From: Acidobacteriota bacterium
Lineage (GTDB): Bacteria > Acidobacteriota > Vicinamibacteria > Vicinamibacterales > CAVVIG01
Direction of reading: 5' to 3'
Length of the DNA stretch: 52,010 nucleotides
NCBI GenBank assembly: GCA_046728115.1
Contig: JBKPDW010000561.1
Location: 1 to 52,010 of the forward strand
Program-made: the position numbers and the translations under genes
In this document: piece after piece, positions 1-52,010 of the stretch
How the letters are laid out: the number at the start of each line of letters is the position of its first letter
Numbering within the stretch: the stretch's first letter is position 1
The notes under the pieces: generated by a model
What the model was told of the DNA's origin: nothing
Seen by the model: the letters and a program-made list of their open reading frames with translations, nothing else
The model's database searches: none

Positions 1-4
1 CCTT

Positions 5-42
5 GAGGCCCTCGTCGTGAACGCGGCGAGAGCCTCTTTTTT
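5..42 (+). terminator. Intrinsic terminator of an upstream (off-window) transcript
   Basis: GAGGC-C-CTCGTCGT/GAAC/GCGGCGAG-A-GCCTC stem followed by TTTTTT. Confidence 0.65.
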
Positions 43-126
43 CGGTACGAAAGTTGCTCGACACCGCTCAGGCAGAGCAGACTTTTTGGCTCCGTCGGAA
101 TATAGTACGATTCCGGATCCGGATAC

Positions 127-870
127 ATGGCGCGCTACTCCCCGCGATACACATCGTCATTCGCTTTCGGTCCGAACCGAATCTCAACAGCAGTCAAGGC
201 GCTCATCATCGCGAATGTGGTGGTGTTCGTTGCGCAGATCTTTTTTCCCGTGGTCACCGAGTACATGGGGCTGCGTCCTGTTTTCGTCGTGCACTCGCTG
301 GGGATCTGGCAGCCCGTCACCTACATGTTCCTCCACGGAGGGGTCTTCCACATCGTCTTCAACATGCTCGCATTGTGGATGTTTGGAACCGAGCTGGAAT
401 ATCGCTGGGGTACACGGTTCTTTCTGAAGTTTTACGCGGTCGCGGGAGTCGGCGCCGGAGTCCTCACGGTGTTGTTGTCCCTGCTGCCGTTTGCACCGAC
501 GCGACAGTTGTATTACGCGAATGTCATCGGGGCATCCGGCGCGATCTACGGTCTGCTCCTCGCGTACGCGCTCTATTTTCCGGATCGGCAGATCTACATG
601 TACTTCCTGTTCCCGATTCCGGTAAAAGTGTTCGTCGCGATCCTCGGCGCGATCGCGTTCCTGTCGTCGCTCGGCGATTCGGGAGGCGTCGCCAGCGCGA
701 CGCACTTGAGCGGTCTCGCGATCGCATACGTCTACCTCAAGAGCGGCCGGATCCATCCGCTGGCGGAAGTGAAGTACCGCTACCTGAAATGGAAGATCAA
801 TCGGGTGCGGAAGAAGTTCGATGTGTACTCGGGCGGCCGCGCGAACGATTACGACAGGCGCGTTCACTGA
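127..870 (+). CDS. Rhomboid family intramembrane serine protease
   Basis: WQPVTYMFLH, HIVFNM, catalytic GASG and downstream His (ATHLSG); multiple TM helices. Confidence 0.93.
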   Translation: MARYSPRYTSSFAFGPNRISTAVKALIIANVVVFVAQIFFPVVTEYMGLRPVFVVHSLGIWQPVTYMFLHGGVFHIVFNMLALWMFGTELEYRWGTRFFLKFYAVAGVGAGVLTVLLSLLPFAPTRQLYYANVIGASGAIYGLLLAYALYFPDRQIYMYFLFPIPVKVFVAILGAIAFLSSLGDSGGVASATHLSGLAIAYVYLKSGRIHPLAEVKYRYLKWKINRVRKKFDVYSGGRANDYDRRVH

Positions 871-948
871 CAACACGTTGTGATCGCGCCGGCGACCCTT
901 CGAGAGCATCAGGGCCGGCGACACCGAGACTGACCGATGATGACGCGG

Positions 949-1386
949 TCAGCGGATGCTCCAGCGAAGCCTCACCCCACCAATCGCCAGCGCGAGCGTG
1001 CTGCCCAGCACCGGCAATCCGTAGCCGTTCGACAGGAAGCTGTACTTGAACAACGTGTTTCCGGCGATGTGAAAATTCAGCGCCATGAAGAAGAGGACGA
1101 ACGCGACGAGCGGCGTCCACAGGCCGACCACGAGCGCCAGACCGCAGCCCATCTCGCCCAGCGGTACGAGACGCGCAAAGATCCAGAGCCCCGGCGTTGC
1201 GATGCGGTGCAGGTACCAGGAACTGATCGAACCTCCCGGAGCGTGCGCCATCCACTCCGCGAAGCGGCCGGCGAGAATCGATGTGTCCGTGAACCAGCGA
1301 ATCTTGCCGAGACCCTCGAACACGAAGAACACGCCGACGAGGATTCTGAGAATTGCGAGACCGGTGCCTTGTCTGTCGAGCGCCAT
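949..1386 (-). CDS. DoxX family membrane protein
   Basis: LRILVGVFFVFEGLGK...GEMGCGLALVVGLWT DoxX pattern; ATG at 1386 just after the peptidase stop. Confidence 0.8.
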   Translation of the reverse strand: MALDRQGTGLAILRILVGVFFVFEGLGKIRWFTDTSILAGRFAEWMAHAPGGSISSWYLHRIATPGLWIFARLVPLGEMGCGLALVVGLWTPLVAFVLFFMALNFHIAGNTLFKYSFLSNGYGLPVLGSTLALAIGGVRLRWSIR

Positions 1387-1387
1387 A

Positions 1388-3535
1388 TCATCCCTTTCCG
1401 CCTTCGAGCGTTCGCCGGGCGCGCTGGAGGGCCCGGATGACGATCTGCGCCTGCTCCGCAGCGCGTGAGTAGTCTCCGGAGTCCACGGCTTCACGTACTC
1501 CTGGAATTGTCTTCACTCCATATCCGGTGTACAAGCCCGGAGCATAGATGACGTGCCGGTACCACGGCCGATCGGGCAGGCCGGCCGGCTCGATGAAGTC
1601 CCGCTCCACCGTCATCAGCCTTCGGTTGATGTCGGCCAGCACTTCCGTCGTTGTCGCGCCGTTGAGCAGCGTGTCGCAACGCGCGCGCATGCCGGCGCCC
1701 GCTTTTGAGAATGCCGTCGCCGCCGCTTTCATTCCGGCGAAGTCGATCCGCTTTGCGCCTTCCGCCGATGCTTTAATCGCCTGCTCTTCGATTTCCCGCA
1801 GGTACTCGAGAATCTGGCGGCCGTACGATTCGTAGTCGAACGGCAGGATCTCCGCATCGGTCAATCGCAGCAGCGCCACACCGGTCACCTGCGCCGCGAG
1901 CACGCTGTTCGTGAAGTGCGGATCGATGAACGTCTTGAACCACGACGGATTGTCGTACGTGGAGTGATACGTGCCGTCGCCGCCACGCCCATTCAGGCCC
2001 ATGTCGAGCGACGTAATGCCGACGTGATCCAGGAACGCCGTGTAATCCGATCCGGATCCGAGCGCGCCGACCGGCGGAGCTTTCAGCGGCAGGCTCTTGG
2101 GCTCCGCCTGCTCCCGAGCGTGTTCGAGCCAGCCGTCGTACAGCGTTTTGTCCGCGTCTGAAGGTCGAATGGACTGCGCAAGCTCGTAGACGAACGGCGT
2201 CAGCGAATGCACGGCGCTGGCGCTGAACGTCCGGCCCCCCGCTCCCGCATCGCGATTCACATAGACAGCCGTCCTGGCCCTGAGCTCGTTCGCGAGATCC
2301 TCCACCCACTCGGTGGACCCGAGCAAGCCCTGCTCCTCGCCGTCCCAACTGACGAAGACCACGGTCCGGCGCGGCCTCCAGCCTTGTTTCATCATGTCGC
2401 CCATCGCTCGGGCGACGCTCATCATCGAGACGTGCCCGCTCACCGAGTCGGATGCGCCGAACGTCCACGCATCGCGGTGCGATCCGACGATGATCCATTC
2501 ATCCGGCGCGATCGATCCGGTGATGCGCCCGACGACGTTGATCAGGCGCCGCGGGCCGTAGTCCATCCGCAGTGTCATGCGAACGCTGATCGGCCCCGGG
2601 CCGACGTGATACGTCAGCGGAAGCGAACCGCGCCAGCCCTCAGGTGCGACTGGACCACCGAGCCGCTTCAGCAGCTCCGTCGCGTCCCGGTACGACATCG
2701 GTTGAACCGGAATGGGCGAGAGCGTGCCGATGCGATCCATCGGCAGACGTTCGACGCCGTCTTTCGACGGGCGATCGGGCGTCGAGGGATCGCCGGGATA
2801 GCGTGGCATGTCCATCACGCTTCCGCGCTGGATCATGCCGTCGCCTCGGAACGGCCCGTTCGGGTACGTGTCGCCCTGGTAGTACCCGTCTTCGTGCGGA
2901 TCGGAATAGATGATGCAGCCGATGGCGCCGTGCTCGGCCGCGACTTTGGGCTTGATGCCACGCCAGCTTCCACCGTACCGCGCGAGGACAATCCGTCCTT
3001 TCACGTCGATGCCGAGCTTCTTCAACGTGTCATAGTCGGAGGGGATACCAAAATTCACGTAGACGATCTCGCCCGTGACGTCACCTGAGGGCGAGTACGC
3101 GTTGTAGGCGGGAAGAATGCCGGGCATTGCGGCCCACTTGTCGCCCGGCAGCGTTTCTTCATCGACCTGCAAGCGCACGGTGTCAGGCGCCACGATGTCG
3201 ATGCGTCGTTCGCCGGGCCATGGAATCAGAACGCTGTATTCGTACTTTGCCACGTCGAATCCAAAGCCCTTCAACTGATCGGCGACGTAATCCGCGAGCT
3301 TGATCTCGTAGGGAGAGCCCGTGTGGTGCGGTTCCGCCGTCATGACGTCGAAGTCGGCCTCGGCGAGTGTTGCGGAGGGCATGGCCTCGAAGGCACGCTC
3401 CCGCGCCACCTGCGCGATGCTTGCCGCCGGCGAGAACCCCCGAACACGTGCGGACGGCGGACTGCTCTGCGCGGTCAGCCACACGGCGCTCAGGACGCCG
3501 CCCGACAGTGTCAGCACCACCTTCAATTGACGCAT
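1388..3535 (-). CDS. M28 family peptidase (glutamate carboxypeptidase II / transferrin-receptor-like, PA domain)
   Basis: Signal peptide; GSHRDAW, GASD, SWDGEEQG, GSGSDY, YHSTYD zinc motifs; C-terminal GLPDRPWYRHVIYAPG dimerisation domain; start chosen at MRQLK with GGAGG upstream. Confidence 0.92.
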   Translation of the reverse strand: MRQLKVVLTLSGGVLSAVWLTAQSSPPSARVRGFSPAASIAQVARERAFEAMPSATLAEADFDVMTAEPHHTGSPYEIKLADYVADQLKGFGFDVAKYEYSVLIPWPGERRIDIVAPDTVRLQVDEETLPGDKWAAMPGILPAYNAYSPSGDVTGEIVYVNFGIPSDYDTLKKLGIDVKGRIVLARYGGSWRGIKPKVAAEHGAIGCIIYSDPHEDGYYQGDTYPNGPFRGDGMIQRGSVMDMPRYPGDPSTPDRPSKDGVERLPMDRIGTLSPIPVQPMSYRDATELLKRLGGPVAPEGWRGSLPLTYHVGPGPISVRMTLRMDYGPRRLINVVGRITGSIAPDEWIIVGSHRDAWTFGASDSVSGHVSMMSVARAMGDMMKQGWRPRRTVVFVSWDGEEQGLLGSTEWVEDLANELRARTAVYVNRDAGAGGRTFSASAVHSLTPFVYELAQSIRPSDADKTLYDGWLEHAREQAEPKSLPLKAPPVGALGSGSDYTAFLDHVGITSLDMGLNGRGGDGTYHSTYDNPSWFKTFIDPHFTNSVLAAQVTGVALLRLTDAEILPFDYESYGRQILEYLREIEEQAIKASAEGAKRIDFAGMKAAATAFSKAGAGMRARCDTLLNGATTTEVLADINRRLMTVERDFIEPAGLPDRPWYRHVIYAPGLYTGYGVKTIPGVREAVDSGDYSRAAEQAQIVIRALQRARRTLEGGKG

Positions 3536-3542
3536 ACACCGA

Positions 3543-3574
3543 ACCTCCGTCCCCGCCGCGACCTCCGTCCCCGC
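3543..3574. repeat. 14-bp direct repeat ACCTCCGTCCCCGC x2 (period 18) containing the minus-strand GGAGG
   Basis: Copies at 3543-3556 and 3561-3574. Confidence 0.7.
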
Positions 3575-3593
3575 GCCGGAGACAGCAGTTGTA

Positions 3594-4565
3594 CTACTCG
3601 TACGCCATCTGTTTGAGCGCGGCAATCCGCGCGGCCATCGGCGGATGCGATGCAAACAGATCCGACCAGAAGCCCTCCTTCACGTTCACGGCGCGACCGA
3701 GCGGATCGGCGATGCACAGATGCGCCGACCCCTGATTAATGGTCCGCGTCGGCTCGGCTGCCGACTCGATCTTCTCGAGCGCCCTCGCCAGCCCGAGCGG
3801 ATTGCGCGTCAGCTCGGCGCCAGAGGCGTCGGCCAGGTACTCGCGCCGTCTCGAGACCATCATGGCCAGCGTCTGCGCGATGAGCGGCGCCAGGATGATG
3901 GCGAGGATCCAGATCGCGAAAAAGAGGATGCCGGCGATGCCGCCTCGATTGCGATCGTCATCCCGGCTCCGCCGGCCGCCGCCCCACATCATGCCGCGCC
4001 TCGCCCAATCGGCCATGAGCGCGATGGCGCCGACGAGCGCTGCGACAATCGTCATCACGCGAATGTCGTAGTTGCGCACGTGACTCAGTTCGTGCGCCAC
4101 GACACCCTGCAGCTCCTCGCGGTTCAGCGTGTCGAGCAAGCCACGCGTGACCGCAATCGACGCGTGGTCGGGACCACGGCCGGTCGCGAACGCATTGGGA
4201 TCGGCATCGGGCACCACGTACACGCGCGGCCTCGGCAGTCCGGCGGCGATCGTCATCTCGTCCACGATGTTTTCAAGTTGGCGCAGTTTGAGCCGGTCGG
4301 TCTCCGGCGCCGCCGACATCACATCGGCGATCGGCTGTGCGCCGGTGGCGAGCAGAACGGCGCGATCGCCGCCGAAGTAGCTGGCAATCGCCGAGATCGA
4401 ACCAGCGCCGAGCGCCAGGATCGAGCCGACGGGCACCGTGCCGCCCGCTCGACCGAGATAGAAGGAGTCGAACCCGAGACCGAGGACGAACAGAAACGCG
4501 ACGAACACGAACATGATCAGCCACGTCTTGCGTCGGTTCGCAGTCTGTTGCTCGTAGAGATTCAT
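3594..4565 (-). CDS. htpX: HtpX-like M48 zinc metalloprotease
   Basis: PNAFATG, HELSH (HEXXH), SRRREYLADA, SHPP motifs; adjacent to lemA. Confidence 0.92.
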   Translation of the reverse strand: MNLYEQQTANRRKTWLIMFVFVAFLFVLGLGFDSFYLGRAGGTVPVGSILALGAGSISAIASYFGGDRAVLLATGAQPIADVMSAAPETDRLKLRQLENIVDEMTIAAGLPRPRVYVVPDADPNAFATGRGPDHASIAVTRGLLDTLNREELQGVVAHELSHVRNYDIRVMTIVAALVGAIALMADWARRGMMWGGGRRSRDDDRNRGGIAGILFFAIWILAIILAPLIAQTLAMMVSRRREYLADASGAELTRNPLGLARALEKIESAAEPTRTINQGSAHLCIADPLGRAVNVKEGFWSDLFASHPPMAARIAALKQMAYE

Positions 4566-4641
4566 GTAGCTTCCGCCGTCGGGTGCGTGATTCTCGTCGA
4601 GCTTTGCCGCGACGGCCCAGCGCTCGCGACAGGCGGCTGGG

Positions 4642-5205
4642 CTAGGTGCGGCGAGAGAGGTCGACCACCGGCACTTCGCGGTCCCCGGCATCAGTAATCT
4701 CGAAGAGCTCCGACGGCTTGAATCCGAGCATGCTCGCGAAGATGTTGGTCGGGAAGACTTGCTGTGATGTGTTGAACTTGGTCGCCATGTCGTTGTAGAA
4801 CTGCCGCGCGAACCCAACCTTGTTTTCGGTGGACGCCAACTCCTCCTGCAGCATCTTCACGTTGTCGTTCGATTTGAGCGTGGGATAGTTCTCGGCAACC
4901 GCGAGCAGACGTCCGAGCGCCTGCGACAACTGCCCCTCCTTTTGAGCGGCGTCGGCCGGTCCCGTTGCCGTCAGCGCCTTGGCGCGTGCCTCCATCACGG
5001 CCGTCAAGGTGTCGCGTTCGAACTCCATCGACCCGCGGACCGCGTTGACGAGATTGGGGATGAGATCGTGGCGGCGTTTCAGCTGAACGTCGATCTGACG
5101 CCATCCGTTCGCCACCTGGTTTCGCAGGCCAACCAGACGGTTGTAGCTCGCGATGGCCCAGATCACCACCAGAATGACGATGGCGAGGAGCATCAAACCG
5201 GCCAT
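4642..5205 (-). CDS. lemA: LemA family protein
   Basis: YNRLV...IDVQLKRRHDLIPNLV, AENYPTLKS, ENKVGFARQFYN. Confidence 0.95.
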   Translation of the reverse strand: MAGLMLLAIVILVVIWAIASYNRLVGLRNQVANGWRQIDVQLKRRHDLIPNLVNAVRGSMEFERDTLTAVMEARAKALTATGPADAAQKEGQLSQALGRLLAVAENYPTLKSNDNVKMLQEELASTENKVGFARQFYNDMATKFNTSQQVFPTNIFASMLGFKPSELFEITDAGDREVPVVDLSRRT

Positions 5206-5217
5206 GTGGCACCTGTA

Positions 5218-5299
5218 ATTGCTGATTGCTGATTTGATTGCTACGTGTCACTTGCTGAAGGGTGACCGCCGATTTTTTGCGAAATCAGCAATCTGCAAT
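5218..5299. repeat. Heptamer tandem / inverted repeat element (ATTGCTG units)
   Basis: ATTGCTGATTGCTGATT (5218-5234) is 16/17 complementary to AATCAGCAATCTGCAAT (5283-5299). Confidence 0.8.
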
Positions 5300-5305
5300 A
5301 TTCGC

Positions 5306-5668
5306 CTACCTGTGAAAATAATCGTCGGTGTGATCGAGCCAGTCCTGCCGAATGGGGCTGAACACATCGAGCTCGAACGTGTCTTCGAGGGCCTCCGCCT
5401 GATGCTCCACCCACGAGGGAATGTGCAGCACTTCGCCCTCCCGCACCGTGATCTCTTCTCCGCCGATGAGAAACTTGAGCGCGCCCTGGAGAATGTACGT
5501 CATCTGCTCGCTTTCGTGTGAGTGCATCGGCACGAGGCAGCCCCGTTTCAAGTAAATCTGTGCAATCATCTCGCGCTCCCCCGTCACGAGCTTCCGGGAG
5601 AGCATTTCGGTCACTTTTTCGAGCGCGATTTCGTCCCATCGATGGAGGCGAACCGTCTGGGTGCTCAT
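5306..5668 (-). CDS. Cupin domain protein
   Basis: PMHSHESEQ and IPSWVEH cupin metal motifs; [10 protein letters not shown] tail. Confidence 0.9.
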
Positions 5669-5697
5669 GGCATCGAAGCATATACCAAGTGTGCGGA

Positions 5698-5706
5698 TGC
5701 TATAAT
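5698..5706 (+). promoter_or_regulatory. Extended -10 promoter (TGC-TATAAT) 9 nt before the E1 start
   Basis: Perfect TATAAT in GC-rich DNA; no SD before ATG 5716. Confidence 0.6.
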
Positions 5707-5715
5707 TCGCACCGG

Positions 5716-7836
5716 ATGAAGGCCGTCCTCAACGGACAGGAGGCGACGCTCTTCAACGGTCTGGATCGCGCCGCTCTTCTCGCCGTCCATCGGACGATGC
5801 TCCTGTCGCGCAGGCTGGACGACAAGGAGATTCAGCTCAAACGTCAGAGCCAGATCTTTTTTCAGATCAGCGGAGCCGGCCACGAAGCCGTGCTCGTAGC
5901 GGCCAGCTTCGTGCTCAAACCGGCGTACGACTGGTTCTTTCCGTACTATCGCGATCGCGCGCTGTGCCTGCGGCTCGGCCTCACGCCGCTCGACATGCTG
6001 CTCGCGGCCGTCGGATCGAAAGACGATCCAAGCTCCGCCGGTCGCCAGATGCCGTCGCATTGGGGCCACACCGCGCTGAACATCGTCTCTGGATCGAGCC
6101 CTACGGGTACGCAGGTGCTCCACGCGGTCGGCGCCGCGGAAGCCGGCGTCATCTACGACCGGGTGCCCGAGATTTCCGATCGCGCGTCGCGCTTCCACGC
6201 CGACGAGATCACCTATGTATCGCTCGGCGACGGGGCGACCAGCGAAGGCGAATTCTGGGAAGCGCTCAATGCGACTTGTCTCAAACGGCTGCCGGTGCTG
6301 TTCCTGGTGGAAGACAACGGCTACGCGATTTCGGTCCCGGTGGAAGTGCAGACGGCGGGCGGCGATATCTCGCGGCTCGTTCGATCGTTCCCCGGCCTCC
6401 AGGTCGATTCGATCGACGGCACCGATTTTTTCGCCAGCCTCGAGGCCATGCGCGCAGCCGCAGCATACGTGCGCGCTCGCAAGGGTCCGGCTTTGGTGCA
6501 CGCGCGCGTGATTCGGCCGTACTCGCACTCCCTGTCCGACGACGAGAAGCTGTACAAGTCGCCAACGGAGCGCGAGGCCGAGGCCAGACACGATCCGATC
6601 ACACGATTCGCCGAATTCCTCGAGCAGAACGGCCTCGCGACCGACGAGGATCTGGCTGCCATGGCCGCCGACGTGGATCGCGAGATCGACGAGGCGGCGA
6701 CGAAGGCACTGGCGGCGCCCAAGCCCGCGAAGAACACGGCCGAAAACTGGCTCTTCTCCCCCGATGTCGATCCCACCTCGTCGGCGTTCGACACGCCGGC
6801 CCATCCGGAAGGCAAGCCGGACACGATGGTGGCCGCGATCAATCGCACCTTGAAGGACGAAATGGCGCGCGAGCCACGGATCGTGGTCTTTGGCGAAGAC
6901 GTGGCGGACGCCAGCAAGCGCGACGCGCTCGCGGTCGTACCGGGCAAGGGCGGCGTCTTCAAGCTGACGCACGGGTTACAGCGGCTCTACGGCGACGAAC
7001 GCGTCTTTAATTCGCCCCTGGCCGAAGCCAGCATCGTGGGGCGTGCCGTCGGCATGGCCGTGCGCAAGCTCAAACCCGTCGTCGAGATCCAGTTTTTCGA
7101 TTACATCTGGCCGGCGATGATGCAGATTCGCGACGAGCTCACGATGATGCGATATCGATCCGGCAACAACTGGTCCTGTCCAGTTGTGATACGCGTTCCG
7201 ATCGGTGGGTACCTGCGGGGCGGCGGGCCGTACCACAGCCAGTCGGGCGAGAGCATCTTCGCACACTGCCCCGGGCTCCGCATCGCGTTTCCGTCGAATG
7301 CGGTCGACGCAGCGGGGCTGCTGCGCACGGCGATCAGGTGCGAAGACCCGGTGCTCTTCCTCGAGCACAAGCACCTCTATCGCCAGACGTACAACAAGGG
7401 CGAATATCCCGGCAAGGATTTCATGATCCCGTTCGGCCGCGCCAGTCTGCGACGCGAGGGCGATCACGTCGTGGTCATCACGTGGGGAGCGCTGGTGCAG
7501 CGATCGCTGCTGGCGGCGCATCAGGCGGAGAAGGACCACATCAGCGCGGCTGTCCTCGATCTGCGGACAATCGTCCCCTACGACTGGAACGCGATCGTGT
7601 CGCAGGTGACCCGTACGAACCGCGTGGTCGTCGCGCACGAGGATCAGGTGATGTGCGGGTTCGGCGCCGAGATCGGGGCGAGGATCGCCGGCGAGCTCTT
7701 CGAACATCTCGACGCGCCGGTGCGGCGGGTCGGCGCCCGAAATGTTCCGGTCGCTTACTGCCCCGACCTGGAGGAAGCCATCCTCCCGCAGGCCTCTGAC
7801 ATTCTGAAAGCCATCAAGGAAACCGCGCGGTATTAG
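5716..7836 (+). CDS. 2-oxoacid (probably branched-chain) dehydrogenase E1, fused alpha/beta subunits
   Basis: GDGATSEG...EDN TPP motif, HSLSDD, beta part [23 protein letters not shown]. Confidence 0.92.
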
Positions 7837-7856
7837 CCTTCAGGCCGAGCGGGACG

Positions 7857-8903
7857 ATGATGGAATATTCCCGCTTGCGCGCTTCATGGATCGCAGCCAT
7901 CGCGGCGACCGTCGCGCTGCTCGAGGCACGCACACCCGAGATCCTGCAGTCCGTCGGCGCCGTACCAGCCCACGTAGCCGGTCGTTTTCGCGACGCGATC
8001 GGATTTCAGCAATCCGACTCCGGGCAGTACTTCGTCTTCGATCGCCGCGCCCACACCGTGTTCGGCCTCGACGCCGCGCAGAGCAGTGCCTGGGAAATCG
8101 TGCAGATCGGTGCTGAAACGGGACGCATCATCGATCCGACCGCGTTCGCGGTCGCCCCCAACGGCAGCTTCGTGGTGGCCGACGCACCGAACGGTCGCGA
8201 GCGCATTCAGATCTTTACGCCGGCCGGATTTCGCATCGGCGGCTTCCTCCTGCCGGGACGTCTCAAGATGCGCGTCGTGCTGGACCACATGGTGATGAAC
8301 GGCATCGGATCGCTGCAGTACTCCGGAACGTCGCTGCTCATGTCGCAGCCTGAAGCGGGCGCGCTGTTCGCTGAATTCGGTGTGGATGGCAGCATCCGTC
8401 AACTCATAGGCACGCTCAGACGCACGAACCACGAGGACGATCGCGAACTGCACCTCGCACTGAACAGCGGCGTCCCGCTCGTCGATCCGACCGGCGGGTT
8501 CTTTTTCGTCTTTCAGACTGGCGAACCCGCATTTCGCAAGTACGACCGTGGGGGCCAACTCGTGTTCGAGCGCCACATCGAGGGGCGTGAAATCGATTCC
8601 CTGGTCGCGAATCTGCCGACGACGTGGCAAAAGCGGCGCACCGAGGAGGGCGAATTGCCGCTCGTCACGCCAACGGTCCGTGCTGCCGCTGTCGATCGCG
8701 AGGGCAACCTGTGGATCTCGTTCGTCGTGCCCTACACCTACGTTTACGATCGCGACGGCGACAAGATCCGCACTCTCCAATTCCGCGCCGCCGGCCTCGT
8801 CTCGCCCAGGAGCCTCTTCTTCGGTCGCGACGACCGGTTGCTCGTCACACCGGGACTCTATGTCTTCGAATCAAGAACGGGACAGGCGGGAGGCGGCCGA
8901 TGA
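7857..8903 (+). CDS. Exported beta-propeller (NHL-like) hypothetical protein
   Basis: Signal-like N-terminus; repeated blades such as PTAFAVAPNGSFVVAD and AAAVDREGNLWIS. Confidence 0.6.
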   Translation: MMEYSRLRASWIAAIAATVALLEARTPEILQSVGAVPAHVAGRFRDAIGFQQSDSGQYFVFDRRAHTVFGLDAAQSSAWEIVQIGAETGRIIDPTAFAVAPNGSFVVADAPNGRERIQIFTPAGFRIGGFLLPGRLKMRVVLDHMVMNGIGSLQYSGTSLLMSQPEAGALFAEFGVDGSIRQLIGTLRRTNHEDDRELHLALNSGVPLVDPTGGFFFVFQTGEPAFRKYDRGGQLVFERHIEGREIDSLVANLPTTWQKRRTEEGELPLVTPTVRAAAVDREGNLWISFVVPYTYVYDRDGDKIRTLQFRAAGLVSPRSLFFGRDDRLLVTPGLYVFESRTGQAGGGR

Positions 8904-9805
8904 TTTCCGCCTCCCACCTGACCCGCCGGTTCGGCTCCCGCGTCGCGGTCAATGACGTTTCGATTGAAGTCAACCGGTCGGAGATCGTGGCGCTTCTGGG
9001 CCCCAACGGCGCCGGGAAAACGACGACGCTTCGCATGCTCGCGGGGTTGATCGCGCCAACGGGCGGAACGATCGCGATTGGCGGCGTCCGCATGACGAAG
9101 GCGATCGGCGGTGCGCTTCGTGGGCGAATTGGCTTCCTTCCCGAAACGCCAGGCCTCTGGGATCGCTTGACGGTGCGGGAGAACCTCGCTGTTTATGCCG
9201 GTCTGTACGGCCTCGCCGATGCCGCTCGTATCGTCGACCGCGTCCTGGAGACGTTCGAATTGACCGATCGGGCCGCGACGCGCGCGGCCGAGCTGTCGAA
9301 AGGGATGCGGCAGAAGGTCGCGCTCGCACGGGCGCTCATCCACGATCCCGACATACTGCTGCTCGATGAACCGACCTCGGGGCTGGATCCGGAGATCACG
9401 CGAAGTTTTCGGCAGCTGCTCGTCGACCGTAGAAGCGCCGGCTGCGCCATTCTCGTCTCGACGCACAACCTGGACGAGGCCGAGCGCATCGCGGATCGCG
9501 TCGCGGTGCTGCAGGAGCGACTGGTTGCCGTCGGGACGCCGACGGCCTTGCGTCAGCGGCTGACGACCGGTCGTGTGCTCATCAGAATCGCGGGCACGCC
9601 CTTGTCGTATCTCGACGTCGCTCGGCGTTTCGATCCGCGGGCGTTTGTGGAAGGCGAGATGCTGATCGTGAACGCTGCGCACGGGCAGGAGCAGACGCCC
9701 GGGCTGGTCGCGGCTCTGGTGAGCGCTCGCGCGCGCATCCTGGAGGTGCGCCCGGAAATGCCGGCGCTCGAAGACGTGTACCTGCACCTGGTGGGCGACG
9801 CATGA
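8900..9805 (+). CDS. ABC transporter ATP-binding protein
   Basis: Walker A GPNGAGKT, LSKGM signature, LLLDEP Walker B, H-loop; ATGA overlap with upstream gene. Confidence 0.93.
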   Translation: MISASHLTRRFGSRVAVNDVSIEVNRSEIVALLGPNGAGKTTTLRMLAGLIAPTGGTIAIGGVRMTKAIGGALRGRIGFLPETPGLWDRLTVRENLAVYAGLYGLADAARIVDRVLETFELTDRAATRAAELSKGMRQKVALARALIHDPDILLLDEPTSGLDPEITRSFRQLLVDRRSAGCAILVSTHNLDEAERIADRVAVLQERLVAVGTPTALRQRLTTGRVLIRIAGTPLSYLDVARRFDPRAFVEGEMLIVNAAHGQEQTPGLVAALVSARARILEVRPEMPALEDVYLHLVGDA

Positions 9806-10596
9806 CGCGGATCCGCGCGTTGATCGCAAAGGAATTCGCGGACCTCCGCCGAAACCCCGCGGCGCTCGTGCCGGTGATAGTGATCACGGCGATCGCCCTC
9901 GTGTTGCCGTTCGCGTTCACGGTCGGTGTACCGCTCCTCCTCGGCCAGCCGCTGTCCGATGACCCGAGCATGGAACAGGTCAGCGCCATCACCGGGCCCG
10001 ATCGAGCCCTGAATGTCGAAGCGCGCGTCCAGTTCTTCCTCTTTCAACAGTTCCTGCTGGTCTTCCTCCTGACGCCGATCACCGGCGCGATGTCGCTCGC
10101 GGCACATGCGATCATCGGCGAGAAGCAGGCGCGAACGCTCGAGCCGCTGCTCGCCACTCCGCTGTCCACGTCTGAGCTGCTTGTCGCCAAGATCGTAGGC
10201 GCGCTGGCGCCCACGCTGGCAATTTCGTTCGTCGGCCTCGCGCTCTATTTCGTCGGCATCGCAATGCTGAGCGAGCCAGGCGTGTTGCAGGCGATGCTCG
10301 CGCTTCGGACGGTGGCGCTGATCTTCCTTGTCGGCCCCGCGGTGGCGCTGGTGGCTCTCCAGGCTGCGCTTGTGATCTCCTCCCGCGTCAACGACGCTCG
10401 GACGGCGCAGCAATTCGGCGTACTGATCATCATTCCGCTCACGGCAGTGGTCGTCGCGCAATTCGCCGGGATGATGTGGTTGTCGGCAAGATGGCTCGCG
10501 GTAATCGGTCTTGCACTGCTCGGCCTATGGCTCGCGCTCACGCTCCTCAGCGTGTTGTTGTTCGATCGGGAATCGATTCTGACGCGCTGGAAATAG
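9802..10596 (+). CDS. ABC-2 type exporter permease
   Basis: About 6 TM helices; GEKQARTLEPLLATP motif; coupled to ATPase. Confidence 0.88.
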   Translation: MTRIRALIAKEFADLRRNPAALVPVIVITAIALVLPFAFTVGVPLLLGQPLSDDPSMEQVSAITGPDRALNVEARVQFFLFQQFLLVFLLTPITGAMSLAAHAIIGEKQARTLEPLLATPLSTSELLVAKIVGALAPTLAISFVGLALYFVGIAMLSEPGVLQAMLALRTVALIFLVGPAVALVALQAALVISSRVNDARTAQQFGVLIIIPLTAVVVAQFAGMMWLSARWLAVIGLALLGLWLALTLLSVLLFDRESILTRWK

Positions 10597-10625
10597 CCGG
10601 GTTGGCCAAGTGTTAGAGTACGGCT

Positions 10626-12836
10626 GTGATTCGATCGGTGGCTGTTCTGGGTGCGGGCACGATGGGTGCCCAGATCGCCGCGCACGTCGCCAACGCCGGG
10701 TTGCCCGCGCTGCTTCTCGATTTGAGCACCGAGATCGCCCGCGAAGGCTTGAAGCGGGCGCAGGCACTCAAACCGGATCCCTTTTTCACGCCATCTACTC
10801 CGCGCCTGGTCGACATCGGCAACTTCGATTCGGAGCTCGGCCGCCTCGCGGCCGTCGACTGGATCATCGAGGCCGTCATCGAGCAGGTTGACGTCAAGCG
10901 CTCGATCCTCGAACGTGTCGACGCGGTACGCCGGCCCGGGTCGTATGTCAGCACCAATACGTCCGGCATTCGAATCGCGGCGCTGGCTGAAGGGCGAAGC
11001 CCGGACTTCCGGCGCCACTGCCTCGGCACGCACTTCTTCAACCCGCCGCGCTACCTGCACCTCGTGGAAATGATTCCGACACCGGAAACGGATCCCGGAG
11101 TCCTGCACCGTCTCTCGGAGTTCGTGGATCATCGCCTGGGCAAAGGCGTCGTCATCGCGAAAGACACGCCGAACTTCATCGCCAATCACATCGGCGTCTA
11201 CGGCGTGTTGCAGGTCCTCCGTGCGCTCGAAACCGGCGACTACACGATCGAAGAGATCGATGCCATTACGGGACCCGCGATCGGACGACCCAAGAGCGCG
11301 ACGTTCCGCACGATGGACATCGCCGGCATCGACATCCTCGCCCACGTCGCGGCAAACCTCCAGCTCGAGATGCCCCGAATCATCACTGACCTCGTCGATC
11401 GGGGCTGGATCGGCGAGAAAGCGGGTCAGGGATTCTACAGGCGGGTGAAGACCGCGGACGGCACCGAGATCCAGACACTCGACGCCGGGACGATGACCTA
11501 TCGGCCGAGGCAGCCGGCGCGCCTCCCGGCTCTGGACGCCGCACGTGCCATCGAAGATGCCGGCGCCCGCGTCAAGACGCTCTTCGGTGGTCCCGACAAG
11601 GTGGGAGTGTTCCTGCGCGAGACGCTGGGTCCGACGCTCCGCTATACCGCTCGCGTGACGCCGGAGATTGCGTACTCGATAGACGATGTCGATCGCGCGA
11701 TGCGCTGGGGGTTCGGCTGGGAGCGCGGGCCGTTCGAGATCATGGACGTGATCGGTCCGTGCGATGGCCTGAGGGACGTCTTTCCACCTGGCCGCCCGAC
11801 CTTTCGCGACGCGGCCCTTTCGCCCGCCGCGTCCGACCTGCAGATCCTCAAGTCCGCGAGAGAGCGCCAGCGGATCGTTCGCAGCAATCCCGGCGCCAGC
11901 CTCGTCGATCTCGATGATGGCGTGCTGGCCGTGGAATTCCACTCGAAGATGAACGCCATCGGCGGAGACACGGTGGAGATGCTGCACGCGGGCCTGAAGG
12001 AGGCCTCTAAAAACTTCGTGGCGCTGGTCGTCGGCAACGACGCTGTCAATTTCTCGGCAGGCGCGAATCTGATGCTCGTGCTGCTCGAAGCGCAGGAAGG
12101 CAATTGGGACGACATTGATCTGATGATCAGGACCTTTCAGAACAGCACCCAGGCGCTGCGGTTCGCAGACATTCCCGTGATCGTGGCGCCGGCCGGGATG
12201 ACGTTCGGCGGCGGCTGCGAAATTGCCTTGCACGGCGATCGCGTCCAGGCTGCCGCCGAGAGTTACATCGGGTTGGTGGAGGTCGGCGTCGGGCTGATAC
12301 CGGCCGGTGGCGGCACGAAGGAAATGCTGGCGCGAGCGGTGGACGGACAGCCGCCAGGAGTCGACCTGCTGCCGTTGGTCCAGCGCGTGTTCGAAACGAT
12401 TGGCTTCGCGAAGGTGTCCACGAGCGCTGAGGAAGCACGCACGCTCGGCTTCCTCGACAACGCCGATCGCATCACGATGAATCGCGAACGGCTCATCGCC
12501 GACGCGAAGGCCTACGCGCTGGAACGCGTGCGCGAGGGCTTTGCTCGAAAGATCCCGAGAGCGGCGGTTCCTGTTGGAGGAGAGGGCCTGCTGGCGGCGC
12601 TGAAGCTCGGCCTTCATCTCGCCTGGCGGGCCGGCCGCATCAGCGATCACGACGTCGTCGTCGGCCGCGCGCTGGCAAACGTGCTGGCGGGCGGCCCCCT
12701 GCCGCATCAGACGACCGTGGGAGAACAATATCTGCTGGATCTCGAACGTGAAGCGTTTCTCAAGCTGTGCGGCGAGCGCAAGACGCTCGAACGAATTCAG
12801 CACACCTTGAAAACGGGAAAGCCGCTGCGCAATTGA
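10626..12836 (+). CDS. fadN: 3-hydroxyacyl-CoA dehydrogenase / enoyl-CoA hydratase (FadN type)
   Basis: GAGTMG Rossmann motif, HFFNPPRY, FSAGANL and GGGCE crotonase motifs, KPLRN C-terminus. Confidence 0.9.
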   Translation: MIRSVAVLGAGTMGAQIAAHVANAGLPALLLDLSTEIAREGLKRAQALKPDPFFTPSTPRLVDIGNFDSELGRLAAVDWIIEAVIEQVDVKRSILERVDAVRRPGSYVSTNTSGIRIAALAEGRSPDFRRHCLGTHFFNPPRYLHLVEMIPTPETDPGVLHRLSEFVDHRLGKGVVIAKDTPNFIANHIGVYGVLQVLRALETGDYTIEEIDAITGPAIGRPKSATFRTMDIAGIDILAHVAANLQLEMPRIITDLVDRGWIGEKAGQGFYRRVKTADGTEIQTLDAGTMTYRPRQPARLPALDAARAIEDAGARVKTLFGGPDKVGVFLRETLGPTLRYTARVTPEIAYSIDDVDRAMRWGFGWERGPFEIMDVIGPCDGLRDVFPPGRPTFRDAALSPAASDLQILKSARERQRIVRSNPGASLVDLDDGVLAVEFHSKMNAIGGDTVEMLHAGLKEASKNFVALVVGNDAVNFSAGANLMLVLLEAQEGNWDDIDLMIRTFQNSTQALRFADIPVIVAPAGMTFGGGCEIALHGDRVQAAAESYIGLVEVGVGLIPAGGGTKEMLARAVDGQPPGVDLLPLVQRVFETIGFAKVSTSAEEARTLGFLDNADRITMNRERLIADAKAYALERVREGFARKIPRAAVPVGGEGLLAALKLGLHLAWRAGRISDHDVVVGRALANVLAGGPLPHQTTVGEQYLLDLEREAFLKLCGERKTLERIQHTLKTGKPLRN

Positions 12837-13627
12837 ACATCATCGATCGCGGCAACGGTCCGGCGCTCGTGCTGATTCCGGGCATTCAAGGGCGATGGGA
12901 ATATCACCGCCCGGCCATCGAGGCACTCGCTCGGCACTTTCGCGTGGTGACGTTTTCGTTGAGCGGCGAGCGCGGGTCGGGACGCATCTTCGAACGATCT
13001 CGCGGACTCGACAACTACACGGCCCAGATCCTGGCCGCGCTGGACGCTGCGAGCATCGACCAGGCGATCGTTTGCGGTGTATCGTTCGGTGGCATACCGG
13101 CCATTCGATTCGCCGCCGCGCATCCGGCCCGCTGTCGGGCGCTCGTGCTCGTGTCGACGCCCCGACCGGGCCTCCAGCTTCGCCCCAAGCATCGAATCTA
13201 CGTCCGCGTGCCATGGCTGTTCGCGCCGCTGTTCATCGTCGAGACGCCGTTCAGGCTTCGAGAGGAAATCCGCCGGGCGCTGCCCGATCGAACCAGCCGC
13301 GCGGCATTCCGACGCAGGATTACACAGACGTTCTTCAGCGCGCGGCCCTCGTTCTCGCTCATGGCGGAACGCGGCCGCATGATCGTCACCAACGATCCAT
13401 CGCTGGACTGTGCGCGGATCACGGCGCCGACGCTCGTCGTTACCGGGGAAGTGGGGCTGGATCATGTGGTGCCGGTCGAGGGCTCGTCGGAGTACACCCG
13501 ACTTATCCGGGGCGCCCGCTCGGTGGTGTTGGAACACACGGGACACGTCGGCAGCAATACACGGCCCGATGCCTTCGCCGATCTGATTCGCAGCTTCGTG
13601 GACGATCTGCGTGATGCCGCTGCGTGA
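12833..13627 (+). CDS. Alpha/beta fold hydrolase
   Basis: GVSFGG nucleophile elbow, D-H (GH) triad region; TTG start overlapping fadN stop. Confidence 0.8.
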   Translation: MNIIDRGNGPALVLIPGIQGRWEYHRPAIEALARHFRVVTFSLSGERGSGRIFERSRGLDNYTAQILAALDAASIDQAIVCGVSFGGIPAIRFAAAHPARCRALVLVSTPRPGLQLRPKHRIYVRVPWLFAPLFIVETPFRLREEIRRALPDRTSRAAFRRRITQTFFSARPSFSLMAERGRMIVTNDPSLDCARITAPTLVVTGEVGLDHVVPVEGSSEYTRLIRGARSVVLEHTGHVGSNTRPDAFADLIRSFVDDLRDAAA

Positions 13628-14285
13628 AATCAACGGGCCGGCGGGCCGGCTGGAAGCGCTGCTCGAAGAGCCTGCGTCGGAACGCAGCGTGGGTGACGAT
13701 GGCATTCTGAAAACGGGGGACGCCGGTCGCGTGCGCGCGGCGGTCGTCCTGGCGCACCCGCATACGGAGTACGGCGGCACGATGCACACGAAGGTGGTGT
13801 ATCAGTCGGCGAAGGCGTTGAGTCGCATCGGCTGTGCTGTCCTGCGGTTCAACTTTCGCGGCGCCGGCGCGAGCACGGGCGTGTTCGCGAACGGCAAAGG
13901 CGAAATGGACGACTTTCGCGCCGCGCTCGACGTGATGTCGGGTCGGTATCCGGAGACACCGATGTGGGCGGCGGGGATGTCGTTTGGTTCGTGGGTGGCG
14001 GCCACGGTTGGCGTCGAGGATCCACGCGTCACCACCCTTCTGGCGATCTCGATCCCTATCGGCCATTACGATTTCGAACCGGTCGCGAAAAGCCCGAAGG
14101 CGAAATTCTTCATCCATGGGGAACGCGATGAAATCTGCGCGTTGAAGGACGTTCGCGAGTTCTACGCGCGCGCCATGGAGCCGAAGGAGTTGGTCGTGAT
14201 TGACGCCGCCGATCACCTGTTCGACGGGAAGGTCGGCGAGGTCGCGGACGCAATCGAGGACTTGTTAGGGGATTGGTCGCAATGA
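13614..14285 (+). CDS. Alpha/beta hydrolase (small HPH/GGTM family)
   Basis: [33 protein letters not shown]. Confidence 0.85.
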
Positions 14286-15499
14286 ATGATGCAGTGATCG
14301 TTGCCGCAACTCGTACGGCTGTCGGCAAAGCGCCGAACGGCACGCTTCGGGGCACCAGGCCCGACGAGCTTGGAGCCCTTGTCATCGCCGCAGCGATGCG
14401 CCGTGCACCAGGCGTCGCGTCTGGTGATATCGACGATGTGATTCTGGGCTGTGCGATGCCCGAAGCGGAGCAAGGCATGAACGTGGCGCGCATCGCGAGT
14501 TTGCGCGCGGGCATTCCGGTGAGTGCCTCCGCCGTCACCGTCAACCGCTTCTGCTCGTCTGGACTTCAGGCGATCGCGTATGCCGCGGAGCGGATCATGT
14601 GCGGCGCCGCGTCGGTGATCGTCGCCGGCGGCACCGAGTCGATGAGCCTGATCCCGATGGGCGGTCACAAGGTGGCGCCGAACCCGACGCTGATGGATCG
14701 ATATCCGGACGTCTACCTGAGCACCGGACTGGTTGCCGAGAACCACGCGCGCGAGTCAGGTATCTCGCGTGACGAGCAGGACGCGTTCGCCCTGCGAAGT
14801 CATCAGCGCGCCGTCGCAGCGATCGATGCTGGTCGCTTCGCGGAAGAAATTGCTCCGGTGATGGCGACGGTTATCGACGGTGGTAATGGCGTCAGACCTC
14901 CTTCAAGCAGTCAAAATTCCAAAACGGAGCCCGCCGCGAACCTCAAACAGGTGACCTTTGCCGTCGACGAGGGACCGCGCCGCGACACGTCGCTGGACGC
15001 ACTGGGGAAGCTGCGACCCGCGTTTCACCTGAAAGGATCTGTGACGGCGGGCAATTCTTCGCAGATGAGCGATGGCGCCTCGGCAGTCATCGTCACGTCG
15101 GCTGAGTACGCTCGTGAACGGGGGCTGACCCCAATGGCCCGGTTCGTGACGTTCGCCACGGCGGGAGTCGAGCCGGAACGTTTCGGCATTGGACCGGTGC
15201 CCGCCATGCAAAAGGCGCTGAAGCGGACCGGACTGAACCTGGATGACATCGATCTCATCGAGTTGAACGAGGCATTCGCCGCGCAGGTCCTCGCATGCCT
15301 CCGGGTCCTGCCGATCGATCCCGAACGGCTGAACGTCAACGGCGGCGCTATCGCGCTGGGCCATCCCCTTGGATGCACCGGGGCGAAGCTCACGACTTCC
15401 CTTCTGCATGAAATGCGGCGACGAAACACACGCTACGGGATGGTGACAATGTGTGTAGGCGGGGGAATGGGCGCCGCCGGAATTTTTGAGAGAATCTGA
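14282..15499 (+). CDS. fadA: Acetyl-CoA C-acyltransferase (thiolase)
   Basis: NRFCSSG, NEAF, GHPLG, CVGGG motifs. Confidence 0.95.
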
Positions 15500-15501
15500 T
15501 C

Positions 15502-17283
15502 ATGCTGACCACAAGCGAACCGGCCGTCCTTCGCGGCGGCGAATGGCTTTTGCAGCCGACAGATGCATCGTCGGTCTTCACGCCCGAGAGAATGACCGAC
15601 GAGCACCGGCTGATTGGACGAACGGCGCTGCAGTTCGTCGAGAAGGAAGTTTTGCCCAGACTCGACGAGCTCGAGCAGAAGAACTGGACGCTGGCACGCG
15701 ATCTCGTGAAGCGCTGCGGCGATCTCGGGCTGCTCGGCGTGGACGTACCGGAGGCCTACGGCGGCGTGGGGCTCGACAAGGTGAGCTCGCTTGTCGTCAG
15801 CGAGCGCATGTCGCGCTCGGCGTCGTTTGGCGCCACGTGGGGTGCCTCGGCCAACCTGACGGTGATTCCGATCTTCCTGTTTGGCACCGAGGCGCAGAAG
15901 CAGAAGTACCTCCCGAAACTCCTCGCCGGCGAGATCATCGGCGCCTACGGGCTGAGCGAAACGGGATCCGGATCGGATGCGTTGGGCGCTCGCACACGCG
16001 CAACACGACAGCCGGACGGCACCTTCGTGCTGAACGGTGAAAAGATGTGGATCACCAACGGCGGGTTTGCGGATCTGTTCGTGGTGTTCGCCAAACTCGA
16101 CGGCGAGCAGTTCACCGCCTTCCTCGTCGAGCGTGGCTTCGGCGTCAAGAGCGGCAAGGAAGAGCACAAGATGGGCCTCCACGGCTCGTCGACGACCGCG
16201 CTGGTGTTCCAGGACGTGCACGTGCCGGCCGAGAACGTCCTGGGAGAAATCGGGAAGGGTCACAAAGTCGCCTTCAACGTCCTGAACTTCGCGCGCTTCA
16301 AGCTCGGGGCCGCATGCAGCGGCGGGGCGTACGGCGCGGTTGCCGAAGCGGCCAAATATGCCGCGAGCAGACGCCAATTCGGACAGGCAATCGCTTCCTT
16401 CGGCGCGATCAAGCACAAAATCGGCGAGATGGTCAGCCGGACGTTCGTGATCGAAAGCCTGCTGTACCGCACGGCCGGCCTCGTGGATGCGCGCATCGCG
16501 GCCACCCCGCACGCCGCCACTGATGGATCGGCGGCGCTGTCGGCCTTCGAGGAATACGCAATCGAGGCGTCAATCGCCAAAGTCGCCGGCAGCGAGGCGC
16601 TCAACTATGTGCTCGACGAGAACATCCAGATCCACGGCGGCAACGGCTACGTGCGCGACTACCCGGCGGAACGTCATTTCCGCGATGCGCGCGTGAACCG
16701 CATCTTCGAAGGCACGAACGAAATCAACCGACTGTTGATTCCGGGGATGCTGGCGCGGCGGGCCCTGAAAGGCGACCTTGGTCTGATCCCGGCAGCGAAG
16801 GCACTGCAGGAAGAATTGCTCGGATCGCCGTCGATTCCCCCAGCCGACGACGCCGCCCTGGCAGGCGAGCGTCGCGCTGTTGATGCCTTCAAGAAGACCG
16901 CGCTGATGATGCTCGGTCTGGCAATGCAAACCTACGGGCAGAAGCTGTCAGACGAGCAGGAAGTGCTCACGCACATCGCGGACATCGTCATCGACACGTA
17001 CAGCGCAGAGAGCGCAGTGCTGCGTGCCGAAGCCGCGTTCAACTCTCACGCCTCCAACGCCTCGTTCCAGGCGGACGTGGCGCGCGTGTTCGTCAACGAC
17101 GCCGCGATGCGCATCGAAGCGGCGGCGAAACAGGCGCTGGCCGCCATGACCGAAGGCGACACGCTTCGCACGATGCTCGCGGGCCTGCGACGGCTTCTCA
17201 AGGTCACGCCCATCAACACTGTTGCACCGCGACGGCGGCTGGCGGATGAGACGGTTGCGCGAGGCGCATATCCGTTCGCTTAG
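15502..17283 (+). CDS. fadE: Acyl-CoA dehydrogenase (long FadE type)
   Basis: LSETGSGSD, GEKMWITN, HGGNGY, IFEGTNEI. Confidence 0.93.
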   Translation: MLTTSEPAVLRGGEWLLQPTDASSVFTPERMTDEHRLIGRTALQFVEKEVLPRLDELEQKNWTLARDLVKRCGDLGLLGVDVPEAYGGVGLDKVSSLVVSERMSRSASFGATWGASANLTVIPIFLFGTEAQKQKYLPKLLAGEIIGAYGLSETGSGSDALGARTRATRQPDGTFVLNGEKMWITNGGFADLFVVFAKLDGEQFTAFLVERGFGVKSGKEEHKMGLHGSSTTALVFQDVHVPAENVLGEIGKGHKVAFNVLNFARFKLGAACSGGAYGAVAEAAKYAASRRQFGQAIASFGAIKHKIGEMVSRTFVIESLLYRTAGLVDARIAATPHAATDGSAALSAFEEYAIEASIAKVAGSEALNYVLDENIQIHGGNGYVRDYPAERHFRDARVNRIFEGTNEINRLLIPGMLARRALKGDLGLIPAAKALQEELLGSPSIPPADDAALAGERRAVDAFKKTALMMLGLAMQTYGQKLSDEQEVLTHIADIVIDTYSAESAVLRAEAAFNSHASNASFQADVARVFVNDAAMRIEAAAKQALAAMTEGDTLRTMLAGLRRLLKVTPINTVAPRRRLADETVARGAYPFA

Positions 17284-17315
17284 CTGGGCAGCGGGCAATT
17301 TCGATTCGAACACCC

Positions 17316-17981
17316 ATGATCAGCCACGAGAACACGAAGACACGAAACACAAGACGTCCTCTCGTGCTTTCGTGGTTTCGTAGCCTTTGTGGAATCGTCG
17401 TTCTGGCGACCGTCGTCGGAGCGTGCTCGAATGTCCCTCCAGAAGAGAAAGACTACGCGGCGAAGATCTCGGCCGACCGCGCGGCCAAGGATGCCGCCTT
17501 TGCCGCCAGCGACGATCCGGTCCCGCGTGCGAATCACACGGTGTTCCTGCCGCTGGCGTACTTTCCGATCGATCCGGACTACAACGTGCCGGCCGCGCTG
17601 AAAGCGTCGAACGACGAGACCGTCATCGAGATGCCGACGTCAACCGGCGGCGCCGACAAGTTTCGACGGGCGGGTACGCTGGAATTTGCGCTGAAGGGAC
17701 ACTCCCTGCAGCTGACCGCGTTCGTCCCAGCGGCCTCGAAGTCGGTCGATCGGCTGTTCGTGCCGTTCACCGATATGACGACCGGGACCGAAACCTATTC
17801 GGCCGGCCGCTATCTGGACCTCGATCGCACCGCGACCGGCATCTACGAGATCGACTTCAACCGCGCGTATATTCCCTACTGCTATTACAACCCCACCTAC
17901 GAGTGTCCGTTTCCCCCGCGTGAAAATCGCTTGCAGCTTCCCGTACGGGCCGGGGAACGGATGAAGAAACGAGAGAATTGA
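17316..17981 (+). CDS. DUF1684 family lipoprotein
   Basis: Lipobox VGAC; LFVPFTD-T-G-ETY-AGRYLD, DFNRAY-PYC-Y...CP-PP-EN-L...AGE. Confidence 0.85.
   Translation: MISHENTKTRNTRRPLVLSWFRSLCGIVVLATVVGACSNVPPEEKDYAAKISADRAAKDAAFAASDDPVPRANHTVFLPLAYFPIDPDYNVPAALKASNDETVIEMPTSTGGADKFRRAGTLEFALKGHSLQLTAFVPAASKSVDRLFVPFTDMTTGTETYSAGRYLDLDRTATGIYEIDFNRAYIPYCYYNPTYECPFPPRENRLQLPVRAGERMKKREN
17323..17384. repeat. Octamer (CACGAA-core) tandem / inverted repeat inside the 5' end of a CDS
   Basis: GCCACGAG AACACGAA GACACGAA ... CTCGTGCT TTCGTGGT TTCGTAGC. Confidence 0.75.
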
Positions 17982-18682
17982 CTCTGCGCGCGGTAGTCTT
18001 CGATTTCGACGGCGTCATCGCCAATAGCGAGCCGCTGCACTTACGAGCCTATCAGGACGTTCTTGCCGACGCCGGCATCACGCTTACAGAACGTGATTAC
18101 TACGATCGCTACCTGGGTTTCGACGATGTCGGGGTGTTTCGGACGATCGGCACCGAGCGCGGCGCTCGATGGGATGCAGCGGCGATCGACGCGCTGATTC
18201 TGCGCAAAGCCGCCCGGCTCGAGGTCCTCGAGCAGAATGTCTCGATTCTCTTCCCAGGCGCCGCGGCCACTGTTCGGCGCGCTGCTGCCGCGGTTCCTCT
18301 GGCGATCGCGTCGGGCGCGCTCGGTCACGAGATTCGACGCGTCCTGGATCGCGAAAACTTGACGCCGTGCTTCGTCGCAATTATCTCTGCTGAGGACACA
18401 ACGTCCAGCAAGCCTGCGCCGGACCCGTACCAACTGGCCGTCGCGAAACTCGGCGAGTCGTTAGGGCAACCGCTGGCGCCCGATGAGTGTGTAGCCATCG
18501 AAGATTCCGTCTGGGGTCTGGAATCGGCGCGCGCTGCCGGGTTGCGGACGGTCGCGGTAACAAGTACCTATAGCTCGGACACGCTCAAAAGCGCAGATCT
18601 CATCGTTTCCTCCCTGTCGGATCTCGACCTCGACCTCCTTGCACAACTCTGCCGTGCCCAAGGGTCGGCCGGTCGAATTTGA
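17978..18682 (+). CDS. HAD family phosphatase
   Basis: FDFDGV motif I, KPAPD, EDS motif IV. Confidence 0.9.
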   Translation: MTLRAVVFDFDGVIANSEPLHLRAYQDVLADAGITLTERDYYDRYLGFDDVGVFRTIGTERGARWDAAAIDALILRKAARLEVLEQNVSILFPGAAATVRRAAAAVPLAIASGALGHEIRRVLDRENLTPCFVAIISAEDTTSSKPAPDPYQLAVAKLGESLGQPLAPDECVAIEDSVWGLESARAAGLRTVAVTSTYSSDTLKSADLIVSSLSDLDLDLLAQLCRAQGSAGRI

Positions 18683-18859
18683 ACACTTATTCAACAACTT
18701 GGATTTTGGTCTCTGCTGACGATCTTTTACCGCCAATCCCCGTCCTGACTGCACGAAGTGCCAGTGATACTGGCCGGTAACGGACACCGACCTCTCTGGG
18801 GACAGCGTTCGTTTTCGGAGTTGTTTGTGACGCGTTTTAGGGGATTCGGAGGAGGCACG

Positions 18860-21776
18860 ATGAGAGGTAGATGGTTCGCGTTCGCTGCGTTGATCCTGGG
18901 TCTTGCTGGGGCGACCGCGAATGCACAGATCACGGGCGGCAACATTACAGGCGTAATCAGCGACGAGCAAGGTGGCGTATTGCCTGGGGTTCTAATCACC
19001 GTCCAGGGCACTGATGCCACGTTGACGTTTACCACCGACACCACCGGCGAGTTCCGATTTCTGAACGTCGCACCTGGCACTTACAAGGTAACCGTTGCTC
19101 TGCCGGGCTTCACCACCGTCGTCCGCGACAACGTGGTTGTGGCCGTCGGGCGGAACGTCGAGCTTCCGATGACGCTAAAGATCGCGTCCGTCGCCGAAAC
19201 AGTGACTGTCACCGGGGCTTCGCCGATTGTCGATACGAAGGCCACGGGCACATCGACCAACTTCACGGCGGACGAGCTGACGAAGATTCCGACCTCGCGG
19301 GATCCGTTCGCGCTCGTGCGAGGCGTTCCAGGTGTGCTCGTCGACCGGGTCAATATCGGCGGCAACGAGACAGGACAGCAGTCCAATTTTGCGAGCAAAG
19401 GCACCCGACCGCAGGACGCAGTCTGGACGATGGATGGCGTGAACATCACGGACATGGGCGCGACGGGCGCGTCACCGACGTATTTCAACTTCGATAATTT
19501 CGAAGAGATTCACGTCTCTACTGCCGGTCAGGACATCAAGCAACCGACGGGCGGGATGGGGTTGAACCTGATCGTGAAGCGCGGCACCAACAAGTTCCAC
19601 GGTGGGTTCCGAGGGTATTTCGACAACGAATCGATGGAATCCGACAACGTGCCGGACGAGCTTCGAGCGACAGGCACGACACACGCCACGTCGGATCACA
19701 ACAAACAGATCTCCGACTACGGTTACGACATCGGCGGTCCCATCTGGAGGGATCATGCCTGGTTCTATCATTCGTATTCAGTGCAGGACGTCCGGCTCGT
19801 CCGTCGCGCCGGGGCGCTCGTCGACAGGACGCAGCTCAAGAATCCCGATATGAAGCTGAACTGGCAGGCGACCCAGAAAGACATGGTCAGCTTTCTGTAC
19901 TTCGACGGGTTCAAGATCAAGGACGGCCGCAGCCCAGGGATCTCCGGCATTCTGTTCGACGCGCCTACCGCCACCTATCATCAGGACAACGCGTACACGG
20001 ACTTCCCGCTTCACGGACTTTGGAAGGTTGCCGACGATCGGATGTTCACGTCGAACATGTTCGTGTCGGGCAAATATGCGTACTACAACACGGGCTTCAT
20101 CCTCGATCCGATTGGCGGACTGGATCAACAGGCAGGGCGAAGCTTCACGTTGGCGCAGTCGTTTGGGTCGGTGAACCAGAGCTACAACGCACGTCCGCAG
20201 CAGGTCGTCAACATCGATTCCAACTCGTTCTTGAACCTATTGGGCGGGTCGCACGACTTCAAGTACGGCTTCGGCTTCCGAACGACCGATGTCCGTCGCC
20301 GGCACGCTATGGCCGGGCAACATGATCCTCGGAATCGAGAACTCGCCAACGGACTTTCGCGCCCAGGTCTTCCGTCAGGGCTTCGGCGGTAACCGAGCGA
20401 ATTACCTGGACTTCTACGTCGGCGACACGATCGCTCACAACCAGTTTACGCTCGACCTCGGCGTGCGGTTCGACCGCCAGTGGGGGAAGGCGCTGCCGAG
20501 TCAAACGCAGTCGAACAAGGCGTTCCCGAACCTGGTGCCCGGCATCGTCTTCGCCGGTTATGACTCGCCGTTCACCTGGAACAACTTCTCGCCGCGTGTA
20601 GGAGTCACGTACGCCTTGGATGCCGCGCGGAAGACAGTGGCGCGTGCGAGCCTCACCCGGTACGCCGGTCAGCTCAACACCGGGTCGATTGGATTCACGA
20701 ACCCGAGTTCGACCGCGGGATCAGCAACCTATCGCTGGATTGACAAAAACGGCGATCACCTCGCGCAGACCGACGAGGTGCAACTCGATCAATTCATCAC
20801 CGCCGGCGGCGGGTTCAATCCGGCGGCCCCCACGTCGGTCACCTCGGCCAACCAGATCGATCCGAACCTCAAGGCGCCTGTTACGTCGGGCATCGTCGTT
20901 GGTGTCGATCGCGAGCTGATGGCGAACCTCGCGGTGCAAGTGAACTACAGCTACACGCGCACCTCCGACCTGTTCGGAAACTTCTCGGGCGCCATTACGC
21001 CGCGTGTCGGGGTCGTCCCGGGTCCGAACGGCGACTACGCGCCGGGCACGCCGCTGACCGGCACCCTCCCGGACGGCACGCCGTACAGCATTCCGACGTT
21101 CATTCCGAATGCCGCGAAGGTGGCGGCCGGCGGCAATGGCTTCCTGCTGACCCAGGTGCCCGGCTATTTCAGCTCCTACAACGGAATCGAGCTCGGCGTC
21201 ATCAAGCGCCTGTCGAACAAGTGGATGGCCCGCGTCGGGTTCGCCTTCAACAACGCGACGGAGCATTTCGACGACCCGAACGGGATGTACGACACCAATG
21301 GAAATCCGACCCGTACGCTGACGGAACAGCTGATCAACGGCGGGCAGTTCGCCCCACAGAGTGGCGGTAGCGGCGCGGGCTCGATCTACATCAATGGAAA
21401 GTGGACGATCAACGCCAACGCGATGTATCAGGCGCCCTATGGCATCGAAGTGAGCGGCAACGTCTTCGGCCGTCAGGGCTACCCGTACCCTCTGTTCCGG
21501 CAGGTGTCGCTCGGAAGCGACAGCGGCCTGTCGGTTCCGGTGGTGCCGGAGGTCGATACGTTCCGGTACGCGAACCTGTGGAACACGGACCTTCGAGCAG
21601 CGCGCCAGTTCAAGACCGACAAGGTCAACCTGCGGGCGATCCTTGACGTCTTCAATGCGTTCAACGCGAATACGGTACTGGTCCGGAACAACAACATTCT
21701 GTCTACGAGCTTCAATGCGATCGCACAGAACTTGAGCCCGAGGATCTTCCGCGTCGGTGTAGTCGTCGGCTTCTAG
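18860..21776 (+). pseudogene. TonB-dependent receptor (Oar-like, carboxypeptidase-regulatory N-domain), interrupted by one frameshift near 20290
   Basis: GGAGG then MRGRWFAF signal peptide; plug motifs in first ORF, barrel strands and terminal Phe in second ORF 20289-21776; removing one base near 20291 joins the frames. Confidence 0.8.
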
Positions 21777-21797
21777 GGGACTCCGGCGCGTACACGT

Positions 21798-21834
21798 AAG
21801 GCGGGACCGACCGGGTCCCGCCCTTCTTTTTTTT
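21798..21834 (+). terminator. Intrinsic terminator after the TonB-dependent receptor
   Basis: GGCGGGACC/GACCG/GGTCCCGCC followed by CTTCTTTTTTTT. Confidence 0.9.
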
Positions 21835-21850
21835 GCGGTACTATCTACAC

Positions 21851-22756
21851 GTGATCCCGCGGCGCCTGGTCAACAGCTTCACGCATGCGGCGCTCAGCCC
21901 GGATCCAGATCTGGCGGTGGCCGCCCTGATGATCGCGCGTGTCGAATACCCAAGGCTCGATGCCAGTCCGTATCTGGATCGGCTGGACGCCCTTGGTGAC
22001 GAGGCGCGACGCCGTGTCGAGCTCGCATCCGCTCGACGCGCCGATGTGCCGCCGCACGCCGACCCGATCCTGCACGCCCGCGTGATGGCGCTGAACGCGT
22101 ATCTGTTCGGCGAGCTGCGCTTTGCCGGCAACGACGTCCACTACGAGGACCCGCGGAACAGCTGTTTGAACGAAGTTCTGGATCGACGAACCGGCATCCC
22201 CATCACGCTTGCGCTCATTTACATCGAAGTCGCGCGGCGGGCCGGGCTTCACGTCGAGGGCGTCAATTTCCCGGGGCACTTCCTCGTTCGCTGCCCTGCA
22301 CCGCGCGCCGTGCCGACCGCACGCGACCTGATCATCGACGCGTATCACGGCGGCGCCATTCTCTCGGAGGAAGAACTGCTCCGTCGCTACGCGCGGCCCG
22401 AGAATCCCGACGATGTACAGGCGCCGTCACGGCTGCTGGCGAAAGCGAACAAGCCGCAGATCCTGTCCCGCATGCTGCTGAACCTGAAGCACGTGTACGT
22501 AAATATGCATTCGTTCCCGCAGGCACGCGATATCACCGACCTGCTCCTGGCTGTGAATCCTTCGGCAATCGACGTGCTCAAGGATCGCGGTCTGCTTGCA
22601 TTCAAGCTGAACGATTTTCCCGCCGCGCTGCGCGATCTCCAGGCCTATCTGCAGCTCTCCAGGAGAGCCGATCCGGAAAGCGACCAGCGGGAGGAGCACG
22701 AGCAAATCTGGGAGCACATCAAGAATTTGCGCCGGCGGGTTGCTTCACTGAACTGA
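21851..22756 (+). CDS. SirB1/YchA-like transglutaminase-like protein with C-terminal TPR
   Basis: YEDPRNS-LNEVLDRRTGIPITL, NFPGHFL, RMLLNLK; GTG start 6 nt after TACTAT. Confidence 0.88.
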   Translation: MIPRRLVNSFTHAALSPDPDLAVAALMIARVEYPRLDASPYLDRLDALGDEARRRVELASARRADVPPHADPILHARVMALNAYLFGELRFAGNDVHYEDPRNSCLNEVLDRRTGIPITLALIYIEVARRAGLHVEGVNFPGHFLVRCPAPRAVPTARDLIIDAYHGGAILSEEELLRRYARPENPDDVQAPSRLLAKANKPQILSRMLLNLKHVYVNMHSFPQARDITDLLLAVNPSAIDVLKDRGLLAFKLNDFPAALRDLQAYLQLSRRADPESDQREEHEQIWEHIKNLRRRVASLN

Positions 22757-22765
22757 ACACAAAGC

Positions 22766-22845
22766 ATTTCAGAGTTCAGAGTTCAGATTGATTAAAGATT
22801 GAATCGACAAGTCGCCTAATCACTCTGAAATCTGCGATCTGAAAT
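22766..22845. repeat. Heptamer tandem / inverted repeat element (ATTTCAG units) between convergent genes
   Basis: ATTTCAG AGTTCAG AGTTCAG ATTGATT ... AATCACT CTGAAAT CTGCGAT CTGAAAT. Confidence 0.8.
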
Positions 22846-23522
22846 CATCGCGTTCTCCGACGCTCCCCCTCGGGACACTCCGTCAGCAGCGGACACACAC
22901 CGCAGTGAGGATCCGCCTCGGTGCAGGTGGAGGCACCGTGGTGGGAGAGATAGACGAACGCGCGCCGGTACGCATCGGCGTCCGGCGGCAACTCGGACGC
23001 GACGGCCGCGCGAATGGCTCGAGCCGTTCTGGAAAAATCGGCACGTTCTTCACCGAATCCCAGCCGCCGGGCCACGCGGCTCACGCGCGCATCGACCGGG
23101 AGCACCGGATGATCGGCGGCGAAGAGCAACATGCGGTACGCGCCCGCCTCGCCCATCTGCGGCAGGCCTTTGAGCGCGCGCCGAGCGGGCGCGAGCGGCC
23201 CTCGAATCACGTTCGGCAGGTCCGGCGAGCGGCGGAAATGATCGACGCCCGTCCTGAGCGCGCGCAGCCGTTGGTCGAGATAGGGCCCGGCGAGCGCGAC
23301 AGTTTCTTCGAGCGTCTTCTGAGGCGTCCGCCACATGGCATCGGGCGTGAGCGCACGAGCCTTCCGGAGCGCCGCCAACGCGCCGTCGCGCTTTCGGGGC
23401 GTCGAATGGGTCGACAGCACTTCCCAGACAAAGAGCGCGAAGGGATCGCGGGGCGGCGCCGGAAGGGCGCCGTAGAATTTCTGCAGCTTCTGCAGCAGCG
23501 GCTCGAGGCGCGACAGTGACAT
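22845..23522 (-). CDS. HhH-GPD superfamily (endonuclease III-like) DNA glycosylase-like protein with 4Fe-4S motif
   Basis: LPQMGEAGA HhH, LPVDAR, C-X6-C-X2-C-X5-C (CTEADPHCGVCPLLTEC). Confidence 0.8.
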   Translation of the reverse strand: MSLSRLEPLLQKLQKFYGALPAPPRDPFALFVWEVLSTHSTPRKRDGALAALRKARALTPDAMWRTPQKTLEETVALAGPYLDQRLRALRTGVDHFRRSPDLPNVIRGPLAPARRALKGLPQMGEAGAYRMLLFAADHPVLPVDARVSRVARRLGFGEERADFSRTARAIRAAVASELPPDADAYRRAFVYLSHHGASTCTEADPHCGVCPLLTECPEGERRRTR

Positions 23523-23534
23523 TGCCGATCGACG

Positions 23535-24908
23535 CTATCTGCCGATCGACGCTATTTCCTGATACAGGATCGCCGACGCGATGATGCCGTTGTGGAAGTT
23601 CCCGACGTCGAGCTTTTCGTTCGGCGCGTGCGCGTTCTCATCCGGCAGACCGACGCCGAACAACACGGATGGCAATCCGAGTTCTTCCTGGAACGTGGAT
23701 ACGACGGGAATGGAGCCGCCTTCCCGCGTGAACACAGGTTTCCGGCCGAAGCCCCGTTCGATCGCCCGGCCCGCGGCCTGGACGAACGGGTTGTCGTACG
23801 AGGTCATCCATGGCTTGCCGCCATGCATCCGCGTGATCTTCAGCTCCATCGTTTTTGGTGTGATGGAGGCGACGTGGTCTTCGAACAGCCTGGCGATCTT
23901 GTCAGGATCCTGGTTGGGGACGAGGCGCATGCTCACCTTGGCCATCGCAACAGCGGGCAGAACAGTTTTCGCGCCCTCGCTGGTGAAGCCGGACAGCAAG
24001 CCGTTGACTTCGAAGGTCGGTCGCGCCCACGTGCGTTCGAGCGTCGAGTATCCAGTTTCGCCGAACACTTTTGGAATGCCGAAGGCTTTCTTGTATTGCT
24101 TCTCGTTGAACGGCAGCGACTCCCACGCCTTTCGCTCCGCGTCCAGCAGCGGCACGACATCGTCGTAGAAGCCGGGGATCTTGATCCGCCCGCTGCGATC
24201 TTTCATCTGCGCGAGCATCTGCGCGAGCACGAACCCCGGGTTCGCGACGGCGCCGCCGAACGATCCCGAATGCAGGTCGGTGCTGCTGCCGCGCAGATCG
24301 ATCTGAAAGTACACGAGGCCGCGGAGACCGTAGCACATCGACGGCACGCCGCGAGCGAACATCGGCGAATCCGAGATCACGACAACGTCGGCGCGAAGCT
24401 CGTCCTTGTGAGCCCGGATGAAATCGTCGAGATGCGCGCTGCCGACCTCCTCTTCGCCCTCGAGAATGAACTTGATGTTCACGGGCAGTTCACCGCTCTG
24501 CTTCATGTGGGCTTCGACAGCCTTGAAGTGCATGAACACCTGGCCCTTGTCGTCGGCTGAGCCGCGCGCGTAGATTTCGCCGTCGCGAATCGTTGCCTCG
24601 AACGGCGGGGAAAGCCAGAGATCGAGCGGATCGACCGGCTGTACGTCGTAGTGGCCGTAAAAGAGAATCGTCGGCGCGTTTTGAGCGCCAAGCCAGTCGC
24701 CGTAAACAACCGGATTGCCAGGAGTGGGAATCAGGCGAACGTTCTGCAGGCCGATGCGGCGCATCTCGTCGGCACACCATTCCGCGCAGCGCGTGACGTC
24801 GGCGGCGTGTTCGGGCAGCGCGCTGATGCTTGGAATCGCGAGCAGCGCCTTCAGTTCCTCGAGGTATCGGTCGCGGTTGATGTTGATGAAATCGATGACC
24901 TTGTCCAT
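23535..24908 (-). CDS. M20 family dipeptidase
   Basis: YGHYDVQP, RGSADDKG, EGEEEVGS, DLHSG, HAPNE. Confidence 0.93.
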   Translation of the reverse strand: MDKVIDFININRDRYLEELKALLAIPSISALPEHAADVTRCAEWCADEMRRIGLQNVRLIPTPGNPVVYGDWLGAQNAPTILFYGHYDVQPVDPLDLWLSPPFEATIRDGEIYARGSADDKGQVFMHFKAVEAHMKQSGELPVNIKFILEGEEEVGSAHLDDFIRAHKDELRADVVVISDSPMFARGVPSMCYGLRGLVYFQIDLRGSSTDLHSGSFGGAVANPGFVLAQMLAQMKDRSGRIKIPGFYDDVVPLLDAERKAWESLPFNEKQYKKAFGIPKVFGETGYSTLERTWARPTFEVNGLLSGFTSEGAKTVLPAVAMAKVSMRLVPNQDPDKIARLFEDHVASITPKTMELKITRMHGGKPWMTSYDNPFVQAAGRAIERGFGRKPVFTREGGSIPVVSTFQEELGLPSVLFGVGLPDENAHAPNEKLDVGNFHNGIIASAILYQEIASIGR

Positions 24909-24937
24909 AGATGTCCGTCCCTGCTATGCCGGCGCGA

Positions 24938-25732
24938 TCAGAGGCTCCACTGGCCGTTTTCGTCGACCGCCACCCCCTCTGCCCTGAGCTTGTCGAGGTG
25001 CGCGCGAACATTTTCGCGCGCCGCCGGCATCAGCGCGGAGTCGAGACCATCATAGATGGATTCGGCGATCGCCTCCACCGTGTGGCGGCCGTCTCGTAAC
25101 GCGGCCACGACCTGATGTTCACGCATGCGCCGGTGCTCGAGGTGGGCCGTGATGACACGTGCCGGATCGTCGATCCTCGGACCATGGGCTGGCAGGATGA
25201 TGCGCGGCCGCAAGTCGAGCAGCCGTTCGAGCGATCGCATATAGCTCGTCAGATCTCCGCCGCGGCTCGAATGAATCATCACGCTGCCGCCTGAAATCAT
25301 CAGGTCGCCGGTGAATGCGGTGCCACTGGCTTCATCCCAGAAAGCCACGTGATCCGGCGAGTGTCCCGGCGTATGGAGGACGGTCAGCGCGTCGCCGCCG
25401 ATTGTGACGCACTCGCCGTCTGAGAGCGGCCGCCAGGTGACGTTGTACCGAGCGTCCTCGCCAGGCCACGGATATTTGGCAAACGTGGCGGCGGGGTGCC
25501 GGGAGGCGATGGCAGAGGCGCCCGACGCGTGATCCGCGTGCCCGTGCGTGACCAGCACGTGGCCCAGCCGGCAATGCTGTCGCGCGAGGTGGGCGTCGAT
25601 ATCGGTCAGGTGTTGTTCGTGTCCGACGCCGGCATCAACGAGCGCAATCGATCGGCCGGTGCCGAACAAGTAGGTGTTGTTGCCAGCCCCGGTCATGGGG
25701 CTGGGATTGTGCGCGTCGAGGAGCGTCGGCAT
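24938..25732 (-). CDS. Metallo-beta-lactamase fold hydrolase (LACTB2-like)
   Basis: NPSPMTGAGNNTY, THGHADH, TPGHSPDH, GD, PAHG. Confidence 0.9.
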   Translation of the reverse strand: MPTLLDAHNPSPMTGAGNNTYLFGTGRSIALVDAGVGHEQHLTDIDAHLARQHCRLGHVLVTHGHADHASGASAIASRHPAATFAKYPWPGEDARYNVTWRPLSDGECVTIGGDALTVLHTPGHSPDHVAFWDEASGTAFTGDLMISGGSVMIHSSRGGDLTSYMRSLERLLDLRPRIILPAHGPRIDDPARVITAHLEHRRMREHQVVAALRDGRHTVEAIAESIYDGLDSALMPAARENVRAHLDKLRAEGVAVDENGQWSL

Positions 25733-25747
25733 GAGAGGGGGTCGGAT

Positions 25748-25760
25748 GGGGTCAGACCCC
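25748..25760. repeat. REP-like palindrome GGGGTCAGACCCC
   Basis: 6-bp inverted repeat around one central base; partial second copy GTCAGACCCC at 25789-25798. Confidence 0.5.
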
Positions 25761-25789
25761 AGCCAGGAGCCCGCGCACGGCGGGCGGCG

Positions 25790-26005
25790 TCAGACCCCTC
25801 ACGTCCCGCCGAAGCCGATTGTCACGCCGTCGCCGTCGACAATGACCGGCACGGCGCGCCGGCCATTGCTGTAGCGAAGCATTCGCTCGAGATCGGCCGG
25901 CTGTTTCTTGACGTTGATGTATTCGAACGGAACATGCCGCCGCTCATAGTCGTCACGGGCGGCTTGCGTGTAGGGTCAAGTGTCCTTGCCGAAGATGTAG
26001 ACCAT
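25790..26005 (-). CDS. Glutaredoxin-like selenoprotein with two UGA(Sec) codons (UXX-star type)
   Basis: Manual translation MVYIFGKDT-U-PYTQAARDDYERRHVPFEYINVKKQPADLERMLRYSNGRRAVPVIVDGDGVTIGFGGT-U-GV-stop; first TGA (25976-25978) is at the redox-Cys position of the glutaredoxin CPY motif; VP cis-Pro and IGF motifs; SECIS-like hairpins after both TGAs; not in ORF track. Confidence 0.85.
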
Positions 26006-26006
26006 G

Positions 26007-26024
26007 GGTCCATTGTAATGGACC
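26007..26024 (-). promoter_or_regulatory. -10 box TACAAT embedded in a perfect palindrome (candidate operator)
   Basis: GGTCCATT-GT-AATGGACC; TACAAT (26017-26012) lies 6 nt before ATG 26005. Confidence 0.55.
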
Positions 26025-26037
26025 GTCCGCGCTCAGA

Positions 26038-26463
26038 CTATTCGGTAGTGTGCGGTTGGCGTCGACATTCTTCGAGCAGCCTCCTCGTCTCGGACGACAG
26101 CGGCAGCGATTTCGCCGCACTGTAGTCGTAGCTGACCATGACGGTCTTGCCGCTCGCAATCAGACGCTCGCCCGGCACGGTGACGATTTCGTACACCAGC
26201 GCAAAGCTCGACGTCCCGATGTCACCGACGTTCAATCGCACTTCGAGCTCGTCGCCGAAATGCGCAGGCGCGCGATAGTCGCACTCTGCCCGCGCGAGGA
26301 TAACGCGCGTGTGCGGTGACGGCGCACCGGTGAGATCGCGCCAGAACGTCAAACGACACTGCTCGCGGTACGTGAAGTACACCGCGTGGTTCACATGACC
26401 CATCGCGTCGCAGTCTCGAAATCGCACCGCCAGGCGATGGCGGTACGCCCACTCGGTCGGCAT
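26038..26463 (-). CDS. Acyl-CoA thioesterase (4HBT/YbgC hot-dog fold)
   Basis: VRFRDCDAMGHVNHAVY, CDYRAPAHFGD. Confidence 0.9.
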   Translation of the reverse strand: MPTEWAYRHRLAVRFRDCDAMGHVNHAVYFTYREQCRLTFWRDLTGAPSPHTRVILARAECDYRAPAHFGDELEVRLNVGDIGTSSFALVYEIVTVPGERLIASGKTVMVSYDYSAAKSLPLSSETRRLLEECRRQPHTTE

Positions 26464-26469
26464 GGGAGG

Positions 26470-26476
26470 TAGAATA
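26470..26476. promoter_or_regulatory. Overlapping bidirectional -10 elements (TAGAAT + / TATTCT -)
   Basis: TAGAATA in the 23-bp gap between divergent thioesterase and thyX starts. Confidence 0.55.
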
Positions 26477-26486
26477 CCCGACCACC

Positions 26487-28091
26487 GTGGACACGTTCAC
26501 ACCGGAAGAAGCACGCGCGCTCGCGCCGTATTTCACCAACACCGCGAAGCCAATCTTCGCGCTGAGGAATCTGCCCGAAACCGTCAAGGGTGCGCTCTTC
26601 GCGCGCTACTCGCGATCGGCGAAATCGGTGCGACGCCTGTTCCTCGACGAATTCCTCGGGCAGATCCAGAGCGACGCGGCGCCGGCGATGAATACGGTCG
26701 GCACGGCGCGCGCGGAACAACTCTACGCGCGGGTGCTGAGCGAATACGGCGACGACTCGGTTGCACAGCTGGGTGGCGCGCACATCGCGTGCGAAGGTGT
26801 CTCCAACGTTTTGACGAAAGTGCTCGAATGGGGACGTCTGATGGCGTACCTCGAGCAATCCACCCGCTACGTTCCGTACACGAACCGGCAGGACCAGCGC
26901 TGGCAGTACCACGTGCCGGAGGAACTCGACGGTTCGCCGGTTCGCGAGGCATTCATCAGCACGCTGGACGCAGCGTTCGAGACGTACGCGAAATGGATCC
27001 CAGCGATGGAAGCGCACTTCCGTGCGAAGTACCCGAAGTCTCCCGGCGACTCCGAGGGCGTGTACAAGTCCGTCATCCGGGCGAAGGCGCTGGACACGCT
27101 CCGCGGCCTTCTGCCCGCCGCCACCACGTCGAACGTCGGACTCTTCGGCTCGGGCCAGGCCTTCGAGGCGCTGCTCCTCCGCATGTTCGCCCATCCTCTC
27201 GCTGAAGTTCGCGCCTGCGCGAGCCAGATGCTCGTTGAGCTGCGGCACACCATTCCCGCATTTCTTACGCGCGTCGATCAACCGGATCGCGGCGGCCACT
27301 GGACAAACTATCTGGCTGCAACGCGCCACGACGTCCTCGCAACCGCTGCGGCGATCACCGACGACATTGCCGCCGAAGAGCGCGGCGAGGTGACGCTGAC
27401 CGACTTCGATCCGGAGGGTGAGATCAAGGTCGTCGCAGCGGCGCTCTATTCGGCGTCGGCGCTGGCGGACGATCAACTGCTCGCTCTGGCCCGTCGGCTG
27501 TCGGCTGACGATCGTGCGGCGATTCTTCGCGCGTACGTCGGCAACCGCGCGAACCGCCGTCACAAGCCAGGCCGCGCATTTGAACGGACTCACTACCGCT
27601 TCGACGTCCTCGCGGACTATGGCGCTTTCCGCGATCTCCAGCGCCATCGTCTCCTGACGATCGAGTGGCAGCCGCTGAGCACACGACACGGATACGTCGA
27701 GCCGGCGGCCATCGAAGATGCCGGCGCGCTCGCCGACTGGCGCGCAGTGATGGATCGCTCGGCGGCGATGTACGAACAACTCGTGGCCCACGACCTGCGG
27801 GACGTCGCTCCGTACGCCGTGGTGATGGCGTATCGCGTGCGGTTCTACATGGACATGAACGCACGCGAGGCGATGCATGTGATCGAACTCCGCACCAGCC
27901 CTCAAGGTCACCCCTCGTATCGGCGTGTGTGTCAGCTGATGCACCGCGTGATCGCCGATGTGGCCGGACATCGCGGCATCGCCGCGGCCATGCAATTCGC
28001 CGATCACTCCGAAGTCGAACTCGAGCGGCTCCAGTCGGAACGACGAATGGCGTCGAAGAGACGCGGGGCTCGCGACTCGACGGGGGTTTAG
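26487..28091 (+). CDS. thyX: FAD-dependent thymidylate synthase, long duplicated-domain form
   Basis: ALFARYSRS, YGDDSVAQL, EQSTRY, second repeat FRDLQRHR, ELRT-PQGHPSYR. Confidence 0.88.
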   Translation: MDTFTPEEARALAPYFTNTAKPIFALRNLPETVKGALFARYSRSAKSVRRLFLDEFLGQIQSDAAPAMNTVGTARAEQLYARVLSEYGDDSVAQLGGAHIACEGVSNVLTKVLEWGRLMAYLEQSTRYVPYTNRQDQRWQYHVPEELDGSPVREAFISTLDAAFETYAKWIPAMEAHFRAKYPKSPGDSEGVYKSVIRAKALDTLRGLLPAATTSNVGLFGSGQAFEALLLRMFAHPLAEVRACASQMLVELRHTIPAFLTRVDQPDRGGHWTNYLAATRHDVLATAAAITDDIAAEERGEVTLTDFDPEGEIKVVAAALYSASALADDQLLALARRLSADDRAAILRAYVGNRANRRHKPGRAFERTHYRFDVLADYGAFRDLQRHRLLTIEWQPLSTRHGYVEPAAIEDAGALADWRAVMDRSAAMYEQLVAHDLRDVAPYAVVMAYRVRFYMDMNAREAMHVIELRTSPQGHPSYRRVCQLMHRVIADVAGHRGIAAAMQFADHSEVELERLQSERRMASKRRGARDSTGV

Positions 28092-28123
28092 CGTTTCTGT
28101 CGGGGATCAGACTCGACGCCCGG

Positions 28124-28666
28124 CTAGTCTCGCGGCTGGAAGCGCTGGTACTCGTCCAGAAAGGTCAGCGATTCGAACGAACGCATCCGATCGAAAAACA
28201 AGACACCGTCCAGATGATCGGTCTCGTGTTGGATCACGCGCGCGGGGAACTCCTGCGCTCGAAGCTCGATGCGACCGCCGTGACGATCCAGCGCGCGGAC
28301 GATGATTTCGCGCGCCCGTGGCACACGACCGCGAATGTCCGGGATGCTCAAACATCCTTCCCAGTCCTCGACGATCGCGGGATCAACGACCGAAATCTCG
28401 GGATTGATGACGACGACTGGTTTGGGCTCCCTGGCTGGCTGTTCATCGTCGGTATCATCCGCGGCGTCCAGCGAAGCTACGAAAAGCCGCACGCTCTCGT
28501 GCACCTGCGGCGCCGCCAAGCCGACCCCGTGATACTCGCGCATTGTGGCGATCATGTCGTCGATGAGCTTCTGAAGGGCTGTCGTGCGAATCTCGGATTT
28601 CTCGAGCGGACGCGCCTTCGCGCGAAGGACCGGATGGCCCATGCGCGCGACCTTCAGAATCGACAT
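28124..28666 (-). CDS. def: Peptide deformylase
   Basis: GVGLAAPQ, EGCLS, QHETDHLDG. Confidence 0.96.
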   Translation of the reverse strand: MSILKVARMGHPVLRAKARPLEKSEIRTTALQKLIDDMIATMREYHGVGLAAPQVHESVRLFVASLDAADDTDDEQPAREPKPVVVINPEISVVDPAIVEDWEGCLSIPDIRGRVPRAREIIVRALDRHGGRIELRAQEFPARVIQHETDHLDGVLFFDRMRSFESLTFLDEYQRFQPRD

Positions 28667-28676
28667 GACCTTGGGA

Positions 28677-28684
28677 ATTATACT
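28677..28684. promoter_or_regulatory. Overlapping bidirectional -10 elements (TATACT + / TATAAT -)
   Basis: ATTATACT in the 26-bp gap between def ATG (28666) and NUDIX GTG (28693). Confidence 0.6.
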
Positions 28685-28692
28685 TGGCACGC

Positions 28693-29253
28693 GTGGATCA
28701 CCAGCCGCACGATGACTCGCACTTGTACCGTTTCTGTCCGCAATGCGGCGGACCGCTGGAGCGTCGACGGCCCAAATCGACCGATCGCGAGCGCCCGACC
28801 TGCGGCGCGTGCGGCTTCGTGTTGTATCTGGACCCGAAGGTCGCGGTCGGGACGATCATCGCGACTTCATCCGGTCGAATCGTCCTCGTGCGTCGCGCCA
28901 TCGAGCCCGGTTACGGCAAGTGGGTGTTCCCCGGTGGTTACGTCGATCGGGGCGAACCGCTGACCGCGGCAGCCATTCGCGAAGCACGGGAAGAATGCGG
29001 CCTCGACGTGCGACTCGACGCACTCGTCAACATCTATTCGTACCCGGGCCGCACGCCTGTGATCGTGGTATACGCCGCCACACCGCTCGGCGGCACGTTG
29101 TGTGTCGACGATGAATGCCTCGAAACCTCCGAGTTCGAACCTGACGCGATTCCGTGGAGCGACCTCGCTTTCCGAAGCACGCATGACGGCCTTCGAGACT
29201 ACCTCAACGGGTTGCGCCATCCGGTGGTTGGAGGCACCGGACGAACAGGATAG
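28693..29253 (+). CDS. NUDIX hydrolase with N-terminal zinc ribbon
   Basis: FCPQCG...CGACG; Nudix box GGYVDRGE-LTAAAIREAREECG. Confidence 0.9.
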   Translation: MDHQPHDDSHLYRFCPQCGGPLERRRPKSTDRERPTCGACGFVLYLDPKVAVGTIIATSSGRIVLVRRAIEPGYGKWVFPGGYVDRGEPLTAAAIREAREECGLDVRLDALVNIYSYPGRTPVIVVYAATPLGGTLCVDDECLETSEFEPDAIPWSDLAFRSTHDGLRDYLNGLRHPVVGGTGRTG

Positions 29254-29289
29254 CTGCTCTCCCACCCCTCCTGCCCTATACTGAGCCGC

Positions 29290-31071
29290 ATGAAACGCAT
29301 CGCATTTGCCGCCTCGCTTTTGATGCTCGCCTCCGCGTTGCCAACCGACGCGCTGGCGTCGGCCAAACAGCAAGCCCGAAGAGAACCGGATATGTGCGCC
29401 CCGCCGCCCGGGGCGCAGCCGCTCCTGCCGGCCAAGCTGCTGCCGGGAATGGGCATCACGAACGACTTTCCGGTCACGACGAGATCCGAGGACGCGCGCA
29501 AATTCTTCCTGCAAGGCGTCTCCCAGATTCACTCGTTCTGGTTCGTCGAATCGGAGCGGTCGTGCCTGCAGGCGCTGCAATACGACCCCGACATGGCGAT
29601 GGCGCACTGGTGCATCGCGCTGAGCGCGGCAGGTGACTATCGGCCCGCATTTCAGTTGCTGCGCAACGCCGCGAATGCCGGGGGGCCACGTGGCGGCGGC
29701 GCCGCGGCAGCGGACGCAGCCGGCGACACGGTTCAGCGGACTGCGAACGGCGCCGCCGTCAACCCGCAGATTCGCGCGCGCGAAGCCATCGCCAAAGCCA
29801 TGGCGCTCCGCGACAAGGTCACAGGACGCGAGCGACTCTACATCGAAGCGCAGGCCGCGCGCCGCACGCCTGGCAACAAGGACACCGCCGACGCCGCGTA
29901 TATCACTGGACTGCGAAAACTGGTCGCCGCATATCCCGACGATCTCGAAGCCAAGTCGATGCTGGGCCTCGCGCTCGACAACGGCTTCGATTCGGTCACC
30001 AAAGAGCCGCGCGAACATACGATGGAAGCGATCGGCCTGCTCGAAGAAGTTGTATCGAAAGACGATTCACGGTTCGGCGCGCACCACTACCTGATTCACG
30101 CGTGGGAGGGCAGCAAGACTCCGGAGAAGGCCTGGCATTCGACCGCGCGCTACGCGGGGTACGTCGTCGATATCCCGCACGCGGCGCACATGCCCGGACA
30201 CATCTACGCGCAGAGCGACAAGATTCAGGAAGCGATCTCGGCGTTTTCGGCCGCGGCGGCCATCGAGCGCAAGTGGATCGCATCCGATTCGCTGTACCCG
30301 ACAGGACATCACGGTCACAACGTGCACTTCCTGATTCATGCCCTGAATCTCGGCGGGCGCTATCAGGAGTCGTTGACCAACGCGCACGAGTTGCTGTCGT
30401 TCAAGGAGAACCCGCGCGAGCGCGGCGGCAACGTGCAGACCGGTCCGTGGCGGCAGGGCTATTTCGGACTCATCAAGACGCTGGTTCGCTTCGAGAAGTG
30501 GAACGAGATCCTCGACGGCACGACGATCCCCGCGTACTACAGGCCCGAGCAGAACGCGTGGCGTCACTGGGCGATGGGCCTCGCGTACGCAGCGACCGGG
30601 CAGATGGACCAGGCCAGGTCGATGCTGGCCGACATGCGCAAGGATCTCGACGGCGTGACGTCGACGAAGGAACCGATCAGCATCGGCACGCAGGAACTGG
30701 AGGCGGCGATCGCCGTCCGAAGCGGCGACCGAAAAAAGGGATACGAGCTGTTCCGCAAGGCGGCCGATCGCGAAGCGGCGATGCTTTACACCGAGCCGCC
30801 CTCGTATCCTCGTCCCGTGGCGGAAGGTTTTGCGAACGTCGCGCTGGCGATTGGCGATTTCGCGGCCGCCGAGAAGGAATACCGCGAAGCACTGACGCGC
30901 GAGCCGGGCAGCGGACGCGCGTTCTTCGGTCTCGCTGCAGCGCTCGATGGCCAGGGCAATACGACGGCTGGCCGAGCAGCACGCGAGCGCGCAGCGAAAG
31001 CGTGGGCCAGTGCCGACGCGGATTTGCCGCAGATGCGGACGCTGAAGGCGACGACTGCCGCCGGGCAGTAA
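29290..31071 (+). CDS. Secreted TPR-repeat protein
   Basis: Signal peptide; GAHHYLIH, HMPGHIY, HNVHFL conserved His motifs; helical repeats; AWA-AD tail; TATACT 7 nt before ATG. Confidence 0.78.
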   Translation: MKRIAFAASLLMLASALPTDALASAKQQARREPDMCAPPPGAQPLLPAKLLPGMGITNDFPVTTRSEDARKFFLQGVSQIHSFWFVESERSCLQALQYDPDMAMAHWCIALSAAGDYRPAFQLLRNAANAGGPRGGGAAAADAAGDTVQRTANGAAVNPQIRAREAIAKAMALRDKVTGRERLYIEAQAARRTPGNKDTADAAYITGLRKLVAAYPDDLEAKSMLGLALDNGFDSVTKEPREHTMEAIGLLEEVVSKDDSRFGAHHYLIHAWEGSKTPEKAWHSTARYAGYVVDIPHAAHMPGHIYAQSDKIQEAISAFSAAAAIERKWIASDSLYPTGHHGHNVHFLIHALNLGGRYQESLTNAHELLSFKENPRERGGNVQTGPWRQGYFGLIKTLVRFEKWNEILDGTTIPAYYRPEQNAWRHWAMGLAYAATGQMDQARSMLADMRKDLDGVTSTKEPISIGTQELEAAIAVRSGDRKKGYELFRKAADREAAMLYTEPPSYPRPVAEGFANVALAIGDFAAAEKEYREALTREPGSGRAFFGLAAALDGQGNTTAGRAARERAAKAWASADADLPQMRTLKATTAAGQ

Positions 31072-31074
31072 TGG

Positions 31075-31136
31075 TTGCTAATTGCGACTGCTGATTGCGC
31101 AATCAACCAGCAATTTGCACCCTGCAATCAGCAATT
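31075..31136. repeat. Heptamer tandem / inverted repeat element (TTGCTGA/CAGCAAT units) between convergent genes
   Basis: TTGCTAATTGCGACTGCTGATTG ... CAGCAAT TTGCACC CTGCAAT CAGCAATT; same unit as 5218-5299. Confidence 0.75.
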
Positions 31137-31140
31137 CTCG

Positions 31141-32018
31141 TTATTTCTCCAACACCGCCGCGACCAGATCTCCGAGCTGCCGCGGCGTGAAGTCCTTCCC
31201 TTCGACGGTCGCCGCGAGGTGGCCGTCGCGATCGATGACGGCCGTCTCGAGCGAGTGCGTGATCATCCCCTCTTCAGGCCAGTACTGAATGCCGAACGCG
31301 TTGCAGACGCGTTCGATCTTCGCGCTGTCGCCTGTCAGGAAATGCCATCCCGGTCCGCCTGCGCGATTGGACGCGGCATAGGCAGCGAGCATCTGCGGCG
31401 TGTCGTACGTCGGATCGAAGCTGATCGTCAGCAGCACCAGTTCACGATCCATCTGCGCCTGAAAGCGGCTGCGGATCGCCCGGAAATTTTCCACCATGCG
31501 CGGACAGTAGTCGGGCAGCGGGCACCGCGTGTAGATGAACGTAACGGCAACCACTCTGCCTTTGAGCGACGACAGGCTGACCGCGGCGCCGCTCTGATCG
31601 ACGAGATCGAAATCCGGCACGTGCGCGCCGACCGGAATCAGGACCGGGACCGACGGCGACTGCTGCAGCCCGGCGTCCACGGGCGCCGCCGAGATGACGT
31701 CGATGCGATCCACCCACGAACGATCGCTTGTGACCGACAGACGAAATCGTACGCGATCGCCCGGCGTGAGCTTCACGCGGCGCGCCTTCTCCTGGAGATC
31801 GAACGGCATGGCCATCGCGTCCATGAACTTTGGAACGGCGTCGTGGGAAATCGTGACCGATCGGGGCCGATCGACTCGGAGGACGAGGCCGGTCGTCGTG
31901 TAGTGCCGCGCGCAGCCCGAGCACAAAACAAATGCAACCACGACAACACGAAGCCGCGAACAGCCATCATCGCTCTTCTTCGTGTGTTCGGGCTCTCGTG
32001 GTCGCGTTTGAATTGCCC

Positions 32019-32022
<4 letters not shown>
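31141..32022 (-). CDS. CusF-like copper-binding domain + SCO1/SenC domain lipoprotein
   Basis: Lipobox CSGC; [16 protein letters not shown]; [13 protein letters not shown]; ISFDP-YDTP; ITHSL; probable GTG start overlapping the fbaB stop (start uncertain). Confidence 0.85.
31937..32002. repeat. Octamer (CACGAA-core) tandem / inverted repeat at the 5' end of the SCO gene
   Basis: ACCACGAC AACACGAA GCCGCGAA ... TTCGTGTG TTCGGGCT CTCGTGGT. Confidence 0.75.
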
Positions 32023-33092
<1,070 letters not shown>

Positions 33093-33128
33093 AACACCCT
33101 CGGCGGTTTGAACGTTCAAAAGGACCCA

Positions 33129-34310
33129 TTATCTTAACATCGGCGTTGCGCCTGGACAGCGGAACTGCTCGGTCACGGCGGCCTCTGTCGCAGCGCGCAC
33201 CATCTCCGCGATCGGCAGCGCGCGCTCCACCTGGGCGATATCTTCGGATTTTGCGCGGGTTTCAGGGTGCCGGGGAGTAAAGAGCGTACAGCAGTCCTGA
33301 TCGGGAATGATCGAGATGGGAAACGTGCCGATACGCCGGGCTTCGTCCACGATCTCGTCCTTGTCCATTCCAACGAGCGGCCGCAACACCTGCATCTGGG
33401 TCGCACCCGCGATCGCGGTCATGTTTTCCAGCGTTTGCGATGCAACCTGACCGATGACTTCTCCCGTGACGAGCGCGCGCGCGCGCCAGGTTCTCGCAAG
33501 CCGTTCGGCGATTCGCAGCATCAGGCGCCGATAGACGACGACCCGCAGTGCCGGCGGCACGGCCAGGACGACCTGTCGTTGAATCTCGCCAAATGCGACC
33601 AGCACGAGGCGCGACCGCAGTTGGTACGAGGTGAGCAACGCCGCAATTTCGCGCACTTTCTCCTGCGACGCGCGCGACAGAATCGGATAGCTGTGAAAGT
33701 GAATCAACAGCACCGAGCAGCCGCGACGCATCATCCGATAGGCCGCAACCGGAGAATCGATGCCGCCCGACAGGAGACACGCCACCCGGCCCCCCGTTCC
33801 GGTCGGCATGCCTCCGGCGCCGGGTTCCTTGCCGAAGAAATAGAACGCACCTTCCGGCAGCATCTCGACGTGAATCGTCAGCGCCGGATGGTCCAGATCG
33901 ACCCGCCATCCCTTCGCGAGCTTGATCATGCCGCCGACTTCACGCTCGACCTGGGGCGACGTGAACGGCAGCGTTTTGTCCGCGCGCGTAGCGGAAACCC
34001 GAAACGAATCCTGCTGACGATCGCCGAGGTCGGTCAGAATCGCAGCGGCCAGGCTCGAAAACTCGTGAGGTCCACGATTGGCGTTGGAGAAGTTCGCGAT
34101 TCCGAACACCTTTCGCAACCGCGCCCGCACCTCGTCCCAGGGTGCGTCTGGACCGAGCCCGATCTCGATGCGACCCATGATCGATCGAACCTTCACGATA
34201 GGAAGTCCGGCCAGCGCTGTCTCGATGTTGCGCACGAGCAGCCTGATGAACCAGGGGCGGTTCCTGCCCTTCAGCGCCAGCTCTTTGTAGTGGACAACGA
34301 TCGTGTTCAT
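33129..34310 (-). CDS. thiI: tRNA 4-thiouridine synthase ThiI (THUMP + PP-loop, no rhodanese domain)
   Basis: ELALKGRNR, SGGIDS, GQVASQT, RPL, DCC. Confidence 0.94.
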   Translation of the reverse strand: MNTIVVHYKELALKGRNRPWFIRLLVRNIETALAGLPIVKVRSIMGRIEIGLGPDAPWDEVRARLRKVFGIANFSNANRGPHEFSSLAAAILTDLGDRQQDSFRVSATRADKTLPFTSPQVEREVGGMIKLAKGWRVDLDHPALTIHVEMLPEGAFYFFGKEPGAGGMPTGTGGRVACLLSGGIDSPVAAYRMMRRGCSVLLIHFHSYPILSRASQEKVREIAALLTSYQLRSRLVLVAFGEIQRQVVLAVPPALRVVVYRRLMLRIAERLARTWRARALVTGEVIGQVASQTLENMTAIAGATQMQVLRPLVGMDKDEIVDEARRIGTFPISIIPDQDCCTLFTPRHPETRAKSEDIAQVERALPIAEMVRAATEAAVTEQFRCPGATPMLR

Positions 34311-34317
34311 TCAAGAT

Positions 34318-34430
34318 TTGGTAATCGGGCAATGGGGTAATCTGATAATTGATTGAGGGGTTGCGCGACGCGCGCCGCCCCGATCGCCCAATCAACGACC
34401 CAATTCAATTACGTTACCCGATTACCCGAT
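34318..34430. repeat. Octamer tandem / inverted repeat element (GGGTAAT/ATTACCC core)
   Basis: TTGGTAAT CGGGCAAT GGGGTAAT CTGATAAT TGATTG ... CAATCAAC...CAATTACG TTACCCG ATTACCCGAT; overlaps hpnE stop. Confidence 0.75.
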
Positions 34431-35768
34431 GCAGCAGTCAGCCGCCCTGTGTCCCGATCGGACTGCAGACTCGATAGTGGCCGGCAGTCCGGTATCGATC
34501 CAGTCGCCGGCCAGGCAGAAGCCGCGCACTCCAGTCTCCGTTTGCGGTCGCGGCGGCTGACCGGGCGCGAGTGAAAACGTTGCTCGGGGCTCGCGAACAA
34601 CGCTTGCCCGCACGACTCTGGCCGATCGGACGTGCGGCAGCGCAGACATCAGCTCTTCGATCGCCGTTGCCACGACATCCTCGTTCGTCCGGTGGAGCAT
34701 CGGCTCGGCACCGCTCGAGACGAGCGAGAGGTGGCCGGGCTCGCCAGTGCCGAAGATCGCTCCTTTGTCAAAGACCCATTGCATCGCGCGTCCAGGCAGT
34801 CCGACGAACGACTCGTCGAGCACGCGCCGATCGAGCCAGAGATTCACCGTGACGATCGGCGACGAAGCCATCTGCCTGGCACGTTCCACGACCGGCCCGA
34901 GCGCCGGCGGAACGGCGTCGAACAAATCGGACAGCGCGAACCACGGGACCGCGGAAATCACACGAGCGGCATTCCACACTGCGCCGTCGGCCTCGACGGC
35001 GGCGACAGTGTCGCCGTCAACTCTCACCTTCGCCATCGCGCCGGCGCGAACGTGCCCGCCGCCAGCCGTAATGTAGTTTCGCGCGGGTTCGGCATACATC
35101 TGGTCGAGCGGCTTCGTCGGCAGTGCGACTGCAGCGGCGCGCGAATCGGCGCCGAACATTTCGGCGAGCACCCTGGCAAACGTTGGCGCTGCAGCCTGTT
35201 GAGGGGGCTGATTGAGGGCCGCGAGCGCCAGCGGGTTCCACAGCATTTCACGAATTCGGGCTGACTGGCCGTGATGGACGAGAAAGCTCTCGACGGTTTC
35301 GCCCGGCGAGGCCGCTTGCAGTTTCGAGCCCGGCGTCAATGCCTTTCGAGCCAGACGAAGCGGGCCGGCCATGCCCAGCACGCTCAAGCGATCGTTCCAT
35401 GAAAGCCCGTCCCAATCGAGCACGCCCGCGAGCAGGTGCAGAGGCGGCGGCAGGCTGGGACACACGAGCCGCGACCGGCGGCCATGCCGGTCGATCATCG
35501 TGACGGCAAGCTGCGGCTGGATGCTCACATTGCCGACGGCGTCGATTTCGCCAAGAAACGCGAAGGTCTCGGTGTAGCAGCCGAGCAGCACGTGCTGACC
35601 GTTGTCCACGACGTCACCGGTGTCGCGATCCGGAAATGCCGTGGCGCGCCCGCCGAGCCGCGACTTCGCTTCGAGCACGAGAACACGTGCTCCACGGGAG
35701 GTCAGGCGCACGGCAGCGCTCAGACCAGCCCAGCCGGCTCCGATAACGATCACATCGTAGTCAGTCAT
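34422..35768 (-). CDS. hpnE: Hydroxysqualene dehydroxylase
   Basis: GAGWAG FAD motif, DNGQHVLLGCY, LAGDW-DTGLPATIESAVRSG; follows hpnCD. Confidence 0.92.
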   Translation of the reverse strand: MTDYDVIVIGAGWAGLSAAVRLTSRGARVLVLEAKSRLGGRATAFPDRDTGDVVDNGQHVLLGCYTETFAFLGEIDAVGNVSIQPQLAVTMIDRHGRRSRLVCPSLPPPLHLLAGVLDWDGLSWNDRLSVLGMAGPLRLARKALTPGSKLQAASPGETVESFLVHHGQSARIREMLWNPLALAALNQPPQQAAAPTFARVLAEMFGADSRAAAVALPTKPLDQMYAEPARNYITAGGGHVRAGAMAKVRVDGDTVAAVEADGAVWNAARVISAVPWFALSDLFDAVPPALGPVVERARQMASSPIVTVNLWLDRRVLDESFVGLPGRAMQWVFDKGAIFGTGEPGHLSLVSSGAEPMLHRTNEDVVATAIEELMSALPHVRSARVVRASVVREPRATFSLAPGQPPRPQTETGVRGFCLAGDWIDTGLPATIESAVRSGHRAADCCIG

Positions 35769-36583
35769 ACGGGGAACAGCCATTGTCGGAGCGCGATGAT
35801 TGCTTGCTTCGGCCGAGGCACGCGCAATCCTGGATTGAAGACATCGTAATCGCTCCGCTCGATACGGCGAAGCGTTTCGAAGTACACGGCACGCATGATT
35901 TCGGCGGCGACGAGCCGCTTCCGGTCAGCCGGCGGCAGCGCGGTGCGGGCGCGCGCGTAGAAGTCGTGCGCGCGACGACACTCGAATGCCACGACTCGCC
36001 GCACCGGCTCTGTCGCCACTTCCGTTTGCAGATCCTCGATGCTGCACCCGCATTCCGCAAGATCCGCAAGGGGAAGATATACGCGGTCGCGCCCGAGATC
36101 GTCCTTGATGTCGCGCAGGATGTTGGTCAGCTGCAACGCCACGCCCAGATTCAGCGCGTACTCCGACGCGCGCGGATCCCGACAGCCGAAGATGCGAATG
36201 CAGATAAGTCCCACCGCCGACGCGACGCGCCGGCAGTATTCCAGCAGGTCGTCGAAGGTCGCGTATCTGCTGGTATGCAGGTCCATCGCCACGCCGTCGA
36301 TCACATCGTCGAACGCGTGCCGCGGAAGGCCGAAGCGCGCGACCAGCGGCTGAAGATTCAGACCCTGCTTGGTACAGGGTCTGCCTCCGTCGAAACAGCG
36401 CGCCAGTTCTGCTCTCCAGAACGCCACCGCTGCCCGCCCCGATGGTAATCCGGCTACCGCCATCGGCTGCTCGTCCACGGCATCGTCGACGGCACGGCAG
36501 AAATCCCACACCGTGATCATCGCGCGCCGCTGCTCGGCCGGCAGGACGAGGAACGAGTAATAGAAGCTGGTGCTTCGGGGCAT
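35765..36583 (-). CDS. hpnD: Presqualene diphosphate synthase
   Basis: TSFYYSF, FCRAVDDAVD, YCRRVASAVG, LQLTNILRD; ATGA overlaps on both sides. Confidence 0.9.
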   Translation of the reverse strand: MPRSTSFYYSFLVLPAEQRRAMITVWDFCRAVDDAVDEQPMAVAGLPSGRAAVAFWRAELARCFDGGRPCTKQGLNLQPLVARFGLPRHAFDDVIDGVAMDLHTSRYATFDDLLEYCRRVASAVGLICIRIFGCRDPRASEYALNLGVALQLTNILRDIKDDLGRDRVYLPLADLAECGCSIEDLQTEVATEPVRRVVAFECRRAHDFYARARTALPPADRKRLVAAEIMRAVYFETLRRIERSDYDVFNPGLRVPRPKQAIIALRQWLFPV

Positions 36584-37473
36584 CAGGCCCGCGACCAGCG
36601 CGCGGCACCCCAGAGGATCGCCGGGAGATCGGCGACGCCGAGCGTCGGCCGATACGAAAGAAGGTCGCGACGCGCGCGGTCGGTGCGATCGAGGACGCGA
36701 CGCCCTCCGAGCCACGTGAAGCGCAGCTCGTACCGGAGGCGGCCGGTGACCGCATCACACACGGCGCGGCCATCGGCAAACAGCTTGCGTGTGACGACGA
36801 CGCATTCGCCGACGGCGCACGTCCAGGCGGCGTTCAGGTGCGACGATTGCAGTTCGGCTTCGTTTGCTCCGCACGCCGTCTGCACGTCGATCGGGATGTA
36901 CAGGCGTCCGGCCCGCCAGTCGCGACCGAAATCCTGCCAGAAGTTCGTCAACTGGAGCGCCGTGCACAACGCATCGGACGAGCGGTCGATCGCCTCGCCG
37001 CGGTAGCCGGCGACGCGCAGCACGAGCCGACCGATGGGATTCGCAGATCGGCGACAGTAATCGAACACGTGGCTCCACGAAACGTACCGGGTGGTCATGG
37101 TATCCTGCTCGAACGCGCTGACGAGATCGTCGAACAACGCGATGGGCAGATCGAGCGCGCGAATCGAGTGCGCCACCGCGGTCATGATCAAGTCGCCGTG
37201 ATCGGCCGGCGGTTCCGACGGCCGGTCGATGTCGATCGCGTTGTGTAGCCGCCGTCGCCACGCGTCGAGAGCGGCCCGCCGTTCCGCGGCCGGCGTGGTT
37301 CCTTCGTCGGCGATATCGTCGGCCACGCGCGCGAACGCGTAAATTGCAGCAACGTGCGAACGCATCGGCGCCGGCAGCAGGCGCGACGCCACCGGAAAGT
37401 TCTCGTAGTGCGATTGCGCCAAGGCCTCGCATGCCGCGTACGCCTGCGCCAGCCACTCGGGCTCGTGAGACAC
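36583..37473 (-). CDS. hpnC: Squalene synthase HpnC (hydroxysqualene synthase)
   Basis: HYENFPVAS, ADDIADEG, YCRRSANPIGR, LQLTNFWQD; TAAAAT 6 nt before GTG. Confidence 0.93.
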   Translation of the reverse strand: MSHEPEWLAQAYAACEALAQSHYENFPVASRLLPAPMRSHVAAIYAFARVADDIADEGTTPAAERRAALDAWRRRLHNAIDIDRPSEPPADHGDLIMTAVAHSIRALDLPIALFDDLVSAFEQDTMTTRYVSWSHVFDYCRRSANPIGRLVLRVAGYRGEAIDRSSDALCTALQLTNFWQDFGRDWRAGRLYIPIDVQTACGANEAELQSSHLNAAWTCAVGECVVVTRKLFADGRAVCDAVTGRLRYELRFTWLGGRRVLDRTDRARRDLLSYRPTLGVADLPAILWGAARWSRA

Positions 37474-37495
37474 CGCGGCATTTTACGCCCCTCTG

Positions 37496-37996
37496 ATGCG
37501 TGATTTCATCGCCGCTCTCGTCGCGCTCGCGCTGCTGTTCGCGGCCGCGAAGCTTGCGACGACGCTGCAGGCCTATCGCCGGCGGCGCCAGCGCGCACAC
37601 GACTCCGAAAAGGCGCTCGGTCGCACGATTGTCGCGGAGATCCCCGGGGATGCTGATCTGCGGTTGTTCACGGAAGATCGCGTTCGCTTCTACTACGGCG
37701 ATCGCTCGATTGACAAAGATCTGATCGTCGCCGTCCGCGTGCTGATCAATGGCGCGCCGATCGCCGCTTATGAGTCGCAGTGGCATGGCCGCGCCACGCG
37801 CCGGCAGGCCACCAGCTTCGAGGACCGGCCCGAAGGCATTGCGCGCGACAGGTGGGATATCGCCATAGAGACCGTGACGGGTACGACGCTCGTGGAGTGC
37901 GGTGCGATCCGGGAGCGCGTGTCGCAGGAGTTGGCGAGAATCGTTTTCGATGCGGTGAAGAGAGAGCTGGAGAAACGAGATGCTGAAACGAAATGA
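37496..37996 (+). CDS. Hypothetical membrane-anchored protein
   Basis: N-terminal TM helix, plausible codon usage, fills the gap between hpnC and pduO. Confidence 0.65.
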   Translation: MRDFIAALVALALLFAAAKLATTLQAYRRRRQRAHDSEKALGRTIVAEIPGDADLRLFTEDRVRFYYGDRSIDKDLIVAVRVLINGAPIAAYESQWHGRATRRQATSFEDRPEGIARDRWDIAIETVTGTTLVECGAIRERVSQELARIVFDAVKRELEKRDAETK

Positions 37997-38014
37997 CGGG
38001 TCGAACGACCTTCG

Positions 38015-38041
38015 ACGCGGAGTCCGCAGAGCACGCAGAGA
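38015..38041. repeat. Nonamer tandem repeat (ACGCAGAG-like x3), apparent half element
   Basis: ACGCGGAGT CCGCAGAGC ACGCAGAGA between convergent genes. Confidence 0.5.
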
Positions 38042-38057
38042 TACTTGCGCGACGGCC

Positions 38058-38594
38058 CTACCACTCAATCTCAGACATTCCGGCTCGATGATTGACGACG
38101 CGCGCAAGCACGAACAGCAGATCCGACAACCGATTGATGTATCGCAGCAGCACGGGATCGACCGGCGGGTCCAGCGCAACCATGCGGCGTTCCGCCCGGC
38201 GGCAGACCGTTCGGGCGAGGTGCAGCATCGCGCCTGCCCTCGACCCGCCAGGCAGAATGAAACGCTTCAGGGGCGGCAGCTCCACATCGAATCGATCGAT
38301 CGCGTGCTCGATCCGTGTCACGTCGTTGTCGCTCACAAAGGCTTTGACGATGGTCGGCTCGAGCTTCTCGGACGGATCGGCCAGCTGGGCACCGAGCGCG
38401 AACAGATCGCGTTGAATCGGTGACAGAATTCCCAGAAGATCCGCGTCCAGTTCTGACGTGCAGGCCACGCCCAGCAGAGCATTCAACTCATCGACCTCGC
38501 CGTACGCGTCAACGCGCGCATCGTCCTTTCGCACGCGCGTGCCGCCGACGAGCGACGTCTGGCCCGAATCGCCGGTTCGCGTGTAGATTTTCAC
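38058..38594 (-). CDS. pduO: ATP:cob(I)alamin adenosyltransferase, PduO type
   Basis: KIYTRTGD-G-T, YGEVDELN, FILPGG, RTVCRRAER, NRLSDLLF. Confidence 0.93.
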   Translation of the reverse strand: MKIYTRTGDSGQTSLVGGTRVRKDDARVDAYGEVDELNALLGVACTSELDADLLGILSPIQRDLFALGAQLADPSEKLEPTIVKAFVSDNDVTRIEHAIDRFDVELPPLKRFILPGGSRAGAMLHLARTVCRRAERRMVALDPPVDPVLLRYINRLSDLLFVLARVVNHRAGMSEIEW

Positions 38595-38608
38595 GGTAGC
38601 CCGAGTAT

Positions 38609-39292
38609 ATGCGCAAGCCCGGACACCTGCCGACACCCGCGCCGCCCGATCGCCGTCGCTTCCGCCGTCGCCTGCTCGCATGGTATCGCCAGCATGGCCG
38701 GGACCTTCCGTGGCGCAAGACCGACGACCCGTATCACATCCTCGTCTCTGAAATCATGCTGCAGCAGACGCAGGTGGACCGCGTGCTCCCCAAATACGCC
38801 GAGTGGATCGAGAAGTATCCGTCGCTCCACGCGCTCGCAGCGGCCTCAGAGGCGGATGTCGCAGCAACGTGGCGCCCGCTCGGCTACAACATCCGGCCGC
38901 GCCGGCTGCAATCGATCGCGCGGGAATCCGTCGCGAACTACGGCGGTGCGTTGCCATCTGACGAAGCCACGCTGCGTTCGTTCAAAGGCATCGGTGCGTA
39001 CACGGCCGGCGCGATCCGAAGCTTTGCGTTCCGCGAGCGGGCCGCCATCCTCGACACCAACGTCGCGCGCGTGCTGTACCGTGTATTCGTCGGGCGGGGC
39101 GATCCCAAGAGCCACGCGATGAAGCGACACCTCTGGTCGGTATCGGACATGCTGGTCCCGTCACGGCAGGTGTTCGACTTCAATCAGGCTTTGATGGACT
39201 TCGGCGCGATGGTCTGCATCGCTCGCAATCCGCGGTGCCTGGTGTGTCCGATGGCCAAGGACTGTGCATGGCGCAGGACGAACGAGACCTGA
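38609..39292 (+). CDS. mutY: A/G-specific adenine glycosylase, catalytic domain only
   Basis: GRDLPWR, SEIMLQQTQV, GIGAYTA, DTNVARV, NQALMDFGA, C-X6-C-X2-C-X5-C. Confidence 0.9.
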   Translation: MRKPGHLPTPAPPDRRRFRRRLLAWYRQHGRDLPWRKTDDPYHILVSEIMLQQTQVDRVLPKYAEWIEKYPSLHALAAASEADVAATWRPLGYNIRPRRLQSIARESVANYGGALPSDEATLRSFKGIGAYTAGAIRSFAFRERAAILDTNVARVLYRVFVGRGDPKSHAMKRHLWSVSDMLVPSRQVFDFNQALMDFGAMVCIARNPRCLVCPMAKDCAWRRTNET

Positions 39293-39696
39293 GTGGGCAT
39301 CAGAAGCCGACGATCGTCGTCACGGCCGCCGTTGTGGAACGCAACGGCTTGTTCCTGATCGCGCGTCGGCAGAAGGGCGTCCACCTCGAAGGCTACTGGG
39401 AGTTCCCTGGCGGCAAATGCTCGGATGGCGAATCGCTGGCCGCCTGCCTCATCCGCGAGTTGAGAGAAGAGCTCGATGTCGACGCGTGCATCGGGAACGA
39501 AATCTTCGCGACGAGGCATGCCTACGCGGACCGGCACGTCGAGCTGCATTTCATGCGGTGCGAGCTGCACGGAACGCCACGCCCGCTAGTCGGTCAGGAG
39601 CTGCGATGGGTGTCGCGACAGGAGCTTGCCCGTCTGGATTTTCCACCTGCTGACGCCGAGCTGATCGACAGGCTCACACGAACGGCAACGCCGTGA
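39268..39696 (+). CDS. mutT: MutT/NudG-like (d)NTP pyrophosphohydrolase
   Basis: WEFPGGK...GES...LIRELREEL Nudix box; FPPAD tail; start uncertain. Confidence 0.82.
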   Translation: MAQDERDLSGHQKPTIVVTAAVVERNGLFLIARRQKGVHLEGYWEFPGGKCSDGESLAACLIRELREELDVDACIGNEIFATRHAYADRHVELHFMRCELHGTPRPLVGQELRWVSRQELARLDFPPADAELIDRLTRTATP

Positions 39697-40669
39697 CATC
39701 TGCAGCCGCGCCATCCACGGTCACAGTCGTTCCCGGCGAGATGAAGTCGCGATGGATGTACGCCAGCGCGATCGGGCTTCGCAACGCTGGAGACCAGGCA
39801 CTGCTCGTGATCTGACCGATCGCGCGATCGGCGGCTCGTATCTCCGTCCCGCCGGCAGGGACGAGATCGCCGGTCAATCGCAGGCCAACGAGTTTGCGGG
39901 CGACCCGGCCGTGGCCGCGATGCAGGACCCGGATGATCACCTCCTGACCCACATAACATCCCTTGGTGAAGCTGATCGCGCGCGATTCGATCCCGGCTTC
40001 AAGCGGAATCGTCTCCTCGTCCATGTCCCGATGGAACAGCGGCACGCCGCCCTCGATGCGGATTGCTTCCGAGACTTCCAGCTCGAGAGCGGGAAGCCCG
40101 GCCGATGCCAGCGCCTCCATCAGCGCGACAGCCTGCCCGTGATCGACGTACAGATCGAAACCTGGCACGCCGGCATCGGTCGTTCTCGTCACGATTGCCG
40201 GACTGCGGACGTAATTCGCGCGAATGTTACCGTGTTCGGTCAGGGCGGTCAGCGTGTCCTCCGATGCGCCTTCGAGCGTCGACCCGACAACGCGAGCCGC
40301 CTTCGGCCCGACGACTGCGATTTGCGCAAACGTCGCCGACACGTCGCCCAGCTGCACATCCTCCGTGAAGACGAACTGATCGAGTTTTCCCAGAACCGTC
40401 TGTGCGACGTCGCCGGCTGTTGTCATCAGGATCGCGTCGCCGAGTTCGTACACGTGCATGTCGGCGATCATGCGACCCTGCGCAGTCAGATACGCCGCGT
40501 AACAACCCTGGCCGGCGCGCAGCGCACCAATGTCGTTGGTCAGCAAGCCCTGGAGATACGACGCGCGATCCGTCCCGGATACCACGATGCGGCCGCGATC
40601 GGAGCGATCGATGAGCGCAGCATGACGTCTCGCGGCATCGTACGTGCTGAAAACGCCGGCCGGAATCAT
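39674..40669 (-). CDS. ygfZ: YgfZ/GcvT family folate-binding protein
   Basis: YLQGLLTND, KGCYVGQE signature. Confidence 0.88.
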   Translation of the reverse strand: MIPAGVFSTYDAARRHAALIDRSDRGRIVVSGTDRASYLQGLLTNDIGALRAGQGCYAAYLTAQGRMIADMHVYELGDAILMTTAGDVAQTVLGKLDQFVFTEDVQLGDVSATFAQIAVVGPKAARVVGSTLEGASEDTLTALTEHGNIRANYVRSPAIVTRTTDAGVPGFDLYVDHGQAVALMEALASAGLPALELEVSEAIRIEGGVPLFHRDMDEETIPLEAGIESRAISFTKGCYVGQEVIIRVLHRGHGRVARKLVGLRLTGDLVPAGGTEIRAADRAIGQITSSAWSPALRSPIALAYIHRDFISPGTTVTVDGAAADVTALPFV

Positions 40670-40685
40670 GGTGCTATGCTGAGGC

Positions 40686-42344
40686 ATGCGCTGGTTTCAT
40701 TTTAGCCGTGCGATGTGTGCGGCGCTCGGCTTCGTGCTGCCCGCGACCGCCGTGGCTCAGCCGGCAGCGTCGCCTGGCGCTGCGGCCACGTTCACGATCT
40801 TTCTCCGCGCACAGCCGATCGGATCGGAACAGATTGCTGTCATCCATGGCACGGACGGCTGGTCGATCGTCAGCTCGGGCCGCATCGGCGCGCCAATCGA
40901 CGCCATCGCCCGGCGCGTGGAAGTGCGCTACACGGAGGACTGGCGGCCGCTCGAATTGAGCATCGACGCCACCATCCGTGGACAGGCTCAGATGCTGCAT
41001 ACTGTGGTGTCCGACGGCACAGCCCAGACCGAGTTCACGCTGAACGGCCAGCCCTCCCAAAAAGCCGATCGGATCGATCCGTCTGCTGTGCTGATTGTGC
41101 CGACATCGGTGTTTGCGCCGTACGAAGCGCTCGCGCAGCGGCTGAAAACGGCCGCCCCCGGCGCGGAAATCCCGATCTACACCGCTCCATTGATGACGTT
41201 TGTGGCCCGCGTCGGGGAGTCTTCCCACCAGCAGATTCAGACGCTCGCGGGCGTGGTCGATGCGCGACGAATCCGCGTCACCCTTGCAGCGCCTGGCGCG
41301 CCGGTTGACGCCGACATCTGGACCGACGCGAACGGACGAATGATTCGACTGAGCGTACCCTCACAGTCGCTCGAAGTGGTTCGTGAAGACATCGCTGCAG
41401 TATCGTCGCGAAGCGTCCCGATTTCGAGGACGAACGACGAGGCTGTCAGAATCCCGAGCAACGGATTCACGCTCGCCGGCACCGTATCGAAGCCAACCGA
41501 CACTTCCGCGGCTCGACGACCAGCGGTCGTCCTGGTCGGTGGCAGCGGGCCCATGGATCGCGACGGCCTCGCATTCGGTATCCCGATCCTGGGCGAAATC
41601 GCCGGTGCGCTCGCCGACGCCGGGTTCGTCGTCGTTCGCTACGACAAGCGCGGAATCGGCCAGAGCGGCGGGCGCGCCGAGTCGGCATCCCTCGCCGACT
41701 ATGCCGATGATGTCCGTGCGGCCGTGAAGGTACTGTCGGAACGAAAGGATGTCGATCCCAAACGTATCGCCGTTATCGGTCACAGCGAAGGCGGATCGGT
41801 GGCCTTAATCGCTGGCGCAAGGGAAAAACGCATCGCGGCGGTTGCGCTCATGGCGACCCCTGGCGTCACCGGAGCCGAACTGGTTCTGGCGCAGCAGAAG
41901 CGCATCCTGGATCGATCGACGATGTCTGCCGAAGAAAAGCAGGCAAAAATCGAAACGCAGAAGAAAATTCATGATGCCGTGATCACCGGGAAGGGGCTCG
42001 AACAGCTTCCACCTGATGTTCGCCGTGCCGTCGATAATCCCGAGTTTCAGAGCATCTTGACGTCCGACCCGGCCAAACTCGTACCGAACGTTCGTAAACC
42101 CCTCCTCATCGTGCAGGGCGAGCTCGATACGCAAGTCGAACCTTCGAATGCCGACAAACTGGAGGCCCTTGCACGCCAGCGAAAGAACGCACCCCCGGTC
42201 GAGGTGGTGAAAGTTCAAGGCGTCAACCATCTGCTGGTGCAGGCCACAACCGGCGAGGCCGACGAGTACGGAAAGCTCTCCGATCGCCATGTCAGCCCCG
42301 AGGTGACGAAAACGCTGCTGGCCTGGCTGAAAAATATCTTCTGA
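40686..42344 (+). CDS. Secreted alpha/beta hydrolase with N-terminal beta-rich domain
   Basis: Signal peptide; GSGPMDRD, RYDKRG, GHSEG, GELD, NHL. Confidence 0.87.
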   Translation: MRWFHFSRAMCAALGFVLPATAVAQPAASPGAAATFTIFLRAQPIGSEQIAVIHGTDGWSIVSSGRIGAPIDAIARRVEVRYTEDWRPLELSIDATIRGQAQMLHTVVSDGTAQTEFTLNGQPSQKADRIDPSAVLIVPTSVFAPYEALAQRLKTAAPGAEIPIYTAPLMTFVARVGESSHQQIQTLAGVVDARRIRVTLAAPGAPVDADIWTDANGRMIRLSVPSQSLEVVREDIAAVSSRSVPISRTNDEAVRIPSNGFTLAGTVSKPTDTSAARRPAVVLVGGSGPMDRDGLAFGIPILGEIAGALADAGFVVVRYDKRGIGQSGGRAESASLADYADDVRAAVKVLSERKDVDPKRIAVIGHSEGGSVALIAGAREKRIAAVALMATPGVTGAELVLAQQKRILDRSTMSAEEKQAKIETQKKIHDAVITGKGLEQLPPDVRRAVDNPEFQSILTSDPAKLVPNVRKPLLIVQGELDTQVEPSNADKLEALARQRKNAPPVEVVKVQGVNHLLVQATTGEADEYGKLSDRHVSPEVTKTLLAWLKNIF

Positions 42345-42408
42345 TTCAATCAGAGTGCGCTCAACGGAAGACTCGAGCATCCCCAAGATTCCCACTCAAC
42401 CTGCCGCC

Positions 42409-43800
42409 ATGCCTGACGACGATCTCCTGAACCGCGCTCTGAGTATTGCGCGCGCCTACATCGCATCGCGCGCAGACCGGCCCGTCTGGCCCACGATCGC
42501 GCTTGGCGACCTTCGCGCAGCGTTCCCCAGGACGTTGCAGCATGCGCCTGTCGAGCCGGCTGCCGCGATCGAGGAACTCGTTCGCGCGGCCGACCCGGGC
42601 CTCGTGAGCACGACCGGGCCTCGGTACTTTGGGTTCGTCACAGGGGGTGCGTTGCCGGCAACAGTGGCGGCCGAATGGCTGACCGCTGCGTGGGATCAGA
42701 ACACGGCCCTCTACGTGATGTCGCCGGCCGGGGCGGTTGTCGAAGAGGTCGCGGGCGGGTGGCTGCTGGATGTGCTGGGACTCCCCTCCACAGCGAGTTT
42801 TGCGTTCGTGACCGGCTGCCACATGGCCAACTTCACCGGTCTCGCGGCGGCGCGGCACGAAGTGTTGCGGCGTGCCGGTTGGGACGTCGAAGCCGACGGC
42901 CTGGCGGGCGCGCCGCGGCTGCGCGTACTGGTCGGCAACGAAGTGCACGTATCCGTGATTGGCGCGCTGCGGATGCTCGGCGTCGGTTCGAACCACGTGA
43001 TCCGTGTCGACGCGGACGACCAGGGCCGAATGCGGCCCGAGGCGCTCGCCCACGCCCTGGCCTCGGACGATTGCCCCTCGATCGTCTGCGCGCAAGCCGG
43101 CAACGTGAACACCGGCGCCTTCGATCCGCTCGACGCGATCGCCGACCTCACCGCCCGTCATCGCGCCTGGCTGCACGTGGACGGGGCCTTCGGACTGTGG
43201 GCATCCGCAAGCGCGGCGCTGAGACACCACGTCCGCGGCGTGGAACGCGCGGATTCGTGGGCCACCGACGCGCACAAATGGCTGAACGTGCCGTACGATT
43301 CGGGCCTGGTGTTCGTTGCGCATCCGGCTGCGCATCGCGCGGCGATGAGCATGAGCGCGGCCTATCTGATGCGCTCTGCCGACGAACCGCGCGAGTCAAT
43401 GGATTGGACGCCGGAGTCGTCGCGCCGCGCCCGCGGGTTTTCGGTGTACGCCGCACTGCGATCGCTTGGGCGCCGGGGCATCGAGGACCTCGTCGATCGA
43501 TGCTGCCGCCTCGCGCGCCGATTCGCCGAGCGCCTTCGCCAGGAGCCGACGATCCAGATTCTCAACGAGGTCGTCCTCAACCAGCTGCTGGTCCGCGTCG
43601 TCCCACCGCGCGGTGACGCCGATGACGCGACTCGCGAAACAATACGTCTCGTTCAAGAGGAGCGAGTGTGCTGGCTGGGCGGCACGCGCTGGCACGACAT
43701 GGATGCGATGCGTATCTCCGTATCGAATTGGTCCACGACCGACGACGATGTCGACCAATCCGTCGAGTCGATCCTGAAGGCCGCTCGACGCCAGATGTAA
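42409..43800 (+). CDS. Group II PLP-dependent decarboxylase
   Basis: PRYFGFVTGG, WDQN, HVDGAFG, DAHKWLNVPYDSG. Confidence 0.9.
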   Translation: MPDDDLLNRALSIARAYIASRADRPVWPTIALGDLRAAFPRTLQHAPVEPAAAIEELVRAADPGLVSTTGPRYFGFVTGGALPATVAAEWLTAAWDQNTALYVMSPAGAVVEEVAGGWLLDVLGLPSTASFAFVTGCHMANFTGLAAARHEVLRRAGWDVEADGLAGAPRLRVLVGNEVHVSVIGALRMLGVGSNHVIRVDADDQGRMRPEALAHALASDDCPSIVCAQAGNVNTGAFDPLDAIADLTARHRAWLHVDGAFGLWASASAALRHHVRGVERADSWATDAHKWLNVPYDSGLVFVAHPAAHRAAMSMSAAYLMRSADEPRESMDWTPESSRRARGFSVYAALRSLGRRGIEDLVDRCCRLARRFAERLRQEPTIQILNEVVLNQLLVRVVPPRGDADDATRETIRLVQEERVCWLGGTRWHDMDAMRISVSNWSTTDDDVDQSVESILKAARRQM

Positions 43801-45707
43801 TGAGCTCTTTCAAACGTATCTCCAGCGTGACGGCGCTGTACGTCGTCGTTGCGCTCGTCATGACGTGGCCGCTGGCGACCGTCATCACGCGCCAGATCGC
43901 CGGCGACAACGGCGATACGTTGTTCAACTGCTGGGCGTTGCTGTGGACGAGCGGCCAGATCGTGCGCGCGCTGCGTGGCGATGTCGCTGCACTCGCGCAA
44001 TACTGGAACGGCAACATCTTCTACCCCTCGCCACTGACGCTGGCCTACTCCGAACATCTCACCCCGCAGATGCTTCAGGCGTTCCCGGTCCTCAGCCTCA
44101 CGGGCAACATCGTGCTGGCCTACAACGTGGTGTTTTTGGCGACGATCGTGCTGTCCGCGATCGGAATGTATCTGCTGGTTCGCGAACTCACGGGCCACGA
44201 CGCCGCCGCATACCTGGCCGGCCTCGCGTTCGCGTTTGCGCCGTATCGGATGGACCAGTTCGAGCACATTCAGGTGCTGTCCAGTCAGTGGATGCCGTTT
44301 GCGTTTTACGGGTTCCGGCGCTTCTTCGTCACCGCGAACGTTCGCCCCCTCGTCGGCGGCGCTGTTGCGCTCGTGGCGCAGGCGTTGTCCTGCGGGTACT
44401 ACCTGGCGTACTTCACGCCGCTGGCCGTGGCGTACGTGTTGTATGAACTGGTCGCACATGGAAAGTCTCGCGACGGGCGAACGTGGCGCACGCTCGTTTC
44501 GGTCGGCGGCGCGGCGGCCGTGTTGACCGCGACCTTTCTATGGCCGTACTTCCGCGTGCGTCAGATCGGGGATGTCGGCCTGCGGCAGATCGGGGAGATC
44601 GAACACTTCTCGGCCGACACGCATGCGTTTGCCACCGTCTCACAGAAGTCGCTGCTTTGGGGCACGCGCGTCCGTGCCATGCCACACGACGAAGGGCAGG
44701 GATTCCCGGGTTTCACGATTCTGGGCTTCGCCGCGTGCGCCATCGGTGTCGCGACCACGCGCGCCTCGGCTCGCGCACGGCAGGTATCAGCCGAAACATC
44801 GTCCGGACGCCGGCAGCTGGTTCGAATACTCGAGGTCGTGCTGACTCTGCTTCTGCTCCTGCTTGCTTACGTGCTTGTGAAAGGGCCCGACGTCTTGTCC
44901 ATCGGAGGCGTGCCGTTTCGTTACGGATCGAATCGACTGCTCATCCAGATCGGCGTCGTTGGAATCGTGCTTGCGGCGATATCGCCCGCTTTTCGAGTGC
45001 TTCTGCGGGGTGTGCCGGGATCGTCGGTCAGTTTTTTTGCGTGGGGCGCGCTCGCGGCGGCGTGGATGTCGCTTGGTCCGACCATGTACGCGAACGGCCG
45101 CCGCATCGGTCCGGGCCTGTACGACATCTTCTACGAATGGGCGCCTGGATTCACGGGGCTGCGGGTGCCCTCGCTCAACTTCATGCTCGTGGCGTTCATG
45201 CTTGCGGTGTTGGCGGGGCTTGGAGCTGCGTTGCTGACGTCGGCATCGCGCGCGTGGGCCCGGGTCGTGCTGGTCGCCGGGATGATCGCGATTCTGGCGG
45301 AGAGCTGGAGTTCCGCGGCGCCGAGAGACGTTCCGATGCCACATCGAATCTACGACACGGTTCGCGCGTTGCCGTCTGGCAGTGTCGTCGCGGAATTTCC
45401 TTTTGGCAACGTGAGCTCGGAAATCCTCTATACCTTTTACGCGGGATTCCACCGCAAGCCGATCCTCAACGGCTATTCGGGATTCTTCCCTGGCAGCTAC
45501 AGCACTCTCGTGGCGCGTCTTGCGCCGGTGCCGAAAGGCGAGGAAGCATGGGGCGCCCTGCTGTCATCTGGCGCGACCCACGCGGTTGTCCACGAAGATG
45601 CGACGGATTCGCGTGGTCTCATCGCTTCAGAATGGTTGCGCGGCCATCGCGCGCGGGAAACCGCGGTTTTCGGAACGGATCGTCTATTTGAATTACGCAC
45701 GAAGTAG
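43800..45707 (+). CDS. Polytopic membrane protein, probable GT-C glycosyltransferase (YfhO-like)
   Basis: GD...WAL-W, NIFYP...LAYSEH, many TM helices, H-KPILNGYSGFFP. Confidence 0.7.
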   Translation: MSSFKRISSVTALYVVVALVMTWPLATVITRQIAGDNGDTLFNCWALLWTSGQIVRALRGDVAALAQYWNGNIFYPSPLTLAYSEHLTPQMLQAFPVLSLTGNIVLAYNVVFLATIVLSAIGMYLLVRELTGHDAAAYLAGLAFAFAPYRMDQFEHIQVLSSQWMPFAFYGFRRFFVTANVRPLVGGAVALVAQALSCGYYLAYFTPLAVAYVLYELVAHGKSRDGRTWRTLVSVGGAAAVLTATFLWPYFRVRQIGDVGLRQIGEIEHFSADTHAFATVSQKSLLWGTRVRAMPHDEGQGFPGFTILGFAACAIGVATTRASARARQVSAETSSGRRQLVRILEVVLTLLLLLLAYVLVKGPDVLSIGGVPFRYGSNRLLIQIGVVGIVLAAISPAFRVLLRGVPGSSVSFFAWGALAAAWMSLGPTMYANGRRIGPGLYDIFYEWAPGFTGLRVPSLNFMLVAFMLAVLAGLGAALLTSASRAWARVVLVAGMIAILAESWSSAAPRDVPMPHRIYDTVRALPSGSVVAEFPFGNVSSEILYTFYAGFHRKPILNGYSGFFPGSYSTLVARLAPVPKGEEAWGALLSSGATHAVVHEDATDSRGLIASEWLRGHRARETAVFGTDRLFELRTK

Positions 45708-45801
45708 CGGCGATGAGCCCGGCGCTGCGCGCCGGTTCCTACGGCTGAGACGGGGATGACTCGTTCGAAAGTTGACCTGAGCCGCTCCGCGCTCGTCGCG
45801 T

Positions 45802-47142
45802 TCACTCATATCGCAGCGCTTCGATCGGATCGAGGCGCGACGCCTTGATGGCGGGAAGCAGTCCGCTGACGAGACCGACGAACATCAGGATCGTGGACGT
45901 GATGGCGACGAGCTGCACCGACAGGACCAAGTGAATGTCGGTTACCCGGCTGGCATCGTCGAGCAGTTCCGCCAGGAATGGCCGCGGGCTGAACAGCCAG
46001 ACCAGGCCCATCGACAGCGCGATTCCGACGACGCCGCCTGCGAACGTCGTGACGATGCCCTCGAGGAGAAACTGCAGCAGGATCTCGCGGCGCCGCGCGC
46101 CGAGCGCTTTGCGCACGCCGATCTCACGCGTCCGTTCCTGCACGTTCACGAACATGATGTTCATGATGCCGACGCCGCCGATCGCCAGCGTCAGCACGCC
46201 GATGAACGTCAGCACCACCTTCAGCCCCGTGACGATCCCGCCGACGATCTGCTGGTTCTCTACGGAGCCATGCATGTTGACGGCGCGTGTGTCAGCAGGG
46301 CTGTAGCGATAGCGCTTTGCGAGGAACTCGCGGACCTGTTGAATCGCCTTGGGCTCGAGCATCGGCGAGACGGCCTGCCACACGAACGTATTGACGTACA
46401 CGTTCTCGGTCAGCCCGCCCATCGTCGTCCACGGAATGAAGATGCAGTACTTGTCGGGACGGTTGTAGTTCGACAGCTGAACCTTCTCTTCCATCACGCC
46501 AACGATCTCGAACGGCTGGCCGCCGATGCGGATCGTTTCTCCCACCGGCGGAATGCCGGAGAACAACTTGCGCTCTACTTCGGTGCCGATGAACGCAACG
46601 CGCCGGCGCAGCCGTACGTCGTCGTCTTCCAGGAAGCGTCCCCCGGCCTGCGGTTTTTCCGCGCGCATGATTCCGTAGCTCGCCGCAACGCCGCGGACCA
46701 GATGGCTCGACTGCTTGTTGGCGTACACGACAGGGAACTCGCGCATGAACTCGGGACTGACGTTCTTGACCAGCGGCAGCTCGCCCATTGCGAGCACGTC
46801 ATCGCTCGTGACGCGCACGCGCTTTCCGGCCCGCTCGCCACCGGCTTGCAGGCTCGTCTGGCCTGGAAAAGCGACGACTGTCCCGTCGGAGAACGCTCCG
46901 CGGAAGCCGGCATCCAGAGCGCTGCGGAATCCGTCGCCGTAGGCCAGGAGCATCACCACCGAGATGATTCCCCACGAGATTCCCAGCATCGACAGCGCCG
47001 CACGGAAGCGGTGGTGATACAGGCTGAACGCGGCTTCCCGAACGACTTCGCGGAAAAGCCCCCAGCGTATGAGGCGACGCGGCCTGCTGACGCTCTGTAC
47101 CACGTACGAGGCGCCGGGCAGCACGTGAGATGGCGCGTTCAT
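45802..47142 (-). CDS. MacB/FtsX-type ABC permease
   Basis: LSMLGISWG, GGVGIMNIM-V-V-ERTREIGVRKALGA, DPIEALRYE. Confidence 0.92.
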   Translation of the reverse strand: MNAPSHVLPGASYVVQSVSRPRRLIRWGLFREVVREAAFSLYHHRFRAALSMLGISWGIISVVMLLAYGDGFRSALDAGFRGAFSDGTVVAFPGQTSLQAGGERAGKRVRVTSDDVLAMGELPLVKNVSPEFMREFPVVYANKQSSHLVRGVAASYGIMRAEKPQAGGRFLEDDDVRLRRRVAFIGTEVERKLFSGIPPVGETIRIGGQPFEIVGVMEEKVQLSNYNRPDKYCIFIPWTTMGGLTENVYVNTFVWQAVSPMLEPKAIQQVREFLAKRYRYSPADTRAVNMHGSVENQQIVGGIVTGLKVVLTFIGVLTLAIGGVGIMNIMFVNVQERTREIGVRKALGARRREILLQFLLEGIVTTFAGGVVGIALSMGLVWLFSPRPFLAELLDDASRVTDIHLVLSVQLVAITSTILMFVGLVSGLLPAIKASRLDPIEALRYE

Positions 47143-48434
47143 AGCTCGAATCGCAGCGCTTCAACCGGCGGCAGCTGCGCGGCTTTTCGCGCCGGATAGG
47201 TGGATGTCGCGATGCCGATGCAGACCAGCGTCGCAAGCGACAGCAGACCCGAGGGCCACGACAGAATCATTCCCGAGAACCGCTCCGGCATCGGCGCCAG
47301 GTTGACGAGGCTGCACAGCCCCAGCGCCAGCAGCATTCCGAGCCCGCCGCTCAACACGGTGAGGAAAAATCCCTCGAGAAAAAACTGACGCTGAATTGCC
47401 GATGTGGTTGCGCCCAGCGCCTTGCGGACGCCGATCTCGCGCGTGCGCTCTTTGACGGCCACCAGCATGATGTTCATCACGCCAATGCCGCCGAGCGCGA
47501 GCGTCACGATGCCGACGATGGTGAAGAACTCTTTCATGTGGCCGATCATCCGGCCGAACATCAGCGTCTCGAGCGATGTATCCCACATCGTGATCGCCTG
47601 CTTATCGTCCGGATCGAAGCCGTGGCGCCTGGCCAGAATGGCGCGAACGTTCTGTTCGAGCGGCCAATCCACGTCTTCGATTCGTCCGGTGCGCGAATCC
47701 AAAGCGCGGGGCAGCTCGTCGACCACCCAGTCCTTGGGCGCCACGATGATGTCCGACAGGGTGCCTGGCGGCGCGTCGCGGCGCGGCAGGTCCTGCGCCA
47801 TTGCGGCAAACGGCACGAAAATCTTGTTGTTGTCCGGGCCGCTGTAGTTGCTGTCCTGGTTCTTTTTCCGGATCTTGCCGACCACGGTGTACGGCATTCC
47901 GTTGATGCTGATTACTTCGTTCAGGATGTTGCGTTTCCCGAAGAGCTGCTCTGCCATGTCGAAGCCGACGATAGCCACGCGCGACACCTGTTCTTCGTCA
48001 GTCGCAGCGAATGTGCGACCGTATTCCAGCTCGATTGTGCGGATGTCCTGGTATTGCGGTTCGATGCCGGTGACACGCGCGGTGGCCGCGTTGTATGCGC
48101 TCTTCACCTTCACGGCGCCACGTTCGAGCTCCGGGCTGACCACCGCAATCATCGACGACTCGATCGCGAGGGCGCGCGCATCTTCCAGTGTCAGCCGAAT
48201 CTCGCGGCCGGCCCGCTCGCCGCCGGCCTGCAGGCTCGTGCGGCCGCCCCATATGATTCCGATATTCTTGCCGAGCTCGCGCAGCACCTTGTCGTTGCCG
48301 CGGCGGAACCCCTCACCCGTCGCAGAGAGGACGACCACCGAGATCATCCCCCACAGGATGCCGAACATCGTCAGAAAGCTGCGCAGCTTGTTCGCGCGCA
48401 GATTCTGGAACGACTGGATGATGGCTTCAGTCAA
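47139..48434 (-). CDS. MacB/FtsX-type ABC permease
   Basis: NKLRSFLTMFGI, GGIGVMNIM...ERTREIGVRKALGA, PVEALRFE; TTG start. Confidence 0.92.
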   Translation of the reverse strand: MTEAIIQSFQNLRANKLRSFLTMFGILWGMISVVVLSATGEGFRRGNDKVLRELGKNIGIIWGGRTSLQAGGERAGREIRLTLEDARALAIESSMIAVVSPELERGAVKVKSAYNAATARVTGIEPQYQDIRTIELEYGRTFAATDEEQVSRVAIVGFDMAEQLFGKRNILNEVISINGMPYTVVGKIRKKNQDSNYSGPDNNKIFVPFAAMAQDLPRRDAPPGTLSDIIVAPKDWVVDELPRALDSRTGRIEDVDWPLEQNVRAILARRHGFDPDDKQAITMWDTSLETLMFGRMIGHMKEFFTIVGIVTLALGGIGVMNIMLVAVKERTREIGVRKALGATTSAIQRQFFLEGFFLTVLSGGLGMLLALGLCSLVNLAPMPERFSGMILSWPSGLLSLATLVCIGIATSTYPARKAAQLPPVEALRFEL

Positions 48435-48567
48435 TGGAGAGCGAGCCTCTGTGTGCCCCGAGCCTCGCGTGCAGCGCGAGACTCGGCGTGTAGCGCGAAT
48501 CTTTTATTCCGCGACAGGCTCCGGATGCCCAGAAGATGTCGACGGGCAAGCGAAATCAAAGCGTGCG

Positions 48568-49776
48568 TCACGACGGGAGAATGACTTTGTCACCCTGCTT
48601 CAAACCGTCGAGCACTTCGATCTTGGTGCCGTTGCCAATGCCGATCTTCACGGCCACCTTCAGACGGCCAGTCTTCGTGCCGGGCGCCACGACGTTGACG
48701 TACGCGTTCCTCTGCGCATCGTGGGTGATTGCAGCCTCGGGGACGATCAGAACGCCGGCGTGCTCTTCGAGCACGATCTCGGCGTTTGCCGTCATGTTCG
48801 CCTTGAGCTCCTTGCCGGGATTGTCGATCGACACGCGCACTTCGAAATTCGTGACGTTGTCCTTCTCGACGCCCATCGGCGAAATCTGCGTGACACGGCC
48901 GCTGAAGACGCGATCGCGGAACGTCTCGACCCGGATGCGCGCCGCCTGACCGAGCCGCACGCGGCCGATATCGGCTTCGTCGACCTTGCCACGCACGAAA
49001 ACCTGATCGATGTCGCCAAGCGTCATCACCGGCGTGGCGTTGGCGCCGAGATTCAGAATGGACGACACGGGGCTGCCGACCTCGACGTCCCGCGATAGCA
49101 CGGTCCCGCGGATCGGCGCGCGGATCGTGGCGTTGGCCAGATCCTCGGCTGCCCGGTCTGCCGTCGCTTTTGCCTGCGCGACCTGAGCCCTCGCTTCGCC
49201 GACCTTGGCTTGTGCGACCGCCAGCTGCGACTGGGCAGCGCGCTTCCGGTTCTCCGCAACCTCGACCGCAACGTGAGCATCGTCAAGGGCCGACGGAGCC
49301 AGCAGGTGCTGACCGAACAGCGTTTGCGCCCGCTCGTACGCGCGGCGGGCGAACTCTGCGTCCGGGCCTTCCGCCTCGACAACGTTCTTCTTCAACTGGG
49401 CTTCAGCCGCATCGAGCGCCGCTCGCGCGGCCTGCAGATTCGCCTCGGCGCCGCGAAGAGCCGCTGCCAGCTGCTCTTTATCGAGTTCGACCAACACATC
49501 TCCGGCATGGACCGGCGAATCGATATCCACACGCAGCACTTTGATAATGCCGTTCGCCTTCGATTTGATTTCGACCTTTGTGATCGGCTCGACCTTCCCA
49601 GTCGCAACAACCGACTTGGCCATCGTGCCGCGCTCGACGACGGCGATGCGGGAGGGATCGACGTCCGCCGACGCTCCTTTCAGCGTGACAAAACCAACCG
49701 CGCCGCCGCCGATGGCCAGGACTGCCACAATTGCAGCGTACAGACCTTTACGAGACTCTCGGGCTCCGGATCTCAT
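48568..49776 (-). CDS. MacA-like periplasmic adaptor (membrane fusion protein)
   Basis: N-terminal TM, VEIKSKANG lipoyl half-motifs, long coiled coil, IRAPIRG, VDEADIG; start could be TTG 49812. Confidence 0.9.
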   Translation of the reverse strand: MRSGARESRKGLYAAIVAVLAIGGGAVGFVTLKGASADVDPSRIAVVERGTMAKSVVATGKVEPITKVEIKSKANGIIKVLRVDIDSPVHAGDVLVELDKEQLAAALRGAEANLQAARAALDAAEAQLKKNVVEAEGPDAEFARRAYERAQTLFGQHLLAPSALDDAHVAVEVAENRKRAAQSQLAVAQAKVGEARAQVAQAKATADRAAEDLANATIRAPIRGTVLSRDVEVGSPVSSILNLGANATPVMTLGDIDQVFVRGKVDEADIGRVRLGQAARIRVETFRDRVFSGRVTQISPMGVEKDNVTNFEVRVSIDNPGKELKANMTANAEIVLEEHAGVLIVPEAAITHDAQRNAYVNVVAPGTKTGRLKVAVKIGIGNGTKIEVLDGLKQGDKVILPS

Positions 49777-49833
49777 ACGGAGAATGACGAGAGTCGCCAG
49801 ATGGAAGTTCAAAAATCAGTAAGATATCGCGCC

Positions 49834-50133
49834 ATGTGGACCCTGCAGCGATCCGAGCCGGCCGACGATGCGGTGACGTTTCGACTGAAGGCGGGCGCCG
49901 TCAAGACTGTCGGCCGTGCCCCGCGGGCCGATTTCGTTCTGGATGCCGCGCTCGTGTCGCGCATTCATTGCCGGCTGACCGCTACGGACGATGCGCTCGA
50001 GGTGGTCGATTTGTCGAGCACCAACGGGACGTTCGTCAACGACCAGCGCGTGCGAAAAGCGGTGTTGAGCGCCGGCGATCGGCTTCGCATCGGGCGTGTG
50101 GAGTTGACGGTGGGACAACAGAAGTTTGATTGA
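49834..50133 (+). CDS. Stand-alone FHA domain protein
   Basis: VGR, SRIHC, DLSSTNGTFVN, GDRLRIG; TAAGAT 8 nt before ATG. Confidence 0.9.
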   Translation: MWTLQRSEPADDAVTFRLKAGAVKTVGRAPRADFVLDAALVSRIHCRLTATDDALEVVDLSSTNGTFVNDQRVRKAVLSAGDRLRIGRVELTVGQQKFD

Positions 50134-50162
50134 CACAACGGCCACAACGCGCGCTTTGCGGT

Positions 50163-50807
50163 CTAGGTCTTTGTCAAGAACGGGTTGGTCCTCCGTTCCT
50201 GTCCAATCGTGGTATCCGGTCCGTGCCCGGAATGCACGATGGCGGAATCGTCGAACGCAAAGAGCACGTTGCGAATTGACGCGATGAGCGTGTCGTAGTT
50301 GCCGCCTGGCAAATCGACGCGCCCGATCGAGCCGGCGAAGAGCGTGTCGCCCACGAACAGATCGGTTCCGCGCTGCCCAGGCTTCCCAACCTCCAGGCAG
50401 ACACCGCCGGGACAGTGCCCTGGTGTGTGATGCGTCCGGATTTCGTAGTCGCCCACGTCAAACATTTCGCCTGGTTTGTAAAACTCGTCGATCGGCGGCT
50501 GCGGCTCGACTTTCAGTCCAAACATCACTCCCGATTCGACGGCGCGCTCGTACAGGAACAGGTCATCTCGATGCAGATGAATCGGCGCGCCGAGCGCCCG
50601 CTTGGCTGCGGCAACGCCCGCCACATGATCGACGTGCGCATGCGTCAACAGGATGTGACGGATCTTCAACTCGTGGCGCTCTGCAAACTCCAGCAGGCCG
50701 GCGACCTCCTCGCCAGGATCGATGATCACCGCCTCGCGCGTCGACTCGCAGCCGACGATGAAGCCGTTCTTGAAAAAGGGACCGACCGCCTGGCTCTCAA
50801 CTATCAT
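50163..50807 (-). CDS. Metallo-beta-lactamase fold hydrolase (glyoxalase II/YcbL-like)
   Basis: THAHVDH, TPGHCPG, GDTLFAGSIGR-D, GHGP-TTIG-E...NPFL. Confidence 0.92.
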   Translation of the reverse strand: MIVESQAVGPFFKNGFIVGCESTREAVIIDPGEEVAGLLEFAERHELKIRHILLTHAHVDHVAGVAAAKRALGAPIHLHRDDLFLYERAVESGVMFGLKVEPQPPIDEFYKPGEMFDVGDYEIRTHHTPGHCPGGVCLEVGKPGQRGTDLFVGDTLFAGSIGRVDLPGGNYDTLIASIRNVLFAFDDSAIVHSGHGPDTTIGQERRTNPFLTKT

Positions 50808-50821
50808 GATGTCTCATGATA
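50802..50821. promoter_or_regulatory. Palindromic head-to-head junction with reciprocal TATCAT -10 boxes
   Basis: TATCATGA-TGTC-TCATGATA; start codons 8 nt apart. Confidence 0.55.
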
Positions 50822-51163
50822 CTAGCCGTCCTCGACGACCTCATGTTCACGTCGAAGATCAAAACCGCCGCGAATCAGCTTGGCGTGACTGTCACTTTTG
50901 CGCGATCGGCAGAGAACGCATTGGCGGACATGCGGAAAACACCGCCCTCGCTCGTGATTCTGGATCTCAACAATCCCCGCACGAACCCCCTGGGGATCGT
51001 CGCGGCCATGAAGCAGGATGCGACGCTCGCGTCGATACCTACGGTCGGGTACGCCTCGCATGTGATGGTCGATCTCATCAATGCCGCCAGACAGGCCGGC
51101 GTCGGCGAGGTGCTGCCTCGCTCTGCGTTCACGGAACGACTCGCTGACATTCTTCGGCGATGA
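50816..51163 (+). CDS. Single-domain response regulator receiver (atypical)
   Basis: LAVLDD, LVILDL (phospho-Asp), GYASH, AG...VLPR. Confidence 0.75.
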   Translation: MILAVLDDLMFTSKIKTAANQLGVTVTFARSAENALADMRKTPPSLVILDLNNPRTNPLGIVAAMKQDATLASIPTVGYASHVMVDLINAARQAGVGEVLPRSAFTERLADILRR

Positions 51164-52010
51164 CCGGAGGCACGCCCGCACTGTTGAACCTGGCTGACGT
51201 TCTTCGCGCGCGCCGCCGCATCGCGGCGCACGTCAGGCGGACGCCGCTCGTCTCCTCGCCCTGGCTCTCTGACGTTTCGGGTGGGAACGTTTTGCTGAAG
51301 CTCGAATCGCTGCAGCTCTCCAACTCGTTCAAGTCACGCGGCGCGTTCAACGCCGTTATGGCTCGACTCGAGCACGTCGGCCGTCCAATGGCGCCACTGG
51401 TCACCGCGTCCGCGGGCAACCACGGTCGTGCGCTCGCGGCCGCCGCGGAGACGTTCGGGTTTCCGGTCGTCGTCTTCACGCCGGCGGATGCGCCGCGAAC
51501 CAAACTGTCCGCCATCGTGCGGCACGGCGCGACCTTGCGAGCCGAGGCACGCGATTACGACCACGCCGAGGCTCTTGCGAAAGCCTTTGCGGTGGACACC
51601 GGCGCAGATTTCATCTCGCCATATAACGATGTCGACGTCATCGCCGGGGCCGCGACGGTTGCGCTGGAGATCTTCGAAGACGCCCCGGCAACCTGCACCT
51701 TTGTCGTGCCTGTCGGCGGCGGCGGACTCATCAGTGGCATGGCGGTTGTTGCCAGGGCGATCGCGCCCGCCTGCTCCGTCATCGGTGTCGAGGTGGAGGC
51801 CTCGTGCGCCTTTCAAACCAGCGTACACGCTGGCCACCTCGTGAGGATCGCGCCGGGCGTGACGCTGGCCGACGGGTTGGGCGGCAATCCCGATCCGAAC
51901 ACCATCACGTTTGACTACATTCAGCGACTGGTCGACAGCATCGTGACCGTCAGCGAATCAGATCTCGCAGCGGCGATGGTCGGTTTGATTGAATTCGAGC
52001 ACCTCATGAC
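51160..52010 (+). CDS. Threonine/serine dehydratase (PLP fold II), partial, runs off the window
   Basis: Manual translation: RTPL, KLESLQLSNSFKSRGA, SAGNHG, PVGGGGL, TLADGL; ATGA overlap with receiver gene; absent from ORF track because no stop in window. Confidence 0.88.
   Translation, partial: MTGGTPALLNLADVLRARRRIAAHVRRTPLVSSPWLSDVSGGNVLLKLESLQLSNSFKSRGAFNAVMARLEHVGRPMAPLVTASAGNHGRALAAAAETFGFPVVVFTPADAPRTKLSAIVRHGATLRAEARDYDHAEALAKAFAVDTGADFISPYNDVDVIAGAATVALEIFEDAPATCTFVVPVGGGGLISGMAVVARAIAPACSVIGVEVEASCAFQTSVHAGHLVRIAPGVTLADGLGGNPDPNTITFDYIQRLVDSIVTVSESDLAAAMVGLIEFEHLM

What the first reader, a model, noticed from the sequence alone, without database searches (positions are those of the whole stretch)
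25790..26005. Hidden double-UGA glutaredoxin-like selenoprotein missed by the ORF track
Seen: minus-strand frame ATG(26005)-MVYIFGKDT-TGA-PYTQAARDDY...RRAVPVIVDGDGVTIGFGGT-TGA-GV-TGA, filling an otherwise unexplained 305-bp gap between co-oriented genes. Known: glutaredoxin/NrdH folds have the attacking Cys in a CPY/CPF motif after the first strand, a VP cis-Pro and an IG-F/Y motif; here TGA sits exactly at that Cys and the resolving Cys is Thr. The U-x-x-stop tail matches, from my recollection, the UXX-star selenoprotein family. Inference: a 71-aa protein with no Cys and two Sec, potentially cycling an N-terminal/C-terminal diselenide, in a probable acidobacterium. Function unknown.
Basis: partly seen in the sequence, partly recalled or inferred. 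Interest (0 to 1): 0.9.

Follow-up and report, generated by a model that had tools for sequence, protein, structure and literature searches.

The report
Known UXX-star glutaredoxin-like double selenoprotein

Summary
A minus-strand frame runs from ATG 26005 to TGA 25790-25792. It has in-frame TGA at codon 10 (U-P-Y-T) and codon 69 (GGT-U-G-V-stop).

- **Family:** it scores 119.8 bits (cut-off 72), full length, against NCBIfam NF041114 "UXX-star selenoprotein family 1". NCBI already uses that name on Vicinamibacterales homologues.
- **Conservation:** in 28 full-length members from related genomes, codon 69 is TGA in 28 of 28, followed by exactly two codons and a stop. Codon 10 is TGA in 19 and Cys in 9.
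- **SECIS:** a GC-rich hairpin follows UGA69 in 26 of 28, against 11% of ordinary gene ends. Sixteen of 19 TGA-10 forms share a hairpin 12 nt after UGA10.
- **Sec machinery:** selA, selB and a Sec-containing selD are present. selC is not assembled; its syntenic place falls in a contig gap.
- **Structure:** the AlphaFold model (pLDDT 97) is a glutaredoxin fold. I infer that the tail docks beside the active site.

The most likely mechanism is a Sec10/Sec69 diselenide redox couple; this is inferred, not shown. Novelty is low.

The parts
25790..26005 (-). Coding sequence of the 71-residue UXX-star family 1 glutaredoxin-like selenoprotein, including the terminal TGA at 25792-25790
   Evidence: NF041114.2, 119.8 bits against a cut-off of 72. 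One search gives the alignment of 28 members, with 76% mean column identity.
25976..25978 (-). TGA codon 10, the predicted active-site Sec in U-P-Y-T
   Evidence: this position is TGA in 19 of 28 members and Cys (TGC 6, TGT 3) in 9 of 28. No other residue occurs.
25936..25963 (-). SECIS-like hairpin 1, inside the coding region: 5' arm GCCGCC 25963-25958, 16-nt loop CGUGACGACUAUGAGC, 3' arm GGCGGC 25941-25936. The stem starts 12 nt after UGA10.
   Evidence: the same 6-bp stem at the same spacing occurs in 16 of 19 TGA-10 members. The window's own fold is not significant (z -1.12, 28 of 200 shuffles fold as well).
25799..25801 (-). TGA codon 69, the predicted C-terminal Sec in GGT-U-G-V-stop
   Evidence: TGA in 28 of 28. 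U-X-X-stop in 77 of 80 further loci, Cys once (L122), Ser once (L118), and one divergent C-terminus (L130).
25769..25785 (-). SECIS-like hairpin 2, in the 3' untranslated region: GCCCGC / loop CGUGC / GCGGGC. The stem starts 13 nt after UGA69 and 4 nt after the terminal UGA.
   Evidence: One search gives -11.2 kcal/mol here. A hairpin of -7.5 kcal/mol or better is present in 26 of 28 members, against 24.5% of shuffles; 11.2% of 1000 ordinary long-frame ends in this genome have one. Stem sequences differ between members while pairing is kept. There is no T-tract, so no terminator is called.
25748..25760 (-). Small second hairpin GGGGUCUGACCCC between SECIS 2 and the next gene. Its first 10 bases repeat 25798-25789. 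Role unknown.
   Evidence: It is also present downstream of the gene in the two same-genus relatives (L041, L042). There are 8 copies in the 8.0-Mb genome.
26038..26463 (-). Upstream co-oriented neighbour: a 4HBT / YbgC-FadM-like acyl-CoA thioesterase
   Evidence: PF13279, 77.8 bits. Adjacent to the UXX-star gene in 16 of 28 and 40 of 80 loci.
24938..25732 (-). Downstream co-oriented neighbour: an MBL-fold hydrolase with a winged-helix tail (glyoxalase-II-like)
   Evidence: Downstream and co-oriented in 10 of 28, plus one on the opposite strand upstream and one remnant. Found in 15 of 80 loci.

Best explanation
This is a real gene for a 71-residue glutaredoxin-fold selenoprotein of the curated UXX-star family 1. 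UGA10 and UGA69 are each read as selenocysteine by SelB, guided by a separate hairpin that starts 12-13 nt downstream. The first hairpin lies inside the coding region and the second in the 3' UTR. The third UGA, six bases after the second, terminates translation. It sits only 4 nt from the hairpin, and in 12 of 28 relatives it is TAG or TAA. The mechanism is inferred. Sec10 (U-P-Y-T) is the attacking residue at the N-terminus of helix 1. The usual resolving Cys is Thr. The Gly-rich tail GGT-U-G-V folds back into the groove beside the cis-Pro (V52-P53), where glutaredoxins hold the Cys-Gly of glutathione. Sec69 can therefore resolve onto Sec10 as an intramolecular diselenide (a selenenylsulfide in the Cys10 forms). 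The protein would then cycle as a very low-potential one-domain redox carrier, with a mobile Sec tail that resembles the C-terminal tail of thioredoxin reductase. My confidence that it is a family member is about 0.97. It is about 0.85 that both UGAs are decoded as Sec, and about 0.45 for the diselenide cycle.
For: Family: NF041114.2 at 119.8 bits against a cut-off of 72, full length, and NF041212 at 103.2 against 66. NCBI names homologues 'UXX-star selenoprotein family 1' (P0024, P0037, P0110). Recoding: TGA/Cys alternation at codon 10 (19 and 9 of 28), and TGA at codon 69 in 28 of 28, followed by two codons and a stop. The two tail codons vary mostly at third positions (GGG/GGC/GGA/GGU and GUC/GUG/GUU), which points to selection on the peptide. 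Hairpins: 26 of 28 after UGA69 reach -7.5 kcal/mol or better (median -12.5), against 24.5% of shuffles and 11.2% of 1000 ordinary gene ends. Loops are mostly CGUGC, CGUGU, GGU or GUU. Sixteen of 19 TGA-10 forms share GCCGCC...GGCGGC at a 12-nt spacer. Machinery in the genome: selD at 354.8 bits with an in-frame TGA of its own, selA at 545.3 bits and selB at 344.4 bits. TGA is the commonest ordinary stop (2560 of 4133 long open frames), so the code is not reassigned. Fold: AlphaFold pLDDT 97.0, pTM 0.85, all 71 residues at 90 or above. Foldseek gives TM 0.79-0.82 to A. fulgidus Grx 3ic4, cGrx1 7c12, NrdH 1h75 and the Grx3-glutathione complex 3grx. Tail docking: DSSP marks two extra two-residue strands, 51-52 and 69-70. 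The residues that would otherwise pair with 51-52 (7-9 or 64-66) are not in strand state, so each is the only available partner for the other. This is my inference. Sec69 is nearly invariant while position 10 toggles between Sec and Cys.
Against: There is no experimental evidence of Sec insertion for any member of the family in what I could read. selC was not found in this assembly. The Rfam best hits are tRNA-Ser and tRNA-Leu. The single aragorn tRNA-SeC call lies inside open reading frames, reads as plausible protein sequence and gets no Rfam match. The relatives' tRNA-Sec finds nothing by blastn. The window's own hairpins are not individually significant: site 1 has z -1.12; site 2 has z -2.22 for 67 nt but +0.99 for 47 nt. 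Some Cys10 forms also carry hairpins at site 1 (L030 at -14.3; L029, L033 and L045 have 5-bp stems at the same spacing), so the contrast is moderate (mean -9.0 against -6.7 kcal/mol). RNAalifold on the MAFFT alignment found no consensus structure. I had no model coordinates, so the Sec10-Sec69 distance was never measured. The one review that I read in passages suggests metal binding as an alternative role.
Confidence: 0.8

Rival explanations
1. It is the same protein with two Sec, but the two selenols act as a chelating pair for a soft metal or metalloid (Hg, As, Cu, or selenium itself) rather than cycling as a diselenide. That would make it a carrier or trap, not an oxidoreductase.
For: [quoted passage not shown] Sec69 is almost never replaced by Cys (1 of 80, 0 of 28). 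That fits a need for selenium chemistry that a simple disulfide exchange would not impose.
Against: No metal-resistance or transport genes lie next to it. The neighbours are a thioesterase, an MBL-fold hydrolase, an M20 dipeptidase and an unassigned 538-residue ORF. The glutaredoxin active-site geometry and the cis-Pro are fully conserved. Two adjacent selenols would in any case oxidise readily to a diselenide.
Confidence: 0.25
2. The tail Sec acts between molecules. Sec69 is a mobile arm that passes electrons, or a bound group, to or from a partner enzyme, or forms a dimer, and never bonds to residue 10 of its own chain.
For: The flexible Gly-rich linker GFGGT is invariant. The thioesterase stays adjacent in two different gene orientations, 22 co-oriented upstream and 18 convergent downstream among 80 loci, which hints at a retained neighbourhood.
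Against: The neighbourhood is confined to Acidobacteriota loci. No locus labelled Deltaproteobacteria, Anaeromyxobacter, Polyangium, Haliangiales, Planctomycetales or Thermodesulfobacteriota has the thioesterase, the MBL-fold gene or the 538-residue ORF. The DSSP of the model indicates that the tail packs on its own chain. No partner was tested.
Confidence: 0.15
3. UGA69 is simply the stop codon. The protein would end at Thr68 as a monothiol or monoselenol glutaredoxin, and the 'G-V-stop' plus hairpin would be an RNA-level feature or a coincidence.
For: Gene callers end the Cys10 homologues there: 68 aa is the commonest length among the 120 listed proteins, and JGI names them 'glutaredoxin 3'. 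There is no direct proof of read-through.
Against: Exactly two sense codons and then a stop follow in 28 of 28 and 77 of 80 loci, with synonymous variation in those two codons. One homologue has Cys at this position (L122). The hairpin has no T-tract and sits at SECIS spacing. NCBI curators model the position as Sec.
Confidence: 0.05
4. It is a decaying glutaredoxin pseudogene with two nonsense mutations.
For: Under table 11 the frame is broken twice (one search lists no ORF for it).
Against: The same two positions are TGA across different families of the order, with 62-86% protein identity to the window and 19 invariant columns. Truly degraded copies look different: L055 and L056 have lost the N-terminal half.
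Confidence: 0.01

Closest known systems
UXX-star selenoprotein family 1 (NCBIfam NF041114; parent subfamily NF041212 'Uxx-star family glutaredoxin-like (seleno)protein')
   Same: The window protein is a full-length match above the curated cut-off. It is about 70 residues long, has a glutaredoxin fold and ends Sec-X-X-stop. Close homologues in Vicinamibacterales MAGs carry this name at NCBI.
   Different: Nothing differs in the defining features. The window protein is the two-Sec form (Sec at codon 10 as well), as are 19 of the 28 members examined here. I could not read whether the primary description (Haft & Tolstoy 2025, cited by PMC13188914; not held) covers the two-Sec form of family 1. The review's table, in the passages shown, lists family 2 with one Sec and the HUGP/GUXX-star fusion with two.
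Sec-containing glutaredoxin of clostridia (UxxC; Kim et al. 2011, cited in PMC13188914, seen only as a reference and a sentence) and its Cys paralogue cGrx1 (PDB 7c10/7c12)
   Same: It shares the glutaredoxin fold, with Sec at the first position of the active-site motif. cGrx1 is among the best structural matches (TM 0.81-0.82).
   Different: Those proteins keep the second active-site Cys (UxxC) and have a C-terminal helix. The window protein has Thr there (28 of 28). It also lacks the last helix and ends in a Sec tail.
C-terminal Gly-Cys-Sec-Gly tail of animal thioredoxin reductase (recalled knowledge, not from a call)
   Same: Both have a Sec two to three residues from the C-terminus on a glycine-rich flexible arm that shuttles to a buried redox centre.
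   Different: There the Sec bonds to the neighbouring Cys and is reduced by a flavin-linked dithiol of the partner subunit. Here there is no flavin domain, and the proposed partner is the glutaredoxin active-site residue of the same small chain. Insertion uses a bacterial SECIS immediately after the codon, not a distal eukaryotic one.
Glutaredoxin-glutathione mixed disulfide (E. coli Grx3-GSH, PDB 3grx)
   Same: The model superposes on 3grx at TM 0.80. The tail U69-G70 is predicted to form a short strand against A51-V52 just before the cis-Pro (inferred). From recalled knowledge, this is where the Cys-Gly of glutathione lies.
   Different: The 'ligand' is the protein's own C-terminus and carries Se instead of S. 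Whether glutathione is used at all is unknown.

Membership tests
NCBIfam NF041114 UXX-star selenoprotein family 1 | HMM score above the curated cut-off over the full profile | tested here: met
   119.8 bits against a cut-off of 72; residues 2-71 on profile positions 1-70 of 70.
NCBIfam NF041114 UXX-star selenoprotein family 1 | C-terminus is Sec-X-X-stop | tested here: met
   TGA-GGG-GTC-TGA. Conserved in 28 of 28 and 77 of 80.
NCBIfam NF041114 UXX-star selenoprotein family 1 | Glutaredoxin-like fold | tested here: met
   PF00462 at 41.2 bits against a cut-off of 22.9; pLDDT 97. TM 0.82 to 3ic4.
Bacterial selenoprotein (general) | The in-frame UGA aligns with Cys in homologues | tested here: met
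   Codon 10: Cys in 9 of 28. Codon 69: Cys in 1 of 80 (L122) and in 0 of 28.
Bacterial selenoprotein (general) | SECIS stem-loop beginning about 10-20 nt after the UGA | tested here: met
   26 of 28 at site 2 against 11.2% of control gene ends; 16 of 19 at site 1. The single-sequence folds of the window are not significant on their own.
Bacterial selenoprotein (general) | The genome encodes selA, selB and selD | tested here: met
   all three score over their curated cut-offs. SelD itself has an in-frame TGA.
Bacterial selenoprotein (general) | The genome encodes tRNA-Sec (selC) | tested here: inconclusive
   selC is not found in the assembly (95.76% complete, 636 contigs). The aragorn hit in C275 is judged false. 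Blastn with the relatives' selC finds nothing. The flanks of selC in both same-genus relatives match the ends of contigs C136 and C464, so its expected place is an assembly gap. Nine related genomes have a tRNA-Sec (their best Rfam hits, confirmed by aragorn).
Bacterial selenoprotein (general) | Selenium demonstrated in the polypeptide | not testable with these tools
   This needs 75Se labelling or mass spectrometry.
Classical dithiol glutaredoxin (C-P-Y-C) | Second active-site Cys | tested here: not met
   Thr13 is invariant in 28 of 28. TIGR02181 scores 38.1 bits against a cut-off of 90.
NrdH-redoxin | Score above the family cut-off | tested here: not met
   TIGR02194 scores 29 bits against a cut-off of 85.75.

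The most novel reading that the evidence does not exclude
The tail T-U-G-V may be a built-in seleno-analogue of glutathione's Cys-Gly. It would dock in the protein's own glutathione groove and form a Sec10-Sec69 diselenide. That would make this the smallest self-contained natural diselenide redox module. Its C-terminal Sec would be chemically irreplaceable (Cys in only 1 of 108 members examined), while the active-site Sec is exchangeable with Cys. A corollary concerns recoding: one hairpin would discriminate between two UGA codons only six bases apart, one read as Sec and one as stop, purely by spacing.
Probability: 0.35. Interest if true: 0.5.

Novelty: already known. Interest (0 to 1): 0.25.

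Why it matters
For annotation, ordinary gene callers miss the two-Sec form entirely and truncate the Cys10 form at 68 residues, naming it 'glutaredoxin 3'. The selenoproteome of soil Acidobacteriota is therefore under-counted unless the NCBIfam models are applied.

For biology, the family is curated but uncharacterised. If the tail-to-active-site diselenide is real, it is a compact natural model for diselenide redox chemistry. It would also be a model for how a bacterial SECIS separates a Sec UGA from a stop UGA two codons later. None of this overturns current understanding.

Tried and rejected
- **RNAalifold on site 2:** run on a MAFFT alignment of the 55 nt after UGA69, it gave no consensus structure, because loop length and spacer vary. 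I replaced it with a per-sequence hairpin scan with shuffles and a genome-wide control. No covariance model was built.
- **Rfam scan of 25400-26400:** at E up to 10 there were only chance-level hits and no SECIS family.
- **Promoter and terminator scan of 25500-26300:** nothing found.
- **selC:** the aragorn tRNA-SeC call, which I first took as selC, was rejected after I read its sequence.
- **Expression:** no RNA holder is listed for this stretch. Only soil-metagenome DNA runs hold part of it, with shares of 0.29 or less.
- **Sec10/Cys10 history:** the tree of 28 proteins needs 3 changes, but only 2 of 25 inner branches are well supported and one origin is not excluded. This is inconclusive.
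- **Neighbourhood as a clue to function:** the thioesterase, the MBL-fold gene and the 538-residue ORF recur only in Acidobacteriota loci, so shared descent explains the pattern as well as shared function does.
- **The 538-residue upstream ORF:** no Pfam hit (even at E up to 10), no NCBIfam hit at E 0.001 or below and no PDB sequence match.
- **Model coordinates:** they are not available in the script box, so the 10-69 distance could not be measured.
- **Literature:** Haft & Tolstoy 2025 is not held. Supplements are closed and may list family 1. BSepDB (PMC13326102) has no mention of UXX. The diselenide search was seen as a listing only.

Full report
**1. The observation**

On the minus strand, ATG at 26005 opens a frame that reads MVYIFGKDT-TGA-PYTQAARDDY...VTIGFGGT-TGA-GV-TGA. 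The three TGAs lie at 25978-25976, 25801-25799 and 25792-25790. Read with TGA as Sec, the product has 71 residues, no Cys and two Sec. The table-11 ORF list has nothing for this frame. The frame fills the 305-bp gap between a thioesterase gene (stop at 26040-26038) and an MBL-fold hydrolase gene (start at 25732), both on the same strand.

**2. What it is**

- The protein matches NCBIfam NF041114.2 "UXX-star selenoprotein family 1" (an equivalog model) at 119.8 bits against a cut-off of 72, over the whole 70-position profile.
- It matches the parent subfamily NF041212 at 103.2 bits against a cut-off of 66.
- It matches Pfam Glutaredoxin at 41.2 bits.
- A search of 5.8 billion proteins found 843 relatives at E of 1e-10 or below. 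The commonest length among the 120 listed is 68 residues, which is where a gene caller would stop at the second TGA.
- JGI calls these proteins "glutaredoxin 3". NCBI calls three of them (P0024, P0037, P0110) "UXX-star selenoprotein family 1" or "UXX-star (seleno)protein family 1", in Vicinamibacterales and other MAGs.
- The review PMC13188914 (passages read) lists UXX-star families and credits Haft & Tolstoy 2025. I could not obtain that paper.

The family is therefore curated, named and in print.

**3. Conservation**

I searched 61 genomes (the window's own and 60 relatives) with NF041114. A match at E of 0.001 or below was found in 33 of 61, and 28 of 61 had a match over the cut-off. I examined 30 loci.

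- Twenty-eight are full length, including the window itself.
- I dropped two, L055 and L056, because they have lost or frameshifted the N-terminal half. Both still end GGT-U-G-[VI]-stop.
- One further over-cut-off copy in G060 had no locus and was not examined.

Results for the 28:

| Feature | Result |
|---|---|
| Codon 10 | TGA 19, TGC 6, TGT 3 |
| Codon 69 | TGA 28 of 28 |
| After codon 69 | exactly two codons, then a stop, in 28 of 28 |
| The two codons | GV 23, GI 2, VV 1, EV 1, AI 1 |
| Final stop | TGA 16, TAG 9, TAA 3 |

Because the final stop is TAG or TAA in 12 members, the third TGA of the window is a true terminator. Nineteen columns are invariant, including G6, K7, P11, T13, V52, P53, G66, G67 and T68.

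A scan of named genomes returned 80 more loci. The pattern used requires Cys at codon 10, so these loci say nothing about that position.

- Most are Vicinamibacterales or other Acidobacteriota.
- Some are labelled Deltaproteobacteria, Anaeromyxobacter oryzae, Polyangium, Haliangiales, Planctomycetales or Thermodesulfobacteriota.
- Seventy-seven of 80 end U-X-X-stop. One has Cys (L122), one has Ser (L118) and one has a different C-terminus (L130) (two of the 77 were classed by eye after my pattern missed them).

**4. Recoding signals**

After UGA69, 27 of 28 members have a simple stem-loop, and 26 of 28 reach -7.5 kcal/mol or better (median -12.5).

- The stem usually starts 10-13 nt after the UGA (range 7-22).
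- Stems of 5-10 bp differ in sequence between members while pairing is kept. Examples are GCCCGC/GCGGGC, GGCUGC/GCAGCC, GACCGCC/GGCGGUC and GAAGCCCG/CGGGCUUC.
- Loops are mostly CGUGC, CGUGU, GGU or GUU.
- The same scan finds such a hairpin in 24.5% of shuffled versions and at 11.2% of 1000 ordinary long-frame ends in this genome.
- The exceptions are L038 (none) and L045 (-7.0).
- There is no T-tract, so the hairpin is not terminator-like.

After UGA10, 16 of 19 TGA forms share the stem GCCGCC...GGCGGC starting 12 nt after the codon. Its 3' arm is made by the Arg-Arg codons. The other three (L044, L047, L053) have weaker or different stems.

The Cys forms average weaker hairpins (mean -6.7 against -9.0 kcal/mol). 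One of them, L030, is stronger, and three keep a 5-bp stem at the same place, so this contrast is suggestive only. The window's own folds are not individually significant: site 1 has z -1.12; site 2 has z -2.22 for 67 nt and +0.99 for 47 nt. RNAalifold on the MAFFT alignment gave nothing.

**5. Sec machinery**

| Gene | Result in the window's genome |
|---|---|
| selD | 354.8 bits, with its own in-frame TGA in ...SCAG-U-ASK... |
| selA | 545.3 bits |
| selB | 344.4 bits |
| selC | not found in the assembly |

Details for selC:

- The Rfam tRNA-Sec search returned tRNA-Ser and tRNA-Leu.
- The one aragorn "tRNA-SeC" (C275) lies inside open reading frames. Its sequence reads like the first membrane helix of an FtsX-type permease (that resemblance is recalled, not tested). 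It gets no Rfam match, while the same-genus tRNA-Sec genes score 61.1 bits.
- Nine related genomes have a tRNA-Sec: their best Rfam hits are confirmed by aragorn as 96-98-nt tRNA-SeC(tca) genes.
- Blastn with these genes finds nothing in the window's genome.
- The flanks of selC in both same-genus genomes match the very ends of contigs C136 and C464, so the gene's expected place is an assembly gap.

TGA closes 2560 of 4133 long open frames, so the code is standard.

**6. Structure and likely mechanism**

AlphaFold2, run with the 28-row alignment and Sec read as Cys, gives mean pLDDT 97.0 and pTM 0.85. The topology is the glutaredoxin β1-α1-β2-α2-β3-β4. Foldseek's best matches are:

- A. fulgidus Grx 3ic4 (TM 0.82);
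- Clostridium cGrx1 7c12 and 7c10;
- E. coli NrdH 1h75 (TM 0.79);
- the Grx3-glutathione mixed disulfide 3grx (TM 0.80).

No member of this family has been solved.

DSSP also marks two extra two-residue strands, A51-V52 (just before the cis-Pro) and U69-G70. The residues that would otherwise pair with 51-52 (7-9 or 64-66) are not in strand state. I therefore infer that the two short strands pair with each other. In glutaredoxin-glutathione complexes this is where the Cys of glutathione lies against the residue before the cis-Pro (recalled knowledge).

The tail would then place Sec69 next to Sec10. With Thr in place of the resolving Cys, the natural cycle is attack by Sec10 followed by resolution by Sec69 to an intramolecular diselenide. 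I could not measure the distance, because coordinates are not exposed.

The review's alternative is that the Sec residues bind metals. It remains open, and I give it about 0.25.

**7. Neighbourhood**

| Gene order in the window | Presence in the 28 loci | Presence in the 80 loci |
|---|---|---|
| 538-residue ORF of no known family | 17 of 28 | 44 of 80 |
| 4HBT thioesterase | 16 of 28 | 40 of 80 |
| UXX-star gene | - | - |
| MBL-fold hydrolase | 10 of 28 downstream co-oriented, plus one upstream on the opposite strand and one remnant | 15 of 80 |
| M20 dipeptidase | not counted | 3 of 80 |

- Among the 80, the thioesterase lies upstream and co-oriented in 22 and downstream and convergent in 18. 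The small gene has evidently flipped in place.
- No locus labelled as a non-acidobacterial group has any of these neighbours.

I treat the neighbourhood as synteny, not as functional evidence.

**8. Verdict**

The observation and the interpretation are both right. The gene is a member of a family that is already curated, with NCBI-named homologues. The points added here are:

- the two separate SECIS-like hairpins;
- the near-invariance of Sec69 against the Sec/Cys toggling at position 10;
- the inferred docking of the tail;
- the selC assembly gap.

Noticed in passing
G000 contig C58:2525-2761 (-), = L024:1456-1692 (-): A second glutaredoxin/NrdH-like ORF of 79 residues with one in-frame TGA in a U-Y-A-C motif (UxxC). 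It scores below every family cut-off; the best are TIGR02196 at 59.5 bits against a cut-off of 88.55 and TIGR02194 at 58.2 bits. It is probably another Sec-glutaredoxin-like protein in the same genome.
   Followed up: partly
G000 contig C414:9198-10121 (+), L001: The selenophosphate synthetase gene itself has an in-frame TGA (...SCAG-U-ASK...), so SelD is a selenoprotein here.
   Followed up: partly
G000 contig C275:9296-9384 (-), L148:1997-2085: Aragorn calls a tRNA-SeC(tca) here. The call lies inside open reading frames, reads as plausible protein sequence and has no Rfam tRNA-Sec match, so it is a false positive. The real selC is expected in the gap between the ends of contigs C136 and C464.
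   Followed up: yes
window 26391-28007 (-): A 538-residue ORF just upstream of the thioesterase, overlapping its start by about 70 nt. It has no Pfam hit (E up to 10), no NCBIfam hit and no PDB sequence match. It is nonetheless conserved at 36-60% identity next to the thioesterase in 17 of 28 and 44 of 80 loci.
   Followed up: partly
window 25748-25760 (-), with a partial direct repeat at 25789-25798: A small hairpin motif GGGGTCTGACCCC lies between the SECIS-like hairpin and the next gene. It is also present after the gene in both same-genus relatives. There are 8 copies in the genome, more than my rough estimate of about 1 by chance.
   Followed up: partly
window 26007-26024 (-): A perfect 7-bp inverted repeat GGTCCAT-TACA-ATGGACC ends one base before the start codon, and no obvious Shine-Dalgarno sequence is present. 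The in-frame 'YNG' read upstream in several relatives suggests that the nucleotides are conserved.
   Followed up: no
L055 (G004:C22) and L056 (G021:C63): These are two degraded copies of the family. The N-terminal half is frameshifted or lost, but the C-terminal ...GGT-U-G-[VI]-stop is intact.
   Followed up: no
L058, L059 and 16 other loci: The UXX-star gene is inverted in place relative to its neighbours (MBL-fold gene on one side, thioesterase and 538-residue ORF on the other). It is convergent with the thioesterase in 18 loci and co-oriented in 22.
   Followed up: partly
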